From sequence record NC_049851.1: a DNA stretch of 64,000 nt. One strand, given 5' to 3'. The position numbers and the translations under genes are program-made. The notes beneath the pieces were generated by a model. The model made no database searches and was not told the origin of the DNA. It saw only the letters and a program-made list of their open reading frames with translations. This document shows, in pieces, positions 1 through 64,000 of the stretch. Positions within the stretch are counted from its first letter, which is position 1. The number at the start of each line of letters is the position of its first letter.

Positions 1-120
1 AGCATCTGCTGTGTGGCAGGCACCGACCATGAAGTACGCGATCTGAAAATCATGGTTTTGTCGATTAGTTTTGTATTGCATAAGTCCTAATTTTAGAGTA
101 TCACACAACAGGAGAAAATC

Positions 121-1062
121 ATGCTGCTCTTCAACCCACTCTGGAACAACATAAACAAACCGTGGGGCGTTGGGCGTGCCGTGTTCGGTGGTGGTTCAAG
201 TTCTGCATTCAACGGCACGAACGTTATCCGCCAGTACACGTTTGCGACCAACACGTGGGCATCGTCCACGACCCTGACATTCGCCCCATACTACGTGGCC
301 GCAGGCGGCAACGAAACTGAAGCGATCTTCGGCGGCGGTCAGGTCACAACTCCGTCGCCGGGTCCAACCAACACCACCAACAAGTACAACTACAACGCAA
401 ACGTCTGTGCAGTTGGAACTAACTTGGCCCGAACGCGGTCGAACGCGGCTGGTACAGCAGACGCCAACAATGCTTACTTCTTGGGCGGGGCTGGTGTCAC
501 GATCACCGAACTGTACAACTTCTCGTCAGACACCGTTAGCGATGGCGGCGCTATCAACAACCCTCCCTACAAGCAAGGGGCAGCGGCCGGTAATGACACG
601 CAAGCTGCTATTCTTGGGGCCGACAGCGGAGCGGGTGCCAACAACGTTACAATCTACAACTACGCTGCTGGCTCTACGAGCCCGGGCCCCAGCCTCGCAA
701 ATGGCTTGCAGAGCAGCAGCGCCTGCGGGCTCCCAAGCATGGGCCTGTACGGCGGTGGTTACGATAACACGGCCGCTGCGCGTACTGCTGCCACGTGGAA
801 GTACACGTACGGTGCGGGCACCCTAGTTTCTGGGACCGCGCTTAGCGTACCGCGTAACCTGCTGGCCGCCACTAACTCCGACAAGACCGGAGTGTTCGGC
901 GGTGGTATCGGTGATGCCAACGGATCGTATTACTCCACGGTCGACCTGTACGCGTTTGCCACAGACACGGTAACAACAGGCGCGAGTCTTGGGACTCCCA
1001 CAAACGACTTGGCTGCGGCCTCGTCTCCTAACGGTGGACTCACGCCCCCGACAACGCCTTAA
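121..1062 (+). CDS. Kelch-like six-bladed beta-propeller protein, probably virion/adhesion-associated
   Basis: Six ~48-aa repeats (AVFGGG, AIFGGG, AYFLGG, AAILGA, GLYGGG, GVFGGG, each followed by Y-x-Y/F and G-x-x-L); RBS AGGAG upstream. Confidence 0.65.
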   Translation: MLLFNPLWNNINKPWGVGRAVFGGGSSSAFNGTNVIRQYTFATNTWASSTTLTFAPYYVAAGGNETEAIFGGGQVTTPSPGPTNTTNKYNYNANVCAVGTNLARTRSNAAGTADANNAYFLGGAGVTITELYNFSSDTVSDGGAINNPPYKQGAAAGNDTQAAILGADSGAGANNVTIYNYAAGSTSPGPSLANGLQSSSACGLPSMGLYGGGYDNTAAARTAATWKYTYGAGTLVSGTALSVPRNLLAATNSDKTGVFGGGIGDANGSYYSTVDLYAFATDTVTTGASLGTPTNDLAAASSPNGGLTPPTTP

Positions 1063-1331
1063 TGCCTGTTGCTATAGAGGTAGGGGAATGCGATGGACTT
1101 CCACGCACCCCTTTCCAGCGGAGACGAGAACTCAAACTCCGGATCACCCACGGCTCCGCGCACGGCCGCCAGAATGATGTCACCACACGGGGAACCAGCA
1201 GCGCGCAGCATCAGCAGGTTGCTGATAAACGAGCCCCACAGTTCCGCAGGCGCGTGCGAATAGCCCGGCTTGAGCGGTGCTTCGCTTTCCGTGAATACCT
1301 GATCTGCAATCATGTCGACTCCCATAAACAA
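1059..1331 (-). CDS. hypothetical protein
   Basis: ORF directly downstream of a sigma70-type promoter; exact start uncertain. Confidence 0.55.
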   Translation of the reverse strand: MFMGVDMIADQVFTESEAPLKPGYSHAPAELWGSFISNLLMLRAAGSPCGDIILAAVRGAVGDPEFEFSSPLERGAWKSIAFPYLYSNRH

Positions 1332-1340
1332 AGAACCCCC

Positions 1341-1369
1341 AGTCTAGCTGGGGGTTTTTCATTTGTCAA
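1341..1369 (-). promoter_or_regulatory. sigma70-type promoter overlapping a hairpin
   Basis: TTGACA-17 bp-TAGACT on the minus strand; inverted repeat AACCCCCAG/CTGGGGGTT at 1334-1356. Confidence 0.7.
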
Positions 1370-1375
1370 CCGCTT

Positions 1376-2113
1376 TTACAGCGACGCGTCGAGATAGCCG
1401 TACTCGTAACCGACCCCCGCCAAAGTGAGCGAGAACCCCATCGAGAAACGAAATGCCACGTATTTGGCGGTTCGTTCAATGTCGGGATAGCGGTCTTCCT
1501 TCAGCTGGGCCGGAGGCCCCTTATAGACACGCGTACGGTGGAAGTCACCGATGCTGATGGCGCTCACGGTCATGGCTTCGGTCGGGTCAAGAACCTCGTT
1601 CTCTCGCGTCTCGTTGAGGGTGATGCGCTGAATGCCACAGTCGAAGTTGGAAATCAGATCGAGAAGATCGTCATTCTGTGCCACGACCGCATAGGTGTTC
1701 GGGGTCGTGAGACGCGACGCCAGATCACGCGAAGTCGCTTCGACGATTGGGGTGCGCCCCTGACGGATCAGGTTCATGGCCATGCGCTCGACGCCAATGC
1801 GTAACGAATCGACCAAACCCGTGATCCTTTCGCGGGTCTTGGTTTCGTCGTCACTGTACAGAAACGCCGGACACACGCTGACGTGAACGGTCTTGGTTTC
1901 GCTGGTTTCAGCAACCTGCTCGATCCGCGTCGGGCTTATGACACGATAGGTGCCGGGCGTTGCGACCACGGGTGCTCCGGACGGACGGAACAGTGAAAGA
2001 ATCTTCGACGACGCTACGTTAGCATCGATCTCGTCACAGAGGATTTCCGCAACGTGTTCATACTTCTGCTTGTGTAGTAGTTCAACTACTTGGTCTACGG
2101 TACTGGGACTCAA
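1376..2113 (-). CDS. hypothetical protein, weak capsid (HK97-fold)-like pattern
   Basis: 245-aa ORF with phage-like codon usage; fold suggestion by eye only. Confidence 0.55.
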   Translation of the reverse strand: MSPSTVDQVVELLHKQKYEHVAEILCDEIDANVASSKILSLFRPSGAPVVATPGTYRVISPTRIEQVAETSETKTVHVSVCPAFLYSDDETKTRERITGLVDSLRIGVERMAMNLIRQGRTPIVEATSRDLASRLTTPNTYAVVAQNDDLLDLISNFDCGIQRITLNETRENEVLDPTEAMTVSAISIGDFHRTRVYKGPPAQLKEDRYPDIERTAKYVAFRFSMGFSLTLAGVGYEYGYLDASL

Positions 2114-2163
2114 TGTCGCTCCTGATGTGGAAAGGGGCCCGGTTTCCCGAGCCCCGTTGCGTT

Positions 2164-3630
2164 TTACAGCACGATCAGGTCAGTGTTGTGCGCGTAAGGC
2201 TGCGCAAACCGCTTTGCCAGTTCGGCCCCGGCTTCGGCCGCCGCACGCACCTCACTGAACGTCTGCTCGTTGAACAGCTTGCCGTCTTCGTAGACAGTGC
2301 GCAGGATGTTTTCCCGAGCCCCGAGTTCCGACGACTGAATGACTTCGAGGATGCCGCTCTCGTTGCGGACCACCGCGAGGTGCCCCTTGAGCGACTTCTT
2401 CGACGACGCAGTGATCGGGTCCTTCATAATCCCGGTCCATGCCTCGCGGCCATTCGTGACAGCACTTGCCTTCTGGGCGTGACCCAGTACATCCCGGTTG
2501 GTGGCTTGAAGCAGTGCGCCACCCATGCCGAATGCTACGTTCTCGGCACTGAACCCATGGAGTTCGAGGGCCCGCAGAATCGCGATGATCGAATCACGGT
2601 TCACACCGTCACCCTGAATCACACGCACGCTCGGATGGAGCACCTTGAAGCCCTTGCTGTTGGTCGTCGTCCCGAAGCTTGCGGCCAGCGACTTGACGCA
2701 GTACAGCACCACGGAAACCGGGTCTCCCGAGTCCGGGCGAATGACGACACGCCCACCCTTCGACAAGACCTTCTCCTTCAACTGCTTGCCCCAGATGTTG
2801 TCGACAGCATTGTAGATGTCGTATGCATCCGAGACGCAGGCATACACGCGCCCTTCCCCACCGAACTTGTCGATCATGTTCGAGTAGGCGTCGGCTTCGC
2901 GGTCGCGACCCCACGAAGTCACCGTGAAGTGCTCCATGGCCGGGATCGAGAAACCAGCGGCAGTTTCGTCGTAGTAACGACGAGCCGCCACCAGTGCCGG
3001 AACCGTATCGGTCCCGAGGAAGTTCACGAGGTGGGCCATGCCACCCAGTGCTGCCGTTTGCACCGACGATGCGCCACGTGCTCCGAAGTCGTGCAGCATA
3101 AACTTAACTGCGGACTCAGGATCGTCACACGTGCGGTTGAGAAACGCGCGCAGGTCCTGCTTGATGTGCCACGAGAGCGTTGCGACAGCCGTTGCGTACC
3201 ATACAGCGCGCAACAGTCGCGTCTCCATGAACTGACCGAGTTCTGCGAGTCCCGGAGCCGTGTTCCGCACTTGGTAATACGGGACGTGGTTCGGGACGAG
3301 CGTACCCTCGGGCAGAGCCGAAATGCTCACGGGCGGAAGACCACCGTGCTCGTTGACGATACGCATGAACTGCTCGTACGGGAACGTTCCCGAGTGAGCC
3401 ATCGCGATATCACGAGCCTCTTCTACTTGTTCGCGCGTCAGCGGGTTTGCCACGATATTCCGCAACTCTGCCTGAAGGCCGAAGAAGATGGAAGCGCGGT
3501 ATTCCTTGTCCGACCGTGCCGAGCAGTACGACGATGCGAACTGGACTCCGGCCGGAAGCTGCTCCGAATGGCTCCATTTGTAGCTGTCGGTGTCGAGCGC
3601 GAACGAGATAGCGAGATTGGTATTTTCCAT
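2164..3630 (-). CDS. nadV: nicotinamide phosphoribosyltransferase (NAMPT)
   Basis: Motifs DTDSYKWSH, HDFGARG, SIPAMEH, VSDAYD, IRPDSGDP, VIQGDG, FGMGGALLQ; start set at ATG 3630 behind GGAG. Confidence 0.95.
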   Translation of the reverse strand: MENTNLAISFALDTDSYKWSHSEQLPAGVQFASSYCSARSDKEYRASIFFGLQAELRNIVANPLTREQVEEARDIAMAHSGTFPYEQFMRIVNEHGGLPPVSISALPEGTLVPNHVPYYQVRNTAPGLAELGQFMETRLLRAVWYATAVATLSWHIKQDLRAFLNRTCDDPESAVKFMLHDFGARGASSVQTAALGGMAHLVNFLGTDTVPALVAARRYYDETAAGFSIPAMEHFTVTSWGRDREADAYSNMIDKFGGEGRVYACVSDAYDIYNAVDNIWGKQLKEKVLSKGGRVVIRPDSGDPVSVVLYCVKSLAASFGTTTNSKGFKVLHPSVRVIQGDGVNRDSIIAILRALELHGFSAENVAFGMGGALLQATNRDVLGHAQKASAVTNGREAWTGIMKDPITASSKKSLKGHLAVVRNESGILEVIQSSELGARENILRTVYEDGKLFNEQTFSEVRAAAEAGAELAKRFAQPYAHNTDLIVL

Positions 3631-3707
3631 GATTTGCAACTCCTGTTGCTGAAAGGTTGAGAAACCGTGTGCTCTTGCTCACGGGTACTACGGCACTGCT
3701 CACGCGC

Positions 3708-4031
3708 TCACTCTTGGAGTCGCGCTTCTTCTGACGGCAGGCCAATGTCTTTTGCACCGGCCGCCGCCAACTCCTTGATCCTGTTGATCGTTGTTTCCTT
3801 CATGGAGACATACGAACGCCTTCCGTCTTCCGTGCGCACGGGCACCAGACGCGACTTCGGGAACTTGTTGATAGCGCAGTCCATCGCATCGTGGATGATA
3901 GGTGTCGGGGCCGTTCGGAGACCACGACATGCTGCCTGATCCTTCGGCATGAACTGCCACGCAGGCGGCCCATCGATGATTCGGATTTGAGCGTTGTCCG
4001 GAAATTCGAAAGTTGCCACGCACACCCCCAT
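3708..4031 (-). CDS. Bro-N-like DNA-binding protein
   Basis: FEF..QIRIIDG.P.WQF..KD.A...GL and V.T.DG.R...E pattern resemble the Bro-N domain; has its own promoter. Confidence 0.5.
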   Translation of the reverse strand: MGVCVATFEFPDNAQIRIIDGPPAWQFMPKDQAACRGLRTAPTPIIHDAMDCAINKFPKSRLVPVRTEDGRRSYVSMKETTINRIKELAAAGAKDIGLPSEEARLQE

Positions 4032-4049
4032 GAATTAAACAGTACAGCT

Positions 4050-4078
4050 ATTCTGCCAGACTTCGGTCGATCAGTCAA
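4050..4078 (-). promoter_or_regulatory. sigma70-type promoter
   Basis: TTGACT-17 bp-CAGAAT. Confidence 0.5.
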
Positions 4079-4081
4079 ACA

Positions 4082-5188
4082 TTAATCGACAGGGATGAGA
4101 TCGATCATCTTCTGGACGATGAAGAAGTGGTCGCTGTACATTTCCTTCGGGTCCAGCAGGCCGAGCGGCACCCACCGAACTTCCGCGAAGTCGTCGTCGG
4201 CCTTCACCTCGATCAGCTTCTCTGCGTCGTTCAGCAGGTACAGGTAGGCGTGCGTGACGATACGACCACGCGTCTCGCCACGGTTCGGGTCCGAGAACAC
4301 ATGCTTGAATCGGAAAGCCAGCTTCATCGTGTCACGGCTCACCCGAATGCACGTCTCTTCGACAGCTTCACGGCACGAAGTGTTGAAGATGGTTTCGCCT
4401 GCGTGGGCAAACCCACCCGGCAGCGCCCACAGGCCCTTGCCCGGATTGAACTTGCGTCGCCCCAGCAGAACGTGGCCACTCTGGATGATCACCGAGTCTG
4501 CCGTCGTCATGATCGGCGCGTAGCTCTTGCCCTTGCCATCGCGACCACGGTAGCCGTGCTCTTCCAGATACTCCTTCGAGAACTTGATCTCGGCGTTGAG
4601 CGCGTCGATCACGTCGAGGTGTGCCCAGCCCCAGTGTTTGAGATAGGATTTCACTTCCGGATGCACGAGTTCCGTGATATCCGTGATGCCCTGTTCCCAA
4701 CACTGACCGCCACCGAACAACAGGTTGCGGACCGTCGTTGCGTCCAGCACTTCTCCGTTGACATTGAAACTGTTGACGCAGCGCGAATCCCACTGCGGGA
4801 ACTTCTTCAGGTAGTAGGACGAGTCGTCCTTCGAGTGGCCGATCAATCGGACCTCGACCTCGTGACCGCCAGCCCGAATCATCTGCACGTAGCGGTCGAC
4901 CTCGCGATGCACGGCCGCCATCCACTTGAAGTCGTTCTCGTGGAGGAAGTCGTCCAGCGTTTCGAACGCGATCTTGCTCACATTCTCCTGCTCACCATAG
5001 ACGGCGCGAAGCATGTCGATCACTTCGCATGCGGTCCACGGATTCTTGACGGTGCGCGGACGGTTTGCCGAGCCCACCAGAACCAACGTCAGGTCCGAGA
5101 TCGCAAGACTCGTATCGATGATCTGCTGGTGGCCGAGGTGGAGAGGGCGAAAGCGGCCGATGAAGACCGAAAGTTTCTTGATGCTCAT
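4082..5188 (-). CDS. nadM: bifunctional NMN adenylyltransferase / ADP-ribose Nudix hydrolase (NadM-Nudix)
   Basis: FIGRFRPLHLGH (HxGH), GSAN, KNPWT; Nudix box GGFAHAGETIFNTSCREAVEET. Confidence 0.93.
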   Translation of the reverse strand: MSIKKLSVFIGRFRPLHLGHQQIIDTSLAISDLTLVLVGSANRPRTVKNPWTACEVIDMLRAVYGEQENVSKIAFETLDDFLHENDFKWMAAVHREVDRYVQMIRAGGHEVEVRLIGHSKDDSSYYLKKFPQWDSRCVNSFNVNGEVLDATTVRNLLFGGGQCWEQGITDITELVHPEVKSYLKHWGWAHLDVIDALNAEIKFSKEYLEEHGYRGRDGKGKSYAPIMTTADSVIIQSGHVLLGRRKFNPGKGLWALPGGFAHAGETIFNTSCREAVEETCIRVSRDTMKLAFRFKHVFSDPNRGETRGRIVTHAYLYLLNDAEKLIEVKADDDFAEVRWVPLGLLDPKEMYSDHFFIVQKMIDLIPVD

Positions 5189-5259
5189 GTGCAACTCCTG
5201 TTGCTAGTGGGTTAAAAGCGAGGCTCTTGCCTCACCTACTCTTTACTACGGGGCCCAGT

Positions 5260-5520
5260 TTAAACCGAAACCCCAAGAAGTTCAAGCTCACCTTTCGTGA
5301 TCTTGATCTTCAGTCGCGTAACCGCCAGTTCCTTCTGGGCACTACGGATGTCGTAGGCCGCGCGGTACGAGATTTGGGACGATTCGTTGAGAAGGTCGAC
5401 GAGCGCCGTGGTGTCGGCCTCAAGCCCGACCTCGATGATCGAGAGTTTGCGCAGGCGGCGCTTCAGGATCGCGATCTTGAATTTCTTGAACATATGAAAA
5501 AGCCCCTGTGGTTTAGACAA
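5260..5520 (-). CDS. hypothetical coiled-coil protein
   Basis: ORF downstream of promoter TTGACG-16-TAGAAT (5527-5554). Confidence 0.55.
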   Translation of the reverse strand: MSKPQGLFHMFKKFKIAILKRRLRKLSIIEVGLEADTTALVDLLNESSQISYRAAYDIRSAQKELAVTRLKIKITKGELELLGVSV

Positions 5521-5545
5521 GGGCTTATTCTACAGCAACAACGTT

Positions 5546-7444
5546 TTACGTCAAGTACTTCGTGGTGAATTGCGCCCACGTCATGGCTTTCGATCCAGCC
5601 TTCTCGATCTTGCCCACGAACTTCGCGCCTTCACGGTACAGCAGCACCGTCATCTTCGAGCCGTAGGGCACAACCGTGCCGCCCAGACTTTCGACTTTGG
5701 CCTCTTCGTCCTTTGAACGGTAGCTCGTCCATGCGACGTTGACGCCCGCCAACTTGGTGCCTGATGCCTGCTTCTTCTGCGGCAGATCGCCGTCGATCTT
5801 GATCATGCCTTTGAGCGGCCGATACCATTTGCGGAACTCATACACGCCCTTGACCAGAACTTCGATGGTGGCGTGTTTGAACCCACGAATCTTCCCGACC
5901 TCGTTCCAGATGCCGTGCCTGTCGAGGTTGCAAAGCGTTTTCATGCTCATGCCTGCCTCTTCAAGCTGTGCCAGTTTCCGGACACCCATACCGCCTTCGG
6001 TGAAGCAACCGCTTGCCACCATCAGGGACTTGAGCGAGACCGGAGCGCATAGCACACGCTTCAGTTCCCGCATCATCTTCGGCCACTGTGCCTTTCCGAA
6101 CTCGGCAATGCATCCAGCCTCGAACGCCGATGGCAGCGGCTGTGTCGCCACCTGCACCAACTTGTCGGTCGTCGTGATGCCCATATCGTACAGCTTGGCC
6201 AACGACTTCTCCGCGAACTGCTCGATGCCGAGCGTCGTGCAGAAGAAGTGCAGGCGACGCACGTCTGTCACCGTCGTGTCATTGTCGAGTGCATACACGA
6301 ACCGACCACGGAACTCATACGGGCCCGGGGGCGGCGTCCATGCCGCGCGCTTGACCGTCCCCACGATCTTCGGGATCACGTCGCCCGAGCGCAGAATCCG
6401 GACAAGCGCCCCCACACCGATACCCTTCTCCTTCATCCACGTTGCATTGTGGGCCGTTGCCTGCGTTACAGTCACACCGTCGATCTCAATAGGTTTGATC
6501 TTGATCTTCGGTTGCCAGCGGCCGAGGCGCGTCTTCTTCCACTGGATGGCAATCACCTCTACCACATCGGCGTTTGCTTCGTCATTGACCTTGAACGCGA
6601 ACATTCGCTTTGGCTTGTCCGCGCTATCGTAGTCCATCACGAAGTCCACGGGGCTCACAACAAACCCGTCCAGCCGGTATGGGCTCAGGTAGCGCGCCTT
6701 GTTAAGCTGCTCCGTCAGGTACGCAGCATCCAGCTTGTCCAGACGGCCATAGGTAACGACCTCGAACCCCCACGTGTCTGCGTTCTTGAGGCTGCGCAGC
6801 AACAGCGTTTCGTCCGCATTCGGGTATATGCCGAGCACGACCAGTGACACGTCCTTGAGAGCCCGTGACGACCACGACCGGTTGAACAGGCCGTTGACCA
6901 TAGCCCGTGCGTTCTCGAACCCGTTCTCACCTGCTGCCTGCTTGCTGTACTTCTTCTGGAACTTCTCGTCGGCCATCAGGGCTTCGAGGCGCAACACGGT
7001 CTGCGCCTTAGTCGGGATAGTGGCCGGGATACGCTTGTATTCCACCAGTTTCGGGATCAGGTACGACACGTCGCGCCCAACCTCACCGTCACCACGGGTG
7101 ATCAGCATTCTGGGCTTGCGGCCCTTATACACGAGTTGCAGGCTCGTGCCGTCCAGCTTAGACATCCCGAAGTACTTGGTGGTCGAGGGCTCGCGCTTTG
7201 CGAACTTGGGCACGTCTTCCGGATACGCCTTTTCCAAGCTTGGCATAAAGTGCACGAGTTCGACCGCTTCCTTCTCGTCCGCTATACGTACGCCAGTCTG
7301 GTCGAGTTCTTTCCAGTCCGGCGCACGTTTGCGAAGCTGGTCTTCGAGGTGATCGAATTCCGGATCGCTGATAATCTCCTTCTCTTCGTTGTAGTACGCC
7401 CACTTGGCGCGCACGTACAACTCCTTCATTTCAGAAAGCTTCAT
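5546..7444 (-). CDS. ligA: NAD-dependent DNA ligase
   Basis: YYN..EIISDPEFDHL, MPSLEK, KLDG adenylation motif, TRGDGEVG, RSGDVIPKI, C-terminal BRCT-like region; start at ATGA overlap 7441-7444. Confidence 0.93.
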   Translation of the reverse strand: MKLSEMKELYVRAKWAYYNEEKEIISDPEFDHLEDQLRKRAPDWKELDQTGVRIADEKEAVELVHFMPSLEKAYPEDVPKFAKREPSTTKYFGMSKLDGTSLQLVYKGRKPRMLITRGDGEVGRDVSYLIPKLVEYKRIPATIPTKAQTVLRLEALMADEKFQKKYSKQAAGENGFENARAMVNGLFNRSWSSRALKDVSLVVLGIYPNADETLLLRSLKNADTWGFEVVTYGRLDKLDAAYLTEQLNKARYLSPYRLDGFVVSPVDFVMDYDSADKPKRMFAFKVNDEANADVVEVIAIQWKKTRLGRWQPKIKIKPIEIDGVTVTQATAHNATWMKEKGIGVGALVRILRSGDVIPKIVGTVKRAAWTPPPGPYEFRGRFVYALDNDTTVTDVRRLHFFCTTLGIEQFAEKSLAKLYDMGITTTDKLVQVATQPLPSAFEAGCIAEFGKAQWPKMMRELKRVLCAPVSLKSLMVASGCFTEGGMGVRKLAQLEEAGMSMKTLCNLDRHGIWNEVGKIRGFKHATIEVLVKGVYEFRKWYRPLKGMIKIDGDLPQKKQASGTKLAGVNVAWTSYRSKDEEAKVESLGGTVVPYGSKMTVLLYREGAKFVGKIEKAGSKAMTWAQFTTKYLT

Positions 7445-7632
7445 TCCACAATCCCGTTGTCTTCGACATGCTTCACGAATTGCGTGATCTCGGTCCACGC
7501 GCGATCAAACTTCGGATCGCTGTTCCAGTAGGTGCCAAGCAACGCATCCATTTCGCCCTTGGCACGCGCCCACGCTTGTGCGCGCATCGTCTTGAGTAGT
7601 TGTTCGTTACAGATGGACAATCGTTTCTCCAT
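7441..7632 (-). CDS. hypothetical protein (63 aa)
   Basis: ORF translationally coupled to the ligase (ATGA overlap). Confidence 0.55.
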   Translation of the reverse strand: MEKRLSICNEQLLKTMRAQAWARAKGEMDALLGTYWNSDPKFDRAWTEITQFVKHVEDNGIVE

Positions 7633-7637
7633 AGTCA

Positions 7638-7663
7638 AAGGGCGGCTCCGAAGAACCGCCCTT
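7638..7663 (-). terminator. rho-independent terminator-like hairpin
   Basis: AAGGGCGG/CCGCCCTT stem just after the ACP-like gene. Confidence 0.55.
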
Positions 7664-7669
7664 GGGGGC

Positions 7670-7921
7670 TTACACCTCTGCGTGTTCCTCGATGTACTCC
7701 GCAAACTGCTGCGGCGTCTGGAGCGTCACGGTCTCGGTGTTGTACTGCTCTTCACCGAAGCTCATGCTGAACTCGTCTTCGAGGGCCATCAGAAAGTCGG
7801 TCAGGTCGAGATCGTCGAAATGGTTCAGAAGTTTTGTGCCCGGAACCACGATCACCGCGTCGTCGCGCAGCAGGTCTTGGGCTTCTTGCATTACGACCGT
7901 CAGAATCTGATGAAAATCCAC
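7670..7921 (-). CDS. acyl carrier protein-like protein lacking the phosphopantetheine-attachment serine
   Basis: 83 aa, acidic; FDDLDLTDFLMALEDEF matches ACP DSLDxxExxMALEEEF with S->D; GTG start behind AGGAA. Confidence 0.75.
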   Translation of the reverse strand: MDFHQILTVVMQEAQDLLRDDAVIVVPGTKLLNHFDDLDLTDFLMALEDEFSMSFGEEQYNTETVTLQTPQQFAEYIEEHAEV

Positions 7922-7956
7922 TTGCTTGTTTCCTTTGCTTCGGTTGATGGTTGGTG

Positions 7957-8409
7957 TTACTTGATGCCGAGGATTCGGCGGTCTTCGGCACTCAGGCCGT
8001 CCAGCAGTTCTTTACGACGGACCGCGTCCCGCTTCTGCGCGTCACGCTGTTCTTCCAGATACGCCATCGACCGGTCGAAAACCTCGAACTCCCAGTCTTC
8101 GGATGCCACGTTGATGAACTCCGTGGTTTCTTCGGTGTGGCTGAAGTTGCCTTGAACGTCAAGGCATACCATCGGGAATTCAATGTCGAAGCCCGGATAC
8201 AGAAGCGTTGCGCCGTACGCGAACGGATTCTTGATCGCGAATCGCACGTCGAAGCCGAGTGCGGCAGCGCGTACCATGGCCGCCCAGACGCGCGGCTCGT
8301 TGGCCTTCAACTTCTCTTCACGTTCGCGCTGGGCCGCGTCCACCATAGCCTGCGTCTCGGCCTTGGTGCGCATGCTGCGGGCACGCGGGGTCACTTTCTT
8401 AGTTGCCAT
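7957..8409 (-). CDS. hypothetical protein
   Basis: 150-aa ORF with RBS. Confidence 0.65.
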   Translation of the reverse strand: MATKKVTPRARSMRTKAETQAMVDAAQREREEKLKANEPRVWAAMVRAAALGFDVRFAIKNPFAYGATLLYPGFDIEFPMVCLDVQGNFSHTEETTEFINVASEDWEFEVFDRSMAYLEEQRDAQKRDAVRRKELLDGLSAEDRRILGIK

Positions 8410-8417
8410 GATGCTCC

Positions 8418-8822
8418 TTATGCGAGGGTCGCGATGTGGCCAGCGTGCTTATGGCGCGGCGTATTCACGCAGCCTTCAGCACGAATCCGGTTGGTCAGGT
8501 AGTCGTCGGCCAGCACATGCATGACGTGCGAGCACGTGACATAGGTGTGCGGGCTGTCGTACGACTTCTGTCGCGCGATCTCGGAGTCGAGACGGTCGCG
8601 TTCGACTGCGTAGGTCCAACCGTCCGGCCGCGCGAACCCGTCTTCGTGTTCCGTCCACTCGATGGCCAGAACCACGGTCCCGGTGATCGGGTGGCCGACC
8701 GCACACTCGGGGGCCGGTTGAATCTCCGACTTGATGCGGTCCGTTGCCGGGCTCACAATCTCGCGTTGATGACGACGGGCTGCTCGGTGAGCCTCTTCTT
8801 CGGCCATTGCAAAATTCATCAT
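8418..8822 (-). CDS. hypothetical protein
   Basis: 134-aa ORF coupled to the upstream gene. Confidence 0.6.
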   Translation of the reverse strand: MMNFAMAEEEAHRAARRHQREIVSPATDRIKSEIQPAPECAVGHPITGTVVLAIEWTEHEDGFARPDGWTYAVERDRLDSEIARQKSYDSPHTYVTCSHVMHVLADDYLTNRIRAEGCVNTPRHKHAGHIATLA

Positions 8823-9499
8823 CGTTTGTCCTCCAGATAGGTGATGGGGCTGTTGCTGTTTTTGAGTGCCGTAGCCAGTCCGAGGCGCGTCAAAGCTGCC
8901 TGAGCGTACGACGTGATTTCGGTCTTTGCCTTCGACAGCGTGTTCTCGATGTACTCACCGAATTGACGCAGCACGAAGTTCAGGTTCGACTTCACGTTCA
9001 TGCGAGCCGACTCGACGTGCCCCAGCAATTCGTCGCGCTGCTTGGAAGACAGCTTCGCTTCCCCCAGCTTCTCGGCCAGCACATCGAGCGCGTCCAACGC
9101 GTTCTGTGCGTACTTCCGTGTGTCAGCCCGGAACTTCGGTGCGACCTCAGCAATGTGCGGAATCTGCGGAATCGACTGCCCGTTGTAGCGGGTCAGCGTA
9201 CACGGAACGCCGCTGCCCAGACCCATACTCGACACCAGCGACGCGAACTGGGCTTCCGACATCACGACCTCGATCAACTGGCCCGTATGCGACTGCATGT
9301 GCTGGTCTTCAGCGTAGCGTCGATACTGTTTCGACATGTTGATCGTCAGCGAGATCGAGTGCTGGTGCTCGAAGTCCGAGCCGTACAAATACTGGGTGCC
9401 GGAGCGGCGCGTGATCGCGATCTGGGCAAACGCAGGATGCTCGTAGCGGATACGATCACCCTCGTTGAACTCCTTCACGTCTTCGAATTGCGTTGCCAT
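8819..9499 (-). CDS. hypothetical phage protein
   Basis: 226 aa, RBS GGAGG, promoter TTGACG-17-TAAAAT at 9527-9555. Confidence 0.7.
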   Translation of the reverse strand: MATQFEDVKEFNEGDRIRYEHPAFAQIAITRRSGTQYLYGSDFEHQHSISLTINMSKQYRRYAEDQHMQSHTGQLIEVVMSEAQFASLVSSMGLGSGVPCTLTRYNGQSIPQIPHIAEVAPKFRADTRKYAQNALDALDVLAEKLGEAKLSSKQRDELLGHVESARMNVKSNLNFVLRQFGEYIENTLSKAKTEITSYAQAALTRLGLATALKNSNSPITYLEDKR

Positions 9500-9537
9500 G
9501 AATCCTCCTTGGTATACAGTGACGCTATTTTATTCTA

Positions 9538-9939
9538 TCAGTCGCTATGCGTCAACCGTTCCCAGTCACGCTTCGTCGGGGACCACGTGTAGCTATTGTC
9601 GTCGCCCGATGCGTAGAAATCGAGAGCGCGAAGCGCGCCCGCGCCGTAGCCAGCGTTCGTGAACGACTGTGCGAATGTAGCACCACCCAAGATGACCCTG
9701 CGGTGACCGTCGAGCCAGTACAGCGTGTACTTGGACGGGTAGTCGGAGGATTCCGGCGTCGCCATGTTCAGGATCGACACGTCACTGATGACGTTGGCTT
9801 CGGCGTATGCTTCGGCCTCTTCGTAGCTGTCGAAGGGCATCGCGTCTGCAATGTCCAGCGTGTGGCTGTGGTGGGATTGGAAGCCCTCCGGGTACGTGAC
9901 GAATCCGAGGCTTGCTTCGTAGAGGTAGTGAGTGGTCAT
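9538..9939 (-). CDS. hypothetical protein
   Basis: RBS GGAG; promoter TTGCCT-17-TATAGT at 9970-9998. Confidence 0.65.
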   Translation of the reverse strand: MTTHYLYEASLGFVTYPEGFQSHHSHTLDIADAMPFDSYEEAEAYAEANVISDVSILNMATPESSDYPSKYTLYWLDGHRRVILGGATFAQSFTNAGYGAGALRALDFYASGDDNSYTWSPTKRDWERLTHSD

Positions 9940-10011
9940 GGCTGCTCCTGTTAAGTTGTCGATGTGAGAACTATACAGGTCGATTTAATTCAAGGCAAGC
10001 AAAAAATGAAA

Positions 10012-10032
10012 AACCCCGCACTGGGCGGGGTT
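10012..10032 (-). terminator. rho-independent terminator
   Basis: ACCCCGC/GCGGGGT stem followed on the minus strand by TTTTTCATTTTTT. Confidence 0.75.
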
Positions 10033-10040
10033 CAGATGGT

Positions 10041-10217
10041 TTAGGCGACGGCCTCGACCATGCGGCGGTTCAGGAAAAGCGGCTGCTCCTTGCCCACAAA
10101 CTGCACGGACACGTAGCTGGGTGGGGCCGAATCGTCTTGTAGGATCACGCCAACCTTGTGTTCCGGAAACGATTCTGCTGCTGCACCCACCAACTTCACT
10201 TGATCACCAACTTTCAT
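10041..10217 (-). CDS. small SH3/KOW-like protein (58 aa, absent from the ORF track)
   Basis: MKVGDQVKLVG...KVGVI...VSVQF..; hand translated. Confidence 0.55.
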   Translation of the reverse strand: MKVGDQVKLVGAAAESFPEHKVGVILQDDSAPPSYVSVQFVGKEQPLFLNRRMVEAVA

Positions 10218-10219
10218 GA

Positions 10220-10582
10220 TTATTGCCTTTCTAAAACAGAGTTGAACGAGCAGGCAAGGTACGCGAGCAGCAGTGACCCAATCATGGCAAGCACATGGGC
10301 ACCTGCGTACACAAGGTATCCGATGTCAAGGGCTATGAGCCCAACGAGTATCAGAAACACCCCGACGTTCCACGGGTGACGAAGCTCACGCCTTTCTTCA
10401 TCTGGTAGATGCCGAAAACCAACGCCCAAAAAGAACGAGGCAGTACCGTCGACGAAGAACAGGGCAAACAGAAAAATCCAGTAGCCCCATTGGAGGTGTG
10501 CGGAGATCGCACACGCGGTCAGCAGCAGCCGGGTAGCCGCGAAGCTGAACCTCTTCACCCACCATCCTACAAACGACCGCAT
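10220..10582 (-). CDS. multi-pass membrane protein
   Basis: Four hydrophobic segments; start moved to ATG 10582 behind GGAG. Confidence 0.6.
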   Translation of the reverse strand: MRSFVGWWVKRFSFAATRLLLTACAISAHLQWGYWIFLFALFFVDGTASFFLGVGFRHLPDEERRELRHPWNVGVFLILVGLIALDIGYLVYAGAHVLAMIGSLLLAYLACSFNSVLERQ

Positions 10583-10673
10583 AAACCAACTCCATAGCTG
10601 AGTTTCGATCACATGGCTCGGACCGAGCCCGCGACTTAGAGAGGTGGAACTCTCCACCCTCTATTTACTGCAA

Positions 10674-10709
10674 CGTCAACCGGCCCCACCATGGTGGGGC
10701 CGGTTGACG
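10674..10709. repeat. perfect 36-bp palindrome
   Basis: CGTCAACCGGCCCCACCATGGTGGGGCCGGTTGACG equals its own reverse complement. Confidence 0.95.
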
Positions 10710-10780
10710 CGATTTTGACACTTATTACAGCAAACATGTGGGAAAAACAGATTCCCAATTTTATTTTACACTAAACCTCC

Positions 10781-11698
10781 ATGGAGAAAGTTATGGGAAC
10801 GTCAAAATGGGACGCCGCTTCTATAGCGGCCGAAGCAAAGCACTACACACAACCGACAGAATTCCGTCGAGGGTCCCATGGCGCGTACGTAGCGGCTCAG
10901 CGCCTAGGGATACTGGACGAGGTGTGCAAACACATGACGTTCAGACGCAAGCTCACGAAGGAGCACGTACTGAATGTCGCGCGTTCATACAAAACCCGCG
11001 TGGACTTTGCGCGCGGTGCAGAATCGGAATACGGGACCGCTCGAAAGAACGGATACCTAGATGAAGCGTGTGCACACATGCAACGAAAACTCAAGTGGAC
11101 CGAATCCAGTGTAGCAGCAGAGGCCGCAAAGTACACGAAGCGCTATGACTTTGAACTCGGCAGTCCGAACGCCTACAGCGCAGCCAAACGACTTGGCATC
11201 TATGATCAAGTATGTAGCCATATGGAATACAGCAAGCGGCATAGACTGACGCTCACGGAGATTCGCAAAATAGCAAAAACGTACAAGACGCGCAAGGAAT
11301 TCCAGACCGGTGACACCAGCGCGTATAACTGCGCAATCCGCAACGAGTGGCTTGATTCCGTGTGCGCCCATATGGAACGCGGGGCTACCGGCTTCAACAA
11401 TGACAAGCCCGGCACACTATACCAGATACTTCTCACGACTCCTACGGGCACGCGTCTATGGAAGATAGGCATTACGAACGGTCCCGTCACCAAACGGCTT
11501 GCTTCAATGGGCGTTCCACGGAACGTACACGCCGAAGTTGTGTGCACCGTGCATTTCCAAAACGGCAAGGAAGCACGACAACTAGAAACAAAGCTGCACG
11601 CACGAGGAAAGCGTCGCGGAGTGCACTACCAAGGCGAGCCCATCCTACGCAGCGGCAACACAGAATTGTTCCTGAAGCCGCTGATTAAACTCACGTGA
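10781..11698 (+). mobile_element. free-standing GIY-YIG-like (T5orf172-type) homing endonuclease with four N-terminal repeats
   Basis: Four ~47-aa repeats (A..Y..R.EF..G...AY..A.R.G.LD.VC.HM) then GTLYQI..KIGITN..KRL..ELF; inverted relative to all neighbours. Confidence 0.65.
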
Positions 11699-12290
11699 GG
11701 TTGTGGTGATAGGTAACCTCGTTGTTGCCGATCAATTCCTTGATCTCACGGAAGGAGAACGGACGATACTCACCCAGCACCTTGATGGAATTGTCCCAAC
11801 CAATGTCAAAGATGCGGCGTTTGCTTAGCTCGGCCATCGATTCACCGTAACCGCTACCGTGCAGATGACCATGCAGCATCCACGATCCATGCTTCGCTTT
11901 ATTCCAAGCAAGTTCGGGGTGGTGGTTGAGCACAATGTTCACGCCGTCGTGCTTGATGTACAGGCGATGCTCGTGCACTTCCTTGAACAAACCGGACGAT
12001 TTGTAGAAATCGACCAAACGGTCGTCGTGATTGCCACAGATCAGGAATTTGTTCGGTGTTTCGATCCGTTCGATCAAAGCTGCTGCTTCCCACTTGGAAC
12101 CGAACGCAATGTCGCCACCGAAGTAGATGACGCCACGCGGACCTACCGTCTCGTTGATACGGGACACGATCCACTGGTTGTGGCTGGGCATGTCGCTGAA
12201 CAGGATACCGCGACGCGTGTACTGTAGGATCGCGTTGTGGTTGAAATGCAGGTCTGCCGTGAACCACGGCCCGTTGTCTTTTTGTGTCAT
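11691..12290 (-). CDS. calcineurin-like metallophosphoesterase
   Basis: FTADLHFNH, GGD, GNHD, HGHLH motifs. Confidence 0.85.
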   Translation of the reverse strand: MTQKDNGPWFTADLHFNHNAILQYTRRGILFSDMPSHNQWIVSRINETVGPRGVIYFGGDIAFGSKWEAAALIERIETPNKFLICGNHDDRLVDFYKSSGLFKEVHEHRLYIKHDGVNIVLNHHPELAWNKAKHGSWMLHGHLHGSGYGESMAELSKRRIFDIGWDNSIKVLGEYRPFSFREIKELIGNNEVTYHHNLT

Positions 12291-12326
12291 GTTGCCTCCT
12301 TATTCAAGGTATTGCAGTTTAATCAG

Positions 12327-12755
12327 TCACACGCGCTCGCGCAATCCTTTCTCCCAATTGCACGGGCCGCACATGGTCGTCATGTTATGTTGCGCATCGG
12401 CCCCGCCATTAGCACGACTCACCGTGTGATCGTGCGTGAAGATCACTTCTTCACCGTCACGAAAGCCCCACATGTTCATGTGGAACGGACCATCCGAGCC
12501 TTTCTTGGTGGCCGTGCGCTCAACCGCGAAATGGGTGGCTTCCAGACCGCATGACGAGCACGTGGTGCCATGGTTGGCGAAGCAGCGCAGACGCTTGCTG
12601 GTCGTGTGGACCTCCAGACCGGGGGCGACTTCAGTGCGGCGCTCTTTCTCCCGCAACTTCATGTCAGCGACGATGGCGCGGAGGCCGGTGCCCAGTTCGA
12701 GAGTGGCGATACGTTCGTAGTTGCCGCAGCGATTGCTGATTTTCGAGATTTGCAT
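12327..12755 (-). CDS. HNH endonuclease
   Basis: CSSC...DHTVSRANGGADAQHNMTTMCGPCN; start at ATG behind GGAGG. Confidence 0.8.
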   Translation of the reverse strand: MQISKISNRCGNYERIATLELGTGLRAIVADMKLREKERRTEVAPGLEVHTTSKRLRCFANHGTTCSSCGLEATHFAVERTATKKGSDGPFHMNMWGFRDGEEVIFTHDHTVSRANGGADAQHNMTTMCGPCNWEKGLRERV

Positions 12756-12784
12756 TTTGGGCCTCCATAAATTCGATGACCCAA

Positions 12785-12821
12785 AGTATAAAGGGGCTGA
12801 CAGTTTCCCGTCAACCCCTTT
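12785..12821 (-). promoter_or_regulatory. sigma70-type promoter embedded in a hairpin
   Basis: TTGACG-18-TATACT; stem AAAGGGGCTGAC/GTCAACCCCTTT. Confidence 0.55.
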
Positions 12822-12825
12822 CACA

Positions 12826-13191
12826 TCACAGGTACGCGATCCGGATTCGGAGCACGAGGCGAACCGCCAAGTCGAAGATCACGGTCGCTGCCGCGATCTC
12901 GGGGTGGCTCCCGAACTGTACCAGTGTCGCGACGGCAACGGCCTGCGCAATCAACTGGAGAAGCATCCAAGCCTGCTCGTCGCGGCTGTTCTCGTAGCCA
13001 TCAACATCGTGCTTCAGGTTATACGGGAACGTGAAGAACGCGTAGAACAGGGTGAGCGCCGGATAGCCGAACCCCACGATCAGGTACGCGACCTCCACCA
13101 TATGAGCGGCCGGGAGACCGAAGCCCACGACGTAGGCGATGAAGAACGCGAATGCGATGAACGCGGCGCGGAACGTGTCTTTCGTCAGCAT
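12826..13191 (-). CDS. membrane protein
   Basis: Four hydrophobic helices. Confidence 0.6.
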   Translation of the reverse strand: MLTKDTFRAAFIAFAFFIAYVVGFGLPAAHMVEVAYLIVGFGYPALTLFYAFFTFPYNLKHDVDGYENSRDEQAWMLLQLIAQAVAVATLVQFGSHPEIAAATVIFDLAVRLVLRIRIAYL

Positions 13192-13193
13192 AG

Positions 13194-13664
13194 TTACTCC
13201 TTGGTCGGGACAGCAGCCAGCGCAGTGCGCACCAGCGCGCTTGCCTGACGGCCATCGAACTTGCCGGTGTGGTTCGTGTTCAGAAACCCCATCAGCGAGC
13301 CGATATCGGCCCTGACGCCGGAATCCAGCGCGCCCTTGATCGCGGTCACGATTTCCGTCTGGCTCATCTGTGCCGGGGCGTAGCGTTCGAGGACGATGCG
13401 CTCCTGAGCCAGTGTCGTGAGTTGGGCTGCACGCTCTGCGGTCAGGCCGTGCAGGTCGGCACCGATGGCTTCGCTCGTTTCCTTGTTGCGGTCCATGAAC
13501 TTCTTGACCAGCGCTACGGTCTCGGCGTCCGTTGTCTGCTCACGCTGCTTGTTCTTGGCGATGGTACTGGCTTCGCCCAGCAGCGTGGTCAGCAGCGTCG
13601 CTTCCACCGTGTTCTTGGCCTTGCGAGCCGCCACTTGGTCCTGCTTGATTTGTTCGATGAGCAT
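13194..13664 (-). CDS. GatB/YqeY domain protein
   Basis: LIEQIKQDQVAARKAK..ATLLTTLLGE..E..VLERYAP.QMS..EI..I......DIGSLMG. Confidence 0.8.
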   Translation of the reverse strand: MLIEQIKQDQVAARKAKNTVEATLLTTLLGEASTIAKNKQREQTTDAETVALVKKFMDRNKETSEAIGADLHGLTAERAAQLTTLAQERIVLERYAPAQMSQTEIVTAIKGALDSGVRADIGSLMGFLNTNHTGKFDGRQASALVRTALAAVPTKE

Positions 13665-13674
13665 GTTTTCTCCT

Positions 13675-14901
13675 TTATCCCTTGATACACATGACTTGCT
13701 TGAGGGTGGCCACAACGTCGACCAGTTCCGACTGCGCTTCCATCACCGTGTCGATGTCCTTGTAGGCACCCGGGATTTCGTCCAGAACACCGCCGTCCTT
13801 ACGGCACTCGACGCCCTTGGTTTGTTCCGCGAGGTCTTGCTCCGTGAACACCTTCTTGGCCTTCGTGCGGCTGAACTTGCGGCCTGCGCCGTGCGAACAC
13901 GAACAGTAGGCCGCCGTATGGCCCTTGCCACACACGATGAACGACTTCGCGCCCATCGAGCCCGGGATGATCCCGAGTTGGCCCTTCTGCGCCGACACCG
14001 CGCCCTTACGCGTCACCAGCATCGAACGGCCATCGTGCACTTCTTGCGACAGGTAATTGTGGTGGCAGTTGATCGCCTGATCGACGAGCGTGAACGCCGG
14101 GAGCTTGCGGCGCAGTGCACGCAACGTCAACAGCAGCATGAAGTCGCGGTTGAGTCGTGCGTATTCCTGCGCCCACGACATGCCTTCCACGTACTCGTCG
14201 AACTCGGGCGTCCCGGCCTCGAACCACGCGAGGTCCTTGTCGGCCAGTTGCATACCCTTGATCGATGCGTTGCGGGCAGCGAGTTCCGTCGAGATTTTCC
14301 CGATGATGTTGCCGATCCCGCGCGACCCCGAGTGCAGCATCACCCACACGTTCTGCTCGGTGTCGACGCACAGTTCGATGAAGTGGTTGCCGTTGCCGAG
14401 CGTGCCCATCTGCTTCGGAAGCTTGGCCTCGTCGAACTTGCTGCCGATGCGCTGACGCACCTTCAGGCCGTCGAATCGCGCGAACAGGACGTCGCGTGCT
14501 GCTTCCAGCGCACGACCCTCGTTCCCTTCGTGGAAGAAGCGGACTTCGCGCTTGTGCGTGTCGAAGCCGACCGGAACATCGCGCTCGATTTGAAGGCGCA
14601 CGTCCCGGAGCGAGTCCGGAAGTTGGTGAGCCTTGAGCGAGGTCTTGACCGCACACATGCCGCAGCCGATGTCGACGCCTACCGCAGCCGGGATCACAGC
14701 CGCGTTCAGCGGTATCACGGAGCCAACCGTGGCACCGAGGCCAAAGTGCACGTCGGGCATGACGGCCATCGGACCTGCCAAGATCGGCAGGTTCGTGATG
14801 TTTTGAATCTGCTTCAGCGCTTCCTGCTCGACTTCCATTTCACCGGTCCAGAAGCGGGCCTTGCCGCCCATCATTTGACCGTACAGTTCGTTCTGTTGCA
14901 T
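13675..14901 (-). CDS. rtcB: RNA ligase RtcB
   Basis: MPDVH.G.GATVG, GVDIGCG, GTLGNGNHFIE, HSGSRG, HHNY, RKGA, IPGSMG, HGAGR, DEIPGAYK. Confidence 0.95.
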   Translation of the reverse strand: MQQNELYGQMMGGKARFWTGEMEVEQEALKQIQNITNLPILAGPMAVMPDVHFGLGATVGSVIPLNAAVIPAAVGVDIGCGMCAVKTSLKAHQLPDSLRDVRLQIERDVPVGFDTHKREVRFFHEGNEGRALEAARDVLFARFDGLKVRQRIGSKFDEAKLPKQMGTLGNGNHFIELCVDTEQNVWVMLHSGSRGIGNIIGKISTELAARNASIKGMQLADKDLAWFEAGTPEFDEYVEGMSWAQEYARLNRDFMLLLTLRALRRKLPAFTLVDQAINCHHNYLSQEVHDGRSMLVTRKGAVSAQKGQLGIIPGSMGAKSFIVCGKGHTAAYCSCSHGAGRKFSRTKAKKVFTEQDLAEQTKGVECRKDGGVLDEIPGAYKDIDTVMEAQSELVDVVATLKQVMCIKG

Positions 14902-14911
14902 ACCTTCCTCC

Positions 14912-15373
14912 TTACGAGTCTTGTTCGAGTGCGCCCGAATACGCGTTCCGGACACCGATGCAGCGTGCGATGGCCGCCATGTCGTTGTTCCAGTACTTCC
15001 CGTGGTCGATCATGTCGATCATGGGGTTCGTGGACCAGAAGATGCCCGCGCATTTGTGCGGCTCGCGGTTGACCGGGGCCTCACGGTCGATGACTGCTGC
15101 GTAGTACATCATGATCAGCTTGTCGCCAGACACATGCGTGTCCGACGCGAAGTGCATGGCCATCGGGTCGGTCTCGCGCAATTCGACGCCAACCTCTTCA
15201 CGCATTTCGCGGATGATCGCGGCTTTCGGGTCTTCGCCTTCTTCGATAACGCCACCGGGCAGCACAAAGAAGTCGGAGCCCGGGTCCTTGATGCGGCGCT
15301 GGAGCAGTACGTCGCCTGTTCCCTTGTCGATCAGGACGCAGGCGACGCCCGCGATGTGCTTCGGAATGGTCAT
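14912..15373 (-). CDS. Nudix hydrolase
   Basis: GGVIEEGEDPKAAIIREMREEVG Nudix box. Confidence 0.88.
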   Translation of the reverse strand: MTIPKHIAGVACVLIDKGTGDVLLQRRIKDPGSDFFVLPGGVIEEGEDPKAAIIREMREEVGVELRETDPMAMHFASDTHVSGDKLIMMYYAAVIDREAPVNREPHKCAGIFWSTNPMIDMIDHGKYWNNDMAAIARCIGVRNAYSGALEQDS

Positions 15374-18300
15374 GGTTTCTCCTTGAGAGTTCCGGAGAAT
15401 CGCCACGAGAACCGTGCGGCCTCGAAGCGATCCCGAAAGTAAAAGACAGGGCTGAGTCGGTTACCGTCCTTGCCGCGCCCGTGTGCAAAGCACCACGAGT
15501 ACTGCGTGAACCCCGACTGACGAACGAATGATAACGCGTCATCCAGCCATGTGTCAATCACCAAATGCTCGTCGTGGACGCGGGGAAACACAACGGAGTA
15601 CCAGCCGTGAGCATCGACGTAATCGAAGTCGATGGCACGAGGCTCGAACGGATTCCAAGCTTTAGGCGGTGCCATTACCATCCCCCTTCAGAACTTGGTG
15701 TGGCAGCACGATCTTGATTCGTGTCTTGTGTGCCTTGGCCATGCATTTCATGATGCCCTGCATGACCTTCTTGCGGAGCGTAGTCTGGGCCACCAGCGTC
15801 GGAGGCTCGGCCTCGGGATGCGTGCGTTCGTATTCGAGCGCCTGTGCCACGATCCGCGAGTCCTCGGTGAACCTCTGCTTTGTCATACGCGTGACGGTTG
15901 CCATGTACATGTGGATAGCCATTATTCGGATACTCCACCGCCGATAAAGCGAACATGGATGTGGTCGCCGGGAAGCCACAGCACGTGGTATCCGGTGGCA
16001 CGCAACGCGGCTTCTACCTCTCCGCGATCTTGCGCAGTGTCTGCGGGTATGACGACATCGACGCTGTTAGCGTAATGCGGGCTGTCATACAGCGCCTTCT
16101 CGATTGCCCGTTCGATGATACGGAGCGACCGGGTGACCGTGCTCGTCTCCATGATCTCGCGTGCCTCTCGTGCATGAATCATTGAACCTCCTAAACAGAA
16201 AGAGCCCGTATGTCGAATAGACTTCGGGCTCTTGTCAATCACTCGCGGTCTTGTTCCCAGACCAGTGCGTCGGCCCGGCCCGTGAACACGAGCCACGCAC
16301 AACGCAGGCGTTCACGCAGGTTGCCGATCAGGCCGTGGTGGAACGGGAGCGAACGCGCGGGGCTCCAGAATACGTAGCCATCGATGCGTCGGATTTCGGC
16401 AGCGACACGCGGTTCCTTGGGGTTCGTGTCTTCCACGTGCAGGTCGTGTCGATAAACGACTACCGGGTGTTGGTTCATAAGTCTTCTCCTTCGCTTTACG
16501 TGATGCGCACGGGCACCGCTGACGAGTTGTAGTACTCGCGTTCATACGTGTCGGTGCCGCCCCAACCACCGCTCGCTTCGTAGCGCAGCATGATCGGGAG
16601 GCCGACGCGCAGGTAGCCGTAGCCATCGATGTCCTCCGGACGAATCCAGCCGTACTCGTGTTCGTGTTCTGCGTCGATGAAGACGCTGATCCAGTCGTGA
16701 AAGTGTTCGAACACACCTGCTTCGTGGTTGACACCTGCCCGTACGTGGAGCGTGAAGCCGCCCTCAGCGTCTTCCTCGATCCGGGTCTTGGCCCCAGCGT
16801 AGTACTCGCGGGTGCCCTTCGGCGGATGGTCCTCATCGAACCACGCGACGGCTGCGTTATGGAGCACCCACTCACAGCGCTTGTGCTGGAACAACTCGTG
16901 CTCCGGCAGCGCGGCAGGCCGCTCCGCGTTCCCCATCATCCAGTCGATGATAGGACGCACGAGCGGCGCGTCTGCGAACGAGATCGGGATCGTGGCGTAG
17001 CAGATGGTGTAGTGACTCACTTGTTGCACTCCAGAACATTGTCGAAGCGCTCCAGCAGATCGCGAATGTAATCCTTGGACTGAACCAGCGCGTAAATCAC
17101 ACGGCTGTCCGCGACCTCTTCGGTGAAGTCGTTGATGACCGTTGCGCCGTTGATACGGGCCCCGAGCAAGTTGCCGAATGCCAGACGGGCCGAGTTCAGG
17201 TCTTCGAATTCCTTCAGGTCCACGTTCTCTTCGTCACTCGCGAACTGGAGAGCGATCTCGTGGGCACGACAGGCACCTGCGCTGTCGAAGACCTCGTGGT
17301 CATCCGATACATACTGCACTTTCATCGTTTCTTCCTCCGTGTGCCATAGGCACCTGAAAACTGTTGATGGAATGTCTTGCGGCGTATTTCTTCGTCCGCA
17401 GATTGACACGCTGCAATTGAGTAGAGAGATTGCGTCACCGCCTTGTTTACGACGCATGTGTCGATGCCGAGAACACGTCCCAGACCACGAGCCACACCGG
17501 GCCCAGCACCAACCACTACTACCCGCTTCATGCCGGGTCCTTCACGTACTTTGGCGATTTCGGATTGCAGAGCGGGCACAGGTCCTGCCCCTCGCTCGCG
17601 TCGGGCCCGATCTTCCAACCATCGCGTCGTGCTGCTGCCTTGCAGCGCGCTACTGTATCTGCATCGAAGTACTCGTGTGGGAAGTAGTTGTACGGATGCT
17701 TGCGTCCCGAATCGCAGTAGAGCGCGATAGACGCGCCGCTCGCCATCATGATACCACCTTCGACAGCAGCTTGATTGCCCTGTCCAGCTTCGAGCCCTCA
17801 CGGCGACGGCTCGTCATTTCCGTGTGCTGGAGCACGAGGCGCAGTGCGTCGACCTCGACGGTGGTCAAAATCGTGATGGGGTTGCCCGTGGGCTTGGCCT
17901 TCCGGGCGATCTTGGACTTGGAGGAACTGATCCACAGATCGTCTCCATCGTCATCCAGCTTGGCCTGATACTTGATGGCGGCTTCACGAATCTCATCGAG
18001 CGTGAAGTCACTCAGCTTCTTCTTCGCCAAACAGGACTCACGGGTTGCCCACGCGTAGCGCAAACTCACCTTCGACGACTGCTTGTAGTTGATACCCGGG
18101 ATCAGGTACTCGGTGATTCCGCGCCCGATCTGGGGACCCGTCAGCCCTTTCAGTGCAGCGTCGAACGCGTTCATGCGCAGAACTACTTCATCGGTCACAT
18201 GTTCCATTTTCCCTTTCCTCCCAGATAGCGCGGGCCAGCGCCAGACGGTTACGGCCCATGTCAGTCAGTCGATACGAGTACACCCACTTCGGGAATCCCA

Positions 18301-20146
18301 TGCTGGAGAACCCGTCACCGATACCCGTGGTATGACGCGTAAGGTAACCCATGCTGCGCGCTTTTGCAAGGTCTCGTCCGAGACGCGGGCAGTTGTCGGC
18401 ACCGAAAGGCATCACGTTGAACGGGGCGTCTGTGCGCTCGATGTACCTGTCGACGACATAGCGGTTCAGGACATCGGCCTCACGCTCGTGATCCACCAAG
18501 TCCAGAACCACGTCGATACGATCAGCCAGTGTCATTGCCATCGCAGCGCCTCTGCTTCGGTATCGGTGACGGGGATCGCGTCGACCAGATCGTAGGCAAC
18601 TTCTTTCGCCTCCATCACGTCCATGAATTTGGCCAGCGTGCTACCGACCCACGTACGCCGCTTGCCGTTGACTCGGTACACAACTTTCAGTTCCATACCA
18701 GCAGCCCCTTACAGGTGTTGAGCGGCCATGCGGCGCGCGGCCTCACGGATGCTGTTTTCGATGACTACGGCCTTAACCTCGCCTTCGAACTGCTCGTGCG
18801 CTTGCGCATGGATTGTCTTCGCGTTGATGCCGCAGCGCGCGAGATCGAATGCGAAGGCGACGATGCGCACATCGAAGTTGTCGACCTTGGTGTTGGCAAT
18901 GCTATGCAGCGAGGAAGAGGTCATACTTGGTCTCCTTTTCAAGAACCCTGTAACCGTTGACAAAATAGTGGGTGGGCGTTCGCGCACCCTTGATCTGGAC
19001 GATGACACGCACCGACTCGTGCGAACGTGGGCGGTACTCCAGCAAGTGGGCTTCGCGACCGTCGCGGGTCACGATGCGCGCACCAGTCGAAGCCGCGTCC
19101 ACGTCAAAAGGCAAAAGCCGAATCGTCATCACCGACCTCCATAACGAGAGAAGACAGTGTACAACGATTCGGCTTCGGGTGCAACTTATTCGTAGAAGAT
19201 CACGATGTCGACCACATCACCCTTCCCACTGGAGTGCGCGTAGTACCGGAACTGCGTGCCATCGTAACTCAGGTCCCAGTCGTGCATTCGGTCGTCGATG
19301 AAAACCGTACGATGATGAACCTTGCCCATTTCGTTCAATCCTTGCTCATCGAGCAAAAGACAGATCGAATCGACACGGCCTTTCACACACTTTGGCAACT
19401 CGTACCACTGGAAGCTGTCGTTCTGGACGCCCGTGACGATCACGCACTTCATTGCTTGCCATGCCTATAGAGGTGGCAGTGCGCTTCGTACGCTTGGCGT
19501 GCGAGCCCGATGGCCGCGTCCAGTTCGCGCGACGCGTGGTCCACGTGCAGCGTCGAAGACAGGACACCCTTGGTCTCGACCGTGAGTTTCGCCTTATACG
19601 TCAGCGTCTTGTCGTCGACCGAGATCACGAGCGCTGCGCCGTTCTTCGTGTCGTCGAACAGGACATACTCACCATCAACCTTGTCCTTGTAGACACTATC
19701 GGCAACGACACCGCCGATGGTCGAGTACAGGACAGTCATGCCCTTCTGGATCAGGGCCTCGCGCCACGCGGTGTGGAACGCGCGCAACTCGCTGTTCATT
19801 TCGGTAACACGTTCGCGTGCCTTCTTGCGGATGCTGTCGAGAACGGGGGTGTCGATACGCATTAGCTGCTCTCCTTGTCAAACTTCATGATGTCGATGTG
19901 TACGCCGATGGCTTCGTAGCTCTGCGATGCGTACACGGCCACGGCGTCGTCTACGATCAGGTACTCGTAGACGAGTTCCCCACCGTCTACCGGACGGCCC
20001 GTCAGGTAGACCACAACGTCTTCCAGCTTTGTGCCGTTCACGTTGGGCTTACGTGCGTACTGCGTGGCACCCTTCTCGATCCACCACTTGACACCCTGCT
20101 CGTTGATGAACATGGGTTCCGTATTGCGCAGATTCATGAAGCTCAT
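15370..20146 (-). other. run of small hypothetical ORFs (15370-15681, 15662-15922, 15922-16182, 16239-16478, 16496-17029, 17017-17325, 17322-17531, 17528-17749, 17746-18207, 18188-18541, 18532-18696, 18709-18924, 18902-19132, 19186-19452, 19449-19862, 19862-20146)
   Basis: Tightly packed with ATGA/TAATG overlaps and RBSs; internal promoter TTGCAC-17-TACACT at 19156-19184; 18188-18541 ends in a wHTH-like YRLTDMGR. Confidence 0.6.
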
Positions 20147-20439
20147 GCAGCCTCCTGTTGTGTTGCGGACGTGGCACATACCCACTCACTGGGTACGAAC
20201 CTGATACGTCCTTGAGGTGAAGTCAAGAACAGGGCCATGGCCGGGCTTATCTCCCGACCCTCCCTGCTCGGCGCTGGGTCACACTTCTCGAACCCGAGTT
20301 CCGGGTTGAGCGAATCGTCTAGATCACGGGCTCTCTCCCAACCGTTAAGCCAGAGGGAACGCGCGACGCCGGATTCAGGATTTTCATGTTGCCGTACACC
20401 ATCCCAGTATGCCTCGTAACCGGCGCGACGTGCGCCCAC
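20143..20439 (-). CDS. ribosome modulation factor (Rmf)-like protein
   Basis: RAGYEAYWDG....ENP......RSLWLNGWERA matches the RMF pattern GY.AG..G.....CPY....RS.WLGGW. Confidence 0.5.
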   Translation of the reverse strand: MGARRAGYEAYWDGVRQHENPESGVARSLWLNGWERARDLDDSLNPELGFEKCDPAPSREGREISPAMALFLTSPQGRIRFVPSEWVCATSATQQEAA

Positions 20440-20441
20440 GG

Positions 20442-20693
20442 TCAGCCTTTATGCTCGTCTGCAACCACCCGGAACTCCTTCAGGTGCTCCGCGTCCATGA
20501 GGCGCACGATCCGGCTCACTCTGGCGGCCACGGATCGGCATCGCGACTGATACTCGTCGAGGCGATCGATCTCGCTCGCGCTGCGCGACGTGAAGGCCGC
20601 GCGTTCTGCCCACCGGGCTTTATCATAGGCGACACCAGCGATGAAGAGCAGGTCAGCCTTACTGAGTTCCTTGTTCAGATCGATACTGCTCAC
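20442..20693 (-). CDS. hypothetical protein, paralogue of 20690-20923
   Basis: DLNKELS..DL..A...Y..AR.AERA. Confidence 0.65.
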   Translation of the reverse strand: MSSIDLNKELSKADLLFIAGVAYDKARWAERAAFTSRSASEIDRLDEYQSRCRSVAARVSRIVRLMDAEHLKEFRVVADEHKG

Positions 20694-20923
20694 AGTACAC
20701 CTCCGATTTGGGGCAACTTAGCGGCATCACGCAGACGCACTGCGCGGCTAAGCTTGTCTGCCAAACGACGCCGCTTGCACGCCTCTTCCAAGAACGGCAG
20801 TTCTTCTTTGGCAGTGGGGGCTTCGTACCCTGCGCGCTCGGCTCGGCGGGCATCGGCGTAGAGGATGTTGGCGGCCAGAATGAGGTCGCTCGTGCTGAGT
20901 TCCTTGTTCAGATCGAGTTCCAT
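20690..20923 (-). CDS. hypothetical protein, paralogue of 20442-20693
   Basis: Same motif; promoter TTGCAA-16-TACAAT at 20951-20978. Confidence 0.65.
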   Translation of the reverse strand: MELDLNKELSTSDLILAANILYADARRAERAGYEAPTAKEELPFLEEACKRRRLADKLSRAVRLRDAAKLPQIGGVL

Positions 20924-20994
20924 GCAATCTCCTAATCAGTTGATGCACGTATTGTACACGGATCACACACAATTGCAAGCGGGAAACACAAAAC

Positions 20995-21025
20995 AAAAAA
21001 GCCCGGCGGGGGACCGGGCTTTTTC
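20995..21025. terminator. bidirectional terminator
   Basis: A6-GCCCGG/CCGGGC-T run. Confidence 0.75.
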
Positions 21026-21048
21026 TTATGCTCGTGGCGCGACGTGTA

Positions 21049-21405
21049 TTACAGCGGGGCTGCGCCCGTCGGGAACGGATACGGCGACGACGGGATCGGC
21101 TTGGCGGTGACGACCGCTGCGTCTGCCGGGGCCGAGACGTTGATCGGTTGCGTGCCAGCCGGAGCCTTGGTGTTGACCGCGATGCCTGCCGGGACCGTCG
21201 ACGGTTGTGCCGTGAACGTGTTGCTGCCGATCACGAGCGTCGTTTCGGCTGCGACGCCTGCGTTCGTGAGCGCACGCGCCTTGCTGCGGACCAGACCGTT
21301 GGCCATCAGGAACTTGACTGCCGGTTCTTTTGCCGTGAAGCTCTGGCTCTTGGCCGATGCGGTGCCTGCGTTGACCGTGACGTTCAGGATGTTCTTCGTG
21401 CTCAT
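21049..21405 (-). CDS. Ala/Thr/Pro-rich hypothetical protein
   Basis: 118 aa, strong RBS AGGAG, biased codon usage suggests high expression. Confidence 0.65.
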   Translation of the reverse strand: MSTKNILNVTVNAGTASAKSQSFTAKEPAVKFLMANGLVRSKARALTNAGVAAETTLVIGSNTFTAQPSTVPAGIAVNTKAPAGTQPINVSAPADAAVVTAKPIPSSPYPFPTGAAPL

Positions 21406-21460
21406 TTGCTTCTCCTTTCAGGTTGGTTGGTACTACTCTCTCACTACAGGCTGAAGTCTA

Positions 21461-24387
21461 TCAGCCGAACAGCTTGCTGTAAAGCTCTTTTTCCTCTGCT
21501 GCTACACGCGCTGCCTCACGCGCTTCTTCGATCTGACGCCGGATGTCCGACACGATGCGTCGCTTCTGGTGCTCGATGAAGACTTCCAGTTCGTTAAGCG
21601 GGAACACGATGTTCGCGAACACTTCCCGCACACGGCCATCGCGGTCGATGGTACGGAACGTGACGGTGGTATCGCTCTCGATATCCGCCTCCACAGTGTA
21701 CCACGAGAATTCCTTGATGTGGCCGAAGCCGCAGTAGATAGCACCACGTTCTTGTGCCCAGCGTGCCGTTTCCTCGCCTACGAAACCGAGGGTGCCGTAC
21801 ACCTCGTTCAGCGTGTTGCGATTCTGCCGCACGAATGTCGAGAACAGACCATGACGGTCGCTCTTGTCACGCACCCGAATCGGGAACAGTTCTTCGCGCA
21901 CCGCCGCGATAAGCTCTTGGTCAACTTCCACCGTCTTGCTCCTTGTCGTTAAGTCGATGAAGTGAATTATACAGGTTCTGAAGATCAGTGCAAGTGTTTT
22001 TCACTTTCTTTTTACTACACTCCCTTAATCAGCTTCGGGGTATCGTGTGCGCGATTCACATCGCAGTGTACAGCCTCACCGCGCTCGAAGCGTCGGTAGT
22101 GATGCCACATGCAATGTGGACATTCAAGTATGAGGTCCCCCGTCACGTCGCGCCCCAAGCTGACTCGGAACCAGCGACCACAGTGCTTACAGTAGTGGTG
22201 GTCGATCATTTGCGGTGCGCTTTTGCTTTCTTTTTCGACGCATGGGTGTGAACGCGTTCAGGCTTCACGTTCCGGGCACGAGCAACGGTCGCGGCACGAG
22301 CCTTCTGGAGTGGCGGGGCCACGTACTGCTTCTGCTCTTTGCAGAATACGCGATCTTCCGAGGTGTACTGACCAGCAGCGTCGACGGAACGTGAGTTCGG
22401 GGCCACGATCTGCGTCATGGACGCAGCAGCCTCGTCACACACCTGCTTCGACGTGTACTGCTGCGAGTTCGGGACCTGCGTCTCCTGCATCTTGAACGCT
22501 ATCTTCCCGTTCAGCAGGAGGACCGTGGCGGTTGTCAGGATGTACGTGGTTAGCGTCATCCGAACAACTCGCGCAACGTGGGAACGAGGTCCGCGTACTT
22601 GAGGGTGTCGATCTCGCGGATCAACACGTCTTCACCGATGTCCGAATAGACTTCGGCGCGGATGCCCTTGCTCTTGAGGAATTCAGCCAGTCGGTTGGCC
22701 TCGGCAACACCGCGACTGTCGGGACGGAACGTCTGGATCACGATCATCGTGTTGTCGTCCACACGCTCGCTGGCAAAGCGCTCGCGACGGTGGGCGCACG
22801 AGGGCCCGGGCAGGCAGTGACCACCGGTCATGAAGCAGCGGAAGCCGTTGTTCGTAACACCGGTTTGAGCCACAACGACCTCACGCAGCGGGCACTCAGC
22901 AGCGTCGTAGCCCGGGTGGTTGTGGAACGGTGCGGAGCCCGGCAGCAGAGTCGACGAACACGGCAGGTCTTCGTTACGGATCGGGTTCATGGAAAGTTCT
23001 CGAAAGTTGGGATACCCGAATCATAGCGCAGCAACACATGAAACGCAAGGGCCAAAAGAAAAACCCGGCACTGGGCCGGGTCTGGTTACTGCTCGACTGA
23101 TTCGTACTTCACGAGAAAGGCGCGAGTCACACGCGAGCGATATGCTTGACCGCCAGTGCGTTGCGCCGCTTTCTCTGCCGCACCCATGGTCTTGAAGACC
23201 GCGAGGTATCCGTCGACACACAGGTGGGGCTTTCCGGACGAGGGGAGGATGTGAATGCCCTCACCGCGCTTTAGGCCCCCGCGCATCAGGCGCTCAGGTC
23301 AAGGCCACGTGCCTTGAAGAAGTCGTGGATGATCTCCAGACCCTCGGCCGCTTGCTTGTAGCCTTCTGCGGCCAGTGCCTCGTTGCGGCCCGGCAGCGCA
23401 TCATCCATCTTGCGGAAGCCGAGGCGCAGGAGCGTCAGGCCCTCGGCCCAGTCGCGGATGACCGGGAAACCTGCGGCGGTTGCCGCGTCTTGTTCTTTCT
23501 GGTTGTACGGCTGAACGTTCATCTTGATTCCTTGTTGAAGGGCGCAGAGTTTGGCCCAAAAGTCGGGGTCGGGTGCCGGGTCTGGCTTCGGCGTCCCGTC
23601 CTCGTTAAAACAGTAGAAGCCGCCTTCGCAACCTAGTGCGAGACAGCCTCCGGGTTTGCAGTCTTTCACTCTTGTACCTCGAAGAACATATTGGCGATTG
23701 CTTCGCATGTGCGGTACGCCACCTCGTTCGGGGACGCAGGCACGAACGGGTCGACCGCGCGACCGCGAACGTTAATGTGCAGCGTGCCGTCGTCCTTGAA
23801 ATTGAGAATGGTGCCCCGATTTGCGAGCACGACGCGCGCGAAGTCATCGCCCATGACCAGCGGATTGAAGTAGCGCATGCGGCCCGTCTCATCCCTTACG
23901 TGCACGGCAACTGCGTCACGCACGCGGTACGTCATGTAGTCGAATCCAGATGCCCGGCAGCAGGTCCGGATCACCGAGATATCATGCTGGCTGTGGGAAA
24001 CCTTCATGCGCTCACCGCTAACGTTCCGTCGTCTTCGGGCCACTCGTCGGCCTCCGACGGCCCCGCGCCATCCTCGTCACCGAAGTCGGCGTCATCGTCG
24101 AGGTGCTGCGTCTCGACATCGGTCACGTGGTCGGCTTCGAACGTGATGAGTTCGGGCATCGAGCCGAGGTAGTAGTCGGTGTAACCCATCCACCCCTTCT
24201 GCGCCGAACCCGAGCCCGGGTAGATGTCAGCGTAGGTCAGGAAACACGGGTGCTCGTACCCGGCCCAATCGCCCTCTGCGATCAGCGGGCTTGTGCCGTC
24301 CGGACCCACACCGATCTCGACGGCTACCAGACGATGGATCGTGTCACCCCACGAACCGGCCTTGTACTCATGAATCAGCTTCATCAT
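21461..24387 (-). other. run of small hypothetical ORFs (21461-21931, 22015-22209 zinc ribbon CKHC/CPHC, 22206-22559, 22556-22990, 23086-23286, 23286-23708, 23666-24043, 24004-24387)
   Basis: Coupled ORFs; promoters TTGCAC-16-TATAAT (21966-21993) and TTGCGT-17-TATGAT (23020-23048); terminator ACCCGGC/GCCGGGT near 23061-23081. Confidence 0.6.
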
Positions 24388-25379
24388 TCCTCCAGATAGG
24401 TTTTCAGCTTCGCGAAAAGCTTAGTGACTTGATTCTCGGTGAAACCAAAGTGTTCACGTGCGCGCTCAATGTAACGGGTGTAGTCCATTGAGTCAACAGC
24501 GGACGCATTGTCACGCTTTAGAAATTCCGAGAAATCTCGATCATGGTGTCCAGCACAGATCAGAAGAAACCGTTGCACATCGGGCCGCATGTTTTTCGAA
24601 AGCTGGACCAACGTCGTAAGGCTGTCGCGCAAGCCGCCCATGTACTGATCAGGAGCCGCCATATTCGAAAGCGCTTCGGTCGTAACCAGCCTCGATTCAA
24701 ACTCACCTTTGTCGCCACCGCTCTTTAGCTGAAGGCGCTGACGGCTCGGATTCGTGTGATACGAGATCAGCGTCTTACCCGTGTTCGAGATCGTGGTCTT
24801 GGCCACGTTCGTGATGTGCAATTCCGAGTCGAAGCGCGGGTACTTCAGATACATGGCACGCAGCGCCTGCGTCGTCATGTCGTTCTTCAGGTCCTCGCGC
24901 TTCAGCCCGAAAGCAGGCTTCATCAGGAACTTCATCTTCTTATTCATGAACTTTCCAATGTAGCCGGATCGTTCAAGTTCCTCGATCACTCCGTAAACCT
25001 TGGCCTGCCACGTTGCCAACCGGTACGCTGGGTACTTGAAGGGCAGATGGTTCAGGTTGAGACGACGAAGAAACCTAGCATCGTCCGCGTCGATCTTGAA
25101 ATCGATGGCACGGGGCTTCTCTCCACCCATGCGATGGCGGAAATATGCCCATGCGTACAGCTTGCAATTGCAAAGCACGTAACCCGTGGCCCCTTGCAGG
25201 TCGATACCAATGCCTTCGGCACGGATAACGGCCAACACGCGGTCCACGGATTCGGGTTCGATCTCACGCAACGTCGCGACCAGTGAATCTTGGTCGCGTC
25301 GCCCAAACAGGTAGGCGAAGGTCGCGCCTGCAAGCACGGGGAAGTTCTCTTCCCTGAAACCGAAAATCTCCTTGAGCAT
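24384..25379 (-). CDS. putative divergent sigma factor-like protein
   Basis: YIGKFM..K.KFL...F.LKREDLKNDM..QALRAM...PRFD..LH.TNVAK.TI.N resembles sigma region 2 / T4 gp55-type. Confidence 0.4.
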   Translation of the reverse strand: MLKEIFGFREENFPVLAGATFAYLFGRRDQDSLVATLREIEPESVDRVLAVIRAEGIGIDLQGATGYVLCNCKLYAWAYFRHRMGGEKPRAIDFKIDADDARFLRRLNLNHLPFKYPAYRLATWQAKVYGVIEELERSGYIGKFMNKKMKFLMKPAFGLKREDLKNDMTTQALRAMYLKYPRFDSELHITNVAKTTISNTGKTLISYHTNPSRQRLQLKSGGDKGEFESRLVTTEALSNMAAPDQYMGGLRDSLTTLVQLSKNMRPDVQRFLLICAGHHDRDFSEFLKRDNASAVDSMDYTRYIERAREHFGFTENQVTKLFAKLKTYLEE

Positions 25380-25411
25380 GACCTACTCCCTACACTACGT
25401 TGATGAAGCGC

Positions 25412-26530
25412 TTACTCGCCCGTCTTGAGCAAATACGAATTCGAAATCGCCTTAAAGCTGAAACCCGACTCCGCATGCTTGTAAACCTTGCCTTCAGCGG
25501 GCTTGCCGTTGATGCCCTTGTGCTCGGCGCGTGCCAGCAGATCGGCCTTCGTCTTCGCGATGTCGTACAGGCGGAAGTGGCCACCGACCGGAACGTGCTT
25601 GATGCCGAGTTCCTGAGCCAGATGCTCGACCTGAACCGGCGTCAGGTATTCCTGCGCGTCAATGTCCCACACGTCGTACAGGAAGAACGCGTGCGTGTCT
25701 GCCGGGAAGCCTTCGAAGTTCGACTGGATCGACGAACCGCACATTTCACCTTGAAGCGCGAGCGAGCGGCCGAGTGCTGCCGTCTTCTCCAGAAGTTGCT
25801 CCTGACGCGCAATGCGCCAGAACATGTTGTCTTCGGTCTCGACGAGATCGAGGTTGCGCGAGCACACGCTTTGCACGAGTTCCGGAAGCGCACCGTTTTC
25901 GTCAGCCTTTGCAAAACCAGCAAAGTACGGGCTGCTCGGAAGCAGAGTGTACGCGGTCAGCGACGAGCCGTCCATCTTCGTCGTTTCTTGGAAGACCTCT
26001 TCGCCCCACTTCTCGAACAGATCGCGGATGTTCTGCACGCGCTCCTGATCGGTCTTCGGGATGAAGTGCGGGAAGTTGCCGCGTGCGGTGCCGCGCAGGT
26101 TCGCGGGCAGCACCTTTTCCCACTTGACGATGCCCAGCGTTTCCGTCAGATCGACTTCAGCGATCTGCTCGTCGGTCAGGTCGGCCGCGCGATACGTCTT
26201 GTCCTCGACGCTGAAGTCGCTCAGTTCGGGGTACAGCGACAGCGGGAGCAGCAGGCCCTGCGAGAGTTGGCCTTTCAGCTTCATCGACTTGATGCGGGCA
26301 CCGCGCTTGCCCTCGAACGTGATGAAGCGCGGTTCGAGGAACGCATAGCGCTCGTCGTCGGCCGACAGGAACGAGTCGATTTCGAAATAGACGCCGATAT
26401 CGCCCACCTTGAATTCACCCTTCTTGACGACGCATTGCCAGCCGTCGATGAGGGCGAGTTCGATGAGATCGGCACCCGTGATCGGTTCGAGTGCGGTGAC
26501 GCGACGGAACGTTGCGAGTTTGCGAGTCAT
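25412..26530 (-). CDS. ATP-dependent RNA ligase, DRB0094 family
   Basis: RKLAT...I.GAD.IE...IDGWQCVVKKGEFKVGD..VYFEIDSFL; motif I TKMDGSS; QGE; EGKVYK; FKAISN.YLLK. Confidence 0.88.
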   Translation of the reverse strand: MTRKLATFRRVTALEPITGADLIELALIDGWQCVVKKGEFKVGDIGVYFEIDSFLSADDERYAFLEPRFITFEGKRGARIKSMKLKGQLSQGLLLPLSLYPELSDFSVEDKTYRAADLTDEQIAEVDLTETLGIVKWEKVLPANLRGTARGNFPHFIPKTDQERVQNIRDLFEKWGEEVFQETTKMDGSSLTAYTLLPSSPYFAGFAKADENGALPELVQSVCSRNLDLVETEDNMFWRIARQEQLLEKTAALGRSLALQGEMCGSSIQSNFEGFPADTHAFFLYDVWDIDAQEYLTPVQVEHLAQELGIKHVPVGGHFRLYDIAKTKADLLARAEHKGINGKPAEGKVYKHAESGFSFKAISNSYLLKTGE

Positions 26531-26551
26531 GTGTTTGTTGCCTCCTTGGCG

Positions 26552-27250
26552 TTAAACGTTGAATGCGATTTCGTCGGTGCGCTTGCGCCGACGCGTTGCC
26601 TTACCTTCTGCCGGTGCCTCGTCCTTCGTCAGGAACCACTCGGGGACCGCATCGAGCGACGGCGGTTCATACGCTTCGACGACGCTCGACTTCTTGATCA
26701 CCTTGTTCGACGGATCGAACACCAGACCTTGCTCGCGCAGGGACGCGCGTTTCTGCTTCCACTGCGAGAACGTGAGCAGCGAACCCGATTCGATGGACTC
26801 GGGGGGCATGTACATCGTGAACGACTTGCCGCGCTGCTGGCGGTCGGGGGAGCCGATCAGAATAACCTGCCCCTTCGACGTATAGCCCGCGACGTAGCCC
26901 ACCAGATAATTCGACACGTACTCGGTGCCGACGCAGAAGTAGAACTTCTGGCCCGGTTCGTACTGCTTTTTCTTCTGACGCAGGAGCGCGGTCGCGATCC
27001 GGCGTTGCTTCGGATTCCAGTTTCGGAACAACGTCACGAATTGCACGAACTGATCCGAGTTACCGCAGAGTTGCGTGGCGTCAGGCGTGTAGCAGGACGG
27101 GGCCACGGCCCCGGCCTTAATGCCTTCATCCTTGCAGATTTTCTCGTGGTCACTGTGGCGGTGTGCTTCCCAATGGAGGCATTCGCCACAGCGATAGCTG
27201 TCGGTCAACGCCTTGGGGAGCGCGGAAGTCAGCGAGTCTTTCTTTTGCAC
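26552..27250 (-). CDS. hypothetical protein with N-terminal Cys cluster
   Basis: CGECLHW..C..C; promoter TTGACA-17-TAGACT at 27308-27336. Confidence 0.65.
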   Translation of the reverse strand: MQKKDSLTSALPKALTDSYRCGECLHWEAHRHSDHEKICKDEGIKAGAVAPSCYTPDATQLCGNSDQFVQFVTLFRNWNPKQRRIATALLRQKKKQYEPGQKFYFCVGTEYVSNYLVGYVAGYTSKGQVILIGSPDRQQRGKSFTMYMPPESIESGSLLTFSQWKQKRASLREQGLVFDPSNKVIKKSSVVEAYEPPSLDAVPEWFLTKDEAPAEGKATRRRKRTDEIAFNV

Positions 27251-27332
27251 TTTGCGTCCTTTCGTGGTTGGTGTCAGAAAGGGGCCCGCAGACCCCGAAT
27301 TAACAGCAGTCTATTACAGCAAGACTTGCGTG

Positions 27333-27665
27333 TCAAGCACCAACGATACGAGAGGTCGGGACTTTGATGCCCGTGGTTTTCGTCACGTAGCTCGCGATCA
27401 GGTCTTCCGGGCACTGGCGCACGAACAACACCATGTCGTGCGGCATCGGGAACTCGTCGAGAGCGCCGAACACCTTGTGGTTCGAGAGGTACGGCGTGAG
27501 CATGACGCCGGTAGCGCCGTTGGGGCCCACGCCCGGGACCGCATGAAGTTCGAACGGCTTGTCGAGGCCGAGTTGCTTGTCGTTCTCGCCTGCGTAGCGT
27601 GCGATCACGGTCTGGCCGTTCTTGAGGTGGACCGCGATCACGGGCTGTTTCTGTGCTTCACTCAT
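27333..27665 (-). CDS. Sm/Hfq-like fold protein (putative)
   Basis: VIAVHLKNGQTVIARY......L.L.KP pattern. Confidence 0.45.
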   Translation of the reverse strand: MSEAQKQPVIAVHLKNGQTVIARYAGENDKQLGLDKPFELHAVPGVGPNGATGVMLTPYLSNHKVFGALDEFPMPHDMVLFVRQCPEDLIASYVTKTTGIKVPTSRIVGA

Positions 27666-28131
27666 TACCGAAATTTCTCCTATACATGTTTTCTAGTGCG
27701 AGATAGAGGATGGATTCACGCGACTTGCACTTGGGGTACACCTTCTTGAGCCTGTCGACCATCGCCTTCTGCTTACCGGTCAGTCGCAACATCACGAGCG
27801 CCGGTTTATTCGGATCGCCCTTTGTCGCGGCCCACGCATTGTACACGACGGTCGCAAGTTCGAGCAATCTAGTTGCAGCCTTAGCAGGTTCCCCCTTCAG
27901 CAAATCGAAGTGCGGTTTGCCGGACTGGAGACGCAGTGCGATAGCGTGCACACGGTTGTGGTGGTCAGCGCAAAGGGTGACGGTGGGGCCGTCGGTGCCA
28001 CCGAAGTTACGGGGCACCACGTGATGCACTTCCCGGGATGCGGGTCCGGGCGGGACCGAATCCGTAAATCGCTGCTCGCACACATAGCAGTGCGGAAGGA
28101 TCACGTGTTTGACTTGTTGGTCAGCCGCCAT
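27658..28131 (-). CDS. HNH endonuclease with possible C-terminal ribbon-helix-helix
   Basis: CYVC..EVHHVVPRNFGGTDGPTVTLCADHHNRVH. Confidence 0.8.
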   Translation of the reverse strand: MAADQQVKHVILPHCYVCEQRFTDSVPPGPASREVHHVVPRNFGGTDGPTVTLCADHHNRVHAIALRLQSGKPHFDLLKGEPAKAATRLLELATVVYNAWAATKGDPNKPALVMLRLTGKQKAMVDRLKKVYPKCKSRESILYLALENMYRRNFGNE

Positions 28132-28630
28132 AGGACTTGGCGGTGTCTTGGTAATAGTCCGAGGACGGAGCATACCGGTAGTCGCGCGTAAGCTGCACTT
28201 CGTGGCTGAACGTGAGCATGCGACGGTCGATAGTGCCAAGCACGTGCGTGATGCTGTTGACGAACGTGCGGACGTGGCGCTTGAGCGGGACCATATGCGG
28301 CACCAGCACCATGTGCGGGAAGTAGAGATTCCCGTAGAACTCGTTCGGAGCCTCTTCGCGCAGGTCTTGAGCCCGAGTCAGCAGATCATCGCTGGACAGC
28401 GGCAGGATCAGCGACGAGTCACCGAGGGCCGTGTCGTACCAGATGCCCATATAGCCGGGCCGTGCACGATACACTGCACCCGTGTCGTCGAGCTTCATTT
28501 CGGTCTCGGAGATATTGAGCGAGACATAGGCCGCATCGAAGTTCACCTCGAACGGGCAACCGTTGAACACGGTGCGCAAGTAGTCCAGAGTTTCGTTCGT
28601 GGGAAGGGCCATCGTTTCGTACAGTTTCAT
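28121..28630 (-). CDS. 2H phosphoesterase-fold protein, Acb1/T4 57B-like, with degenerate catalytic motifs
   Basis: ETLDYL, GYMGIW, SSLILPLSS..L..R, YFPHMVL line up with Acb1 segments recalled from memory. Confidence 0.55.
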   Translation of the reverse strand: MKLYETMALPTNETLDYLRTVFNGCPFEVNFDAAYVSLNISETEMKLDDTGAVYRARPGYMGIWYDTALGDSSLILPLSSDDLLTRAQDLREEAPNEFYGNLYFPHMVLVPHMVPLKRHVRTFVNSITHVLGTIDRRMLTFSHEVQLTRDYRYAPSSDYYQDTAKSYGG

Positions 28631-28640
28631 TCATTCACCT

Positions 28641-29621
28641 TTAACAGAAGCCCCAGTTACGCAGTTGCAGACTGCGACCGGAGAAAGCGGACGCGAAATC
28701 GTCCAGTTCAGACTCACGCATGATCCAGTACCACGAGGCACCAGCGTGCGGCATGGGACGCGAAGTCACGGTCGCGTAGCGCTGTTTCGTTTCCTTGCGG
28801 ATTCGCTTGAGCACTCCATCGACAGTGAGGTTCGATTTCGGGTTGATGCTGATCAGAACCTGATCGCGCAGCACCACGTAGCCACCCAGACTGTCGAACT
28901 TGAACCCCCGGGCACGCAGTATCCGGTCGTCCATGATCGTAGCCGGAACGGGCACCACGGAAGTGCGGCCCATAGTGAACGCGTGATCCGGATTGCACTT
29001 GGGCAATGAGTCACGTGCCCCAGTGACCGAGTTTATCACGTCCCCCAGATTGGAGGCAAATACAGGGTCTTTCAACTCGGACTCGGACAGGCGATCACCA
29101 GGGCCGTCATCGCGGTCACCGGATAGCAGCAGACTCTGTTCTTGCAGACGGGCAACCGACGCGCGGTACAGGTCTTCGAGCAGAGAACGCCATTTGCTGA
29201 TGGCGGACAAATCGACAGAACTTTCGTTCAATTCACCAAGGTAGGCAATTTCGCGAAGGCTTGTCAATTCGTTCTTGACTGCGCGCAGCGCGACGCTGGT
29301 GCCCTGCGGCAGGCCACGTGCACGGAACTCGCGTACGGCCTTCAGCGCGTCGGTCAGGCGCTTCATCTGGCGCTCCTTGCTGACGGAGCCCATGCCCGGA
29401 AGTCGTCGGAACGCAGTATTCGAATCGTCGAGCAGTGCTCGGATGTCGTCCACTCGTTTTTGCAGCCCGTCAATGATCTGGCGGGGCTCCTTACCGTTCT
29501 TCGATCCGAGTTGCAGCATCGGTATCAGCTTACCAAGCTGAGACTGGTTCTTCGCAGTCAGGCCGTTGCGCGCCTGCATGCGGTCGAACGTCGAATCGAC
29601 GACGCGCTGATTGTTTTCCAT
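28641..29621 (-). CDS. hypothetical protein
   Basis: 326-aa ORF. Confidence 0.7.
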   Translation of the reverse strand: MENNQRVVDSTFDRMQARNGLTAKNQSQLGKLIPMLQLGSKNGKEPRQIIDGLQKRVDDIRALLDDSNTAFRRLPGMGSVSKERQMKRLTDALKAVREFRARGLPQGTSVALRAVKNELTSLREIAYLGELNESSVDLSAISKWRSLLEDLYRASVARLQEQSLLLSGDRDDGPGDRLSESELKDPVFASNLGDVINSVTGARDSLPKCNPDHAFTMGRTSVVPVPATIMDDRILRARGFKFDSLGGYVVLRDQVLISINPKSNLTVDGVLKRIRKETKQRYATVTSRPMPHAGASWYWIMRESELDDFASAFSGRSLQLRNWGFC

Positions 29622-29662
29622 GGATAGCGTGAGTCCCTATGAAATTCAGGTGTATAAACGGC

Positions 29663-29699
29663 AGAAGGGGGCTCTGCGTCAACCACAGAGCCCCCTTCT
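29663..29699 (-). terminator. strong hairpin terminator
   Basis: 14-bp stem AGAAGGGGGCTCTG/CAGAGCCCCCTTCT after the H1-like gene; the loop contains TTGACG on the minus strand. Confidence 0.7.
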
Positions 29700-29731
29700 T
29701 AGCTTAGCGCTTCAGGCGCGGCGTCCGATGC

Positions 29732-30202
29732 TTACAGCAGGTCGTACGTTTCGCCCTTCGTTGCTGCGGCCTTCGGAGCCTTCGCTGCCTTTGCCGGTGC
29801 TGCCTTCGGTGCAGCGGCCTTCTTCGCTGCCGGTGCAGCCTTCGCTGCCTTCGGTGCCTTTGCCGGAGCGGCGGCCTTCGCTGCCTTTGCCGGAGCGGCT
29901 GCGACCTTGCGCTTCGATGCCGGAACGTCGGCGTCCGATGCCTTCGCCTTCTTCGCGACCGGAGCGGCCTTCGCTGCCTTTGCCGGTGCTGCCTTCTTGG
30001 CGGCCGGTGCAGCCTTCGTCTTTGCTGCTGCGGCCACGGCCGTCAGCTTCGCGACTTGTGCTTCCAGCTTGGCGATCTGCTTGGCTTGCGCGCCGATGGT
30101 CTTCTCCGATGCTGCTGCGCCCTTTGCTGCGTCCTTCAGGATTGCCGAGACTGCCGGTGCTGCTGCGACCTTCGTTGCTGCTGCCTTTGCGATACGTGCC
30201 AT
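29732..30202 (-). CDS. histone H1-like Lys/Ala/Pro-rich DNA-binding protein
   Basis: Repeats of AAPAKKAA/KAAKAAP; start MARIAKAA at 30202. Confidence 0.8.
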   Translation of the reverse strand: MARIAKAAATKVAAAPAVSAILKDAAKGAAASEKTIGAQAKQIAKLEAQVAKLTAVAAAAKTKAAPAAKKAAPAKAAKAAPVAKKAKASDADVPASKRKVAAAPAKAAKAAAPAKAPKAAKAAPAAKKAAAPKAAPAKAAKAPKAAATKGETYDLL

Positions 30203-30367
30203 GATTGTACTTCCTTCTAACGAGTTGATGAGGTTTTGAAGAGGTGCCGAATTCGTTTCGACTACACTCTCTTTACTACAGGTTGAAATTGCGTTTTGTG
30301 CAATCCCGAAAAGAGAGCGTAGTATCTCACACTTCCGGGAAGCACACAACAATTATTTCAACTTTCT

Positions 30368-31771
30368 TTACAGGGCGTTGCTGAAAAGCGACACCTTGTC
30401 CGACTGCTTGAAACTGCGCTTCGCGCTCTTGGCCACGTCGACTGCCGAGCGGGCCAGTGCTACCACCGGCTCCGAGTTCGGGATCGTCGGGATCACGACT
30501 GCGATAGCGGTGCTGCCGCCTACCTTGATGAACGACTGCTCGCCCACCTTGAACGGTTGCAGCAGACCCAGTTCCGAGAAGCGAACCTTGCCAGCGCTTT
30601 CCAGCGCCTCTTCGTGAACGTCAAGCGTCGTGCCGTCGAAGAAGTTGACCCGGACGATCCCTTCGGCCACGCGGGTCACCACTTGGCCGAGGCCCTGCAC
30701 CGAGTGGCGGACGGCGGCACCAAGTGCGAAGCCGGTTTCCGGATAACGCGGGTTCGTCAGGTTCAGGCCCATCGGGTCCAGAATCTGGGTTCCCGTGTTC
30801 TGGATCACGGCATCGTCCGTCTCGCTGACGCCGCCCACGATCACCAGAACGTCGCCGACCGTATCGCCCGGGTACGTGGCGAACAGCGCCTTCGAGATCG
30901 TGCCACCGACCGTACCGTCCTTGGTCTCGACTTGATCACCGATCAGGAAGCCGTAGCGTGCGGCGAGAACGTCTTCGGCACTCCATTCGGTTCCCCGGCT
31001 GGTCTGCTGGAGCGACAGCGGCTTGATCAGGGCTTCCGGGGGCACACCCTCGATCTCGACACCCTTCGACAGGACGCGGGTCTGAGCAGCCGTGTACGGA
31101 TTGCCTTCGAGGCCGACCGGAGTGCCAGCGTCTTGTGCCAGCGTCACGCCCTGAGCCGTGACAGCCGCCACGTAGAAGAGGCCGACAGCATCCTGAACGC
31201 CCGTGCCGAGGGCGGCGGTCGACGTGCGGTCGACGAGAACCAGATCGTCGAGAGCGATTCCCAGCTTTTCGAGGCGCTTTTCGACACGGCGCAGAGCCTT
31301 TGCGTCGGAGTTCAGGCTGTCGGCCGTTGCTCCGGCATCGATTGCGAGGAAGTACGGGAGTGCTTCCTTGTTGTCGACGATTGCGTACAGCTTGTCACGC
31401 TTGACGAATGCGAGAACACGCGCGCCGTCGATCTTCTGGCCCGGCTTGAAGCCGCGCTCGATTGCCTCTGCCTCGGCGGCCCGCAGATCGACGTTTGCCG
31501 CCTTGATCTCTTCTTCGCTCAGCTTGGTAAGGCGACCGAAGTCGTCATCCGTCGACACGATCAGTTGAACCGAGAGGTCCGTGTAGTCAGCGATGATCAC
31601 GTTCGTGGTTCCAGCCTTCTTGTCGTTCAGGACTTCGAGGACGAGGACCGGAACCGCGCCGAGCGTGACGCCGTTACCGTCTGCGTGATACCGGGCCGAC
31701 ACCAGACCATGGACCGTACCGACCGTGATACCGTACTGCTCTTGAACCTTCTTTTCAAACTTCTTCGACAT
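30368..31771 (-). CDS. protein with tandem SH3/KOW-like barrels (putative)
   Basis: Repeated G(F/I)xxG(D/Q)xV motifs: YGITVGTV, RGFKPGQKI, LGIALDDLV, YGFLIGDQV, TGFALGAAV. Confidence 0.5.
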   Translation of the reverse strand: MSKKFEKKVQEQYGITVGTVHGLVSARYHADGNGVTLGAVPVLVLEVLNDKKAGTTNVIIADYTDLSVQLIVSTDDDFGRLTKLSEEEIKAANVDLRAAEAEAIERGFKPGQKIDGARVLAFVKRDKLYAIVDNKEALPYFLAIDAGATADSLNSDAKALRRVEKRLEKLGIALDDLVLVDRTSTAALGTGVQDAVGLFYVAAVTAQGVTLAQDAGTPVGLEGNPYTAAQTRVLSKGVEIEGVPPEALIKPLSLQQTSRGTEWSAEDVLAARYGFLIGDQVETKDGTVGGTISKALFATYPGDTVGDVLVIVGGVSETDDAVIQNTGTQILDPMGLNLTNPRYPETGFALGAAVRHSVQGLGQVVTRVAEGIVRVNFFDGTTLDVHEEALESAGKVRFSELGLLQPFKVGEQSFIKVGGSTAIAVVIPTIPNSEPVVALARSAVDVAKSAKRSFKQSDKVSLFSNAL

Positions 31772-31888
31772 GCTTCTGTTTCTCCGTTTCGGATTAAAGC
31801 CAGATGTTTGGATCGGGTATCTGGCACATCCCGTTTGCAACAGCGAGGATTGAACTATATCAAGCACAATCCTCACCGTCAACTCCTT

Positions 31889-33406
31889 TTACACAACTTT
31901 GAACTTTTGCGACGCCTTTGCAGATTCGTACGCGCGGTCCTTCTCGATTGCGGGTATCAGGCTCTCCAGATCGGCCAGAATCTTGCCCTTCGGCTTCTTC
32001 TGCCACGAGCCGAGTTGCTTCAGGTGGGCTTGTTGCTCCTTCAGCTTGATCTTCATCTGCTCTTGATCCATGCGCGACCACCGACGCGTCGGCAGATCGA
32101 GAAGCTGCTTGGCCTGTTCAGCCGTCACCTTCATCAACTTGACGAGCATCGCGTCCGGGTCTTTCGCTTTAAGGGCCTTCATCAGCGAATCGACGTGATC
32201 GACAGCGTAGATCAAGAGTTCCGTGTACGCAATAGCGGCCTCTTGCTTCTTGATCCGGTACGCCAACGATTTCAGTTCGAGTTCGGTGCGCAATTCGAGC
32301 CACTTCTTCAGCAACTCAGGAATCGAGAGCGATAGGAAGTGGGTTTCAAAGTCGATCTTGCCATCGTTCTCGATGACTTCGCGCAGCGTCACGTTGATCT
32401 TGAACGAACGGTTCTGAAGCGTGGCCTTTCGTACCTTCTCGACGAATTTGTCAAACTGCGCGTAGTTGTACGCGGGTTTGCACTCGATGGAGTAGGTGGT
32501 GCTCCCCTTCGAGTTGTAGCAGCGCTGCGTCTCCGGGAACGTGCGTACCTTCTGCACGAACTTCTCGATGTTGGTGCCCGGGGGCCAATCACTGATCGTG
32601 ATCCGCTTGTTATCGCGGTCGATATCGAGCAGAGATTCGAACTGCACCTTACCCTTGCTCGTCTCGAACATGGAGAGCCAACCCTTCTGGTTCTCCTTGG
32701 TCTTGACGAGTTGGCCACCGTACTTGTGCGAGTACTTCAGCGTCTTCGCGTAGTCACGCGCCGTCAGGTCTTCACCCTTCAGCATCCGTTGCAGGATCGC
32801 TACCACGGATTCCGGTGTGAACGTCGGCAGGTGCGTCGTGATGCCGACGCCGATACCCTCACCGCCGTTCAGCAACACGTTCGGAAGCTGGGCCGGAAGC
32901 GTCACCGGCTCGATCTCCGAATCATCGAAGTTCGGGACGAACGTCGTCACGTCCTTGTGGATGTAGTCCGGTTGCATGAACGACAGCCCGTACTGGCTCA
33001 TGCGTGTGTTCGTGTATCGCGCGGCTGCTGCACCGTCGACCATCGAACCCCAGTTGCCGTCACCCAGCATTGTCGGGCTGCTCTGGTTCACGAGCGTGAC
33101 CAGTGCATCGTATGCCGCGCCGTCACCGTGCGGGTGGTACTTACCGATCACGTCACCAACGAGACGAGCCGATTTGATGAAACGCTTCTCCTGATGGGAT
33201 GCAGCCCACAGGATACGGCGGTGCACTGGTTTCAGGCCGTCGAACAGGTCGGGAACCGAACGGTCGAGGTTCACGGTCACGCCGTAGACCTTCATGTTGC
33301 GGTTGCCGAAATCGCGCAGCGTCTCGTGGCCGAGGTTGCGGTCTTCACCGGGGGCCCGGGCCGAAGCCCCCTTCTTCGTCTTCAACGTATCCTTCTTCGT
33401 TGCCAT
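31889..33406 (-). CDS. gyrA: type II topoisomerase subunit A (GyrA/ParC-like), no C-terminal pinwheel
   Basis: RSVPDLFDGLKPVHRRILW, KSARLVGDVIGKYHPHGD, AAARYT (catalytic Tyr); only 505 aa. Confidence 0.92.
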   Translation of the reverse strand: MATKKDTLKTKKGASARAPGEDRNLGHETLRDFGNRNMKVYGVTVNLDRSVPDLFDGLKPVHRRILWAASHQEKRFIKSARLVGDVIGKYHPHGDGAAYDALVTLVNQSSPTMLGDGNWGSMVDGAAAARYTNTRMSQYGLSFMQPDYIHKDVTTFVPNFDDSEIEPVTLPAQLPNVLLNGGEGIGVGITTHLPTFTPESVVAILQRMLKGEDLTARDYAKTLKYSHKYGGQLVKTKENQKGWLSMFETSKGKVQFESLLDIDRDNKRITISDWPPGTNIEKFVQKVRTFPETQRCYNSKGSTTYSIECKPAYNYAQFDKFVEKVRKATLQNRSFKINVTLREVIENDGKIDFETHFLSLSIPELLKKWLELRTELELKSLAYRIKKQEAAIAYTELLIYAVDHVDSLMKALKAKDPDAMLVKLMKVTAEQAKQLLDLPTRRWSRMDQEQMKIKLKEQQAHLKQLGSWQKKPKGKILADLESLIPAIEKDRAYESAKASQKFKVV

Positions 33407-35997
33407 TACTTCGCCTTCTTCGATGCGACCTTCTTAGCCGCAGGTTTAGCCGTTGCTGCTTCCTTCTTTACTGCAACCTTCTTGGCAGCAGGTTTGGCCG
33501 GAGCCTCGTCTTCGTCGGCCGCGCTGTCGCTCGGGAGACCCAGCATCTGGCGTCGGTAGTCCACGTCGTCGGCCATCAGCTTCACGAAGTCCACGTGATC
33601 AGCGTCGCCTAGCGGCTTGATCTTGATCATGTGTCGCGTGTCCGGGTCCATGATGAGAGTCCGAATCAGACCTTCGTTCATTTCCCCGTAGCCCTTGACG
33701 TGGCGCACGTCCACGTTCTTGATGCCCTTGGCGGCCAGCTTGCGCTGCACTTCACCGAGCGTCGCGCCCACGAACAACTCGCCCTTCGCCTCGGCGTAGA
33801 ACTCCGGTGCGTTTGCCACGTACACCATGCCGCGCTCGAACAGGCCGGGCAGGAACTTGTACATCAGCGCCAGAAGCAGGCTGTTGATGTGACAGTTCGC
33901 GCTCATGATACCGGAAGGAAGCATGAAGTGGTGATACTTCGGGACCGTCAGGCAGTACACGGGCACCGGCTCCGCTTGCTCCTGCACACGCAGTTTCGAG
34001 ACGGCCACGAAACCAAGGCCCGTGCTCTTGTCCTGCTTGTTCCAGTCGCGCTTGTCCAGCTTGTCGTTGTACGGGTAGTACAGGCGGTCACCGATACGCA
34101 TGTCGCGCGCACGGCAGAACGCGAGGTCCGCGTTGCCCGGGAACGGGAGCAGTTCGCGACCACGGTTGGCTTGCGTCCGGATCACCACGAATTTGTGGTC
34201 TTCGCTAACGCGGTACTTCGTGCCGTGTGCCTCGATTGCCACCAGCTTCGTGACGTTGCGAACCAGCGACGCCGTTGCAGGTGCCCAGATTTCGCGGCCG
34301 TGATGGAAGACCGGGACCTCGAAGCCGTTCGGGTTGCGCGACAGCGACTCGATGCTCACCTGATGCGGTTCGGCACCAAGATCACCGTCATCCTGACGAC
34401 GTACAGTGATCATGGTTTCCCCGACGAACGGGCCGTCCGGGTCCGGGTCGGCCAGACAGATGATCTTGCCGACTTGCAGCTTGGTCATCGGGTCTGCGGC
34501 GTTCACGTCGTAGCCAATCGCGGCCAGAATGTTCAGAATTTCTTCTGATTCGAGAGCCTTTTCCGGTTGGCGCAAGGCGTTCAAAACCTTCCCACGCAGG
34601 GGCAGAATAGCCTGATACGGGAAACGGGCTTCCCGTACCTTACCGGCCGCCGAATCCCCTTCCAGCAGGAACAGTTCGCGATGCTCGACCTTGGTCTTCA
34701 GGTCGTACGACGCGTACTTGGCAGGCAGGCCCTGACGCTTGATCTTGTTCAGGTCCGTAGCCGCCTTTTTAGACATCACGAACTTGGTCTTGAGTTCGGA
34801 GACTCGCGACGCACGATCCGCGATGCGTTGTGCCAGCGCCTTGTTCCCGTTGAAGAACTTGGTCGCGGCCTCCACGAGCATGGCCTCGAAGGGCTCACCC
34901 GCCCGGTCGTCTGCAAGCTTCGCCTTGTCCTGCGACGTGAACGTTGCCTTCGACAGGTACATGTTGACGAGGCCGACCATGCCATCCTTCAGATCGGGCT
35001 CGCGGAACGCGGGGACTTCTTTGGCCTTGCCGTCGACCTTGATCTTCTTGGTCTTGATCCACGGCTTGAGTGCAGTGTACAGCGCACCCGACACAGCATC
35101 GACGTGCTTACCGCCGCTCGATTGGTGCAGGCCGTTCGTGTAGCCCTTGACCTGATAGCCTTCTGCGTTCGTGAACGCGACGATCACGTCCGCCAGCGCC
35201 GACTTGTATTCGAACATGTCGCGCTCGCCTTCGCACTTCAGTTCGGTCAGCGTCTTTTCGATGTACTCGACAGGGCCGCGCTTGCTGAAGAACTCCTTCA
35301 TGCCCTTCGCGTTGCCGATGGAGACGCGGAAGCCCGGCGTCAGATAGGCTGCGAGTTCAGCCCATTGCGTCGCGACCGATGACGGGAACGACTTGGCGCT
35401 GAACACCTTGTAGTTCGGGAGAACCTTGATCAGCGTGCCCTTCTCAGCCTTAGTGCCGTCCCACTTCTTGGGGGCGGACTTCAGCTTCGTGACTTCGGTA
35501 GCCAGATGGCCGTTCTTGAACGCGATGTAGTACCACGAACCTTCGAAGAAAGTCCACACTTCCATCGAATCGGACAGCGCGTTCGTGGCCTTGACGCCTA
35601 CGCCGTGCGTGCCGCGCGAGGCCGCGTATGCGGCATCCGCCTCGAACTTGCCGGACGTGTGCAGTTCCCCGAAGATGGCCTGCATCGTCGGCGTCTTGAT
35701 GGTGGTCTTCTTGCCGTTGATCACCATGCTGTGCGTCTTGATACCCTGCGGGATACCGTTCGCATCGTCGGACACCCAGAAGGTGCCGTTGTCCGCAAAC
35801 AGCGTGACGCTCGTGCCACGGCCCGCCAAATGCTCGTCGATTGCGTTGTCCAGCATTTCCCGGACGATGACCCAGAGCGCCGAGGCATCGGTGCCCCCGA
35901 TGTACATGCCGGGATTTTTTTGAATGTTTTCAGGAAAGCGCAGGGTGTTGATGTCTGCGCTATCGTATTTCTTGGACTGCTTCTTCACTTCAGCCAT
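33406..35997 (-). CDS. gyrB: type II topoisomerase subunit B (GyrB/ParE-like) containing an intein
   Basis: GMYIG, EMLDNAIDE, DDANGIP, SRGTHGVG, LLEGDSA, PLRGKVLN, DPDPDG, KGYGEM. Confidence 0.92.
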   Translation of the reverse strand: MAEVKKQSKKYDSADINTLRFPENIQKNPGMYIGGTDASALWVIVREMLDNAIDEHLAGRGTSVTLFADNGTFWVSDDANGIPQGIKTHSMVINGKKTTIKTPTMQAIFGELHTSGKFEADAAYAASRGTHGVGVKATNALSDSMEVWTFFEGSWYYIAFKNGHLATEVTKLKSAPKKWDGTKAEKGTLIKVLPNYKVFSAKSFPSSVATQWAELAAYLTPGFRVSIGNAKGMKEFFSKRGPVEYIEKTLTELKCEGERDMFEYKSALADVIVAFTNAEGYQVKGYTNGLHQSSGGKHVDAVSGALYTALKPWIKTKKIKVDGKAKEVPAFREPDLKDGMVGLVNMYLSKATFTSQDKAKLADDRAGEPFEAMLVEAATKFFNGNKALAQRIADRASRVSELKTKFVMSKKAATDLNKIKRQGLPAKYASYDLKTKVEHRELFLLEGDSAAGKVREARFPYQAILPLRGKVLNALRQPEKALESEEILNILAAIGYDVNAADPMTKLQVGKIICLADPDPDGPFVGETMITVRRQDDGDLGAEPHQVSIESLSRNPNGFEVPVFHHGREIWAPATASLVRNVTKLVAIEAHGTKYRVSEDHKFVVIRTQANRGRELLPFPGNADLAFCRARDMRIGDRLYYPYNDKLDKRDWNKQDKSTGLGFVAVSKLRVQEQAEPVPVYCLTVPKYHHFMLPSGIMSANCHINSLLLALMYKFLPGLFERGMVYVANAPEFYAEAKGELFVGATLGEVQRKLAAKGIKNVDVRHVKGYGEMNEGLIRTLIMDPDTRHMIKIKPLGDADHVDFVKLMADDVDYRRQMLGLPSDSAADEDEAPAKPAAKKVAVKKEAATAKPAAKKVASKKAK
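33895..34431 (-). mobile_element. 179-aa mini-intein, class-3-like (N-terminal Pro, block F Cys)
   Basis: DG|PFVGETMITV ... SEDHKF ... PVYCLTVPKYHHFMLPSGIMSAN|CHINSLL; removal restores DG-(C/S)HI.LL. Confidence 0.85.
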
Positions 35998-35998
35998 T

Positions 35999-36790
35999 TC
36001 AGGCGTCTACCTCGAAGTTATTGGGGTTGAACTGCGGTACACGCATCAGTTGGCAAATGGCGGGAAGCACATTCGACACTTCTGCGTATCGAGCACGTGT
36101 CGAGAGCGTGGGAACGAATTCACCGCCCTGCTTGACGGCCACGTTCACATGCACATAGCCGTGCTCGTGCTCGAATTTCGGGTCCTGCCCCGGACGTGCG
36201 GGCAGCGTGCGGGAACGCTCGTTGAAATTGTCCATCTTGAAGGTGATGCGCATACCACCGAGCGTGAGCGCCGCAACTTCTTGATCTGATTCCGGTTTCT
36301 CGTTGAGCCCGATGACCGGAATCTTGGCCGGATCATGCCAGTACGTGACCTTGACCACAGCCTTACTGCGTGCTTCCGCGTACTCGAAAGTCATGCGGTA
36401 GCCCCAGCGATCAAAGAAGTCGAGCAGCGCGTCGTGCATGCGGTCGACCGAGGCACGTGCCTTCGTGAACGCCGGGTCCTTCATCGAGACCTCGAACTCC
36501 ATGTCGCGACTCCGGATCGTGCAGTCGCACGTATCGGCCTTCTTCTTCCACGTCGTTCCAACCTTTTCGAGGAACGGTTCGAGGATTTCAGTTCGGAACG
36601 AGAAGCCCACACCGCGAATGCCGTGAGGGTCCGTCACGAGCTTGATCGTGGGGAGGAAGTCCTCATGAAAGATAGTGAGCGGTATGCCGACCGCAGCCAG
36701 TACCTTGTACGATTCCGAATCTGCCGGAATCAACCACTGTTTGTTCTGGGCCAATCTGATTGTGATCGGCTCACCGTTCTCTACTGTCAC
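35999..36790 (-). CDS. hypothetical protein
   Basis: 263 aa, adjacent to the topoisomerase genes. Confidence 0.7.
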   Translation of the reverse strand: MTVENGEPITIRLAQNKQWLIPADSESYKVLAAVGIPLTIFHEDFLPTIKLVTDPHGIRGVGFSFRTEILEPFLEKVGTTWKKKADTCDCTIRSRDMEFEVSMKDPAFTKARASVDRMHDALLDFFDRWGYRMTFEYAEARSKAVVKVTYWHDPAKIPVIGLNEKPESDQEVAALTLGGMRITFKMDNFNERSRTLPARPGQDPKFEHEHGYVHVNVAVKQGGEFVPTLSTRARYAEVSNVLPAICQLMRVPQFNPNNFEVDA

Positions 36791-37098
36791 GCGGAAACCT
36801 CCTGTCGGGATTCTAGGGCAAAGTAAAAGCGCTCGCGGAACGCTTCGTCCTCTTGAGCAACTAGGGCCAGAATTTTGGCCTCGGCCTGAGCGTCACGCGC
36901 ATCGCGCGCAGCTAGTACCTGTCTCGCCATTCTATTCGCTTTACCAACGATTGTAAAGCGAATTTCACGTGCTGGACAATCTTCGTTGCCTTTGGAGAAG
37001 TGACAAGTCGAGTACGCTTTTGCCTCAGATGGGTCAAGATGCTTGCATGTTTTGCACTTGCGCGAATACAGTTGAAGGTATTCCAGTCTCTGTTCCAT
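36787..37098 (-). CDS. Cys-containing hypothetical protein
   Basis: CKTCKH..TCHF..CP. Confidence 0.6.
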   Translation of the reverse strand: MEQRLEYLQLYSRKCKTCKHLDPSEAKAYSTCHFSKGNEDCPAREIRFTIVGKANRMARQVLAARDARDAQAEAKILALVAQEDEAFRERFYFALESRQEVSA

Positions 37099-37186
37099 TT
37101 TGGTCCTTAAACGGAAAATGGGTGGAGGGAACTAAATCCCACCACCCGATCCTAGATCGGGTTACCCCGATCAGACGAACCGCCGA

Positions 37187-38014
37187 TTAGAACAGTTCTT
37201 CGTCTTCTTCGTCTTCGTCGTCTTCGTCTTCCGACTCGCCGTCGTCTTCGTCGTCTTCTTCGTCTTCGTCGTCACCATCTTCGGTGTCGTCTTCGTCGTC
37301 CTCGTCGTCTTCCGACTCGCCGTCGTCTTCGTCGTCTTCGTCTTCTTCCTCGTCTTCTTCGACGACCTTCTTGCCCTTGGCCGGGGCCTTCTTGCCCTTC
37401 TTCGGAGCCGGTTCGTCGTCTTCGTCGTCTTCGTCGTCTTCGTCTTCTTCCTCGTCCTCTTCTTCGTCTTCTTCTTCGACGACGGCGACCTTCTTGCCCT
37501 TGGCCGGTGCAGTGGCCTTCTTGCCCTTGGCCGGTGCCGGTGCTTCCTCTTCGTCGTCTTCGTCTTCTTCCTCGTCGTCACCTTCCGGTTCGACCGGGGC
37601 CGCTACCGGTGCCGGGGCCGCGAGGCCACCAGCGACCGACGACGATACGAATTCCGGACGCAGTGCGATCAGCGGGCCTGCTGCCGTCTTGTAGATCGTG
37701 ACGCCACGCTCTTCGTTGTAGTCCATGCCTTCGACGTTGCCGACGAATTCCATGGTCTCGTAGAAAATCGTGGTGCCGAGGCATGCGATGACCGACGCAC
37801 GCGGAATCACGAGACCGCCTTCAGCGTAGTACGCTGCGCTGTCCGGCTTCTTCGAGGCCACTGCCTTGTTCGTGACGCGAACGAAGACTTGACCTTGCGG
37901 TGCTGCTGCTTCGACTGCCAGCTTTTGGGCTTTTGCCTTCACTTCTGCGCCCTTTGCCTTCGTTGCTGCTGCCTTCGTGGTCTTTGCCGGTGCTGCCTTT
38001 GCTGCCTTTGCCAT
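37187..38014 (-). CDS. hyper-acidic low-complexity protein with a basic N-terminus
   Basis: C-terminal ~120 aa of D/E tracts interrupted by PAKGKK blocks; start MAKAAK at 38014. Confidence 0.8.
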   Translation of the reverse strand: MAKAAKAAPAKTTKAAATKAKGAEVKAKAQKLAVEAAAPQGQVFVRVTNKAVASKKPDSAAYYAEGGLVIPRASVIACLGTTIFYETMEFVGNVEGMDYNEERGVTIYKTAAGPLIALRPEFVSSSVAGGLAAPAPVAAPVEPEGDDEEEDEDDEEEAPAPAKGKKATAPAKGKKVAVVEEEDEEEDEEEDEDDEDDEDDEPAPKKGKKAPAKGKKVVEEDEEEDEDDEDDGESEDDEDDEDDTEDGDDEDEEDDEDDGESEDEDDEDEEDEELF

Positions 38015-38214
38015 GCTCTGTTTCCTTTCGGGTTGAATTATCGCGGCTTCACGTGATAGCCGCAATCTTGATACAACGTATTTACTACAACTTCCGAATC
38101 AGGGCTGGTGATACGACACTGATCAACAGCGCCGCATCGCGAATCCCAATCTATCCTGCGGATTTAGCGGGGAGCGGACTCTACACTAAATCAGTGTTCT
38201 GTGTCAACGACTTT

Positions 38215-38862
38215 TTATTCGTCGTCGGTGTCGACCGCTCGGCCACGGCGCAGCTTCGGGGGAGCCTGCACGTTCTTGAACGCGGCAGGCAGGAAGCGGG
38301 ACGCACGCTTGAACATGCGGGTCACCGGATCGAGTTTCGTGAGTTCGACCGATTTCACGAGGCCGGACTTCATCGTCACTTCTTGGAAGACCTGCGCAAC
38401 GCGCGCCGTGATCGTGCCGTCTGCCGACTTCTTCGCGGCGCGAATCACGACCTTGAAGGTCTTGTCGGCCGGGAGACGCATGCTGCCCTTGATGCCTTCG
38501 GCACGCTCGCTCGCCTTGCCCGGGAACTTCTTGTCGTTCGTCGGCTTGAACGTGACGGCCGAGAGTCGCGACTGAATGCCGATGACGGTCGGCATGTCGT
38601 ACGACGCCATGTTTCGCTTCTTCTTGGCTTCAGCATCCGGGTTGTAGCGACCGATGTAGCGAGTTGCCACGATCTCGGAACCGAGAAGGCCGTCTGCTTC
38701 GGTCTTTACCACGACCTCCACGTAGTGTGGCGTGAAGTCTGCGGGGACGGGGAATGTGGGGAGCGGAGTGCGGGCCGGTCGAGTGCCGCCCGTGCCTTCA
38801 GCGACTTTCGTCGCACGCGTCGCCTGCGCTTTCGCAAGCGACTTCTTCTTCGTTGTTGCCAT
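38215..38862 (-). CDS. basic hypothetical protein
   Basis: Start MATTKKK behind AAGGA. Confidence 0.65.
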   Translation of the reverse strand: MATTKKKSLAKAQATRATKVAEGTGGTRPARTPLPTFPVPADFTPHYVEVVVKTEADGLLGSEIVATRYIGRYNPDAEAKKKRNMASYDMPTVIGIQSRLSAVTFKPTNDKKFPGKASERAEGIKGSMRLPADKTFKVVIRAAKKSADGTITARVAQVFQEVTMKSGLVKSVELTKLDPVTRMFKRASRFLPAAFKNVQAPPKLRRGRAVDTDDE

Positions 38863-39544
38863 TGATCCTTCCTTTACGGATGTGGTTGAGTTCAGCTTGC
38901 AGCGTGACCACGAGTTCAGCAAGACGCCTAGACGCAAGGCTTTTCGCAACATCGCGTTTGCCTTGTTGAAGGAGTCGAGCGATAGCGAATTCCGGCGTCG
39001 CCTGCAATATCGAGGTCGATACCACGGGACGCTGAATTTCTTGCTCGGCCCATTCGATGCCGGGGCCCTGCATCCACGCCAGATCGTGCCCATGCTCCAG
39101 CATGAGCCGTGTTTCGAGCAGGAATGTGAGATCACGCAGCAGATACGCTGTCTTTACTAGCTGGAACAATTCTGCGTCCCCGCCGTGGTCCGGATGAACT
39201 AGGGTCCGGACTTTTCGATACGCATCTGCAACCAGTTCCGTCTCTGCGTTGTACAGTTGTTCGGTGCCGAAACTGATGTACCCGGCTGCGGTTACGGGTT
39301 CGTGCGCCTCACGCACTGGCATACCGCGAGTCGCAAGCCGTATTTCGCGCCGGAGCCGCACGACAGTATCGTGACGCTCGTCTTCTTCATACAGGCTATT
39401 TACGGCGCGGAGAACAGAGGCGTGGAGGCGGTAGTACCGCTCGCGCGCAACCTTGATCTGTGCGCGCAGCGCGTGAAATCGAGCAATAGCAGCTATGTCG
39501 ATTTTGTTCGGGATCGCGAGCGCGGTCCCCGTGGATTTTTCCAT
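38798..39544 (-). CDS. J-domain (DnaJ-like) protein
   Basis: AYRKVRTLVHPDHGGDAELFQLVKTAY with HPD motif. Confidence 0.75.
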   Translation of the reverse strand: MEKSTGTALAIPNKIDIAAIARFHALRAQIKVARERYYRLHASVLRAVNSLYEEDERHDTVVRLRREIRLATRGMPVREAHEPVTAAGYISFGTEQLYNAETELVADAYRKVRTLVHPDHGGDAELFQLVKTAYLLRDLTFLLETRLMLEHGHDLAWMQGPGIEWAEQEIQRPVVSTSILQATPEFAIARLLQQGKRDVAKSLASRRLAELVVTLQAELNHIRKGRINGNNEEEVACESAGDACDESR

Positions 39545-39578
39545 AGTCGATCCTAAAACTGCTATTTACTCGAAGCCG

Positions 39579-42500
39579 TTACTGCGGCTCTTGCTTGACC
39601 GAGGCACCCGGCATGTTGCTCGCGATCCAGTTCTGGGCCTCGATTGCGTTGTTGAACGTGCGGATCGCGTGGCGGCTCTTCACGACCTCACCGAATTCGT
39701 TCTGCGATTCGGCTTTCTTGTCGGTGTCGAGCAGAGGAATCCATTCCTTCTGGCCCGGATTGCGGATCATGACGATCCAGTGCGGCGCGCTGTACTGGAC
39801 AGCGGCTTCGATCACTTGAGCCTTACGGCCACCGACGATGCGTGAGAACAGGGACATGAAACCTCCTTCAGATGTAAAGTTCGTTGTCTGCGGACTTGCC
39901 AGCATAAACCTTATCGGTTTTGATGTCAAGCAACTCGATCAGGTCGATGTTCAGGTGGTCGGCAAGCGTAGCCACCACTTCGACGAGACGTTCGTACTTC
40001 TCTTCGATGCCGGGAGCACGGTACTGGTGATCCTTGGCGTTCAAATGCTCGTGGAGCACCTGTGCCGAGGACGAGAAAATCTCCACGCCGTCGTCATACA
40101 CATGCTTGTACGTATAGCTCATGCTTCCTCCTTAACGCTTGACGCGGAAAACAACGTCTTCAGCATCAGAGACCGCGCGCTCGCGTTCCCGACGCCAAAA
40201 TTCCGATTGCAGGGGTTGGTGTTCGTCATCGACCTCGACGTTTTGGGGCTCGGCGCGTGTTCGGACCACGGCACCCACGCCACCGCCAGCAAGAAACGCT
40301 GCCAGATTCGTGAGAAGGATCATGAGAACGAGAACCACCATCGAAAGCTGGCGCTGGGCCAGAGTGCCTTCGAGGGATACCATGTTCCAGACCTGTACGC
40401 CGACCGTCAGGATAGCGCCGATTACGTACGCAACCTTAAAGCGTTTCCAGTTCATTAGAACTCCTGCTCGCGTTCCAGCGGCAGCACCTTCCAGTCGTCG
40501 CTGTCGTTGGGGTTGACAGTGCCGCACATACTGTAGTCCTCGTGGTTGATCGGGGTACACACTTCACCGAACTCGCGCTTGAACACCGGGCGGTATTCCA
40601 GCGGCCGACGGCCTTCGCTCGGACCTTCCGTGTACACAAGGCTCTCGCCCTTGTACAGGAAGAAAAACTGGCCGTTGATCTCGACACCGAGTTCAGCGTT
40701 GCTGTTGACCACCCACTTTACGTCTTCGGCAGTGAGGCGGACAGGCGACAGGCGCGGGCGCAGTGCATCGACGACAGCGTTCACGACCTCGAAGCAGGCT
40801 TCACGGCCCAACTGGACGCGCGCGTTCAACGAGAGTTCAGGGAACGGGAGTTTCATGCCGTTGACGATGTGTGCCAACTCTTCGATTTCGGCCTCGGACA
40901 GGGTTTGACCGGGCGGTACGTCCAGATCGGTCAGCGCAGCCGCAACGTGCTCCAGTTGATAGCGTGCTTCGTTGATAATGGAGCGTGCTTCGTAGAGGTC
41001 CATATGTTTCTCCTTGAATTTGTCAGTCCGAGTATTCTGCCGGATGCTTACTGCGTTGTCAACCGTTTTGTTCGATTTCCTCGCGGTGTGCTTCGGCCTG
41101 CACCTTCAACTTGGCCTGCACCTGATCTGCGTAGTGTTGCAGGTCTGCGTGCGACTGGAGAAGGCGCGTCAGCGCCGTAGCCAGCTTTTGTTCGCCATAG
41201 GTACACGTGCAGTCCGAAAGTTCGACGGCCACGGCGTTCAGGAACGACAGATCGTCGTTTTTCAGTACGGGGTACGGGTATTGCATGTTTCTCTCCTTTA
41301 CGCGGGAAGGGTCCAGTCGTCGTTCATCATGCTCACGATAAGCGGGAAGCACTTGGTCTCGCGTCGGTGGCACGCGTTCTCCGCACCACAGCCATGATGG
41401 CACTTACCACCATCTTGGCAGTAACCGGCTTCGCGCAACGAGCCCTGCACGTTTGCGATGTACTGCTGCATTCTAGCAGACAGTCCAGTGTAACGCAGGG
41501 ACCGCAGTTGGCGGACCATACGATACGCCGCATCCGTGAGTTCAGTGCGATTCTCCAGAGGTTCCGATAGGTATTGGCATGTCGGGTCCTCGATGATGCG
41601 CGTCGTGATCTCGATCTCGTTTTCAAGTTCGGCAACACGGCGGCTGCTGAACGTGATGCGCCCGAACTTCCACGATTGGTACATGGCCTCGACCACGCGA
41701 TTCGTGAACGTCTCGCACTCGCTCTGTACGAATGCGATGTCGGGATGGGTCACGAGTTCGGGGATCGCGTCGATCAGGGCGTGCAGGACTGCTGGATCGT
41801 CTTCGATTTCTTGACGGAACTCTTCGCGGGTGTTCAGTTTCGTCATTGTGCGGCCCGGAACGATTCGAGAAGGATGCCGAACTCGCGGACGCGGCGGCGC
41901 GCATCTTCCGCGAACTCATCGCCCATGCGAAGACGTGCGACCGGCGTATCGAAAGCGCCAGTGAACGCGGCGAACGTGTCGTGCCACGTGGTGACCAGAT
42001 CGTCGAGCGTGATCGGTGCGACATCGAGGATACCGGCCTCTGCCTTAGCCTTGATCCACTCCGAGTTCAGGTACTCACGGCCCGGCCCGTAGGTGTCGCC
42101 GTCACGGAGTGACAGCATGTAGCCATCGGGACTCTTCTTGTCGAGATACGCTTCCATATGCGCGACGTACCGCGCCTCGAACTGTGCGCGCACCTCGTTG
42201 TAGCGCTCCTGATCCTCAGCCTTCAAATTCAGCATCTTCAACTTCCTCCACTTCGTCAGTTTTGCGGAACCACGGGAGCGCGAACACGAGAAGCACGAAC
42301 GCGGCCCATGCGTATGGGGTGTACCACGGCCAGACCTCCGATTCAGTGTAGGCAAAAACGCCCGAGATCGAAAGCAGTCCGAGAAGCATAACCAAGATTT
42401 GCATTTCAGTCAAGACTTTCGTCATTTCGTGCATAGCGCACAACGACCTTCGTGCGTTTGAGAACCGGGACACGGCGTCGTGCCGCCCGGATCATGTCGC

Positions 42501-43226
42501 GCATGGCCGGAATATCGAGGTCATTCACGTCCTCCGGATCAGCCTCGTAATCGAACTCGACGACCTTCACATACCCTTCGGCGCTATCGAAGTGCGAGGT
42601 CTCGCCCCCGAGTTCGGCTTCGAGACGACGCGCGAAGATCGCGGATTGGGCCTCCAGTTCGGCCAGTTCCTGACGCATGTCCCGGATTTTGCGCTGGACC
42701 TTGTGAAGTTGATCCCCGAGTTCCTGAGCCCTCCTGCTGGTTGCGTGATTCATTTACTACCTCCGTTCATAAAGTTCGTGTGCACGCACTATAACACGCG
42801 TGCGCAAAAGAACGCAAGCACAAAATGAAAAACCCCGGAAACCTTTCGGGTCCGGGGGCTTGACCATCAGACAAGGATGTTCATCTGGTGGTAGTTGATG
42901 CGGTCACGCAGGCGCGCGATCTCGTTCATGGCGTTGACGAGAGCGACTTCGACCGGAGACGGGTCGAGGCTGATGCCGTACGGAGCGGGGCTTGGCTCCG
43001 ATCCCACGCAGTTCTGCAACTCGGAGAATTCCGACTGCGGGAGATACGGTTCGAGCGTGTTCCGGAGTGTCGAAAGTGCAGAGTGCGTGCTGCTGATCTC
43101 GACTTCGAGATTGGCGAGCAGGTTGCCGAGTCGCGTGCTCTCCGCACCCGCATTCGACGTTGCTTTTGCGGTCGACATGGCTGTCGACGGCCCGGTTGAG
43201 CATTGCGCGTTCTGTAGTTTGTACAT
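39579..43226 (-). other. run of small hypothetical ORFs (39579-39857, 39868-40122, 40132-40455 membrane, 40455-41003, 41059-41286, 41298-41846, 41843-42235, 42216-42425 membrane, 42406-42753, 42867-43226)
   Basis: Coupled ORFs with RBSs; promoter TTGACA-17-CAGAAT at 41034-41062; terminator near 42830-42860. Confidence 0.6.
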
Positions 43227-43230
43227 TTGC

Positions 43231-43749
43231 TTAGGTTTCCTGTTTGAGTCGTTCGAGAAGCGATATCGCTTCCTCAAGACTGTTGATGTAGTTGCTGATG
43301 GAGCAATCGTCGAATATGGCGCTGTAGAAGTCAGCGACCAGCGGATGCGGCTCCAACGCAATTACTCGGTACGAAAGTGCCCACACCTCTTCCGAGAACG
43401 TGTCATTCGCGTACATGCAGTCGACGACATGCGCAGGATTCTTCAGCACGAACAGCGATAGCCTGTCGAGTTCACGACGGAGATACCAGAGCGCCTTGTC
43501 GATATCCTGACGTGCCTTACCCTTGTCACCACGACGATACACGTACTTGAATGCGTTACCGACGTTGAAAAGCATTAGCTCCGCAATGTCTACGCATTCT
43601 ACTCCACTCGGATGAGTGTTGTAGTGCTTCGGGTGATTGACATGTTCGTAGTCCGGATGATGTACTGTCAACGGCACTGCCGTGTTAGGCGGCAGTACCA
43701 TCGACTCCGGGACCGCGAACGGATGCCTCTTTGGAATTTCAAAATTCAT
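43231..43749 (-). CDS. DUF3310-domain protein
   Basis: VNHPKHY...GVECVDI....FNVGNAFKY.YR.G.KG...QDI.KA.WYL. Confidence 0.8.
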   Translation of the reverse strand: MNFEIPKRHPFAVPESMVLPPNTAVPLTVHHPDYEHVNHPKHYNTHPSGVECVDIAELMLFNVGNAFKYVYRRGDKGKARQDIDKALWYLRRELDRLSLFVLKNPAHVVDCMYANDTFSEEVWALSYRVIALEPHPLVADFYSAIFDDCSISNYINSLEEAISLLERLKQET

Positions 43750-43765
43750 CCGTCGTCCTCAGCTA

Positions 43766-44491
43766 TTACTTGCCCTTTGCCGCGTCCTTCTCGGCATAGC
43801 GTGCGATGCGCGCCTGAAGCTGCGCGCTCGTCTTCGGCTTGTCCTGAAGAATCTTGGCCAGATAGCGAACTTCGCGACGCGAGAACTTGGCGCGGGCCCG
43901 GATCGCGTTCAGAGCGCCGATATCGGTCTCGTTACGCAGGCGATCTGCCCACATCGAGAAGCTGGCCTTCAGACCGTTCTCGTCGAGTTCCAGACCTGCT
44001 TGTGCTGCCTTCGCCACGTTGACCGTGCTGTAGCCGTCGTCGGCACCGAACACTTCCACGTCGTCGGTAAGGATCGTATTGTCCTCGCCTCGGATTTCGA
44101 GTGCCGATTGGTTGATCGACTTCGGAGCGCCTTGATCCTTCACGTGCTTGTCAGCGTTCAGGAGGCGACGCTCTTCTTCGACTGCGCCTTCTTGGTTCAT
44201 CATGCGCGCGGCCGTAGCCTCGTCGATGAGTGTGATCAGGCCGTTGATGACTGCCGTGCGGAACTGCGTCGATTCGAGCACGCGCTTGCGGCCGAAGCGT
44301 GCAGCCGCGTCCATCGGAAGCCACGTCTGGCGGATGACCAGCGGGTCCGACTTCGCGCCGTTTGCTTGCGGGATGTCGAGCACGACGTTGCCGCTCAGTT
44401 CGTATTTCGAGGACGCGGCGCTGTTCACGCACCAGACGGGACCGATCGGTTGTGCGTCCAGATCGGACAGGGAAAGACGTTTGATACCCAT
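43766..44491 (-). CDS. hypothetical protein, paralogue of 47089-47712
   Basis: GP.W.VN..NG..SDP..I..TWLP.D. Confidence 0.7.
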   Translation of the reverse strand: MGIKRLSLSDLDAQPIGPVWCVNSAASSKYELSGNVVLDIPQANGAKSDPLVIRQTWLPMDAAARFGRKRVLESTQFRTAVINGLITLIDEATAARMMNQEGAVEEERRLLNADKHVKDQGAPKSINQSALEIRGEDNTILTDDVEVFGADDGYSTVNVAKAAQAGLELDENGLKASFSMWADRLRNETDIGALNAIRARAKFSRREVRYLAKILQDKPKTSAQLQARIARYAEKDAAKGK

Positions 44492-44587
44492 AAGTACTCC
44501 AAAATGTTTTGTTTGCGGGGCGGTCCGCTTGTGTGTTTCAGGTTTTGCTTATTTTGTGAGTAGCATTGATTATTTACTACACACGAT

Positions 44588-46059
44588 TTACTCGGTGATT
44601 TCCTTCTTGAGCCGTTCGGTAACCACACGAATCACTATAGGCTGAAGTTCTTCGGACACCGTAGGAAGTCCTACAAGCAGCGCGTAATCGTTCATCGTGA
44701 GTTCCGTGTCATCAGAAAACGACGGATCATATGCGCACCGCCCAGTCTCCCGATGCTTCCACATGCAACCCGTGCCAGCGGGCAGCGGGCACACAGAGGT
44801 CACCAACTGCTTGTCGATCATCGCGCAGTAGGTTCCAATTTCTTGTTTCTCTTCCATGATTCGTTAGGATTTCTAAGTACCGAGCGTACGAAAAAGCCCG
44901 GTTTCCCGGGCCCGCTTAGAACAGGTAGTAGACGATGTTGGACTCGTCTGCCACGCGAATGAAGTCTTCAAACCGCAGTTGCAGTGTGTCGGTCTTCATG
45001 TAGACCAGATTATTGACTGCAAGCCGCAATTCTCGATCCTCGACCCACGCGTCTGGGTCGATGAGCATCAGCACACTGATCTCGCTCAGGCGGTCGATGA
45101 TAGCGTACCAGTCGGCATCGGCAATACCAATGTGATCTGCACCGAACTCTTTGACAAGCGCTTGTACCGATGTGCAGACAAAGAATCGGCGGTGCACCAG
45201 CGGCACAACGTAGGCCGTGATGCCGGGCTGAGGGACAGGGCGCGGGACCTCGGTGACGCGAATGAAGTCTTCCATGATCAGTCGTTCTTGGCGTGGCAGG
45301 CAGCGGTATCACCGCCGAAGTGGAGGCTCAGGATGTTGAAGGGGATGGTGCCAAGCGTCGCGCGCGTCTGCTCCATGCGACCGAACACGTAGCCTTCTTC
45401 CATCGGCTTCAGTTGGTACGGCGTGAAGTTTAGGAACATGATGACGTTGCGGTCACGGAACTCGTCATATGGAAGGCCCTGCTCACCGACGCGGATTTCG
45501 AGAAATTCGAGATCGGGATATGCCTCGCGATTGTCACGTAGGAAGTACTGGGCCGTTCCTACCTCGTTGTTGACGACTACTACAGTCAGCTTCTCTTCGA
45601 GGCCAAGGGCGGCGTTAGCGGCAACCGCTTCGAGGATATTCTTTTGTTTGGTCATTTGCGTACCCATTATTCGACTCGGAGAATGAGGTATTCTGGCGGC
45701 AGGTGCGATGCATACGACGCGGACAGTAGGCTGTTGTATAGGCCACGCACGATGCCTAGATTGAATTGATCTGGGTCGACACACGCGTCGAATATGACTA
45801 GCACGCGGCTAGTGCCGCGAACACGTGAGTCGGTGAGGGCGTCCGGATGGCACTGCATCAGGCCCAAATCGGACTCTTCCTTGAACTCGGACCCGAGCGC
45901 GTTCCATACGGAACAGTCGCGTTCGGACACGAGCAGGATTTCGAACACCACGCCCTCTGGAATGGCCTCGGACTTACGCACTGCATCGACGACCATGCGA
46001 GCACGTGTAACCGCAGTTTCCATCTGATAGGCGGGTTCGTAGAATTTGCTGATGTTCAT
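44588..46059 (-). other. hypothetical ORFs 44588-44857, 44916-45275, 45278-45655, 45667-46059
   Basis: ORF track plus RBSs. Confidence 0.6.
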
Positions 46060-47078
46060 TTCACTACCTTGTTGAGGATGCGTTTTCTGGTCATCGCGAT
46101 TTGCTCGCGCATGCTCTGTTCAACGTCGAGTGCTTCGAGCCACACGTCGAAGAAATCGTCTACCTGAATCACGAGTTCTTCAGCGTTGTTCAGGTCTTCG
46201 GTCAGGACGGCCCGCAGGTCTTCCTTCGACCGGAAATTCTTGACGATTACGATGTTCTGGCGTCCTGCATAATCTGCGGCGCTCACGTCAGCACCGTCCT
46301 GAATCACGAGCTTCACCAGATCACGCTTGCCCCGAGGAATCGTTGCGAGATCGTCTCGACAAGAGATCACCACCGTATGCAACTTGAAACGAGGATCGTG
46401 CTCGATCAACTCAATTTCGTTGTCCGTATCGTTACGGTAGTTGATGTGATGGAAGTACTTGGGCAGCGACTCACCGAAGTTCGTCTGGTACAGGGTGCCG
46501 GAATAGTGCGTGTTGCGGACGCTGTGTGCGGTATGCAGGTGACCGCCAACCGCAATCAGTTTCGACTTCGGTGAGCCTTCCTTCTTGTGTACGCGCCCAC
46601 TGTCAGTCTTCGACCCGTACACCTCGTTGTGGAACACGTTGAGGTGGCCCGGCTGGAATGCGGTGCTCGGGTACGGAAGGAAATTGACGAGTGCCCGGTC
46701 GATCTTGACCTGCGTCGGCTCCGTGTAAAGCCGGAAGTTCGGGAGTCCGAACAGGATGAGCAGTTCGAGTGAGTGGCCGTTCTCCGCAAGTTCTGAGAAC
46801 ATGTCGTGGTTGCCCAAGATCACGTGGAACTCGATGTCCGGATACTCGTTGAGCAGGGCCACAAGTTCGCGCATAGCCTGATACGACATCCGCGTACCGT
46901 TGCACACGTCACCATACAGGAACAGCTTGTCGATCCCGTTCTCCTGCGCGTACTTTATCGGGCCACGTCGGACTTCGTTCAGGATCACGCGATCCGAGTT
47001 CTCCACGTACTTCGAGAGGCCACCGTCACCGGTCTGGTCTGACAGGTGAAGGTCACCAACTCCTACAAATTCAGCCAC
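46056..47078 (-). CDS. Mre11/SbcD/T4 gp47-like recombination nuclease
   Basis: GDLHL, YGDV, LGNHD, GHLH motifs; 340 aa. Confidence 0.8.
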   Translation of the reverse strand: MAEFVGVGDLHLSDQTGDGGLSKYVENSDRVILNEVRRGPIKYAQENGIDKLFLYGDVCNGTRMSYQAMRELVALLNEYPDIEFHVILGNHDMFSELAENGHSLELLILFGLPNFRLYTEPTQVKIDRALVNFLPYPSTAFQPGHLNVFHNEVYGSKTDSGRVHKKEGSPKSKLIAVGGHLHTAHSVRNTHYSGTLYQTNFGESLPKYFHHINYRNDTDNEIELIEHDPRFKLHTVVISCRDDLATIPRGKRDLVKLVIQDGADVSAADYAGRQNIVIVKNFRSKEDLRAVLTEDLNNAEELVIQVDDFFDVWLEALDVEQSMREQIAMTRKRILNKVVK

Positions 47079-47088
47079 TCAATACTCC

Positions 47089-47712
47089 TTAATAATCGTA
47101 ACTCATGATATGGGCAGTCACAGGCCAGCGCGGCTGGACACGACGGCTTGCCGTGATGCTGTCGAACCTCTCCTGCTCGGCTTTGGCCTCCGGCGTTTCG
47201 AGGATTGCGGCAGCGCGCTCAGGGCTCACGACAGTGACGAGTTCCAAGTCTAGGAGACGCTGGAACGATTTGTTGTTGCGAAGGTCCACGATGGGAAGGC
47301 GGATATCGAGCGGGAGCCACGTGGCCGGAATCTTGAACGGGCTGGTTTCGCTGCCGTTCGGGTTGTAGCGCTTGACGAGCAGGTCTGCGAACTGACAAGG
47401 CGAGTGCGCAACATAGCCGCTCGTGTTCGACGTGTTGATCACGAAGAACGGGCCGTGATAATCCGGGTTGAGCAGGTTGTCGATAGCCTGCCCTTTCGTC
47501 CAGTCTTTGATAGGCGCGTGTGTAGGATGATCTTTGAGGCGCAGGAACTTCAGCAGCCGTTCGAGACGACGCGGAATGTATGCGTCACCGATACCCATCT
47601 TCGTGGCATCGAGCGGTACGAATTCGGGGAAGGCCGCGAGCGCCGGGCGCACTTTCTCGCGGCTGTAGAAACCATTCTCACCGAACGTCGTCGGGTTGTT
47701 GCTGTGACTCAT
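47089..47712 (-). CDS. hypothetical protein, paralogue of 43766-44491
   Basis: GPFFVIN..NG..TSP.KIPATWLPLD. Confidence 0.7.
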   Translation of the reverse strand: MSHSNNPTTFGENGFYSREKVRPALAAFPEFVPLDATKMGIGDAYIPRRLERLLKFLRLKDHPTHAPIKDWTKGQAIDNLLNPDYHGPFFVINTSNTSGYVAHSPCQFADLLVKRYNPNGSETSPFKIPATWLPLDIRLPIVDLRNNKSFQRLLDLELVTVVSPERAAAILETPEAKAEQERFDSITASRRVQPRWPVTAHIMSYDY

Positions 47713-47748
47713 GGTCGCCTCCTTGGGCGTGTAATTGATTACTTCACA

Positions 47749-49656
47749 TTATTTACTAGACTCCTTTTCGGCGCGTGCCCGGGCCAGAGCCTGAATTTCT
47801 GCGACCTGCGCGAGCGCCGTGTCCGCAGTCTCTGCATCACCTTTCTGCTTGGCACGTGTCGCCTTCACCCGCAACTTGTTGATCAGCGTCGACTCGTCCT
47901 TAGTGAGTTCAAGTTTCACGCGTTTCTTCGGAGCTTCGGCCTGCACGACCTCCCGCTGAGCCTGCTTGAATTTGTTGTAGTTCCACATCATGTACTCACC
48001 GCGATTGATCATGGCCTGATGCATGAGCGTCGGCGCATGGTTGTAGCGATGGTGCAGCTTTTCTGCCAGACCAAGTGTCGGGACGATGGCCAGCATCGGG
48101 CTCTCGCTGTCGTGATCACGAATGTTTCCACGACCTAGACACTGGATTGCGCGGTCCACCACATAGTCCTCGTCCGGATCGTAGCCCGGCGTACCATCCT
48201 CGTGAGGACGGCCCAACAGGAACTGAAGCAGTCGACCAAGTTGGGGCCACGGGTTGATGGCCGCGTGAAAGACCACGGCATTACAGCCCATGTACTTGTT
48301 GATACCGGGCGCGCGAGCGTGCGACATAAAGCGCATCATCTTGCGGTTGTACTCGTACTTTTCACGATGGCTCTCGTTGATGAAGAGCAGAGCCTTGTTC
48401 TCGCGTCCGTGTTTTGCGCGCCACTGGCGAAGTACGGACTCCGATTGATCAAGCAACCACTCCATGATGTCGATGTGTGCGTGCGCATTCTCCGTGATGT
48501 AACGCACGATGTCACGATCCTCCTGCTTCGTGTCACCGTAGAACTCGGGATCACGATGACGACCGACCGCACGCTGGATGTCAGTCGTGTTGAGGCCAGT
48601 ACGCTGCATCCAGTTCCCGAGTTTCGTGATCTGGTCCTTCGGCAGAATGAACCCGAAGTCGTACTGACGGATGGCGGGGACGCGAGAGTCACGGAGCAGC
48701 GGCACGATCACCAACTTCTCGTAGCGCCGGGCAATCCGCTCCATCGACGCCGTGTACCCAAGCTTCGTGTACTCGTTGAGGAACTGTCGGCTCACGTCGT
48801 TGAGGATCGCGTCTTCCCACTTCAGCAGGTGGTACATCTGCGAGTTCGTGAAGTCGGCGGCCATGATGTATACGTGCCGGAATCCGACGAACGGAAACGA
48901 GGGAAGCGAAATCTGAATCATCTTGCGCGCACTACCCTTACCCTCGAACAATCCATACGCACGCGTACGCGCAACACCGTCCTTCGTCGAGAGCGATGCG
49001 TGCAGATCGTCAAGCACAGCAAACTGCCGGGCCGCCGCCTTGCCGTTCAGCTTCGTGACCTTCTGGTTCTCTGGTATGTCGCGCGGGACCAGCGTACTGA
49101 TACCAGATGCCTCGTCCCCATCGAGTATAAGTGGATTGATGTCGAACAGGCGCTCCATGTAATTCTGGGTGTCGGCGTCCAGCTTGATCTTCTCCACGAT
49201 CTCGGCCCACTTACGGGCTTCATCGAAAATGACAGTGGTGTGCCGGAACATCGGGCTGGACTGTAGAGATAGGAAGCCTGCGTGGGTCATGAACAGAACG
49301 CACCCCGGGGTGAATGCGCGTGATTGCTTACCGTCGTTAGTGAATCCGTTCAGGATGTTAACGATTTGGTGCATGACGGATGTACTTGAATTGGCGCGCG
49401 CGTTATCACGCGAGTATGCGATACGAAGCATGAACCGCTCGCCCGGCGTGAGACCGGCCCGCAGTCGACGGTAAGTTTGACGAAGAAGCTGTCGAGAGGA
49501 CGCGACATAGAAAACGTAACGCGACTTACCACGCTCACCGTTGAGCCAAGTGCGGACGTGACGAGCCATGAACTCGCAAGCGGCCTCGGTCTTGCCGGTG
49601 CCGGGCGGTGCGTCCACGTAATTGATGATCAGCGGTGATTTCGATTCTTCCATCAT
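47749..49656 (-). CDS. P-loop helicase-like protein
   Basis: Walker A DAPPGTGKT, Walker B VIFDEA, C-terminal QCLGRGNIR motif-VI-like. Confidence 0.7.
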   Translation of the reverse strand: MMEESKSPLIINYVDAPPGTGKTEAACEFMARHVRTWLNGERGKSRYVFYVASSRQLLRQTYRRLRAGLTPGERFMLRIAYSRDNARANSSTSVMHQIVNILNGFTNDGKQSRAFTPGCVLFMTHAGFLSLQSSPMFRHTTVIFDEARKWAEIVEKIKLDADTQNYMERLFDINPLILDGDEASGISTLVPRDIPENQKVTKLNGKAAARQFAVLDDLHASLSTKDGVARTRAYGLFEGKGSARKMIQISLPSFPFVGFRHVYIMAADFTNSQMYHLLKWEDAILNDVSRQFLNEYTKLGYTASMERIARRYEKLVIVPLLRDSRVPAIRQYDFGFILPKDQITKLGNWMQRTGLNTTDIQRAVGRHRDPEFYGDTKQEDRDIVRYITENAHAHIDIMEWLLDQSESVLRQWRAKHGRENKALLFINESHREKYEYNRKMMRFMSHARAPGINKYMGCNAVVFHAAINPWPQLGRLLQFLLGRPHEDGTPGYDPDEDYVVDRAIQCLGRGNIRDHDSESPMLAIVPTLGLAEKLHHRYNHAPTLMHQAMINRGEYMMWNYNKFKQAQREVVQAEAPKKRVKLELTKDESTLINKLRVKATRAKQKGDAETADTALAQVAEIQALARARAEKESSK

Positions 49657-50340
49657 GGTCGGTCGGTCGTCGGTTCCTGTAATTGATCTTGGGGGTCACC
49701 TGTATGGGACCCATTGGTAATTTATTTACTGCACTCAGTTCATCACACGAGTGTAACAGTTTTTGGTTTCACGATCAAGCCCTCGACCACGAGTGGGCGC
49801 AGCCCCGAGTGGGCAGCGTGGAGCGCGAGCGACACGCATTCCCAAACCGTCAAGCATCCAAGCTGTTGAGCACGCTGAGGGTCAGGGGAGCATGGATCGC
49901 TGCGCTCTCCATGCGAACCGCGTGCTGCGCACGGGTTTTTCCTTCCTGAAGAGAAGAAAAGGCTATGTAATTGAAAAGTCATAGCATCCATATAGATAGT
50001 ACGGCCGGGGCAGACTTTCAATTACATGGATCGGGACCAAAACGAGCCAAAAATCGCAGTTTTTCGCTACTTTCCTGACTTTTGTCGATTTTTCACACTT
50101 TTCTTCATTAAAAACACGTGTAATCAGGGCTTGACAGCGGCCGTATGTCCCATATACATTACGCGCACGCTATATCGCGCAATATGACGCGCGCCCAACA
50201 GGAGGATATGATGCACTATGACGAACATTACGCGCGTGCTGGCCGGTCGGCATAAGCTCGCAAGACCGATAAATAAAGGTCGCATCATGTTGACCCAGTT
50301 CGACGTTCCGTGTTAGCATCTGTTCATCACTGACAACCCG
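49657..50340. other. AT-rich divergent intergenic region
   Basis: No credible ORF; T-rich tract 50060-50115; promoter-like TTGACA-18-TACATT at 50131-50160 (+). Confidence 0.6.
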
Positions 50341-50351
50341 AGAGGTGCAAC

Positions 50352-51738
50352 ATGAAAAACAAACTGCAACGTCTTCCGTGTATCGTGTCGATCAAGAACG
50401 AGGGCAAGTACGCAACGCTCTCGCTCATCACTGGCAAAGACAAGTTCGAGGTCATGGTCGATCCGAAGGCGCTCGGTCAACTGCTGATGGGCACGAACCT
50501 GCTCACGTACACGCAACACACGAAAATCTAAGGAGGTGGCTCAATGGCTACGAAAACTGGTTCGCGCTCTGCACTCCTGCCGTCCGTGACGCAGACACCG
50601 GCTCCCAAGAAGCCGAAGTTGAGGACCCCGGTCTACGTCGACCGCGAGAACCGCGTGCTCACCGTCGACTCGCGCGTCAAGACCTACCTGCGTCCGCTGT
50701 CCAAAGGCATCAGCGAAAAGGGCACGGTCGTCGCCATCGACGAGCGCGGTCTCTCGGTCAAGATCGACGGCGTGCGTGAGGTTCGCGAGTACACGGTCGA
50801 GGAAGCGGCCGAGAAGCTGATCTTCACGGGCATGAAAAAGAAGAAAGTTCGTTACGCGGAAGATTGCTCGACCGACGAGCGTGCCCGGGCATCCGTCGAG
50901 ATCGGGCGCTCCGGAATTCTGGTCGATCTGTATCTCGACGACCGGTCTGTGACGATTAATATCGAGCCTGAGCACGTTATGCGCGCGCTCGAAGGTCGTC
51001 CCCTAGGCGGGGTGATCCCGCAAGCACGCGCTCGTGTTCGCACCTACTCGGCGGTCTCGGAATGAGCACGCGTAGCAACAAGAAGATGAGTCGTGGCCTC
51101 AACGGGGAAGTAATCGATCACAAGCGTTACATCAAGACTTACCGCTATCAGGTGATGCGGGTCATTCGCGACATCGAGAACGGGAGCGTGAACGAAGAGG
51201 ACATGGCAAAGCTTCGCAACTTTTGTCAAATGTCGATCACGTTGATGGAACACGCGCCGATTTCGCAAATTCAGGCAGCGTGGCGCGACACCGAGATCAT
51301 GGCGTTCGCGCACGATGCAGTTGACGACGTGCAGGACACCGGTGTAGTATTGCGCGGTCCCGATCAACCGGCTCGGTCAGGCTGCATCCCCGAGTCCTTT
51401 CGCAAGGAGTGAACATGGAGAACGAACAACGCGTTGAGTTTGTCGAAGACTGGGCATCGGTGCTTCCCGAGCGCATTCGCAACCATAACAAGGACACCAT
51501 CGATAAAATCTCGATGGTGCTCGACGACGACAGTGTGTATGCGAAGCTGCACATTCCGATGAAGGAAGGTGAGTACGTGCAGGAGGTGGATGTCACGCAC
51601 CTGCATCCCGAACTTCGTGCGCGTCTCGCGCTCTCCCTGTTTCGTGACGCACTGGAACTCACGCGCAAGGCCCGACGTGAAGGCCGCCGTCAAGTCCGCA
51701 AGCTCATCAACGAAGCACTCAACCCCATGTACGACTAA
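50352..51738 (+). other. small early-type ORFs 50352-50531, 50544-51065, 51062-51412, 51409-51738
   Basis: RBSs GAGG/AGGAGG; coupled starts and stops. Confidence 0.6.
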
Positions 51739-51749
51739 GGCAGGAAACC

Positions 51750-51896
51750 ATGGAAGATCAACCCATCAAACTCACGGAAGCTGAGACCGAACGCTTCCTC
51801 GAAACACTGAAATCGCCGCCCCCGCCGAACGCGGCACTCGTCGAGGCGATGCGCAAATACCGGGAACAGGAGGAAGCAAGTGGCCGAAATCAATAA
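51750..51896 (+). CDS. 48-aa DUF1778 (AtaR/TacA antitoxin) C-terminal-like peptide, absent from the ORF track
   Basis: MEDQPIKLTEAETERFLETLKSPPPPNAALVEAMRKY...; RBS AGGAAA. Confidence 0.65.
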   Translation: MEDQPIKLTEAETERFLETLKSPPPPNAALVEAMRKYREQEEASGRNQ

Positions 51897-52125
51897 CGAC
51901 CGCTACATGATCTATCAGGACAGCGACACGGACTACTGGCTCGCGTACATAAAGCTGGGCCCGGACCCGGGCATCACGGTCAACGTCACGCACGTGCCTG
52001 AGCCCAATCGCGAGACCTTCGTGAAGCTGCTGCGTGATCAGATCATCCGGGCCGCAGAATCCGCGTTCAAGCGCGGGTCCTATGACGCAAAACTTGGAGT
52101 GCGTATGGCGCTCCGACTCGACTAA
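51880..52125 (+). CDS. hypothetical protein
   Basis: GTG start behind GGAGG. Confidence 0.6.
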   Translation: MAEINNDRYMIYQDSDTDYWLAYIKLGPDPGITVNVTHVPEPNRETFVKLLRDQIIRAAESAFKRGSYDAKLGVRMALRLD

Positions 52126-52134
52126 GGAGGACGC

Positions 52135-52413
52135 ATGAAAAAGTTTATCGCACTGGCGGTCGTCGCCGTCACCCTCGCTGGGTGCGGCCCGGAGCCCGAC
52201 ACCCCGCTCGGCGGTGTCCAATACACAGAAGGTCGCTTCCAAGTCGCACGCGTCGGCGTCTTCCGCGACGAACTCGCGTACGGTGACAAGCGCGGCATCT
52301 ACACGTTCGTCGACACGAAGACAGGCAAGGAGTACGTCGGTGTCTCGGGCATCGGCATCGCGGAGACGGGTTCGCACTCCAGCGGCAAGACCCAGACGCA
52401 GGACGAGCGATGA
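52135..52413 (+). CDS. lipoprotein
   Basis: MKKFIALAVVAVTLAG|C lipobox. Confidence 0.75.
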   Translation: MKKFIALAVVAVTLAGCGPEPDTPLGGVQYTEGRFQVARVGVFRDELAYGDKRGIYTFVDTKTGKEYVGVSGIGIAETGSHSSGKTQTQDER

Positions 52414-53483
52414 GCGCTACTCCACTCTTTCTCGACGACGCTCCGCACCTGACGCCACTCGGTTTCGCAAATCGTCTCTACGTCGATAGCGTCCAGCACT
52501 CGATGCTGCGCCTGAATCGCGAGCGTACTGCCTACCATGATATGCCCGTCTACGGTGTGGATGAGGTTCAGAAACTTCTGCGCTACGCACAGGAAATGCG
52601 TGATCTGGCGGACCGTTTGCAGAGTGGGCGCTGATGCCGATCTACAGAGAAGGTATCGATCTTGACCAGTATGTCTCGACTTGGGACGAACCGGACAGCG
52701 TTGAGGGTTTAGGCTACTGCTACCGATACACGGACGTGAAGTACAGTCCGGGTGTAGACGAGTGGGATGATCCGCTTCCACGCTCGCCCGGGACCCACTT
52801 GGGCATTCACGTGCACGAATACAAGGTGCTGCGTGAAACCAAGTGCGGCTTCTGGTTCTACGACACTTACGAGGGCCGTGAGCGCTTCATCAACAACTCG
52901 TGGACCAAGAAGCATGCGCTCCGTTCGAAGGAAGCGGCACGCGATTCGTATATCGCGCGCAAGGAAAAGCAGATCACGCTGCTCAAGCGTCAGATAATCG
53001 ACGCCGAAGAGTTCTTGCGCATGGCCCGTGACCAACAAGCGCGCGGCGTCGCCCAATCTATCTGGAGGTAACATGGGTCTGGAATACTACGCACTGAACC
53101 ACGCACGCGCCGAAGCCGTGTCGTTGGGTCGCCTCGGCTTTCGCTTCGACGCGTTGCTGAACGTGACGGACCAAGCGGAGTTCGAGCGTGCGTGTTTCGA
53201 ATCGCTGGTCGCGTCCGGTTTCGACTATGCACGCGCTGCCGAGTTCGCACACGACTTCTACGATTTCGGGGCCGACGAAATATGGAACGACGGACAGGAC
53301 GTGTACGAATATTTCTCGTGCTACCGCGTGGTCGACGCGCTCGACCACGAAGAGATCGGGAGCAAGCTCGGTGACTACTTCGTGCGGTCCGGTATGCTTC
53401 CGGTCGAGGCCCTGAGTCTGCGTCACCCGCGCGTGCAGATTGTGCTGGGCCGAGCCAAGATCACGCAACCCAATTTGAATTGA
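52410..53483 (+). other. hypothetical ORFs 52410-52634, 52634-53071, 53073-53483
   Basis: Coupled ORFs with RBSs. Confidence 0.6.
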
Positions 53484-53487
53484 CCTG

Positions 53488-53516
53488 TTGACGGTGTAGT
53501 AAAGACAGCGTATAGT
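53488..53516 (+). promoter_or_regulatory. composite promoter for the tRNA cluster
   Basis: TTGACG-17-TATAGT with GTAGTAAAGA inside the spacer. Confidence 0.75.
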
Positions 53517-53525
53517 TCAGGACTC

Positions 53526-53602
53526 GGGCGGTTAGCTCAGGGGTTAGCAGCGTTCGGCTCATAACCGAGGGGTCGCGGGTTCGAATCCCGCACCGCCCAC
53601 CA
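53526..53602 (+). tRNA. tRNA-CAU (Met, or Ile2 if lysidine-modified)
   Basis: Cloverleaf; TTCGG-CT-CAT-AA-CCGAG; TTCGAAT; encoded CCA. Confidence 0.9.
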
Positions 53603-53658
53603 CACAGAATAGGAGGCAATCATGAGTAGATTCTAGTGAACCAACTGGAGGTGTTCTC

Positions 53659-53946
53659 ATGAAAGCAAAAGCGTTTTACCATCGTGTTTGTAACTACGGC
53701 CCGGGCGGCTACCACTGCCCGTGCTGTGGTCCCGCACCGAGCATGCGTCGTAAGGAGCGTCAGCAACAACGACGCAAGTTCCATCGACTGCTTGACGTTC
53801 TGGACAAGTTTGACACCGAAGTCGAAATCGAATACGACAACCTCGTGCTCAACGATTTCGACGACGAGCGTCACGACTACTACAACGGCTGGGGCGGTGA
53901 TCCCAGCCTGCACGATGAGTGGAAGGATTGGAAGAAGGCAGCTTGA
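53659..53946 (+). CDS. hypothetical protein with CPCC motif
   Basis: RBS GGAGG. Confidence 0.6.
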   Translation: MKAKAFYHRVCNYGPGGYHCPCCGPAPSMRRKERQQQRRKFHRLLDVLDKFDTEVEIEYDNLVLNDFDDERHDYYNGWGGDPSLHDEWKDWKKAA

Positions 53947-54010
53947 CCGTACTGCACCGCAAAGCCTTAGATGCGGTGTGCCGCGAGAACGTGAGCGGTG
54001 CAGTGCACCT

Positions 54011-54096
54011 GCCCGGGTGGCGGAATTGCTAGACGCGACGGACTCAAAATCCGTTGGCCCTAGGCCGTGTGGGTTGGAGTCCCACCCCGGGCACCA
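54011..54096 (+). tRNA. tRNA-Leu(CAA) with C19/G56 elbow
   Basis: ACGGA-CT-CAA-AA-TCCGT, long variable arm, CCA. Confidence 0.9.
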
Positions 54097-54098
54097 TC

Positions 54099-54137
54099 GC
54101 GAGGGTGGCGAAATTGGTAGACGTGGCGAAATTGGTA
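54099..54137 (+). pseudogene. 5' fragment of a tRNA-Leu with a 15-nt direct duplication
   Basis: GCGAGGG-TG-GCGAAATTGGTAGACG; GTGGCGAAATTGGTA at 54105-54119 and 54123-54137. Confidence 0.8.
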
Positions 54138-54177
54138 ATCCCCAATTTTATTTCAGTAACCAACGTGGAGAAGATTC

Positions 54178-54888
54178 ATGCTAGAACTGAAAAACGACAT
54201 GCCGATTTTGGCCAAGAAGTTGTCCGGTGTGTATGGTCACGAGATTCGTATCATCGGGCCGTACGTGGACAAGAGAAACGGGCGTAAGCTCGTGGACATA
54301 AAGGGTGCGCCCCGTTCCTCGGGAATTAACAAAACCGTGCAGCTTGCACGTGCGCGCCTAGAAGTAAAGCTTGGTCGACGCCTTGTCGATGACGAGACTG
54401 TCGACCACAAGAACAACGATTGCACGGATGACCGTCCGAGCAATCTTCAGTTGCTGACGCACGCAGAGAACTCGGCAAAGCAGACGAAGGAAACGCGTAG
54501 TCGCTCGGCTGAAGCGTCTCGCACCGCCGAGGCGCGTTCCGCTAACAGCAAACGCAATACAGGTGAGAAGAATCAAGCTGCCGTCCTTACCGATACTGAA
54601 GTGAAAAGGTTTCGCACACTTTTCAGTAAGGGTAAAATGACGGTCAAGCAAATCGAAGATGCGTCGGAGTTGACAAATCGTTCGGTTCGTAATATGCTTG
54701 ACGGCCTGTCGTACAAAACGGCAGGCGGACCGCTCCGCATAGCAGGCTCTGTTGGTCGCGCATCCTCGTTGTCAGAGAAGCACAGGCAGTACATAGCGAA
54801 TCACGCAGAACTGTCAGCCGCGCAGATTGCAGAAGAACTTGACGTGAGTAGGTATGCAGTGATACGATACCGACGCACGCTTAACTAA
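54178..54888 (+). mobile_element. HNH homing endonuclease
   Basis: LARARLEVKLGR.L...ETVDHKNND.TDDRPSNLQLLT.AEN plus a C-terminal HTH-like region. Confidence 0.85.
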
Positions 54889-54889
54889 C

Positions 54890-54976
54890 GGGAGTGTGCT
54901 GGAATTGGTAGACGGAACGGATTTAGATTCCGTAGGCCGCAAGGTCGTGTGGGTTCGAATCCCATCACTCCCACCA
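54890..54976 (+). tRNA. tRNA-Leu(TAG)
   Basis: ACGGA-TT-TAG-AT-TCCGT, variable arm, CCA. Confidence 0.92.
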
Positions 54977-55006
54977 CTACACGAAATTTTAGTTAAAGGT
55001 ATTTAA

Positions 55007-55246
55007 GTGCCGCCAAGCATCGAACAGGTAAAACTTATACTCAGATCAGCAGCATTGTCTCCGAGCAGCAGTCAGTTGTCTATTTCTGGCTTTGACGATA
55101 TCATGAAGGCAGCAGAGGAAGCCTATTGTGGAGATAGCCGAGCCATGCTCACAAACGTCCGGGAAATTGCCTTGCAGTTTCCGGACAATACGATGATGAT
55201 GACGATTTTGGCGCTGTATTCTGAATCCATGCTGAGTATGCATTAA
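55007..55246 (+). CDS. hypothetical protein (79 aa)
   Basis: GTG-start ORF, lower GC than the flanks. Confidence 0.45.
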   Translation: MPPSIEQVKLILRSAALSPSSSQLSISGFDDIMKAAEEAYCGDSRAMLTNVREIALQFPDNTMMMTILALYSESMLSMH

Positions 55247-55260
55247 GCGCAATCCCCACA

Positions 55261-55310
55261 GTCCTGCCGGTCGAAAGGCCGTGAGGGTTCGAATCCCTTT
55301 CCTCGCACCA
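55261..55310 (+). pseudogene. 3' fragment of a tRNA-Leu
   Basis: GT-CCTGC-C-GGTC-GAAA-GGCC-GT-GAGGG-TTCGAAT-CCCTT-TCCTCGC-ACCA; TCCTCGC pairs with GCGAGGG at 54099. Confidence 0.85.
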
Positions 55311-55404
55311 CTTTGGATTGTAGGCGTAAATCGAGCGGGACTTCCCCACCCACTCGATTAGGTATGGTACACCTTATAGACCGTCGCCTACAATCCAAAG
55401 TGGT
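55307..55404 (+). ncRNA. unknown structured RNA, 20-bp perfect closing stem
   Basis: ACCACTTTGGATTGTAGGCG (55307-55326) / CGCCTACAATCCAAAGTGGT (55385-55404), internal hairpin AATCGAG/CTCGATT. Confidence 0.55.
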
Positions 55405-55477
55405 TGTGGTAAAGATGTAGTGTGCTTTGCCTTTGAAGCGCGGGCGCTGTGGTTCTCAGGCCACGACAGCGCCCAAC

Positions 55478-55553
55478 GCCGGTTTAGCTCAGTTGGTAGA
55501 GCAGCGCCCTTGTAAAGCGCAGGTCACGGGTTCGAGCCCTGTAACCGGCACCA
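55478..55553 (+). tRNA. tRNA-Thr(TGT)
   Basis: GCGCC-CT-TGT-AA-AGCGC; CCA. Confidence 0.92.
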
Positions 55554-55574
55554 CTAAACAATAACAACGAGGTT

Positions 55575-56138
55575 GTGATGAATACGCATGAGGCTTACGA
55601 GATCGTCGATAGACTGACGCCGGTATCGGTCAGGAACCTCGAAGACGCGTACGTACGGTTCATGGAAATGGCGCTTCTGGTCGATCCACACCCGGAGACT
55701 GAAGACCGGGCCACACGGGATCGTGAGACATACACTGAATTCCTGCTACCGCCCGACGAGAACGGCAATCCCGTGATTTCGGTCCCGGGCATGCACCAGT
55801 TTCTGTCCAAGATCACGGGCCATCCACTACAAACCTGCGTAGCCTTCGACTATGTTGACTTCCATCGCGTGCACGGCACGACGGTAGAGGACGCGGAACT
55901 CGCTGGCTACGTTTAAGGACGGACCATGGAAGAAGACGCATACAGGTTCAGTGTGGCAGCGCTCAAAAGCGAGTACGACGCTGAACTGCTCGAACTGCGC
56001 AAGACAGTGCTTGAAGGTCGCGGTGACGTTGCTGGGTTTATCAAACTCAAGGAGTCGCTTGACTCAAGGCTGAAGGACCGCGTTAGCGCGGTTACTGGCG
56101 CACGCAGTCAAACACAGAACAAGTTGCTGTACAACTGA
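55575..56138 (+). other. hypothetical ORFs 55575-55916 and 55926-56138
   Basis: ORF track, RBSs. Confidence 0.6.
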
Positions 56139-56144
56139 ACAAGA

Positions 56145-56221
56145 CTCCGCTTAGCTCAGCCCGGTAGAGTACGTGATTTGGGATCACGGGGTCGCAGGTT
56201 CAAATCCTGTAGCGGAGACCA
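56145..56221 (+). tRNA. tRNA-Pro(TGG)
   Basis: CGTGA-TT-TGG-GA-TCACG; C1:G72, A73, CCA. Confidence 0.92.
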
Positions 56222-56239
56222 CACAACATAGGAGGTGTC

Positions 56240-57512
56240 TTGGAAACCACTTACGACTACAGCCTTACGTTCGACCTGACTGACATCATCGTGTTCGTTC
56301 TGATCGCGATCATGATCAAGATGGTCATCGACATCGTGCGTGAGCGCATGCGAATACGCAGGCTCCGACGCGACATGGGGGCAAACGGCAATCTTCCGTG
56401 CATCACGATCTCGGGTAACGACGATGTGTCGATCTCGGGTCTTGTGTACGAAGGGCGGCCCATCCCCTCGGTCGATATCAAGAACAAAGCGCTGTTCGTC
56501 GACGGTCAGTTCAAGCGCCGCCTCGCCCGCAACAGCCGTGTCTACAACCGTGGCATCGGAATCTTCGCGGACGGCAAGTACATGGGGTAATACCATGCGC
56601 AGTATCTTTCACATTTCGGTCGGCTCCGATAACTGGAACCCGACCGAGGACGAACTTGCGGGCATCGTCCGCAAGTTCAAAGAACTGGAAGCAAAGCAGG
56701 GTCAGCGTCAACAGCTTCCCGATACCCGCAAGATCATCCACATCAGTGTGGGTGCTGAGGATTGGACGCCTACCGCAGACGAACTGTTGGCCATCGTCAA
56801 TCAGTTCCAGTATGCAGACCTCGATCCGCTCGGTGGGTGGATTGCGACGCGTCACGGTATCAAAGTCACTGACATCGAGACCGCCGCACAGCCCACGCTG
56901 GTGGTGAACGGCACGACCCACGAAAGCGAGGCTCGTGCTTCGCTACGTCAGGACTCCATCGACCGGCTTGAGGCCATCCGCGAAAACCTGCGTACGTTCA
57001 AGCTGAGCACGCTCGATGTCGACACACTGATCAATCGGTTGTCGACGTATCAACTTTAACCGAAAAGCTTAGGACAACAAATGAAACAACTCAACACGCA
57101 ACGCCGCTTCGAATGCCTGACACCGGAAGGTACATGGGTCTCCGTGCACTGGGAGCAACTGGAACCGGGCGACATGATCCGCCTCCTGCCCGCTGTCGGC
57201 ATCACCGAGGACGTTCCGCCGACCGACGTATTCGTCGTCATGGACACGCCTACCGTGAACGTGCGTTCGGTGAACGAAATCCGTGCCGAACAAGCAGCCG
57301 CAGCGCAGCGTGAAGCGCTGGCCAACACGGAAGGTGTCGATGCTATCCAAGCAGCGCAGCGCGATATCGACGCAGCCGTCGAGCAGATGAAGCCGGTAAC
57401 AGAGGCCGTGGCAAAGGTGGCGCACGCAGTAAAGGCCAAGAAGACGCCGAGCCCGAAGGTTCCGGCACCGGCACGCAAGCCGCGCACGCGCAAGGTCGCG
57501 ACGCCGAAGTAA
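56240..57512 (+). other. hypothetical ORFs 56240-56590 (N-terminal TM), 56595-57059 (internal repeat), 57081-57512 (basic tail)
   Basis: ORF track, RBSs. Confidence 0.6.
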
Positions 57513-57624
57513 TGGCCGTGTAGTAAATAGGTTGGGTGAGCGCGGAAACGCAATCCCCAATTTGAGTTGTACAGAAAACTAGTGCTGGTTGCCGGATGCA
57601 GTTGTTACCCGGAACAGCACACGC

Positions 57625-57714
57625 GGATGGGTGCCCGAGTGGCTAAAGGGGGCAGACTGTAAATCTGCCGGGCCTCAGTGTCCTACGTTGGTTCGAATCC
57701 AACCTCATCCACCA
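57625..57714 (+). tRNA. tRNA-Tyr(GTA)
   Basis: GCAGA-CT-GTA-AA-TCTGC, long variable arm, CCA. Confidence 0.92.
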
Positions 57715-57767
57715 GAACATAAGCAGGAGCCCTGAGCATCAGGGCATCAGGGCAACAAGGAAAAGCA

Positions 57768-58049
57768 ATGCCGATTAAGCCGCTGTATGACAAGGTGGTG
57801 GTGCGTACCACCGACACAGACCGTACGACTGTAGGGGGCATCGTGATCCCCGCTGCTTCGCTCAAGGCGAATCAGGCTGTCGTGGTCGCTGTCGGTGACG
57901 GCCACCTTATGCAAGACGGTACGCTTCGACCGCTGTCCGTGAAGGCAGGCGACGTTGTGTACCTCTCGCATGAAGGCTCCGAGATCGAAGTCAACGGTGA
58001 AAAGCTTCGCGTCTTCATCGAAGGCGATCTGATAGGAGTCCTCAACTAA
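57768..58049 (+). CDS. groES: co-chaperonin GroES
   Basis: IKPLYDKVVV, GGIVIP, VVAVGDG, VKAGDVV, GSEIEVNGE. Confidence 0.92.
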   Translation: MPIKPLYDKVVVRTTDTDRTTVGGIVIPAASLKANQAVVVAVGDGHLMQDGTLRPLSVKAGDVVYLSHEGSEIEVNGEKLRVFIEGDLIGVLN

Positions 58050-58058
58050 GCAGTACAT

Positions 58059-58135
58059 TCCCCGTGAGCAAGCTAGGCGACTGCACCGGACTGTTAATCC
58101 GGCATTGCGTGGTTCGAATCCACGACGGGGAGCCA
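58059..58135 (+). tRNA. tRNA-Asn(GTT)
   Basis: CCGGA-CT-GTT-AA-TCCGG; CCA. Confidence 0.92.
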
Positions 58136-58139
58136 ATCA

Positions 58140-58242
58140 TGAATAGGTCATGAGTAAGGCAGATCACTCAATCCGGAAACTCAAAAGGTAATCCGGGTAG
58201 CAATGAGCATCCTGTAAGCCGAGACGATGATTGACTTATTCA
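58140..58242 (+). ncRNA. unknown structured spacer RNA
   Basis: Closing stem TGAATAGGTCA/TGACTTATTCA with internal hairpins TGAGT/ACTCA and CCGGA/TCCGG. Confidence 0.45.
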
Positions 58243-58244
58243 GA

Positions 58245-58320
58245 GCGCGGGTAGCTCAGTTGGTAGAGCACCGGACTGAAAATCCGGGTGTCGCTGGTTC
58301 GAGTCCAGCCCTGCGCACCA
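58245..58320 (+). tRNA. tRNA-Phe(GAA)
   Basis: CCGGA-CT-GAA-AA-TCCGG; CCA. Confidence 0.93.
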
Positions 58321-58322
58321 GC

Positions 58323-58438
58323 GTTGTGATCGAGTGAAAATCGTAGGAAGGGGCCGATTACCCTGACCGCAATCTGTAGGTGGACCGGCTGGCCCTCATC
58401 CTGCTAGTGTAGATTTTTCCCATGTGGTTTCGATCAAC
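58323..58438 (+). ncRNA. unknown rod-like RNA
   Basis: Nested stems TGATCGA/TCGATCA, GAAAATC/GATTTT, GTAGGA/TCCTGC, GGGGCC/GGCCCT separated by bulges. Confidence 0.45.
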
Positions 58439-58539
58439 TAATCATTGTGTGGTTGTAGCGCACTAAATCAGACGGCCGGGCTCCGGAGCCCGCGTACCAT
58501 ACCACCCCGGATGGAAACCGTTGAATATTCCGGGTCGAT

Positions 58540-58616
58540 AGGGGTGTAGCCAAGTTGGTTAAGGCAACGGATTTTGATTCCGTCATGCGTAGGTTCGAAT
58601 CCTACCGCCCCTTCCA
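58540..58616 (+). tRNA. tRNA-Gln(TTG)
   Basis: ACGGA-TT-TTG-AT-TCCGT; discriminator T; CCA. Confidence 0.9.
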
Positions 58617-58694
58617 GAACACGCAGTACTGCTGCCTCCCCCTGCGGTGAAATCCCGAAGGACTTGCGGGCAGCATCGAATAATCAGGACTCCA

Positions 58695-59021
58695 ATGAAC
58701 GCAATCAAGAACGCGACCGCAACAACCTTCGACGCAGATGTCATGAAGGGTGAAGGTCTCATCCTCGTAGACTTCTGGGCACCGTGGTGCGGCCCGTGCA
58801 AGATGCTGGCTCCGACACTGGACAAGATCGCACAAGAGCGCGACGACCTCCAGATCGTGAAGGTCAACGTCGACGAGGAATCCGAGAACGAAGTCGCAAA
58901 GACGTTCGGAGTCCGTGGTATTCCGTCACTCATGCTCGTGCGAAACGGTGCAGTGATCGCGCAACGCGCTGGAGCACTGGCCAAGTCGCAACTGGAAGCA
59001 TGGATCGACGCGAACAAGTAA
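58695..59021 (+). CDS. trxA: thioredoxin
   Basis: LVDFWAPWCGPCK, VRGIPSL. Confidence 0.95.
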   Translation: MNAIKNATATTFDADVMKGEGLILVDFWAPWCGPCKMLAPTLDKIAQERDDLQIVKVNVDEESENEVAKTFGVRGIPSLMLVRNGAVIAQRAGALAKSQLEAWIDANK

Positions 59022-59029
59022 CAAGCAGT

Positions 59030-59102
59030 CCTGAGTTAGCTTAGTGGCAAAGCAGCCGGGGTCTGGCGATGGACTACGGTTCGATTCCGTAACTCGGGGC
59101 CA
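59030..59102 (+). ncRNA. tRNA-like RNA lacking a canonical anticodon loop
   Basis: Acceptor CCTGAGT/ACTCGGG-G-CCA, D arm GCTT/AAGC, T arm TACGG-TTCGATT-CCGTA; anticodon arm GCCGG-GGT-CTGGC. Confidence 0.75.
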
Positions 59103-59287
59103 AGATTTCTGCACCGTGGGTTGACCTCCACGGTGATCCGCTAGACGCGGAGGGTCACATCTGGGTATTGCACATGCCCGCTGGCGGTCACCAGCACCTC
59201 CTTGTCGCGCGACGACCGCGATTAATGGGCTACGTCGTATAAGTGGTTGGTTGTCCTGAGCGCACTAGGGCGTTCGGGGTAGTGCAG

Positions 59288-59331
59288 AAGGGTGATAGTC
59301 TGGGTAACCGGTCTATCACCCTTTTGTTTTT
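59288..59331 (+). terminator. terminator of the tRNA cluster
   Basis: AAGGGTGATAG/CTATCACCCTT stem plus T tract. Confidence 0.75.
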
Positions 59332-59379
59332 GGTTCGTGTTATACTGAGTAGGTAGTAAATAACCAAAGGAGGTGTCAA

Positions 59380-60582
59380 ATGAAACAAGTGATGATATTG
59401 GCGTCCCTGTTTCTGGCAAGCCTCGTGCTCACAATCGAGTTGCGGCTACACCAGATACCGTACTCGGACCTCGTGATGACGGCGTACACGCTGATCTTCT
59501 TCGCGGTCTGGGCGATGCTCGACTTCAAGGCCATGCGGAGGAAACAGGGTGACAGCAATTCGTATTGAATTCTCGGTGCAGAACATCGGGAACGTGGTGC
59601 GCGAGGCACTGCGCAGCAACCACCGGGTGACCGGAATCTTGGTTCCGCGCAGGCTTGCCGACAAGATTTACGCGTATGTGAGGTCTGAGCAGGTGCCCGG
59701 ACCGGGCCATCCGCTGTACGACCTTTTCAACACTCTCGACGTGAACCACAAGATCGAGGATCGCGTGTACCAGTCCTTCGGTTCGATCATGGGGATTCCC
59801 ATGTACATCGAGCCGTGCATGGTGCCGGAAGAAATCAAGCTGGGAGAGTTCGAGGCGATCCTATACACGACGGCGTTTGCGTAACGTGTGTTAGTGCTGT
59901 ACAATCCGGGTCCCGCAGTAAATAGTATGGGGTAGCAGAAATCGGTCTGCTGCCCCGTTTCCATTTCCAAGGAGGAATTGATGAACGTAACCCGCCAAGT
60001 ACTCGAACTCGCGCTCGCACAAAACGCGGAGACGCAATCGCGCGTGTCACCCGTTTCGGAAAGCGCAGAGGACCGTGCCCGATTTGCCCGTGACTTCCAG
60101 ACCGTGAGCCTTAGTCTGGGGCAGCGCACTGGCATCACGACCGCAGTCATCGCCACTGCAACCGAAGAGGACGTGATCGTATCTCGCATCCCGAACCAGT
60201 ACCGAGCAGTGGCCCGCGCCCACGTCATGAGCCATCAGGCGTTCCGCTGCACTGAGGGTGTGAAGTTCCGACGTATCTTCATCGACTGCCCGGTGCTGTT
60301 CGACGGCTTCTCCGAATTCGTGAAGTACGTGCACTCTGTCATGGTTCCGGGCCAGCAACTGGTCATCGTCGGCGCAAGCGTACTGTGAGCGTCGCCCACA
60401 AGAACGCCGAGATCATCTGCGCGTGGGTGAACTGGGCCCGCATCCAATACCAATCACCGACGACGGACGAGTGGTGCGACGTGCCTGCCGCTGTCGATAT
60501 GGAGGACGAGTACTTGAAGCCAAACCCGATCCATCCGGACTATGCGTGGTTCCCGAACTGGCGCGTGGTCAAACAGGAGTAG
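59380..60582 (+). other. hypothetical ORFs 59380-59568 (membrane), 59549-59884, 59978-60388, 60385-60582
   Basis: ORF track, RBSs, AGTAAATA motifs upstream at 59353 and 59915. Confidence 0.6.
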
Positions 60583-60585
60583 TTG

Positions 60586-62199
60586 ATGCTCAAACCCGTC
60601 AAGATGAAAAATGCGGTGCGTTGGCTTGTAGTCGACGCAGCCGCACGTGTTCGTCTTCCGGCTCGCGAACTCATGGACCTGCATGCGTGGTCCCGTAACT
60701 GGCGTGGTGGCGCACCTCGCGCCCTGTTCTCTGCGGCTTGCAACTGGCTCGAAGAGGAACAGGGCCGCTCGTGGTATCGAGACGATCAGTACCGGCTTCC
60801 ATATCCGGTGCCCGATCAGGTGGAGAAGCGGTGGGGTATGGTCTACGACATGATCGGGGCCTTTCTCGTCGACGAAGCAAAGGACTTCTGGAACAAGCTG
60901 GGCGACACGAATGAGATTGATCGTTCACTGTACAGTGCGGTAGACCTGTTCGGATCGGAAGATCAGAATCAGGAAGTGCGAGAGTTTGAACGGCCTGACA
61001 TACCTTGGAATGACGAGCAAAACTCGGCAATCAGGGACGTGATGCGCTGGTACTCGGACAAGGGTCGGGCACCGATCTTCAGGCTGTTCGGGTATGCTGG
61101 TACTGGTAAGACTCAGTTGATCAAGGAGATAGCGTGGCGCATCGAGAAAGGTGAGGGGGTCAAGAAGGGCTCCGTACTGTTTGCGGCGTACACGGGTAAG
61201 GCAGCGGCCGTCATGCGCAGCAAGGGCTGCGTTGGGGCCACGACATTGCACTCTTTGATCTACCGGCCGAAGATGGATCGTGTCACCGGCAAGATCAAGG
61301 GGTTCTCGCGCAACGAGGAAAGCCCGCTGCGGTACGCCTCGATCCTGATCGTCGACGAAGTGTCGATGGTGAACGAAGACATGGCGCTGGACATCCTGAA
61401 GTACGGGGTGATGGTGCTGGTCGTCGGTGACCCGTTCCAGTTGAAACCGGTTAAGGGCGAAGGCTACTTCGTGCGCGGCCGTGCCGATGTCATGCTCACG
61501 AAGATCGAGCGACAGGCTGAAGAGAATCCGCTGATCTGGTTGTCGATGCGACTGCGTGCGAAAAAGAAGCTGAAGCCCGGGACCTACGGTTCGACGCGGA
61601 TTCATGCTATAGGTACGCAGATTGATGACGAGCACGTGATGACCGCTGACCAGATGCTGTGCGGTATCCACCGTACGCGTCACGCGCTGAACCGGAAGTA
61701 CCGTACGCTTGCTGGCTACTTCGATCAGGAATCTGAATTCCCGGTCAAGGGTGAACGACTCCTGTGCAAGAAGAACAACAAGCAGACAGGCGTGCTGAAC
61801 GGAACGCAGTGGCATTGCTCGCGCCCGCGTATCAAGCCGATCAAACGGTTGAAGAACCCGAAGAACCCGGCTGCTGGTTACGAGGTGACACGTCTCGAAG
61901 GTCTGTACTTCAAGGCCCGGTCGCTCGACCTGTTCAACAGCGACGGTGCACCTATGATCGTGGACACGGTGTGTTCGCTCCACCACTTCGATCACAACCT
62001 GCCAGAGCCTCCGTGGCAAGACATTCAGGGCACCGACACGTGGACGTTCGCATACACGCAGACGGGCCACAGCGCTCAGGGCAGTCAGTGGGACAAGACG
62101 CTGATCGTCGACGAATCCGACGTGTTCCCGGATCAGAAATGGGAGCACTTCTACACGCAGTTGACACGGACCGCCGTGTCGGCAGAGATTTACCTTTAA
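60586..62199 (+). CDS. Dda/RecD-like SF1B helicase
   Basis: GYAGTGKT, AAYTGKAA, TTLHSLIY, IVDEVSMV, VGDPFQLKPV, QGSQW. Confidence 0.88.
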   Translation: MLKPVKMKNAVRWLVVDAAARVRLPARELMDLHAWSRNWRGGAPRALFSAACNWLEEEQGRSWYRDDQYRLPYPVPDQVEKRWGMVYDMIGAFLVDEAKDFWNKLGDTNEIDRSLYSAVDLFGSEDQNQEVREFERPDIPWNDEQNSAIRDVMRWYSDKGRAPIFRLFGYAGTGKTQLIKEIAWRIEKGEGVKKGSVLFAAYTGKAAAVMRSKGCVGATTLHSLIYRPKMDRVTGKIKGFSRNEESPLRYASILIVDEVSMVNEDMALDILKYGVMVLVVGDPFQLKPVKGEGYFVRGRADVMLTKIERQAEENPLIWLSMRLRAKKKLKPGTYGSTRIHAIGTQIDDEHVMTADQMLCGIHRTRHALNRKYRTLAGYFDQESEFPVKGERLLCKKNNKQTGVLNGTQWHCSRPRIKPIKRLKNPKNPAAGYEVTRLEGLYFKARSLDLFNSDGAPMIVDTVCSLHHFDHNLPEPPWQDIQGTDTWTFAYTQTGHSAQGSQWDKTLIVDESDVFPDQKWEHFYTQLTRTAVSAEIYL

Positions 62200-62208
62200 G
62201 GGGGCAGC

Positions 62209-63099
62209 ATGTCCAAACTCGTAACCGTGCAGATCAAGCCACGGTCGTTTCTTCAGAAGAAGTTCTCCGCTGGTCGCATGTGGTTCTTAGCCGAGCCCAT
62301 CACCATTGACGGGGTGCACAACGGCAACTACGAGGTTGCTATCGCGGGCGGTCGGCACGTGATCAGTGGCCGTAGCCTGAACGTTCAGACGTGGACCACT
62401 AACGAGGAACCAGTAGAGTTGCTGACGCGCCTAAACGGCTACATCTACTCGACGACACCGGGTCATGGTGACTTGATACTGCGGCCCGAGGACATCCAGC
62501 CTCCGTCACCGCCCGAGCGTACGTTCGTCATGATCGACATCGAGAGTCTGGGGCTGCGCGTAGGATCGCCTGTCCTTTCTATCGGTGCGTGTGCCATGCA
62601 ACGCGGTCTCGGCATCATCGACGAATTCAGCGTCGTGCTCGATCTTCAAGAGCAACTGGACAAGGGCGCTAAGGTAGAGGCCGACGCCTTCTACTGGTGG
62701 CTGCGCCAGCCCGAAAAGCCGCGTCTGGCCATCGCAGGCCCCGACGTGAAGTACTCGACGCTGGAAGAGGCGCGCGAGCAACTGACCCACTTCTGGGCGC
62801 GCGTAGAGGCCCACCCGTGCGTCGTGGATGGCAACGTGTTCGCGATGGCCCTAGGCAACGACTTCGACCTAGCACAACTCGACCTGTGGTTCAATGGCAA
62901 CGTGCCATGGCACTACCGCGACAAGGTGTGCCTGCGCGCCCTGATCAACACGCACCCGAACTCGGTGGTGTGGGATAGCGAGGACAACTTCGGCAAGGAT
63001 CGCGAGGACCTGCACACTGCGCTCGGGGACGCGAAGGCCCAATCCCGGATGCTCATGCGCATGATCGCCCGACATCCCGAAATCTCGCAGGTGGTGTGA
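62209..63099 (+). CDS. DEDDh 3'-5' exonuclease with N-terminal extension
   Basis: MIDIESLG, GNDFDL..L, HTALGDAKAQ. Confidence 0.82.
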   Translation: MSKLVTVQIKPRSFLQKKFSAGRMWFLAEPITIDGVHNGNYEVAIAGGRHVISGRSLNVQTWTTNEEPVELLTRLNGYIYSTTPGHGDLILRPEDIQPPSPPERTFVMIDIESLGLRVGSPVLSIGACAMQRGLGIIDEFSVVLDLQEQLDKGAKVEADAFYWWLRQPEKPRLAIAGPDVKYSTLEEAREQLTHFWARVEAHPCVVDGNVFAMALGNDFDLAQLDLWFNGNVPWHYRDKVCLRALINTHPNSVVWDSEDNFGKDREDLHTALGDAKAQSRMLMRMIARHPEISQVV

Positions 63100-63326
63100 T
63101 GACGAAGAAACAGAAGGCTCCGGGCCTGCGTCTGCAACTGCTGTCGGACGGCAGCACCGCCCAGTACCTCGAAATCTCGAAGCTGGCGACGCCGCACGTC
63201 GAGAAGGAGTTCATCCACTTCGACAAGCTGCCGGACGGCACGTGGCGTCTGCTCATCAACGTGCGTGACGAGAACGGCAAGCAGATTGCGACGCCGGACA
63301 TCCACATCATGGAGATCATGCGGTGA
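63096..63326 (+). CDS. hypothetical protein
   Basis: Coupled ORF. Confidence 0.55.
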   Translation: MMTKKQKAPGLRLQLLSDGSTAQYLEISKLATPHVEKEFIHFDKLPDGTWRLLINVRDENGKQIATPDIHIMEIMR

Positions 63327-63688
63327 GCGAGGATAGCAGTGACTGGGTAGGCGTCGATTTTGATTCGACGCTTGCTTATCTGGACGAGTGGCAAGGAAAG
63401 TTTCACCTTGGCAAGCCTATACCGGCCATGGTAGCATTCGTCCGCAGTTTGCTCGAACAGGGCAAGGAAGTGCGTGTGATGACGGCCCGGGTGTGCCCGG
63501 ACCCCGACTACACTGAAGAAGAACTCGAAGAGATTCATCGCCTAATCGAGGATTGGACTGAAGAGCATATCGGCACTCGCTTGAGCGCCACGTGTATGAA
63601 GGACCGGTACATGATCGCGCTCTTCGACGATAAGGCATTTCACGTGACCCCGAACACGGGGATCGTTCACATACCGGAGGATGAATGA
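63323..63688 (+). CDS. HAD-family phosphatase (DxDxT)
   Basis: WVGVDFDSTL, VMTAR, K, FDDK. Confidence 0.75.
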   Translation: MSEDSSDWVGVDFDSTLAYLDEWQGKFHLGKPIPAMVAFVRSLLEQGKEVRVMTARVCPDPDYTEEELEEIHRLIEDWTEEHIGTRLSATCMKDRYMIALFDDKAFHVTPNTGIVHIPEDE

Positions 63689-63930
63689 AGTCCATTAAAT
63701 TCCAACGGCGCTGTAGCAGCGGCACGGAGTTTTACGAAATGCCGCTGGAAGAGGGCAACTACGGCATCGTCTACAACGGTGGTCCCACACTCGGTATCAA
63801 GTTCTTCTCCGACGACGGCACCGAATGCCTGTACGTCGAGTTGCCGAAACACGCTGCCGACAAGATGGCCGAGTACATCACTCAGGCCGACCGCAACCAT
63901 CAACTCTACAAAAACCTGAAGGAAATCTGA
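63685..63930 (+). CDS. hypothetical protein
   Basis: Coupled ORF; the next ORF starts at 63930 and runs off the window. Confidence 0.55.
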   Translation: MKSIKFQRRCSSGTEFYEMPLEEGNYGIVYNGGPTLGIKFFSDDGTECLYVELPKHAADKMAEYITQADRNHQLYKNLKEI

Positions 63931-64000
63931 TGTTCAACGTCGACCCGCATTACGAAGCAAAGCACATTATTCGCGACACGTTCGAGCCTGACCACGCCGA

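Follow-up and report, generated by a model that had tools for sequence, protein, structure and literature searches.

The open reading frame (ORF) considered here lies at 51750-51896 (+), starts with ATG, ends with TAA and has 48 codons. It belongs to BcepSauron (MK552141.1; 262,653 bp), a Sarumanvirus jumbo phage (Caudoviricetes) whose host is Burkholderia cenocepacia. All positions are those of the window, i.e., the whole stretch of 64,000 nucleotides that was analysed; the record coordinate is the window coordinate plus 62,000. An earlier sequence-only reading, in which residues 5-37 of the peptide were quoted, had proposed an unannotated gene with a good ribosome binding site. The frame itself and a Shine-Dalgarno-like purine run (AAGG/AGGA) at 51737-51745 (+), read from the sequence ahead of the ATG, agree with this proposal, but the gene is not new: it is already in GenBank as the CDS BcepSauron_198 (protein QBQ74578.1) with the product name "hypothetical protein." The ortholog in the sister phage BcepSaruman, BcepSaruman_199, is an annotated CDS as well and carries the UniRef name "DUF1778 domain-containing." As the stop codon of the upstream gene occupies 51736-51738, the peptide frame cannot be extended further upstream. 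A 201-aa antisense ORF overlaps the peptide ORF.

The gene is the fifth of ten small, tightly packed genes, which according to the GenBank table form a rightward array, gp194-203, at 50352-53483 (+). Its upstream neighbour, gp197 (51415-51738, +), has no Pfam family and is neither an RHH (DNA-binding) half of an antitoxin nor a toxin. The downstream neighbour, gp199 (51880-52125, +), starts with GTG, overlaps the peptide ORF by 17 nt and is not a GNAT toxin. No convincing terminator on the + strand was found inside the array. Ahead of it, a divergent intergenic region of about 700 bp holds a cluster of four sigma70-like promoter matches (49971-50319, +; consensus matches only). Between 49500 and 54200, six such matches were observed against 1.8 expected, and four of the six fall into this divergent region. 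The cluster is consistent with transcription of the array by the host polymerase, i.e., early in infection, and it is from these sigma70-like matches that we take the peptide to be a possible early product.

The peptide gene is present in three phage sequences: BcepSauron, BcepSaruman and a 1.1-kb Logan contig (SRR25068138), in which the same genes flank the ORF. Over 49700-54000, the window matches BcepSauron at 100% nucleotide identity and BcepSaruman at about 90%, and the peptides of the two phages are 85% identical in amino acids. Across the three sequences, residues 1-36 are nearly invariant, and the tail formed by residues 37-48 (51858-51893, +), which overlaps the start of gp199 (GTG at 51880), is variable. 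The two sister phages differ in 11 codons, 4 of them synonymous and 7 non-synonymous. Four of the seven non-synonymous differences are located in the tail, and residues 1-36 show 4 synonymous and 3 non-synonymous ones. With only 11 differing codons, selection (dN/dS) cannot be measured. The Logan copy has a 9-nt deletion in the tail that is in frame. The Shine-Dalgarno sequence is identical in the Logan contig, and in BcepSaruman it is kept and stronger. The near-invariance of residues 1-36, the in-frame indel and the conserved Shine-Dalgarno sequence indicate that the gene is being kept. A profile built from the three Sarumanvirus sequences retrieved only BcepSauron itself from the sequence collection.

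The main claim of the sequence-only reading was that the peptide resembles the C-terminal, toxin-neutralising segment of DUF1778 antitoxins, and profile comparisons confirmed it. The Pfam family PF08681 (TacA1/DUF1778) matches the peptide with 26.3 bits (E 7.3e-6; gathering score 21). In this alignment, peptide residues 3-38 lie on profile positions 44-79 of 80, that is, on the C-terminal half only. Eight full-length antitoxins were compared with the peptide by hhalign; for four of them, an overlapping GNAT gene was verified. The probability was 98.9% and the E-value 1.6e-17, and the aligned part (profile columns 53-91 of 98) is 54% identical. Since PF08681 scores above its gathering threshold and the hhalign E-value is this low, the match to DUF1778 is not due to chance. 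An exhaustive HMMER search of 1.84 billion representatives returned 45 matches at E ≤ 0.001. The alignment of the peptide with RHH-bearing proteins 90-98 aa in length is gap-free and covers their C-terminal ~40 residues; to the same region of full-length members, the peptide is 41-56% identical. We conclude that the peptide is homologous to the toxin-binding C-terminal segment of the TacA, AtaR and KacA antitoxins, a firm assignment at the level of sequence.

The family alignment comprises 25 relatives, of which 22 rows are not from Sarumanvirus. Among these 22, the residues in common are I6 (16/22), L8 (20/22), F16 (20/22) and L20 (19/22), followed by the linker residues P23 (22/22), P24 (21/22), P26 (21/22) and N27 (20/22), and by L30 (18/22) and A33 (21/22) in the second helix. 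Searched against the PDB, the family profile matched 7zg5_C (E 1.3e-9), the AtaR chains 6ajm, 6gto and 6gts (2e-9), the 46-aa AtaR fragment 6gtq_C (8e-9), the 36-aa TacA3 peptide 7ak9_C (4e-8), KacA in 5zgn (4e-8) and also 1y9b. In every one of these PDB chains, it is the C-terminal part that was aligned. Used as a single sequence, the peptide matches DUF1778 chains in the PDB weakly (E 0.07-0.13). Searches of the peptide against the PHROGs, NCBIfam and PADLOC libraries found nothing, and no PHROG family contains it. A likeness to the three-helix bundle of staphylococcal protein A (phmmer E 3e-10) was rejected as a tandem-repeat artefact: the E-value is a sum over tandem repeats of 9.5 bits each, which fall to about 4 bits per repeat with the three-sequence profile.

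An AlphaFold2 model of the peptide, computed with the family alignment, has a mean pLDDT of 91.3. Residues 1-9 are predicted to be extended, residues 10-21 and 28-45 to be helical, and residues 22-27 to form a linker. In KacA, βB (52-56), αC (57-70), a four-residue proline linker (71-74) and αD (75-86) are wrapped around the toxin KacT (PMC6698736). The predicted model matches this layout: the short extended segment at residues 6-8 (51765-51773, +) is the equivalent of βB, helix 1 (51777-51812, +; pLDDT 97 for the block) that of αC, the proline-rich linker (51813-51830, +) that of KacA 71-74, and helix 2 (51831-51884, +) that of αD. In the variable tail (residues 37-48), the mean pLDDT falls to 74.

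Foldseek listed eight matches for the model, five of which are antitoxin C-termini with bound toxins (7ak9_C, 6gtr_C, 6ajm_C, 6gts_C and 5zgn_B); the E-values are non-significant, as the model is so short. With the same reservation, the best match is 7ak9_C, with an rmsd of 1.7 Å and 43% identity, and 6gtr_C gives TM-scores of 0.59/0.68. Superposition of the model on the crystallised C-terminal fragments resulted in rmsd values of 1.7-2.5 Å. That isolated C-terminal fragments bind toxins is stated in the titles of PDB entries: 7AK9 is a 36-aa peptide with TacT3, and 6GTQ/6GTR contain a 46-aa AtaR fragment (40 residues modelled) with AtaT. After removal of its first 10 residues, KacA can still neutralise KacT; replacement of R77 with Ala abolishes neutralisation (PMC6698736). 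By the register of the proline linker, the residue equivalent to R77 would be Ala-29 in our peptide. Most of the aligned sequences (16 of 25) have Ala at this position, among them 4 of the 5 full-length relatives. Thus, Ala at this position is a trait of the subfamily and not a defect.

The RHH half of the antitoxin is missing, as had been read from the sequence. Only 5 residues precede the strand in the peptide compared with 51-59 in full-length DUF1778 members, the upstream stop codon closes the frame, and gp197 contains no RHH. A split gene with the RHH half in gp197 was considered and rejected (hhalign against the full-length antitoxins, 0.07% probability). gp199 showed neither similarity to the antitoxin family (hhalign, 0.7%) nor a GNAT match in Pfam. 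The statement that no toxin gene is adjacent also held and extends to the whole phage: with GNAT toxin probes from four loci (a metagenomic genome, B. savannae, Cupriavidus and B. cenocepacia) and with an HMM built on three of the probes, no GNAT toxin was found in the 262.6-kb genome, the best values being E 0.19 for tblastn and 5.8 bits for the HMM. As a control, the first three probes, which are 35-49% identical, found each other at E 1e-27 to 1e-47. Two weak probe matches within the window were dismissed, as they fall on the strand opposite to annotated coding sequences. The gene product gp100, annotated as "acetyltransferase" and encoded outside the window, was also rejected as a partner; it gave no GNAT signal in sequence searches of Pfam and the PDB, and its sole match is the PHROG for nucleotide pyrophosphohydrolase. 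Full-length relatives do pair with an overlapping downstream GNAT gene; the peptide gene has no such pair. As far as these sequence searches reach, the peptide is an orphan piece of an antitoxin, with neither an RHH domain nor a partner toxin in the phage.

Short relatives that lack the RHH domain occur elsewhere. Among the 45 significant representatives, 25 are 46-81 aa long, about 8 have the size of a full-length DUF1778 protein, 4 have no RHH and repeat the motif two or three times in tandem, and the remainder are fusions or low-complexity proteins. A 48-aa form (P0008) is surrounded by phage genes for MazG, HNH and phosphohydrolase proteins on a contig of 45.7 kb. A 50-aa form (P0015) is found in a lambdoid replication region with an O-like initiator, DUF551, RusA and YqaJ, and a 63-aa form (P0022) on a 98-kb phiKZ-like contig between two phage RNAP β genes (PHROG E 5e-181 and 2e-173). 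Two forms of 58 aa (P0042, P0054) are flanked by a YAcAr gene and phage type II topoisomerase genes. P0027 lies immediately 3' of a DNA methyltransferase gene and P0020 immediately 3' of a RelB-family gene. A two-copy form (P0011) belongs to a conjugative element with a TrwC relaxase, where it adjoins a RelE/HTH pair. P0012 and P0004 are at a contig end or on a very short contig. In the contexts of short and tandem forms that could be resolved, no GNAT neighbour was found. The RHH-less peptide without a toxin is therefore present on at least four other, unrelated phage backbones and, in tandem form, on one conjugative element.

The short forms are cut at the same boundary, with 5-27 residues before the strand against 51-59 in full-length proteins. 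Their core identity is 43.7% among themselves and likewise 43.7% to full-length members; hence, a common lineage of the short forms is not apparent. When the metagenomic short forms were used to search 50,697 cultured-phage records, BcepSauron and BcepSaruman were the only stand-alone relatives found (E 6e-5 to 1e-3), and the next matches were full-length antitoxins beside KacT-type genes in P1-like phages. Weak matches obtained by tblastn in Ralstonia phage RSF1 and in Alishewanella phages are due to chance; neither protein has a PF08681 signal, and the Alishewanella protein is H-NS-like. The closest relatives of the peptide are on a Cupriavidus plasmid (46-53% identity) and in metagenomes.

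Modules that could serve as targets are present in the host genus Burkholderia, including B. cenocepacia. A GNAT toxin of B. cenocepacia acetylates Gly-tRNA(Gly) almost exclusively (PMC9177977). A B. cenocepacia replicon (L034:929-1689) encodes a canonical pair, in which the gene for a 91-aa PF08681 antitoxin (84 bits) overlaps a GNAT gene of 162 aa. Homologs of the B. savannae toxin were found in 161 plasmid records, with Burkholderia as the commonest genus (47/161), and 117 of the 161 are on conjugative and mobilisable plasmids. A tblastn search of plasmids with the peptide gave ten matches, all of them in genes annotated as DUF1778; Cupriavidus has the best one (53%, E 2e-3), and others come from B. 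savannae and Mycetohabitans. The peptide is 41% identical to the B. savannae antitoxin. Compared with one B. cenocepacia antitoxin, it is 32% identical in the family-anchored alignment, differs in the linker and gives no pairwise BLASTP alignment. GNAT antitoxins are mostly specific for their cognate toxins: the three Salmonella TacAT pairs show no cross-talk, and only one non-cognate rescue is described for Klebsiella, at 34% antitoxin identity (PMC9431474). Which antitoxin a toxin pairs with is reported to depend on a helix of the toxin. In the full-text literature searched, we found no report of phage restriction by a GNAT-DUF1778 module, an absence which is not proof, and PADLOC has no model that matches these modules.

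In sequence and in the predicted fold, the peptide corresponds to the toxin-binding C-terminal region of the PF08681 type II antitoxins. Unlike them, it has no RHH domain and no GNAT pair, and it is encoded by a lytic jumbo phage. Without these two parts, neither autoregulation of an operon nor a repressor complex of the A4T2 type, as described for KacAT (PMC6698736), is expected. The fragments crystallised in 7AK9 (TacA3) and 6GTQ/6GTR (AtaR) represent the same segment in 36-46 aa compared with 48 aa. They are man-made truncations of cognate antitoxins, whereas the peptide has a naturally occurring gene, complete with start codon and ribosome binding site.

An antidote without the poison is known from other phages, namely T4 Dmd against RnlA/LsoA, the NADAR-type AdfN against DarT1, and a DarG2-like protein of chimalliviruses. 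Dmd is not known to be homologous to the cellular antitoxins. AdfN is a homolog of the cellular antitoxin, as is the peptide (PMC11825919, PMC13309987). AdfN and the DarG-like proteins are enzymes that reverse the damage; the peptide, in contrast, is a type II antitoxin cut down to its intrinsically disordered binding segment. In contrast to these counter-defence cases, the toxin family that the peptide would target has no documented role in phage defence. A further likeness is to the orphan antitoxins in the leading regions of conjugative plasmids, which are also toxin-less genes on a mobile element and are proposed to neutralise toxin-antitoxin (TA) systems of the host or of rivals; the examples given in the portion of that work which we consulted, such as hipB, are full-length, and no form reduced to the C-terminus of DUF1778 is described in that portion (PMC11541004). 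The tandem RHH-less form mentioned above resides on a conjugative element, as these leading-region antitoxins do. Orphan antitoxins as a means of counter-defence are thus already established (T4 Dmd; AdfN, PMC11825919).

We propose that BcepSauron_198 counteracts GNAT toxins of the host, or of mobile elements in it, as an orphan antidote that does not repress, and we put the probability of this proposal at roughly 0.55. The peptide would be the free-standing part of an antitoxin that folds onto a GNAT aminoacyl-tRNA acetyltransferase with its short strand, helix, proline linker and helix. During infection, its partner would be a GNAT toxin from the Burkholderia host itself or from one of its plasmids or prophages; by sitting in the groove that otherwise receives the cognate antitoxin, the peptide would hold this toxin inactive. 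The need for it would arise once host expression is shut off and the labile host antitoxin is no longer replenished. As the RHH domain is missing, the peptide should neither dimerise on DNA nor repress a TA operon and would act as a pure antidote. Production of the peptide, its timing, the binding, the identity of the toxin and the benefit to the phage are all inferred here. The proposal draws on the C-terminal homology, the fold, the orphan status, the conservation of the gene, the recurrence in other elements, the presence of targets and the precedent of orphan antitoxins. The missing record of a GNAT role in phage defence, the cognate specificity of these antitoxins, the 32% identity to the B. 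cenocepacia antitoxin, the Ala at the position matched to KacA R77, the small number of differing codons and the non-significant Foldseek E-values count against it. The sequence-only reading had arrived at a similar interpretation. Its homology and the lack of RHH and of a partner toxin stood up to all tool tests, and the recurrence in phages strengthens it; the early anti-defence role that it proposed is a hypothesis, and the word "unannotated" has to be dropped.

Other explanations have to be weighed against this proposal. The peptide may bind the same toxins for another purpose and counter addiction or exclusion modules of resident plasmids, prophages or rival phages. GNAT-DUF1778 pairs are indeed common on conjugative and mobilisable plasmids, with Burkholderia as the top genus, complete KacT-type pairs are carried by P1-like plasmid-prophages, and a tandem RHH-less form adjoins another TA pair on a conjugative element. 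Such anti-addiction would also agree with the enrichment of orphan antitoxins in plasmid leading regions, where a role against competing elements is proposed (PMC11541004), and with the lack of a record of GNAT-mediated phage defence in the literature searched. A strictly lytic jumbo phage, however, has no obvious gain from plasmid curing, and since the phage would suffer from whatever toxin host shut-off releases, drawing a line between this purpose and defence may be a matter of words. We regard this purpose as rather unlikely. Slightly less probable still is a remnant, in which a captured TA module lost its toxin and its RHH half and the leftover drifts without function. For this explanation speak the mere three close sequences with substitutions too few to show purifying selection, the variable tail and the absence of the peptide from any PHROG family. 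Against it, the ORF opens right at the edge of the domain, has an ATG and a Shine-Dalgarno sequence of its own and lies inside a packed, operon-like array. In addition, residues 1-36 hold all nearly invariant positions of the family, the indel is in frame, and no traces of an RHH or a toxin were found nearby. Forms with the same boundary occur on unrelated phage backbones and are as distant from each other (43.7%) as from full-length members, which suggests that this piece was selected more than once.

An internal partner is a further alternative: the peptide may bind a GNAT-fold protein of the phage, catalytic or not, and regulate it or help in its assembly, comparable to the jumbo-phage shell protein chimallin. 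In chimallin, the C-terminal domain adopts a GNAT fold whose nearest counterpart is AtaT, and the tail segment CTS1 attaches to this AtaT-like domain in the way AtaR attaches to AtaT (PMC9365700). The RHH-less form between the RNAP β genes of a phiKZ-like phage would suit this idea, as would the "acetyltransferase" gp100 and a Mom-like DNA-modification gene in BcepSauron. Yet the BcepSauron group is reported to be very distant from nucleus-forming phages, gp100 has no GNAT signal, a toxin-type GNAT went undetected in the genome by sequence searches, and lambdoid and other small phages also carry the peptide. We therefore hold an internal partner to be improbable. That the ORF is no real gene or that its resemblance to antitoxins is accidental appears very improbable. 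The ORF is very short, an antisense ORF of 201 aa overlaps it, and the single-sequence matches to the PDB are weak (E 0.07-0.13), but the Pfam score lies above the gathering threshold and the hhalign E-value is 1.6e-17. Moreover, metagenomic short forms find the phage genes reciprocally among the 50,697 phage records (E 6e-5 to 1e-3), the reading frame is maintained across the indel in a conserved ORF, and two GenBank entries list the gene independently of each other.

Beyond the single gene, the orphan antidote proposed for BcepSauron invites a wider and more tentative reading, to which we give somewhat less than even odds. RHH-less DUF1778 peptides may be a recurrent and so far undescribed class of minimal antidotes in unrelated phages and conjugative elements, which would mark GNAT modules as a real barrier to the spread of phages and plasmids. 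As part of this reading, the forms with two or three tandem copies could cover several toxins. In the literature searched, we found no description of a phage DUF1778 antitoxin of which only the binding segment is left.

Few type II TA modules are as widespread as the GNAT-DUF1778 pairs; these have mainly been studied for persistence, and their role is debated. A toxin-gripping tail that stands alone in a jumbo phage suggests, as far as its sequence goes, that phages may disarm tRNA-acetylating toxins, and a mobile element that carries the antidote alone indicates, indirectly, that the poison is of consequence to this element. If several phage lineages repeatedly keep the toxin-binding segment, GNAT toxins would join the tRNA-directed barriers to phage growth. 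Type II orphan antitoxins are said to be hard to detect by bioinformatics (PMC11825919); the present case indicates that they can be recognised in phage genomes as half-domain matches. Should the recurrence be true, these peptides would represent a natural, minimal and non-repressing inhibitor whose specificity rules may be read from sequence. And should the class of minimal antidotes be real, it would give the large GNAT-DUF1778 family a barrier role that has so far not been assigned to it.

Three relatives of the 48-aa BcepSauron peptide found by HMMER (P0028, P0043, and P0037) carry the DUF1778 C-terminal motif joined to other N-terminal parts. In P0028, this part is a DUF2283 domain, whereas P0043 has a 400-aa region whose function is not known and P0037 has a non-RHH N-terminus. 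These fusions suggest that the DUF1778 toxin-binding segment travels as a module. Four other relatives (P0004, P0006, P0010, and P0011) contain two to three tandem copies of the motif without RHH. P0004 (L009:279-683) scored 57 bits over three stretches. P0011 (L033:4001-4426) is located in a conjugative element with a TrwC relaxase, and a RelE/HTH pair adjoins it. The tandem forms may be multivalent antidotes.

Single short forms lacking RHH were also found. P0022 (63 aa, L016:6001-6192) is flanked by two phage RNAP beta-subunit genes on a 98-kb phiKZ-like contig, and a Macro-domain gene is located nearby. The placement in a phiKZ-like contig is notable because, in phages of this kind, the shell protein chimallin adopts an AtaT-like fold that a tail segment binds in the manner of AtaR (PMC9365700). 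P0042 and P0054 (58 aa each; regions L029:3655-5498 and L031:1793-2315) have a YAcAr-domain gene on one side and a phage topoisomerase subunit gene on the other. This position is conserved, and both flanking genes are overlapped. The gene for the RHH-less peptide P0020 overlaps in tandem with a RelB-family antitoxin gene (both within L011:880-1223). No toxin was called near the two genes on this contig of just 1.4 kb, and within that short stretch they may form a small orphan-antitoxin cluster.

In BcepSauron, the long leftward array gp110-193 (window 1-49656) and the rightward array, which extends from 50352 onward and includes the peptide gene (51750-51896, +), meet at a divergent intergenic region of about 700 bp (49657-50351). 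This region contains many sigma70-like promoter matches and probably serves as a genomic transcription switch point. The second gene downstream of the peptide gene, gp200 (52135-52413), shows an LPAM_1 lipoprotein signal (E 0.0015) and matches phrog_16585 (E 5e-14). Its match to Cor superinfection-exclusion proteins is weak and limited to the N-terminal signal region; gp200 may be an exclusion lipoprotein. An antisense ORF of 201 aa (51772-52377, - strand), which overlaps both the peptide gene and adjacent genes and is absent from the GenBank annotation, is most likely an artefact of the high G+C content. Outside the window, BcepSauron_100 (MK552141.1 57657-58655, L026:7657-8655, - strand) is annotated as "acetyltransferase." This label appears unsupported, as Pfam and PDB sequence searches found no GNAT signal and the sole match is phrog_671, "nucleotide pyrophosphohydrolase."

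Directly past the small-gene array with the peptide gene, a run of nine tRNA genes begins (Met, Leu x2, Thr, Pro, Tyr, Asn, Phe, and Gln; 53526-58616). Amid them, the endonuclease gene gp205 and gp206 (54178-54888, plus about 1 kb around) are present in BcepSauron but missing from the corresponding place in its sister phage BcepSaruman, and the stretch looks like a homing-endonuclease insertion. Phage-encoded tRNAs are a known counter to tRNA-directed defences. Hence, the closeness of the nine tRNA genes to the peptide's array may be no accident.

Follow-up and report, generated by a model that had tools for sequence, protein, structure and literature searches.

The tRNA-Leu(CAA) gene of Burkholderia phage BcepSauron has an inverted elbow, in which the G19:C56 pair that normally caps this part of the molecule is replaced by C19:G56. 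We consider it probable that the gene encodes a working, UUG-decoding tRNA-Leu whose tertiary pair was flipped and then re-compensated in a dispensable phage gene. C19:G56 is in these terms a rare working variant, and not a proven anti-defence device.

The tRNA-Leu(CAA) gene and its cluster

The window analysed here is a stretch of 64,000 nucleotides that matches bases 62001-126000 of the BcepSauron genome (MK552141.1) at 100% identity. The gene and its relevant positions are as follows.

54011..54096, + strand: tRNA-Leu(CAA), type II, 83 nt plus an encoded CCA (54094-54096); ARAGORN and Rfam RF00005
54029..54029, + strand: D-loop position 19, C where G is usual; sequence and Rfam alignment
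54045..54047, + strand: anticodon CAA, reading the UUG codon, in the loop CUCAAAA; ARAGORN, anticodon at position 35
54076..54076, + strand: T-loop position 56, G where C is usual, the Watson-Crick partner of C19; sequence and Rfam alignment

A preliminary description of this DNA had identified a tRNA-Leu(CAA) with C19 at 54029 and G56 at 54076, and the sequence, ARAGORN and Rfam all bear this out. The gene scores 54.4 bits against RF00005 (gathering score 29), and in the Rfam alignment of both loops it departs from the consensus only at G19 and C56. Read directly, the D-loop is GAATTGCTAGA and the T-loop TTGGAGT (in RNA letters GAAUUGCUAGA and UUGGAGU). Apart from 19:56 the tRNA is canonical in every respect. 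Its stems (7-bp acceptor, GCCCGGG/CCCGGGC; 3-bp D; 5-bp anticodon; 4-bp variable-arm; 5-bp T, GUGGG/CCCAC) contain standard pairs throughout, and the variable region of 14 nt includes the 4-bp stem GGCC/GGCC. The anticodon loop has 7 nt with U33, a leucine anticodon and a purine at position 37, and the conserved core (U8, A14, G18, G53:C61, U54, U55, R57 and A58) is fully present. The discriminator is A73, the chief identity element for bacterial LeuRS, and is followed by the encoded CCA. In place of the usual G19:C56 tertiary pair there is an inverted C19:G56, which is still Watson-Crick. The minimum-energy fold is a rod-like non-cloverleaf structure (-42.5 kcal/mol, versus -38.2 kcal/mol for the cloverleaf), which we considered as a sign of non-function and rejected, since a G19:C56 revertant (-41.4 kcal/mol) and several normal neighbouring tRNAs do likewise in silico; the swap is therefore not the cause of the predicted alternative fold. 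In the ORFs of the window UUG makes up 14.6% of leucine codons (14.1 per 1000 codons), a usage that plausibly creates a demand for tRNA-Leu(CAA). The GC content of the window is 57.6%, against about 66% in the host.

The gene is the second of a cluster of nine tRNA genes, all of them missing from the annotation of BcepSauron and its sister phage BcepSaruman in both GenBank (MK552141, MK552140) and RefSeq. The surroundings of the gene contain the following features.

53488-53516: promoter-like site just upstream of tRNA-Met; consensus match only
53526..58616, + strand: cluster of nine tRNA genes (Met, Leu-CAA, Leu-TAG, Thr, Pro, Tyr, Asn, Phe, Gln) and small ORFs; ARAGORN, with 9/9 confirmed by Rfam RF00005
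54099..54137, + strand: remnant of an ancestral tRNA-Leu(TAG), about 25 nt of the 5' part and then a 15-nt direct duplication; comparison with BcepSaruman
54105-54119 and 54123-54137: the two copies of the 15-nt direct duplication (repeat family D1)
54178..54888, + strand: HNH endonuclease BcepSauron_205, HNH_3 plus HTH; annotation, Pfam PF13392 and PF08279
54890..54976, + strand: a different tRNA-Leu(TAG), with a normal elbow, directly after the HNH gene; ARAGORN and Rfam

As first described, the other tRNAs of the window (8/8, from the Rfam alignments) retain GG and TTC. The preliminary description had also called for relatives to be examined for both changes, and BcepSaruman (MK552140.1) carries both in a gene that is identical at 86/86 positions (L002 3025-3110). 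The block flanking the gene is 93.4% identical between the two phages; at this divergence (about 6.6%) the chance of finding no difference in 86 nt is P about 0.003. An identical gene in a separately sequenced phage, within diverged flanks, rules out an assembly error as the source of C19 and G56, and the comparison suggests that tRNA-Leu(CAA) is under purifying selection.

The tRNA cluster turns over rapidly between the sister phages. The Leu(CAA) and Thr tRNAs are identical, Met (53526-53602), Pro and Tyr match at 58/77, 71/77 and 82/90 positions respectively, and tRNA-Asn and tRNA-Leu(TAG) have been replaced. In BcepSaruman an intact tRNA-Leu(TAG) (L002 3113-3199) begins 2 nt after tRNA-Leu(CAA), at the place where BcepSauron has the remnant. 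The HNH gene has been inserted beside tRNA-Leu(CAA) in BcepSauron and is missing from BcepSaruman, and the tRNA-Leu(TAG) that follows it (54890-54976) matches that of BcepSaruman at 63/87 bases; together the two look like a homing endonuclease that carries its own replacement tRNA. At position 8 the tRNA-Asn of BcepSauron (58059-58135) carries G in place of U; its D stem is mismatched, and its Rfam score of 43.3 bits is the lowest of the nine. In the leader, a perfect 10-bp inverted repeat (53951-53960, ACTGCACCGC; 53995-54004, GCGGTGCAGT; arms 34 nt apart) ends 6 nt upstream of tRNA-Leu(CAA), and its second arm is mostly retained in BcepSaruman. Elsewhere BcepSauron encodes an RNA ligase (25412-26530, - strand; PF09414 and a PHA02142 OB domain) and an NAD salvage pair consisting of a NAMPT-type phosphoribosyltransferase and an NMN adenylyltransferase-Nudix fusion (2164-3630 and 4082-5188, both - strand). 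Such genes have been associated with RNA repair and with resistance to defences that deplete NAD.

Variation of the 19:56 pair in phage and cellular tRNAs

A lone complementary double change is little proof of anything, and the weight of the argument comes from wider covariation. A search of 2.9 million viral contigs for a Leu-type D-arm with C19 together with a T-loop with G56 returned 25 stretches, all but two with a tRNA at the match. When the pattern was widened to any non-G19 with any non-C56, we obtained 38 distinct Leu-type tRNAs (19 C:G, 16 A:U and 3 U:A), and none of the 38 had any of the six possible mismatched or wobble combinations; 38/38 Watson-Crick pairs would arise with P about 1.6e-14 under independence. 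A further viral scan with a type I D-arm pattern and any non-G19 gave, among the matches listed, at least 57 A19:U56, at least seven U19:A56, at least one C19:G56 and at least six apparent mismatches, so that 65/71 of the variants among these matches are Watson-Crick. The apparent mismatches listed (A19:C56 twice, U19:C56 four times) may be intermediates or D-loop register shifts. In an alignment of 91 sequences (A2; position 19 is column 20 and position 56 is column 75), 98.9% are paired at these positions (CG 46, GC 31, AU 10, UA 3, other 1), in proportions that are not population frequencies because the alignment was gathered for variants. Across relatives, then, it is pairing at 19:56 that covaries, and not base identity.

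The preliminary description had called G19:C56 near-universal. This is overstated, in that phage tRNAs include a sizeable natural minority of A:U, U:A and C:G pairs and C:G pairs also occur in Patescibacteria tRNA-Leu. The minority is nevertheless bounded: in an unselected sample of 104 chance-hit viral loci (875 kb, 66 distinct parsed tRNAs), C56 was present in 66/66, which places non-C56 variants below about 4.4% of phage tRNAs.

The kind of substitution depends on the kind of tRNA. C:G and A:U number 19 and 16 in Leu-type tRNAs but 1 and 57 in type I tRNAs among the matches listed (Fisher p = 2e-9, with the same restriction), which makes C:G about 57-fold rarer than A:U in those type I matches. 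A:U can be reached from G:C through a G:U wobble, while the change from G:C to C:G takes two transversions with no wobble intermediate. C:G is therefore expected to be the rarest compensated outcome, and something specific to tRNA-Leu favours it. The A19:U56 and U19:A56 phage tRNAs are like the BcepSauron gene in that 19:56 varies yet stays Watson-Crick; they differ in that A:U dominates the type I variants (57/71 among the matches listed) and C:G is nearly confined to Leu-type tRNAs.

Some phage genomes contain several such tRNAs. In L060 (3808-7492; IMGVR_UViG_3300043788_000060), 8/21 tRNAs have a non-G:C 19:56 pair (five C:G, two A:U, one U:A), and in L051 (717-1607) three of five are elbow variants (Leu-TAG, Leu-TAA and Thr-TGT); all of the variant pairs in the two are Watson-Crick. 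Such clustering within genomes looks more like avoidance of C56 than like independent drift.

Several other observations came from the same material. The exact D-arm 15-mer GGAATTGCTAGACGC has 44 matches in viral contigs, and we rejected all except BcepSauron itself as chance occurrences within coding sequence. BLAST of flipped tRNAs against cultured phages gave no match for L072 and only generic tRNA matches for the L051 cluster. A second elbow variant has a T-loop that begins UGC (G55 for U55) and a D-loop with AG for GG (A18), which looks like covariation of the 18:55 contact. Its carriers are tRNA-Cys and tRNA-Gly genes of Patescibacteria and several tRNAs on phage contigs rich in tRNA genes (L082 3255-3330, L091 5201-5273, L100 7067-7139, L096 965-1039, L125 2603-2677, L131 3033-3107, L064 6200-6284, 8561-8636 and 11296-11379, and L092 806-881). 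There are also Leu-shaped tRNAs with long variable arms and the anticodons of His (GTG), Gln (TTG) or Asn (GTT) (L274 534-618, L275 5774-5860, L315 4090-4176, L292 1617-1701, L296 720-801, L314 7386-7474); their discriminators are C73 with His anticodons and G73 with Gln and Asn anticodons, and their 19:56 pairs are A19:U56 or U19:A56.

A search of 185,579 genomes, one per species, with the C19/G56 Leu pattern used for viruses gave 65 stretches, 35 of them real tRNA-Leu genes (about 35 species). These are mostly tRNA-Leu(UAA) or (CAA) of Patescibacteria, with a few from Actinomycetota MAGs. The Patescibacteria lineages represented are many and include Parcubacteria, Saccharibacteria and Doudna-, Komeili- and Nealsonbacteria (L080-L144; for example L143 5437-5520, L138 108-192 and L094 1328-1412), and the remaining Leu isoacceptors at those loci have a normal elbow. 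The flipped genes often adjoin tRNA-Cys or tRNA-Gly and housekeeping genes (that of L143 lies beside queA and ruvB), and a C19:G56 tRNA-Leu(CAG) on the chromosome of a Rubrivivax (Burkholderiales) MAG (L118 218-302) has xanthine phosphoribosyltransferase, hisZ and hflX as neighbours. Since C19:G56 genes sit among chromosomal housekeeping genes, the flipped elbow works with normal cellular machinery. Two further MAG bins (L092, L107) contain flipped genes within multi-tRNA arrays; the 17-tRNA array of L092 has the appearance of a phage array. The flipped Leu pattern had no match in Burkholderia among the 185,579 species representatives. The tRNA-Leu(CAA) of Ralstonia, our Burkholderiaceae proxy for the host, has the acceptor stem, A73 and CCA of the phage gene together with a normal GG and UUCGAGU, and thus differs from it at 19 and 56. 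To judge from these genomes, the flip is foreign to the lineage of BcepSauron's host.

Origin of the inversion and competing explanations

Comparison with close relatives indicates that the flip in the BcepSauron gene probably arose independently on a canonical scaffold. We searched JGI metagenomes with an elbow-neutral 22-mer comprising the anticodon arm and the start of the variable arm, and recovered ten tRNA-Leu(CAA) genes, all with a normal elbow (10/10). L147 and L148, two of the ten, come from a cellular contig that also carries ispH and a gene for a dipeptidase. They have the D, anticodon and T stems of the BcepSauron gene and the same acceptor stem except at base 72; outside the variable arm they differ from it only at 19, 56 and 72, and it is this that makes an independent origin probable. 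With 19, 56 and the D-loop masked, the nearest sequence is the normal-elbow L147 (96% over 76 columns) and the second nearest is L146.

Our favoured explanation builds on this origin. It supposes that translation needs pairing at 19:56 and not the identity of either base, in which case a tRNA whose G19:C56 cap is inverted to C19:G56 would still fold into the L-shape, be leucylated by the LeuRS of the host and serve on the ribosome. The host supplies a tRNA-Leu(CAA) itself, which would make the phage gene dispensable, and a dispensable gene would allow the phage to cross a fitness valley. The gene could first tolerate a single transversion at 19 or 56 that disabled it and then regain function through a compensating change at the other position, after which purifying selection would have held it. 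We infer in this account the expression of the gene, its charging in Burkholderia, the order of events and the near-neutrality of the flip. Published mutagenesis fits 19:56 covariation. In Aquifex aeolicus tRNALeu, G19C left no measurable leucylation, while the G19U:C56A double mutant was restored to about half (PMC2377443); in E. coli tRNALeu, G19C/C56G left charging unchanged, according to the citation of Du and Wang (2003) in PMC3602588. The preliminary description had argued that the two changes are complementary and are kept by selection rather than decay, and conservation in the sister phage, covariation at 19:56 and this mutagenesis all agree with it. Some features sit uneasily with pure drift, namely that C:G is as common as A:U in Leu-type tRNAs although it has no wobble route, and that variants cluster within genomes.

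The preliminary description had inferred escape from an elbow-reading host nuclease or modification. Escape from a nuclease that reads the T-loop or elbow is plausible, although nothing at the locus bears it out and we judge it unlikely as the cause here. The UUG T-loop would evade a host nuclease or other enzyme that reads C56 or the G19:C56 face, C19 would compensate, and the phage would keep a UUG decoder while the host tRNA-Leu(CAA) is attacked. Enzymes with suitable properties exist. The CRISPR-associated Schlafen nuclease CbCash cuts tRNAs 5' of U55 at a UUC/UC motif, and its authors left open whether phage tRNAs are among its targets (PMC13462974); the CDI toxin CdiA-CT E479 of B. pseudomallei cuts the T-loop (PMC9086364); and C56G, unlike G19C, blocks plant PRORP1 (PMC5039416), so proteins can read C56 itself. 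Loop mutations are known to let phage tRNAs evade anticodon nucleases (eLife, 2023, PMC10264068). In addition, non-C56 tRNAs (with G, A or U) are clustered within L051 and L060, BcepSauron encodes counter-defence-type genes in its RNA ligase and NAD salvage pair, and, with no match to the flipped pattern in the Burkholderia genomes searched and a normal elbow in the Ralstonia proxy, the flip would distinguish the phage tRNA from those of the host. Against this, just one of the nine cluster tRNAs is changed and 8/9 keep UUC, so a general T-loop nuclease cannot be the driver in BcepSauron, while no elbow-reading nuclease specific for tRNA-Leu(CAA) is known and our analysis tied no factor to BcepSauron or its host. 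Most elbow readers, among them RNase P RNA, the L1 stalk and T-boxes, contact the pair by stacking against its flat face and do not read the bases (PMC4810234). The flip is also fixed in many chromosomal tRNA-Leu genes of Patescibacteria, where evading a phage-defence nuclease offers no obvious motive, and C56 is kept throughout the unselected phage sample (66/66).

More doubtful still is a general form of the same idea, in which phage tRNAs with G, A or U at 56 and a matched base at 19 make up a T-loop 'immune' class, protected against nucleases that cut at UUC or read G19:C56. Their foes would be Schlafen/Cash-type enzymes and T-loop-cutting toxins, and the BcepSauron tRNA-Leu(CAA) would be one member. 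The preference of tRNA-Leu for C:G would follow from its keeping a three-hydrogen-bond pair, needed for LeuRS-dependent charging.

The flip might instead have been inherited, by horizontal transfer from an old C19:G56 tRNA-Leu lineage now seen in Patescibacteria and many phages, with a later change of anticodon from UAA to CAA. The BcepSauron gene is 87-89% identical to the flipped tRNA-Leu(UAA) genes of Patescibacteria L143 and L138 and shares their acceptor stem and the T-loop TTGGAGT; C:G is strongly associated with Leu-type tRNAs; and sequences with G56 group together on the tree (22 changes of state, versus a shuffled mean of 39). We nevertheless find this origin improbable. L143 and L138 rank after the normal-elbow L147 and L146 in the masked comparison, and the D, anticodon and T stems of the Patescibacteria tRNAs carry compensated changes relative to the phage gene. 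On a tree that is built from 77 columns and weakly resolved, the nearest masked relatives are thus not flipped themselves, as those of a member of an old C19:G56 lineage should be. Well-supported branches of that tree require the position-56 state to have changed four times or more, which calls for several origins in any case.

We give a very low probability to altered handling of the tRNA, in which the flip would tune decoding speed or tRNA stability for phage mRNAs. Candidate effects are loss of Gm18 methylation by TrmH, altered action of TruB or TrmA, and changed stacking with the A-site finger, protein L5 or the L1 stalk. The last three do contact the 19:56 face (PMC4810234, PMC3602588), some T-loop modification enzymes use C56 as a determinant (PMC7912444), and disruption of the elbow makes TruB bind more tightly (PMC13492117); on the other side, no benefit is known, and the presence of the flip in bacterial chromosomes speaks for its being tolerated, not specialised. 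Finally, a decaying gene or sequencing artefact, which the missing annotation and the rapid turnover of the cluster might suggest, is hardly credible when all other conserved features are intact, the C19 and G56 changes are complementary and the gene is identical in an independently sequenced phage despite about 6.6% flank divergence.

Known relatives of the variant and its significance

The closest counterpart of the BcepSauron gene is an engineered one, E. coli tRNALeu G19C/C56G, which carries the identical swap (Du and Wang, 2003, Nucleic Acids Res 31:2865, as given in PMC3602588). Aquifex aeolicus tRNALeu G19U:C56A is similar in that the 19:56 pair of a tRNA-Leu is replaced by another Watson-Crick pair (PMC2377443). 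In both systems the double mutants retain leucylation and the single mutants lose it (PMC2377443, and for E. coli as cited in PMC3602588). These are laboratory constructs assayed in vitro, whereas the BcepSauron gene is natural, occurs in two phage genomes and is known from its sequence. Among natural genes, the C19:G56 tRNA-Leu(UAA/CAA) of Patescibacteria and other phages resemble it in having the flipped pair on a type II Leu body (87-89% identity), and they often share the T-loop TTGGAGT and the acceptor stem GCCCGGG. Most of them, however, have the anticodon UAA, and three of their stems differ from those of the BcepSauron gene by compensated changes; the host of BcepSauron, moreover, is a betaproteobacterium, and the relatives of that host have normal elbows. 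The phage tRNAs known to evade nucleases offer a third parallel, in that a phage copy of a host isoacceptor is altered at a conserved loop position (PMC10264068). Other evaders are T5 tRNA-Lys, which faces PARIS AriB, and T5 tRNA-Tyr, which faces retron-Eco7 PtuAB (both as named in PMC13462974). Those tRNAs are altered in the anticodon loop, the nuclease they counter has been identified, and they were shown to rescue infection, while in BcepSauron the change lies in the elbow and is read from the genome.

In the open-access literature we found no description of natural C19:G56 tRNA-Leu in Patescibacteria or phages; a search for a natural flipped C19-G56 gave one match, which concerned an ordinary A-site tRNA pair, and the literature searched contained no mention of A19-U56 or U19-A56. 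Elbow covariation across phage and Patescibacteria tRNAs is thus apparently an undescribed, broader pattern.

Taken alone, the BcepSauron locus is of modest significance, as an unannotated and apparently functional tRNA gene with a rare, tolerated inversion of a tertiary pair. The wider pattern outweighs it. A visible minority of phage tRNAs lacks the supposedly invariant G19:C56 pair, with C:G tied to tRNA-Leu and widespread in Patescibacteria chromosomes, and some phages have many non-C56 tRNAs. For tRNA finders and annotators, no penalty is warranted for genes with a flipped elbow. Natural elbow variants are also substrates for asking whether T-loop-cutting defence nucleases spare phage tRNAs, and they could serve to sort the many readers of the elbow into those that need the identity of the pair and those that need its shape alone.

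Follow-up and report, generated by a model that had tools for sequence, protein, structure and literature searches.

An HNH nuclease cassette carrying its own tRNA-Leu(UAG) lies inside the disrupted tRNA-Leu(UAG) gene of Burkholderia jumbo phage BcepSauron

The results described below reveal that in Burkholderia jumbo phage BcepSauron a 1.1-kb cassette, carrying an HNH nuclease gene and its own tRNA-Leu(UAG), sits inside, and has destroyed, the original tRNA-Leu(UAG) gene of the phage. The same layout of a nuclease gene with a replacement tRNA recurs in unrelated phage contigs, which points to a selfish element that needs no intron because it brings a spare copy of its target; cleavage and homing are, however, inferred.

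Structure of the interrupted tRNA-Leu locus

The window analyzed here is a stretch of 64,000 nucleotides of the BcepSauron genome (NC_049851.1, record positions 62001-126000), which is 100% identical to BcepSauron MK552141.1. The preliminary description of this stretch, made from the sequence alone, reported a tRNA-Leu gene split in two by a cassette containing an HNH gene, an intact tRNA-Leu(TAG), and a 79-aa ORF. This observation is confirmed, every listed element being present at, or within 2 nt of, the positions given. The locus is composed of the following features.

54011..54096 (+), intact tRNA-Leu(CAA), 2 nt upstream of the split gene, in the same array and on the same strand, identical in BcepSaruman
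54099..54123 (+), 5' fragment of the resident tRNA-Leu(UAG): acceptor 5' strand GCGAGGG, U8-G9, and the D arm up to position 24
54124..54137 (+), left end of the insert: a second D-arm copy without an acceptor strand (TGGCGAAATTGGTA), which forms the 15-nt duplication together with G54123
54137..54144 (+), left copy of the 8-nt direct repeat AATCCCCA
54143..54177 (+), 5'UTR of the HNH gene, with the conserved CAATTTTAT (54143-54151) and the ribosome-binding site GGAG (54167-54170, 7 nt before the ATG), the latter read from the sequence
54178..54888 (+), HNH endonuclease gene, 236 aa (BcepSauron_205, annotated 'endonuclease')
54890..54976 (+), cassette-borne replacement tRNA-Leu(UAG), canonical class II, with discriminator A and encoded CCA
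55007..55246 (+), ORF79 (BcepSauron_206), with a GTG start, an orphan and possibly not a real gene; cargo or filler of the insert
55251..55258 (+), right copy of the 8-nt direct repeat AATCCCCA, near the right end of the insert, which ends at 55260
55261..55310 (+), 3' fragment of the resident tRNA-Leu(UAG): last loop bases, 3' anticodon strand, variable arm, T arm, acceptor 3' strand TCCTCGC, and ACCA

The sister phage BcepSaruman (MK552140.1; 93% ANI according to the Matilda preprint) covers the region except for the insert and has, at the same place, a single uninterrupted 87-nt tRNA-Leu(TAG) gene (positions 3598-3684 of the Saruman locus, designated L001). The alignment of the two phages is unbroken up to 54123 (..GTAGACG) and again from 55261 (GTCCTGCC..). 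The 5' fragment is identical at 24 of 25 nucleotides to positions 1-25 of the Saruman gene (L001 3598-3622), the one difference being G7 against A7, and the 3' fragment is identical at 50 of 50 nucleotides to L001 3635-3684. An origin of the two fragments from different tRNA genes had been named in advance as an outcome that would overturn the reading; instead, both fragments come from one gene. BcepSauron has 1137 nt (54124-55260) in place of the 12 nt CAGCAGGTTTAG (tRNA positions 25-36), which correspond to the end of the D stem, position 26, the 5' anticodon strand, and the loop through the anticodon. The polymorphism rests on these two genomes, since only one close relative is available, and searches of IMG/VR with the flanking ORFs found only distant jumbo phages, whose arrays lack this tRNA-Leu.

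The 15-nt duplication GTGGCGAAATTGGTA is located at 54105-54119 and 54123-54137. The short repeat near both junctions, described initially as AATCCC, is 8 nt long and is the longest word shared by the two junction windows, with a chance probability of about 1.3% in shuffled windows; its meaning is unexplained. The acceptor strands GCGAGGG and TCCTCGC pair 7/7 with one G-U, whereas the Saruman strand GCGAGGA pairs perfectly. Two points of the preliminary description need correction: the homologous 5' part ends at 54123 and not at 54125, and the destroyed allele had the same anticodon (TAG) as the delivered tRNA, so that the substitute is an isodecoder and not a tRNA with a different anticodon.

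ARAGORN and Rfam call the intact tRNA-Leu(TAG) at 54890-54976 (Rfam tRNA, 53.8 bits, E 8e-10), but no tRNA at 54099 or 55261. The cassette tRNA, which starts 1 nt after the HNH stop codon, is identical to the resident tRNA-Leu(UAG) of Saruman at 64 of 87 positions, and keeps the anticodon but differs in the anticodon stem, acceptor stem, and variable arm; all five anticodon-stem pairs differ (ACGGA/TCCGT against GCAGG/CCTGC). The insert has a lower GC content than the window (50.5% against 57.6%). ORF79 has a GC of 47% and a GC3 of 54%, against about 65-74% GC3 in neighboring genes, gave no Pfam or PHROG hit, and has no homologue other than itself among 5.8 billion proteins. No donor carrying the same cassette tRNA was found: an exact 26-nt pattern from its anticodon arm gave no match in the genomes of 185,579 species and matched only Sauron itself in IMG/VR, and a distant blastn search of the whole insert against 50,697 phage records found only generic tRNA-Leu similarity.

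The nuclease gene is intact. The protein matches Pfam HNH_3 (29.6 bits, cut-off 24.8) and, at residues 204-235, HTH_11 (25.7 bits, cut-off 25), with a second HTH-like stretch at residues 137-180 scoring below cut-off. Of the 15 PHROG families hit, 13 are annotated HNH endonuclease, one 'endonuclease', and one is of unknown function. The catalytic residues are conserved, Asp76, His77, Asn89, and Asn98 being invariant in seven homologues. The AF2 model (pLDDT 75) has helical bundles in the HTH regions, and the best PDB fold hits are paired-type bipartite HTH domains, though weak (E 0.02-0.3); the match to I-HmuI (PDB 1u3e) is also weak (Foldseek E 0.47), no fold hit was obtained at E<=0.001, and a PDB sequence search gave no hit at E<=1. 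The gene is absent from Saruman, and no paralogue or homologue was found in sequenced phages at E<=1e-5.

Nuclease homologues and tRNA-Leu genes in other phage contigs

Homologues of this HNH protein (32-59% identity) occur in otherwise unrelated phage contigs (loci denoted by L numbers below), and the layout of an HNH gene, a replacement tRNA-Leu that follows or overlaps it, and an orphan tRNA-Leu fragment recurs in at least nine other unrelated contigs. Only the HNH gene is shared between the window and the contigs that carry homologues, so that the gene moves between unrelated phages. Of 50 tRNAs abutting HNH homologues, 34 are Leu, against 14 of 117 elsewhere in the same loci (Fisher 1e-12), although the loci are partly redundant. 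Orphan tRNA-Leu 5' fragments were found upstream in 25 of 68 loci and orphan 3' fragments downstream in 18, and the HNH stop codon lies inside the partner tRNA-Leu in 9 loci.

Both halves of the split tRNA are present and pair 7/7 at the acceptor in Sauron, L004, L019, L020, and L030, with five different acceptor sequences, whereas the cross-locus control reaches 7/7 in 6 of 513 combinations. L020 has the same design as Sauron, with a 5' fragment ending at the same ..GGTAGACG, then the HNH gene, an intact tRNA-Leu(CAA), and a 3' fragment beginning at the 3' anticodon strand. L019 shows a scar-free insertion between positions 31 and 32 of a tRNA-Leu(GAG), with no replacement tRNA, and L022 and L080 show a duplicated 5' half whose acceptor pairs with the same 3' strand as the orphan fragment. 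The motif CAATTTTAT / CAATTTCAT is shared with L004 and L005 upstream of their HNH genes. L005 also has an acceptor-less second D-arm copy before the conserved 5'UTR, and L004 has one D-arm copy fused to that UTR; the relic therefore appears to travel with the cassette.

Predicted behavior of the cassette and alternative readings

The feature is best explained, with fairly good confidence, as a free-standing HNH homing-endonuclease cassette nested inside a phage tRNA-Leu gene and carrying its own replacement for the gene it destroys. The preliminary interpretation, a homing-type cassette that destroys a resident tRNA-Leu while delivering a substitute, is thus supported, having passed every test that could be run here, with the qualifications that the substitute has the same anticodon as the destroyed gene and that cleavage of the empty allele, and hence drive, is inferred. 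The replacement of positions 25-36 of the resident gene by the insert, its integrity in Saruman, the contents of the insert, and the recurrence of the arrangement are established by the sequences themselves, whereas the steps that follow are our deductions. During co-infection, the nuclease would nick or cut cassette-free tRNA-Leu genes in or next to the anticodon arm, and the break would be repaired from the cassette-bearing genome, using the tRNA-derived sequences at the cassette ends as portable homology (D-arm relic on the left, tRNA 3' half on the right). The target site would be destroyed, giving immunity to re-cutting, and decoding capacity would be kept by the cassette's own tRNA, whose divergent anticodon stem would make it a poor substrate. 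In this view, the cassette achieves by carrying a spare copy of its target what intron- or intein-borne homing endonucleases achieve by splicing. Neither cleavage of the gene-less allele and resistance of the gene-bearing one, nor over-representation in the progeny of mixed infections, was measured here, and no such data exist for this enzyme. Since the D arms of the cassette tRNA and of the neighboring tRNA-Leu(CAA) are almost identical to that of the target, immunity must rest on the anticodon arm, which is untested. The junction scars of Sauron (12-nt deletion, second D-arm copy, 8-nt repeat, and extra ORF79) are not those of a clean homing event, and suggest that this particular insertion, or its ancestor, was resolved by short-homology or illegitimate joining rather than by clean homologous recombination; a one-off illegitimate recombination could produce the same picture. 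The two leftover halves are most likely dead remnants.

A broader possibility, about as likely as not, is that these cassettes form an undescribed, widespread class of selfish element in phage tRNA arrays, namely HNH homing-endonuclease genes that live inside tRNA-Leu genes without any intron and make their insertion harmless by carrying either a whole tRNA-Leu or just a new 5' half fused to the resident 3' half. With tRNA-derived ends serving as portable homology arms, such an element could hop between unrelated phages and continually overwrite tRNA-Leu alleles. The family may also couple nuclease expression to tRNA processing, because the nuclease's stop codon often lies inside the partner tRNA. 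Homing endonucleases are thought to persist in essential or useful genes by hiding in self-splicing introns or inteins, or by sitting between genes; this locus and its relatives suggest a third way, to destroy the target and bring a spare. If confirmed, this would explain orphan tRNA fragments and rapid tRNA allele turnover in phage tRNA arrays, provide a natural set of nucleases likely to recognize tRNA-Leu gene sequences, give a tractable pair of phages (Sauron with the cassette, Saruman without) to measure drive directly, and bear on how phages exchange tRNA variants, which has recently been linked to escape from tRNA-cleaving host defenses.

The foremost alternative, though unlikely, is a passive recombination scar, in which a piece of another phage's tRNA array (HNH gene, tRNA-Leu, and ORF79) was pasted into the resident tRNA-Leu by illegitimate or short-homology recombination between tRNA genes, the nuclease being a passenger that played no part and may be inactive on this site. 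The junction scars, the low-GC foreign insert, and the repeat-rich nature of tRNA arrays are in agreement with this reading, as is the swap of another tRNA (Met) of the same array between Sauron and Saruman with no nuclease gene present. However, the same nuclease family is found next to orphan tRNA-Leu fragments and replacement tRNA-Leu genes in many unrelated contigs, and the breakpoints recur, the 5' fragment ending at ..GGTAGACG in both Sauron and L020, and the 3' fragments beginning at the 3' anticodon strand in Sauron, L004, L020, and L030. Chance recombination would not tie one protein family to one tRNA species.

Even less likely is a selected tRNA swap, in which the cassette spread because its tRNA-Leu(UAG) variant is advantageous, for example by resisting a host anticodon nuclease or by being better matched to the charging or modification enzymes of the host, with the nuclease only assisting or hitch-hiking. 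The replacement keeps the anticodon but changes the anticodon stem and loop position 37-38 (TTTAGAT against TTTAGGT), and phage tRNAs and a tRNA-cluster homing endonuclease have been tied to escape from tRNA-cleaving defense (SegB and Septu; PMC13096335). However, no defense system targeting tRNA-Leu is identified here, CUA codons are rare in the window (2.8% of Leu codons), and this reading, which is compatible with the homing model and not truly exclusive of it, does not explain why the resident gene is split rather than simply replaced.

That the split gene is still functional, through splicing of the insert as an intron or through re-pairing of the halves into a split tRNA or an anticodon-less decoy (the lesser alternative of the preliminary description, which gains no positive support), is very unlikely: although the acceptor strands pair 7/7, the isolated halves co-fold at -31.1 kcal/mol, against about -16 kcal/mol when folded separately, and both lie in a co-directional tRNA array and so are probably transcribed, the 12 missing nucleotides include the anticodon and the whole 5' anticodon strand, so that the halves cannot rebuild a decoding tRNA, the sequences adjoining them share the direct repeat AATCCCCA and are not complementary leader/trailer sequences, so that no bulge-helix-bulge can form, and the intact isodecoder in the insert removes any need for the halves. 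An Rfam search of 53000-59000 at E<=1 found only tRNAs and no group I intron or other ribozyme, and no intron model reached the gathering score in L004, L005, L019, L020, L022, or L030. Brute-force joining of the flanks followed by ARAGORN was uninformative, because ARAGORN accepts too many artificial joins.

Comparison with other tRNA-associated elements and homing endonucleases

The closest known system is SegB of phage T4, a free-standing homing endonuclease in the T4 tRNA gene cluster (PMC2330249), which is likewise encoded in a phage tRNA array directly upstream of a tRNA gene, cuts inside tRNA genes of relatives that lack it, and drives inheritance of itself and the neighboring tRNA genes while excluding the recipient's alleles, its expression being thought to be limited by tRNA processing of the shared transcript. 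In Sauron, nine tRNA genes lie on the same strand at 53526-58616, and the insert that distinguishes it from Saruman contains both the HNH gene and a tRNA gene. However, SegB is a GIY-YIG enzyme, whereas the protein studied here has an HNH_3 domain with no GIY-YIG hit and is not a member of that family, although it is inferred to work like SegB. Moreover, SegB lies between intact tRNA genes and recognizes the T-arm, and no split target tRNA or dedicated like-for-like replacement tRNA has been described for it, whereas here the target is specifically tRNA-Leu and the breakpoints are in the D/anticodon region. HNH-type site-specific nucleases encoded inside a phage tRNA gene cluster have also been described (a 2004 study, as cited in PMC2330249); from the citation alone no nested insertion or replacement tRNA is known, and no sequence relationship was tested. 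Searches of the literature found SegB, T5 F-Tfl, mobE, and fractured genes, but no description of an HNH gene nested in a tRNA gene with a replacement tRNA, an absence that is weak evidence because most subscription journals lay outside the texts searched.

I-HmuI and related HNH_3 homing endonucleases of phage group I introns are nicking enzymes that promote homing and share an N-terminal HNH (His-Me finger) catalytic unit followed by an extended DNA-binding tail ending in a helix-turn-helix. I-HmuI is, however, intron-encoded and relies on splicing to keep its host gene working, whereas here no group I intron was found. In the case of mobE in nrdA of Aeromonas phage Aeh1, a free-standing endonuclease gene is inserted inside a gene and splits it in two without an intron, as in the metagenomic 'fractured genes' (PMC2677866). 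In those cases the two gene pieces stay functional, as separate polypeptides or through split inteins, whereas here the pieces are incomplete and function is supplied by a spare copy carried in the insert.

Integrase-type elements that insert into tRNA genes, such as those of Cluster J mycobacteriophages at tRNA-Leu (PMC3706429), also target a tRNA gene, keep tRNA function by bringing a copy of the disrupted part, and leave an orphan partial tRNA at one end. Those elements use a tyrosine or serine recombinase and an exact att core, and restore the 3' part, whereas here the duplicated part is the 5' half or the whole tRNA and the inferred driver is a nuclease. No recombinase is encoded, as the only proteins of the insert are the HNH protein and the orphan ORF79, and the junctions carry a deletion and an imperfect duplication rather than an att core.

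The interrupted tRNA-Leu gene and its counterpart in BcepSaruman

A megablast search of positions 53500-56300 against 50,697 phage records gave a 100% match to Burkholderia phage BcepSauron MK552141.1 at 115500-118300, placing the window at record positions 62001-126000, and the only other close record, BcepSaruman MK552140.1, matched at 95.5% over 59% of the query in two pieces. The two phages share 93% ANI, according to a 2026 preprint on phage Matilda, and both were isolated on B. cenocepacia. ARAGORN finds nine tRNA genes on the + strand between 53526 and 58616, but calls nothing at 54099 or 55261, in agreement with Rfam. The features of the interrupted region are as follows.

54011-54096, + strand: tRNA-Leu(CAA)
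54099-54123: 25-nt 5' fragment of the former tRNA-Leu(UAG) gene
54105-54119 and 54123-54137: 15-nt duplication
54124-55260: 1137-nt insert
54137-54144 and 55251-55258: 8-nt direct repeat, AATCCCCA
54178-54888: nuclease gene
54890-54976, + strand: intact tRNA-Leu(TAG)
55007-55246: ORF79
from 55261: 50-nt 3' fragment of the former tRNA-Leu(UAG) gene

In BcepSaruman, the same array has tRNA-Leu(CAA) followed, 2 nt later, by an intact 87-nt tRNA-Leu(TAG) (positions 3598-3684 of L001, the corresponding BcepSaruman locus). A global alignment shows that the two phages are collinear up to window position 54123 (..GGTAGACG) and again from 55261 (GTCCTGCC..), with the 1137 nt of BcepSauron standing where BcepSaruman has 12 nt (CAGCAGGTTTAG). 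The 25-nt and 50-nt fragments are thus the two ends of one former tRNA-Leu(UAG) gene, which lacks the last D-stem base, position 26, the 5' anticodon strand, and the loop through the anticodon. The only difference in the fragments is G7 in BcepSauron against A7 in BcepSaruman, which turns an A-U pair into G-U. The 15-nt duplication is real, as is the 8-nt direct repeat, whose chance probability in shuffled junction windows is about 1.3%. The split tRNA-Leu gene reported in the preliminary description is confirmed; derivation of the fragments from different tRNA genes, which that description had itself set as the finding that would overturn it, was examined in the alignment, and the outcome is in its favor.

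Two further features of this array were noticed. A roughly 100-nt long hairpin (window 55306-55405; also L001 3680-3786) lies immediately after the 3' fragment of the split tRNA, its 20-bp outer stem (CCACTTTGGATTGTAGGCG / CGCCTACAATCCAAAGTGG) beginning in the ACCA tail of the tRNA; its MFE is -50.9 kcal/mol (z = -7.8), and it is conserved in BcepSaruman with different but still paired bases in the inner stem. It could be a processing or termination signal, or a small RNA of the tRNA array. In addition, the tRNA-Met(CAT) genes of the two phages (window 53526-53602 and L001 3027-3102) are quite different sequences, with different acceptor, D, anticodon, and T stems, while the flanking DNA is 97-100% identical. 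This is a tRNA allele swap with no nuclease gene present, possibly the footprint of an earlier exchange.

Contents of the insert

The nuclease gene, with a GGAG ribosome-binding site 7 nt upstream, encodes 236 aa with Pfam HNH_3 (29.6 bits, cut-off 24.8), a C-terminal HTH_11 (25.7 bits, cut-off 25), and a second HTH-like stretch, and its PHROG hits are HNH endonuclease families. In an alignment with six homologues, D76, H77, N89, and N98 are invariant. An AlphaFold model (mean pLDDT 75) shows a beta-rich N-terminal part followed by helical bundles, but the PDB fold matches are all weak, the best being paired-type bipartite HTH domains (E 0.02-0.3) and I-HmuI 1u3e (E 0.47, 94 columns), so that we use the predicted structure only as mild support. 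No relative of the HNH protein was found in any sequenced phage at E<=1e-5, and there is no paralogue in BcepSauron.

One nucleotide after the stop codon begins a canonical class II tRNA-Leu(UAG) (Rfam 53.8 bits), which is 64/87 identical to the resident gene of BcepSaruman, keeping the anticodon, the D loop, and the T loop, but differing in all five anticodon-stem pairs, in the acceptor stem, and in the variable arm. Promoter-like hexamers, TTGACG-18-TACGAT (with TG), are present just upstream of this tRNA, inside the 3' end of the HNH gene (54839-54868), and TTGACG-17-TATAGT (53488-53516), conserved in BcepSaruman, lies upstream of tRNA-Met at the head of this part of the array; these are consensus matches only. 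ORF79 has a GTG start, no family hit, and no homologue in 5.8 billion proteins, and may or may not be a gene. The insert has 50.5% GC against 57.6% for the window, and the ORF79 part has 45-47%, which fits a foreign origin. No group I intron or other Rfam family was found at E<=1.

Relatives of the nuclease and their tRNA-Leu neighborhood

A search of 5.8 billion proteins found six relatives of the nuclease at 48-59% identity, pattern scans of IMG/VR and JGI metagenomes found 64 more distant loci, and a profile search of 1.84 billion representatives counts 28 at E<=1e-30 and 499 at E<=1e-10. As tblastx shows that these contigs share nothing with the window except the nuclease gene and tRNAs, the gene moves among unrelated phages. 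Its neighborhood is strikingly constant. Of 50 tRNA genes that abut or overlap the nuclease ORF, 34 are tRNA-Leu and three more are an odd tRNA-like gene with a UAG anticodon loop, whereas elsewhere in the same loci only 14 of 117 tRNAs are Leu (Fisher 1e-12, although some loci are near-duplicates, so that this overstates independence). Orphan tRNA-Leu 5' fragments (acceptor strand plus D arm, not part of any called tRNA) lie just upstream of the nuclease in 25 of 68 loci, and orphan 3' fragments lie downstream in 18. In five loci, namely BcepSauron and four homologous loci (L004, L019, L020, and L030), both fragments are present and their acceptor strands pair 7/7.

Acceptor strands of the 5' and 3' fragments, each followed by ACCA
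BcepSauron: GCGAGGG / TCCTCGC
L004: GGGGGTG / CACCCCT
L019: GCGGACG / CGTCCGC
L020: GCCCTTG / CAAGGGC
L030: GCTGGGA / TCTCAGC

Mismatched cross-locus combinations reach 7/7 in only 6 of 513 cases.

The individual cases form a series. In L019 (47% identity), the nuclease ORF is inserted without any loss between positions 31 and 32 of a tRNA-Leu(GAG), its TGA stop overlapping the anticodon loop, and there is no replacement tRNA. In L022 and L080, an orphan 5' part lies upstream, and the nuclease gene ends at or inside the new 5' end of a complete tRNA-Leu (3 nt before it in L080 and overlapping it by 10 nt in L022), the 3' acceptor strand of which pairs with both the new 5' copy and the orphan 5' copy. 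L020 (37% identity) has the BcepSauron design in compact form; the 5' fragment ends at the same ..GGTAGACG and is followed after 13 nt by the nuclease, after 2 nt by an intact tRNA-Leu(CAA), and after 2 nt by a 3' fragment starting at the 3' anticodon strand. L030 and L004 are similar, and L004 even has a second HNH gene (198 aa; 3494-4125) directly after the 3' tRNA fragment of the first cassette, itself preceded by another tRNA-Leu-like 5' fragment (GCCCCGG TG GAGAAATTGG..), so that there are two cassettes in tandem. L081/L082 have an orphan 5' fragment, then the nuclease, then tRNA-Leu(TAG). In a more distant clade of the same HNH family (L028-L048; e.g., L034 at about 2826-3012 and L040 at 190-372), the cassette order is reversed: an orphan tRNA-Leu 5' fragment running through the anticodon TAA is followed by a strong sigma-70-like, near-consensus promoter (TTGACA-17-TATAAT), a complete tRNA-Leu(TAA), and the HNH gene, with a short 3' tRNA remnant after the HNH stop in L029 and L040.

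In nine loci, the nuclease stop codon lies inside the partner tRNA-Leu. In the loci of the closest HNH homologues, an odd 83-84-nt tRNA-like gene overlaps the 3' end of the HNH gene (L005 2778-2860, L004 3340-3422, and L003 about 6578-6661), the HNH stop codon lying in its D region. It has an anticodon loop of TTTAGAA or CCTAGAA (UAG), a short variable loop, 4 extra nt between acceptor and D stem, covarying acceptor stems, and discriminator A. ARAGORN miscalls it as Ile(AAT) in L004 and L005 and does not call it in L003, and it falls below the tRNA gathering score of Rfam in L004 and L005, L003 not having been scanned; it may be a non-canonical tRNA-Leu or a decaying one. BcepSauron, L004, and L005 share a cassette 5'UTR motif (CAATTTTAT) preceded by a D-arm relic, and BcepSauron and L005 both have two D-arm copies, the inner one lacking an acceptor strand. 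The feature termed a 15-nt duplication in the preliminary description is therefore best read as the resident D arm next to a D-arm relic that travels with the cassette.

Inferred mechanism and alternative readings

The insertion and deletion, the intact nuclease, the like-for-like replacement tRNA, and the recurrent architecture are shown, whereas the steps of the following mechanism are our inference. In this view, the nuclease would cut or nick cassette-free tRNA-Leu genes near the anticodon arm, repair would copy the cassette from a co-infecting genome by using the tRNA-derived ends as homology, the destroyed site would be immune to re-cutting, and the cassette tRNA would escape cutting because its anticodon stem differs. 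This is the logic shown experimentally for T4 SegB, which lies in the T4 tRNA cluster, cuts within tRNA genes of phages lacking it, and is inherited at nearly 100% together with neighboring tRNA genes, its mRNA end being thought to be trimmed by tRNA processing (PMC2330249). T5 also encodes HNH nucleases in its tRNA region, as cited in the same paper, and a 2026 paper links SegB-tRNA units to escape from a tRNA-cleaving defense (PMC13096335). We place the element among the free-standing homing endonucleases of phage tRNA clusters; what differs here is that it sits inside its target tRNA gene, without an intron, and carries a spare. Full-text literature searches found no description of a homing-endonuclease gene nested in a tRNA gene together with a replacement tRNA, which, the literature covered being incomplete, is weak evidence of absence. 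The untidy BcepSauron junctions and the extra ORF79 suggest that this insertion, or its ancestor, was resolved by short-homology joining, although we could not reconstruct the event and have no explanation for the 8-nt repeat. Our confidence is high that the structure is real and recurrent, and moderate that it is nuclease-driven; to that extent, the preliminary interpretation of a homing cassette that destroys a resident tRNA while delivering a substitute is supported.

Among the alternatives, a passive recombination scar, which we consider unlikely, fits the junction scars but not the tie between one protein family and one tRNA species with recurring breakpoints. A selected tRNA swap, less likely still as the main cause, is compatible with the homing model and may act alongside it, but nothing here identifies the selective agent, and CUA is a rare codon in the window (2.8% of Leu codons). 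The least likely is a still-functional split gene, since splicing is excluded by the missing 12 nt and the absence of any ribozyme, and a decoy made of the two halves, although thermodynamically possible (co-fold -31.1 kcal/mol against about -16 kcal/mol apart), has no positive support.

Phage contigs carrying HNH homologues also encode tmRNA-like genes inside their tRNA arrays (L019 5362-5744; L064 1833-2233); in L019, Rfam beta_tmRNA scores 110 bits and permuted tmRNA 114 bits, whereas in L064 the tmRNA is an ARAGORN call only. Several nuclease types may share these arrays, as a GIY-YIG (LEM-3-like, NUMOD3) endonuclease gene (L081 515-1300, - strand) lies about 1.2 kb from the HNH/tRNA-Leu cassette in the same contig.
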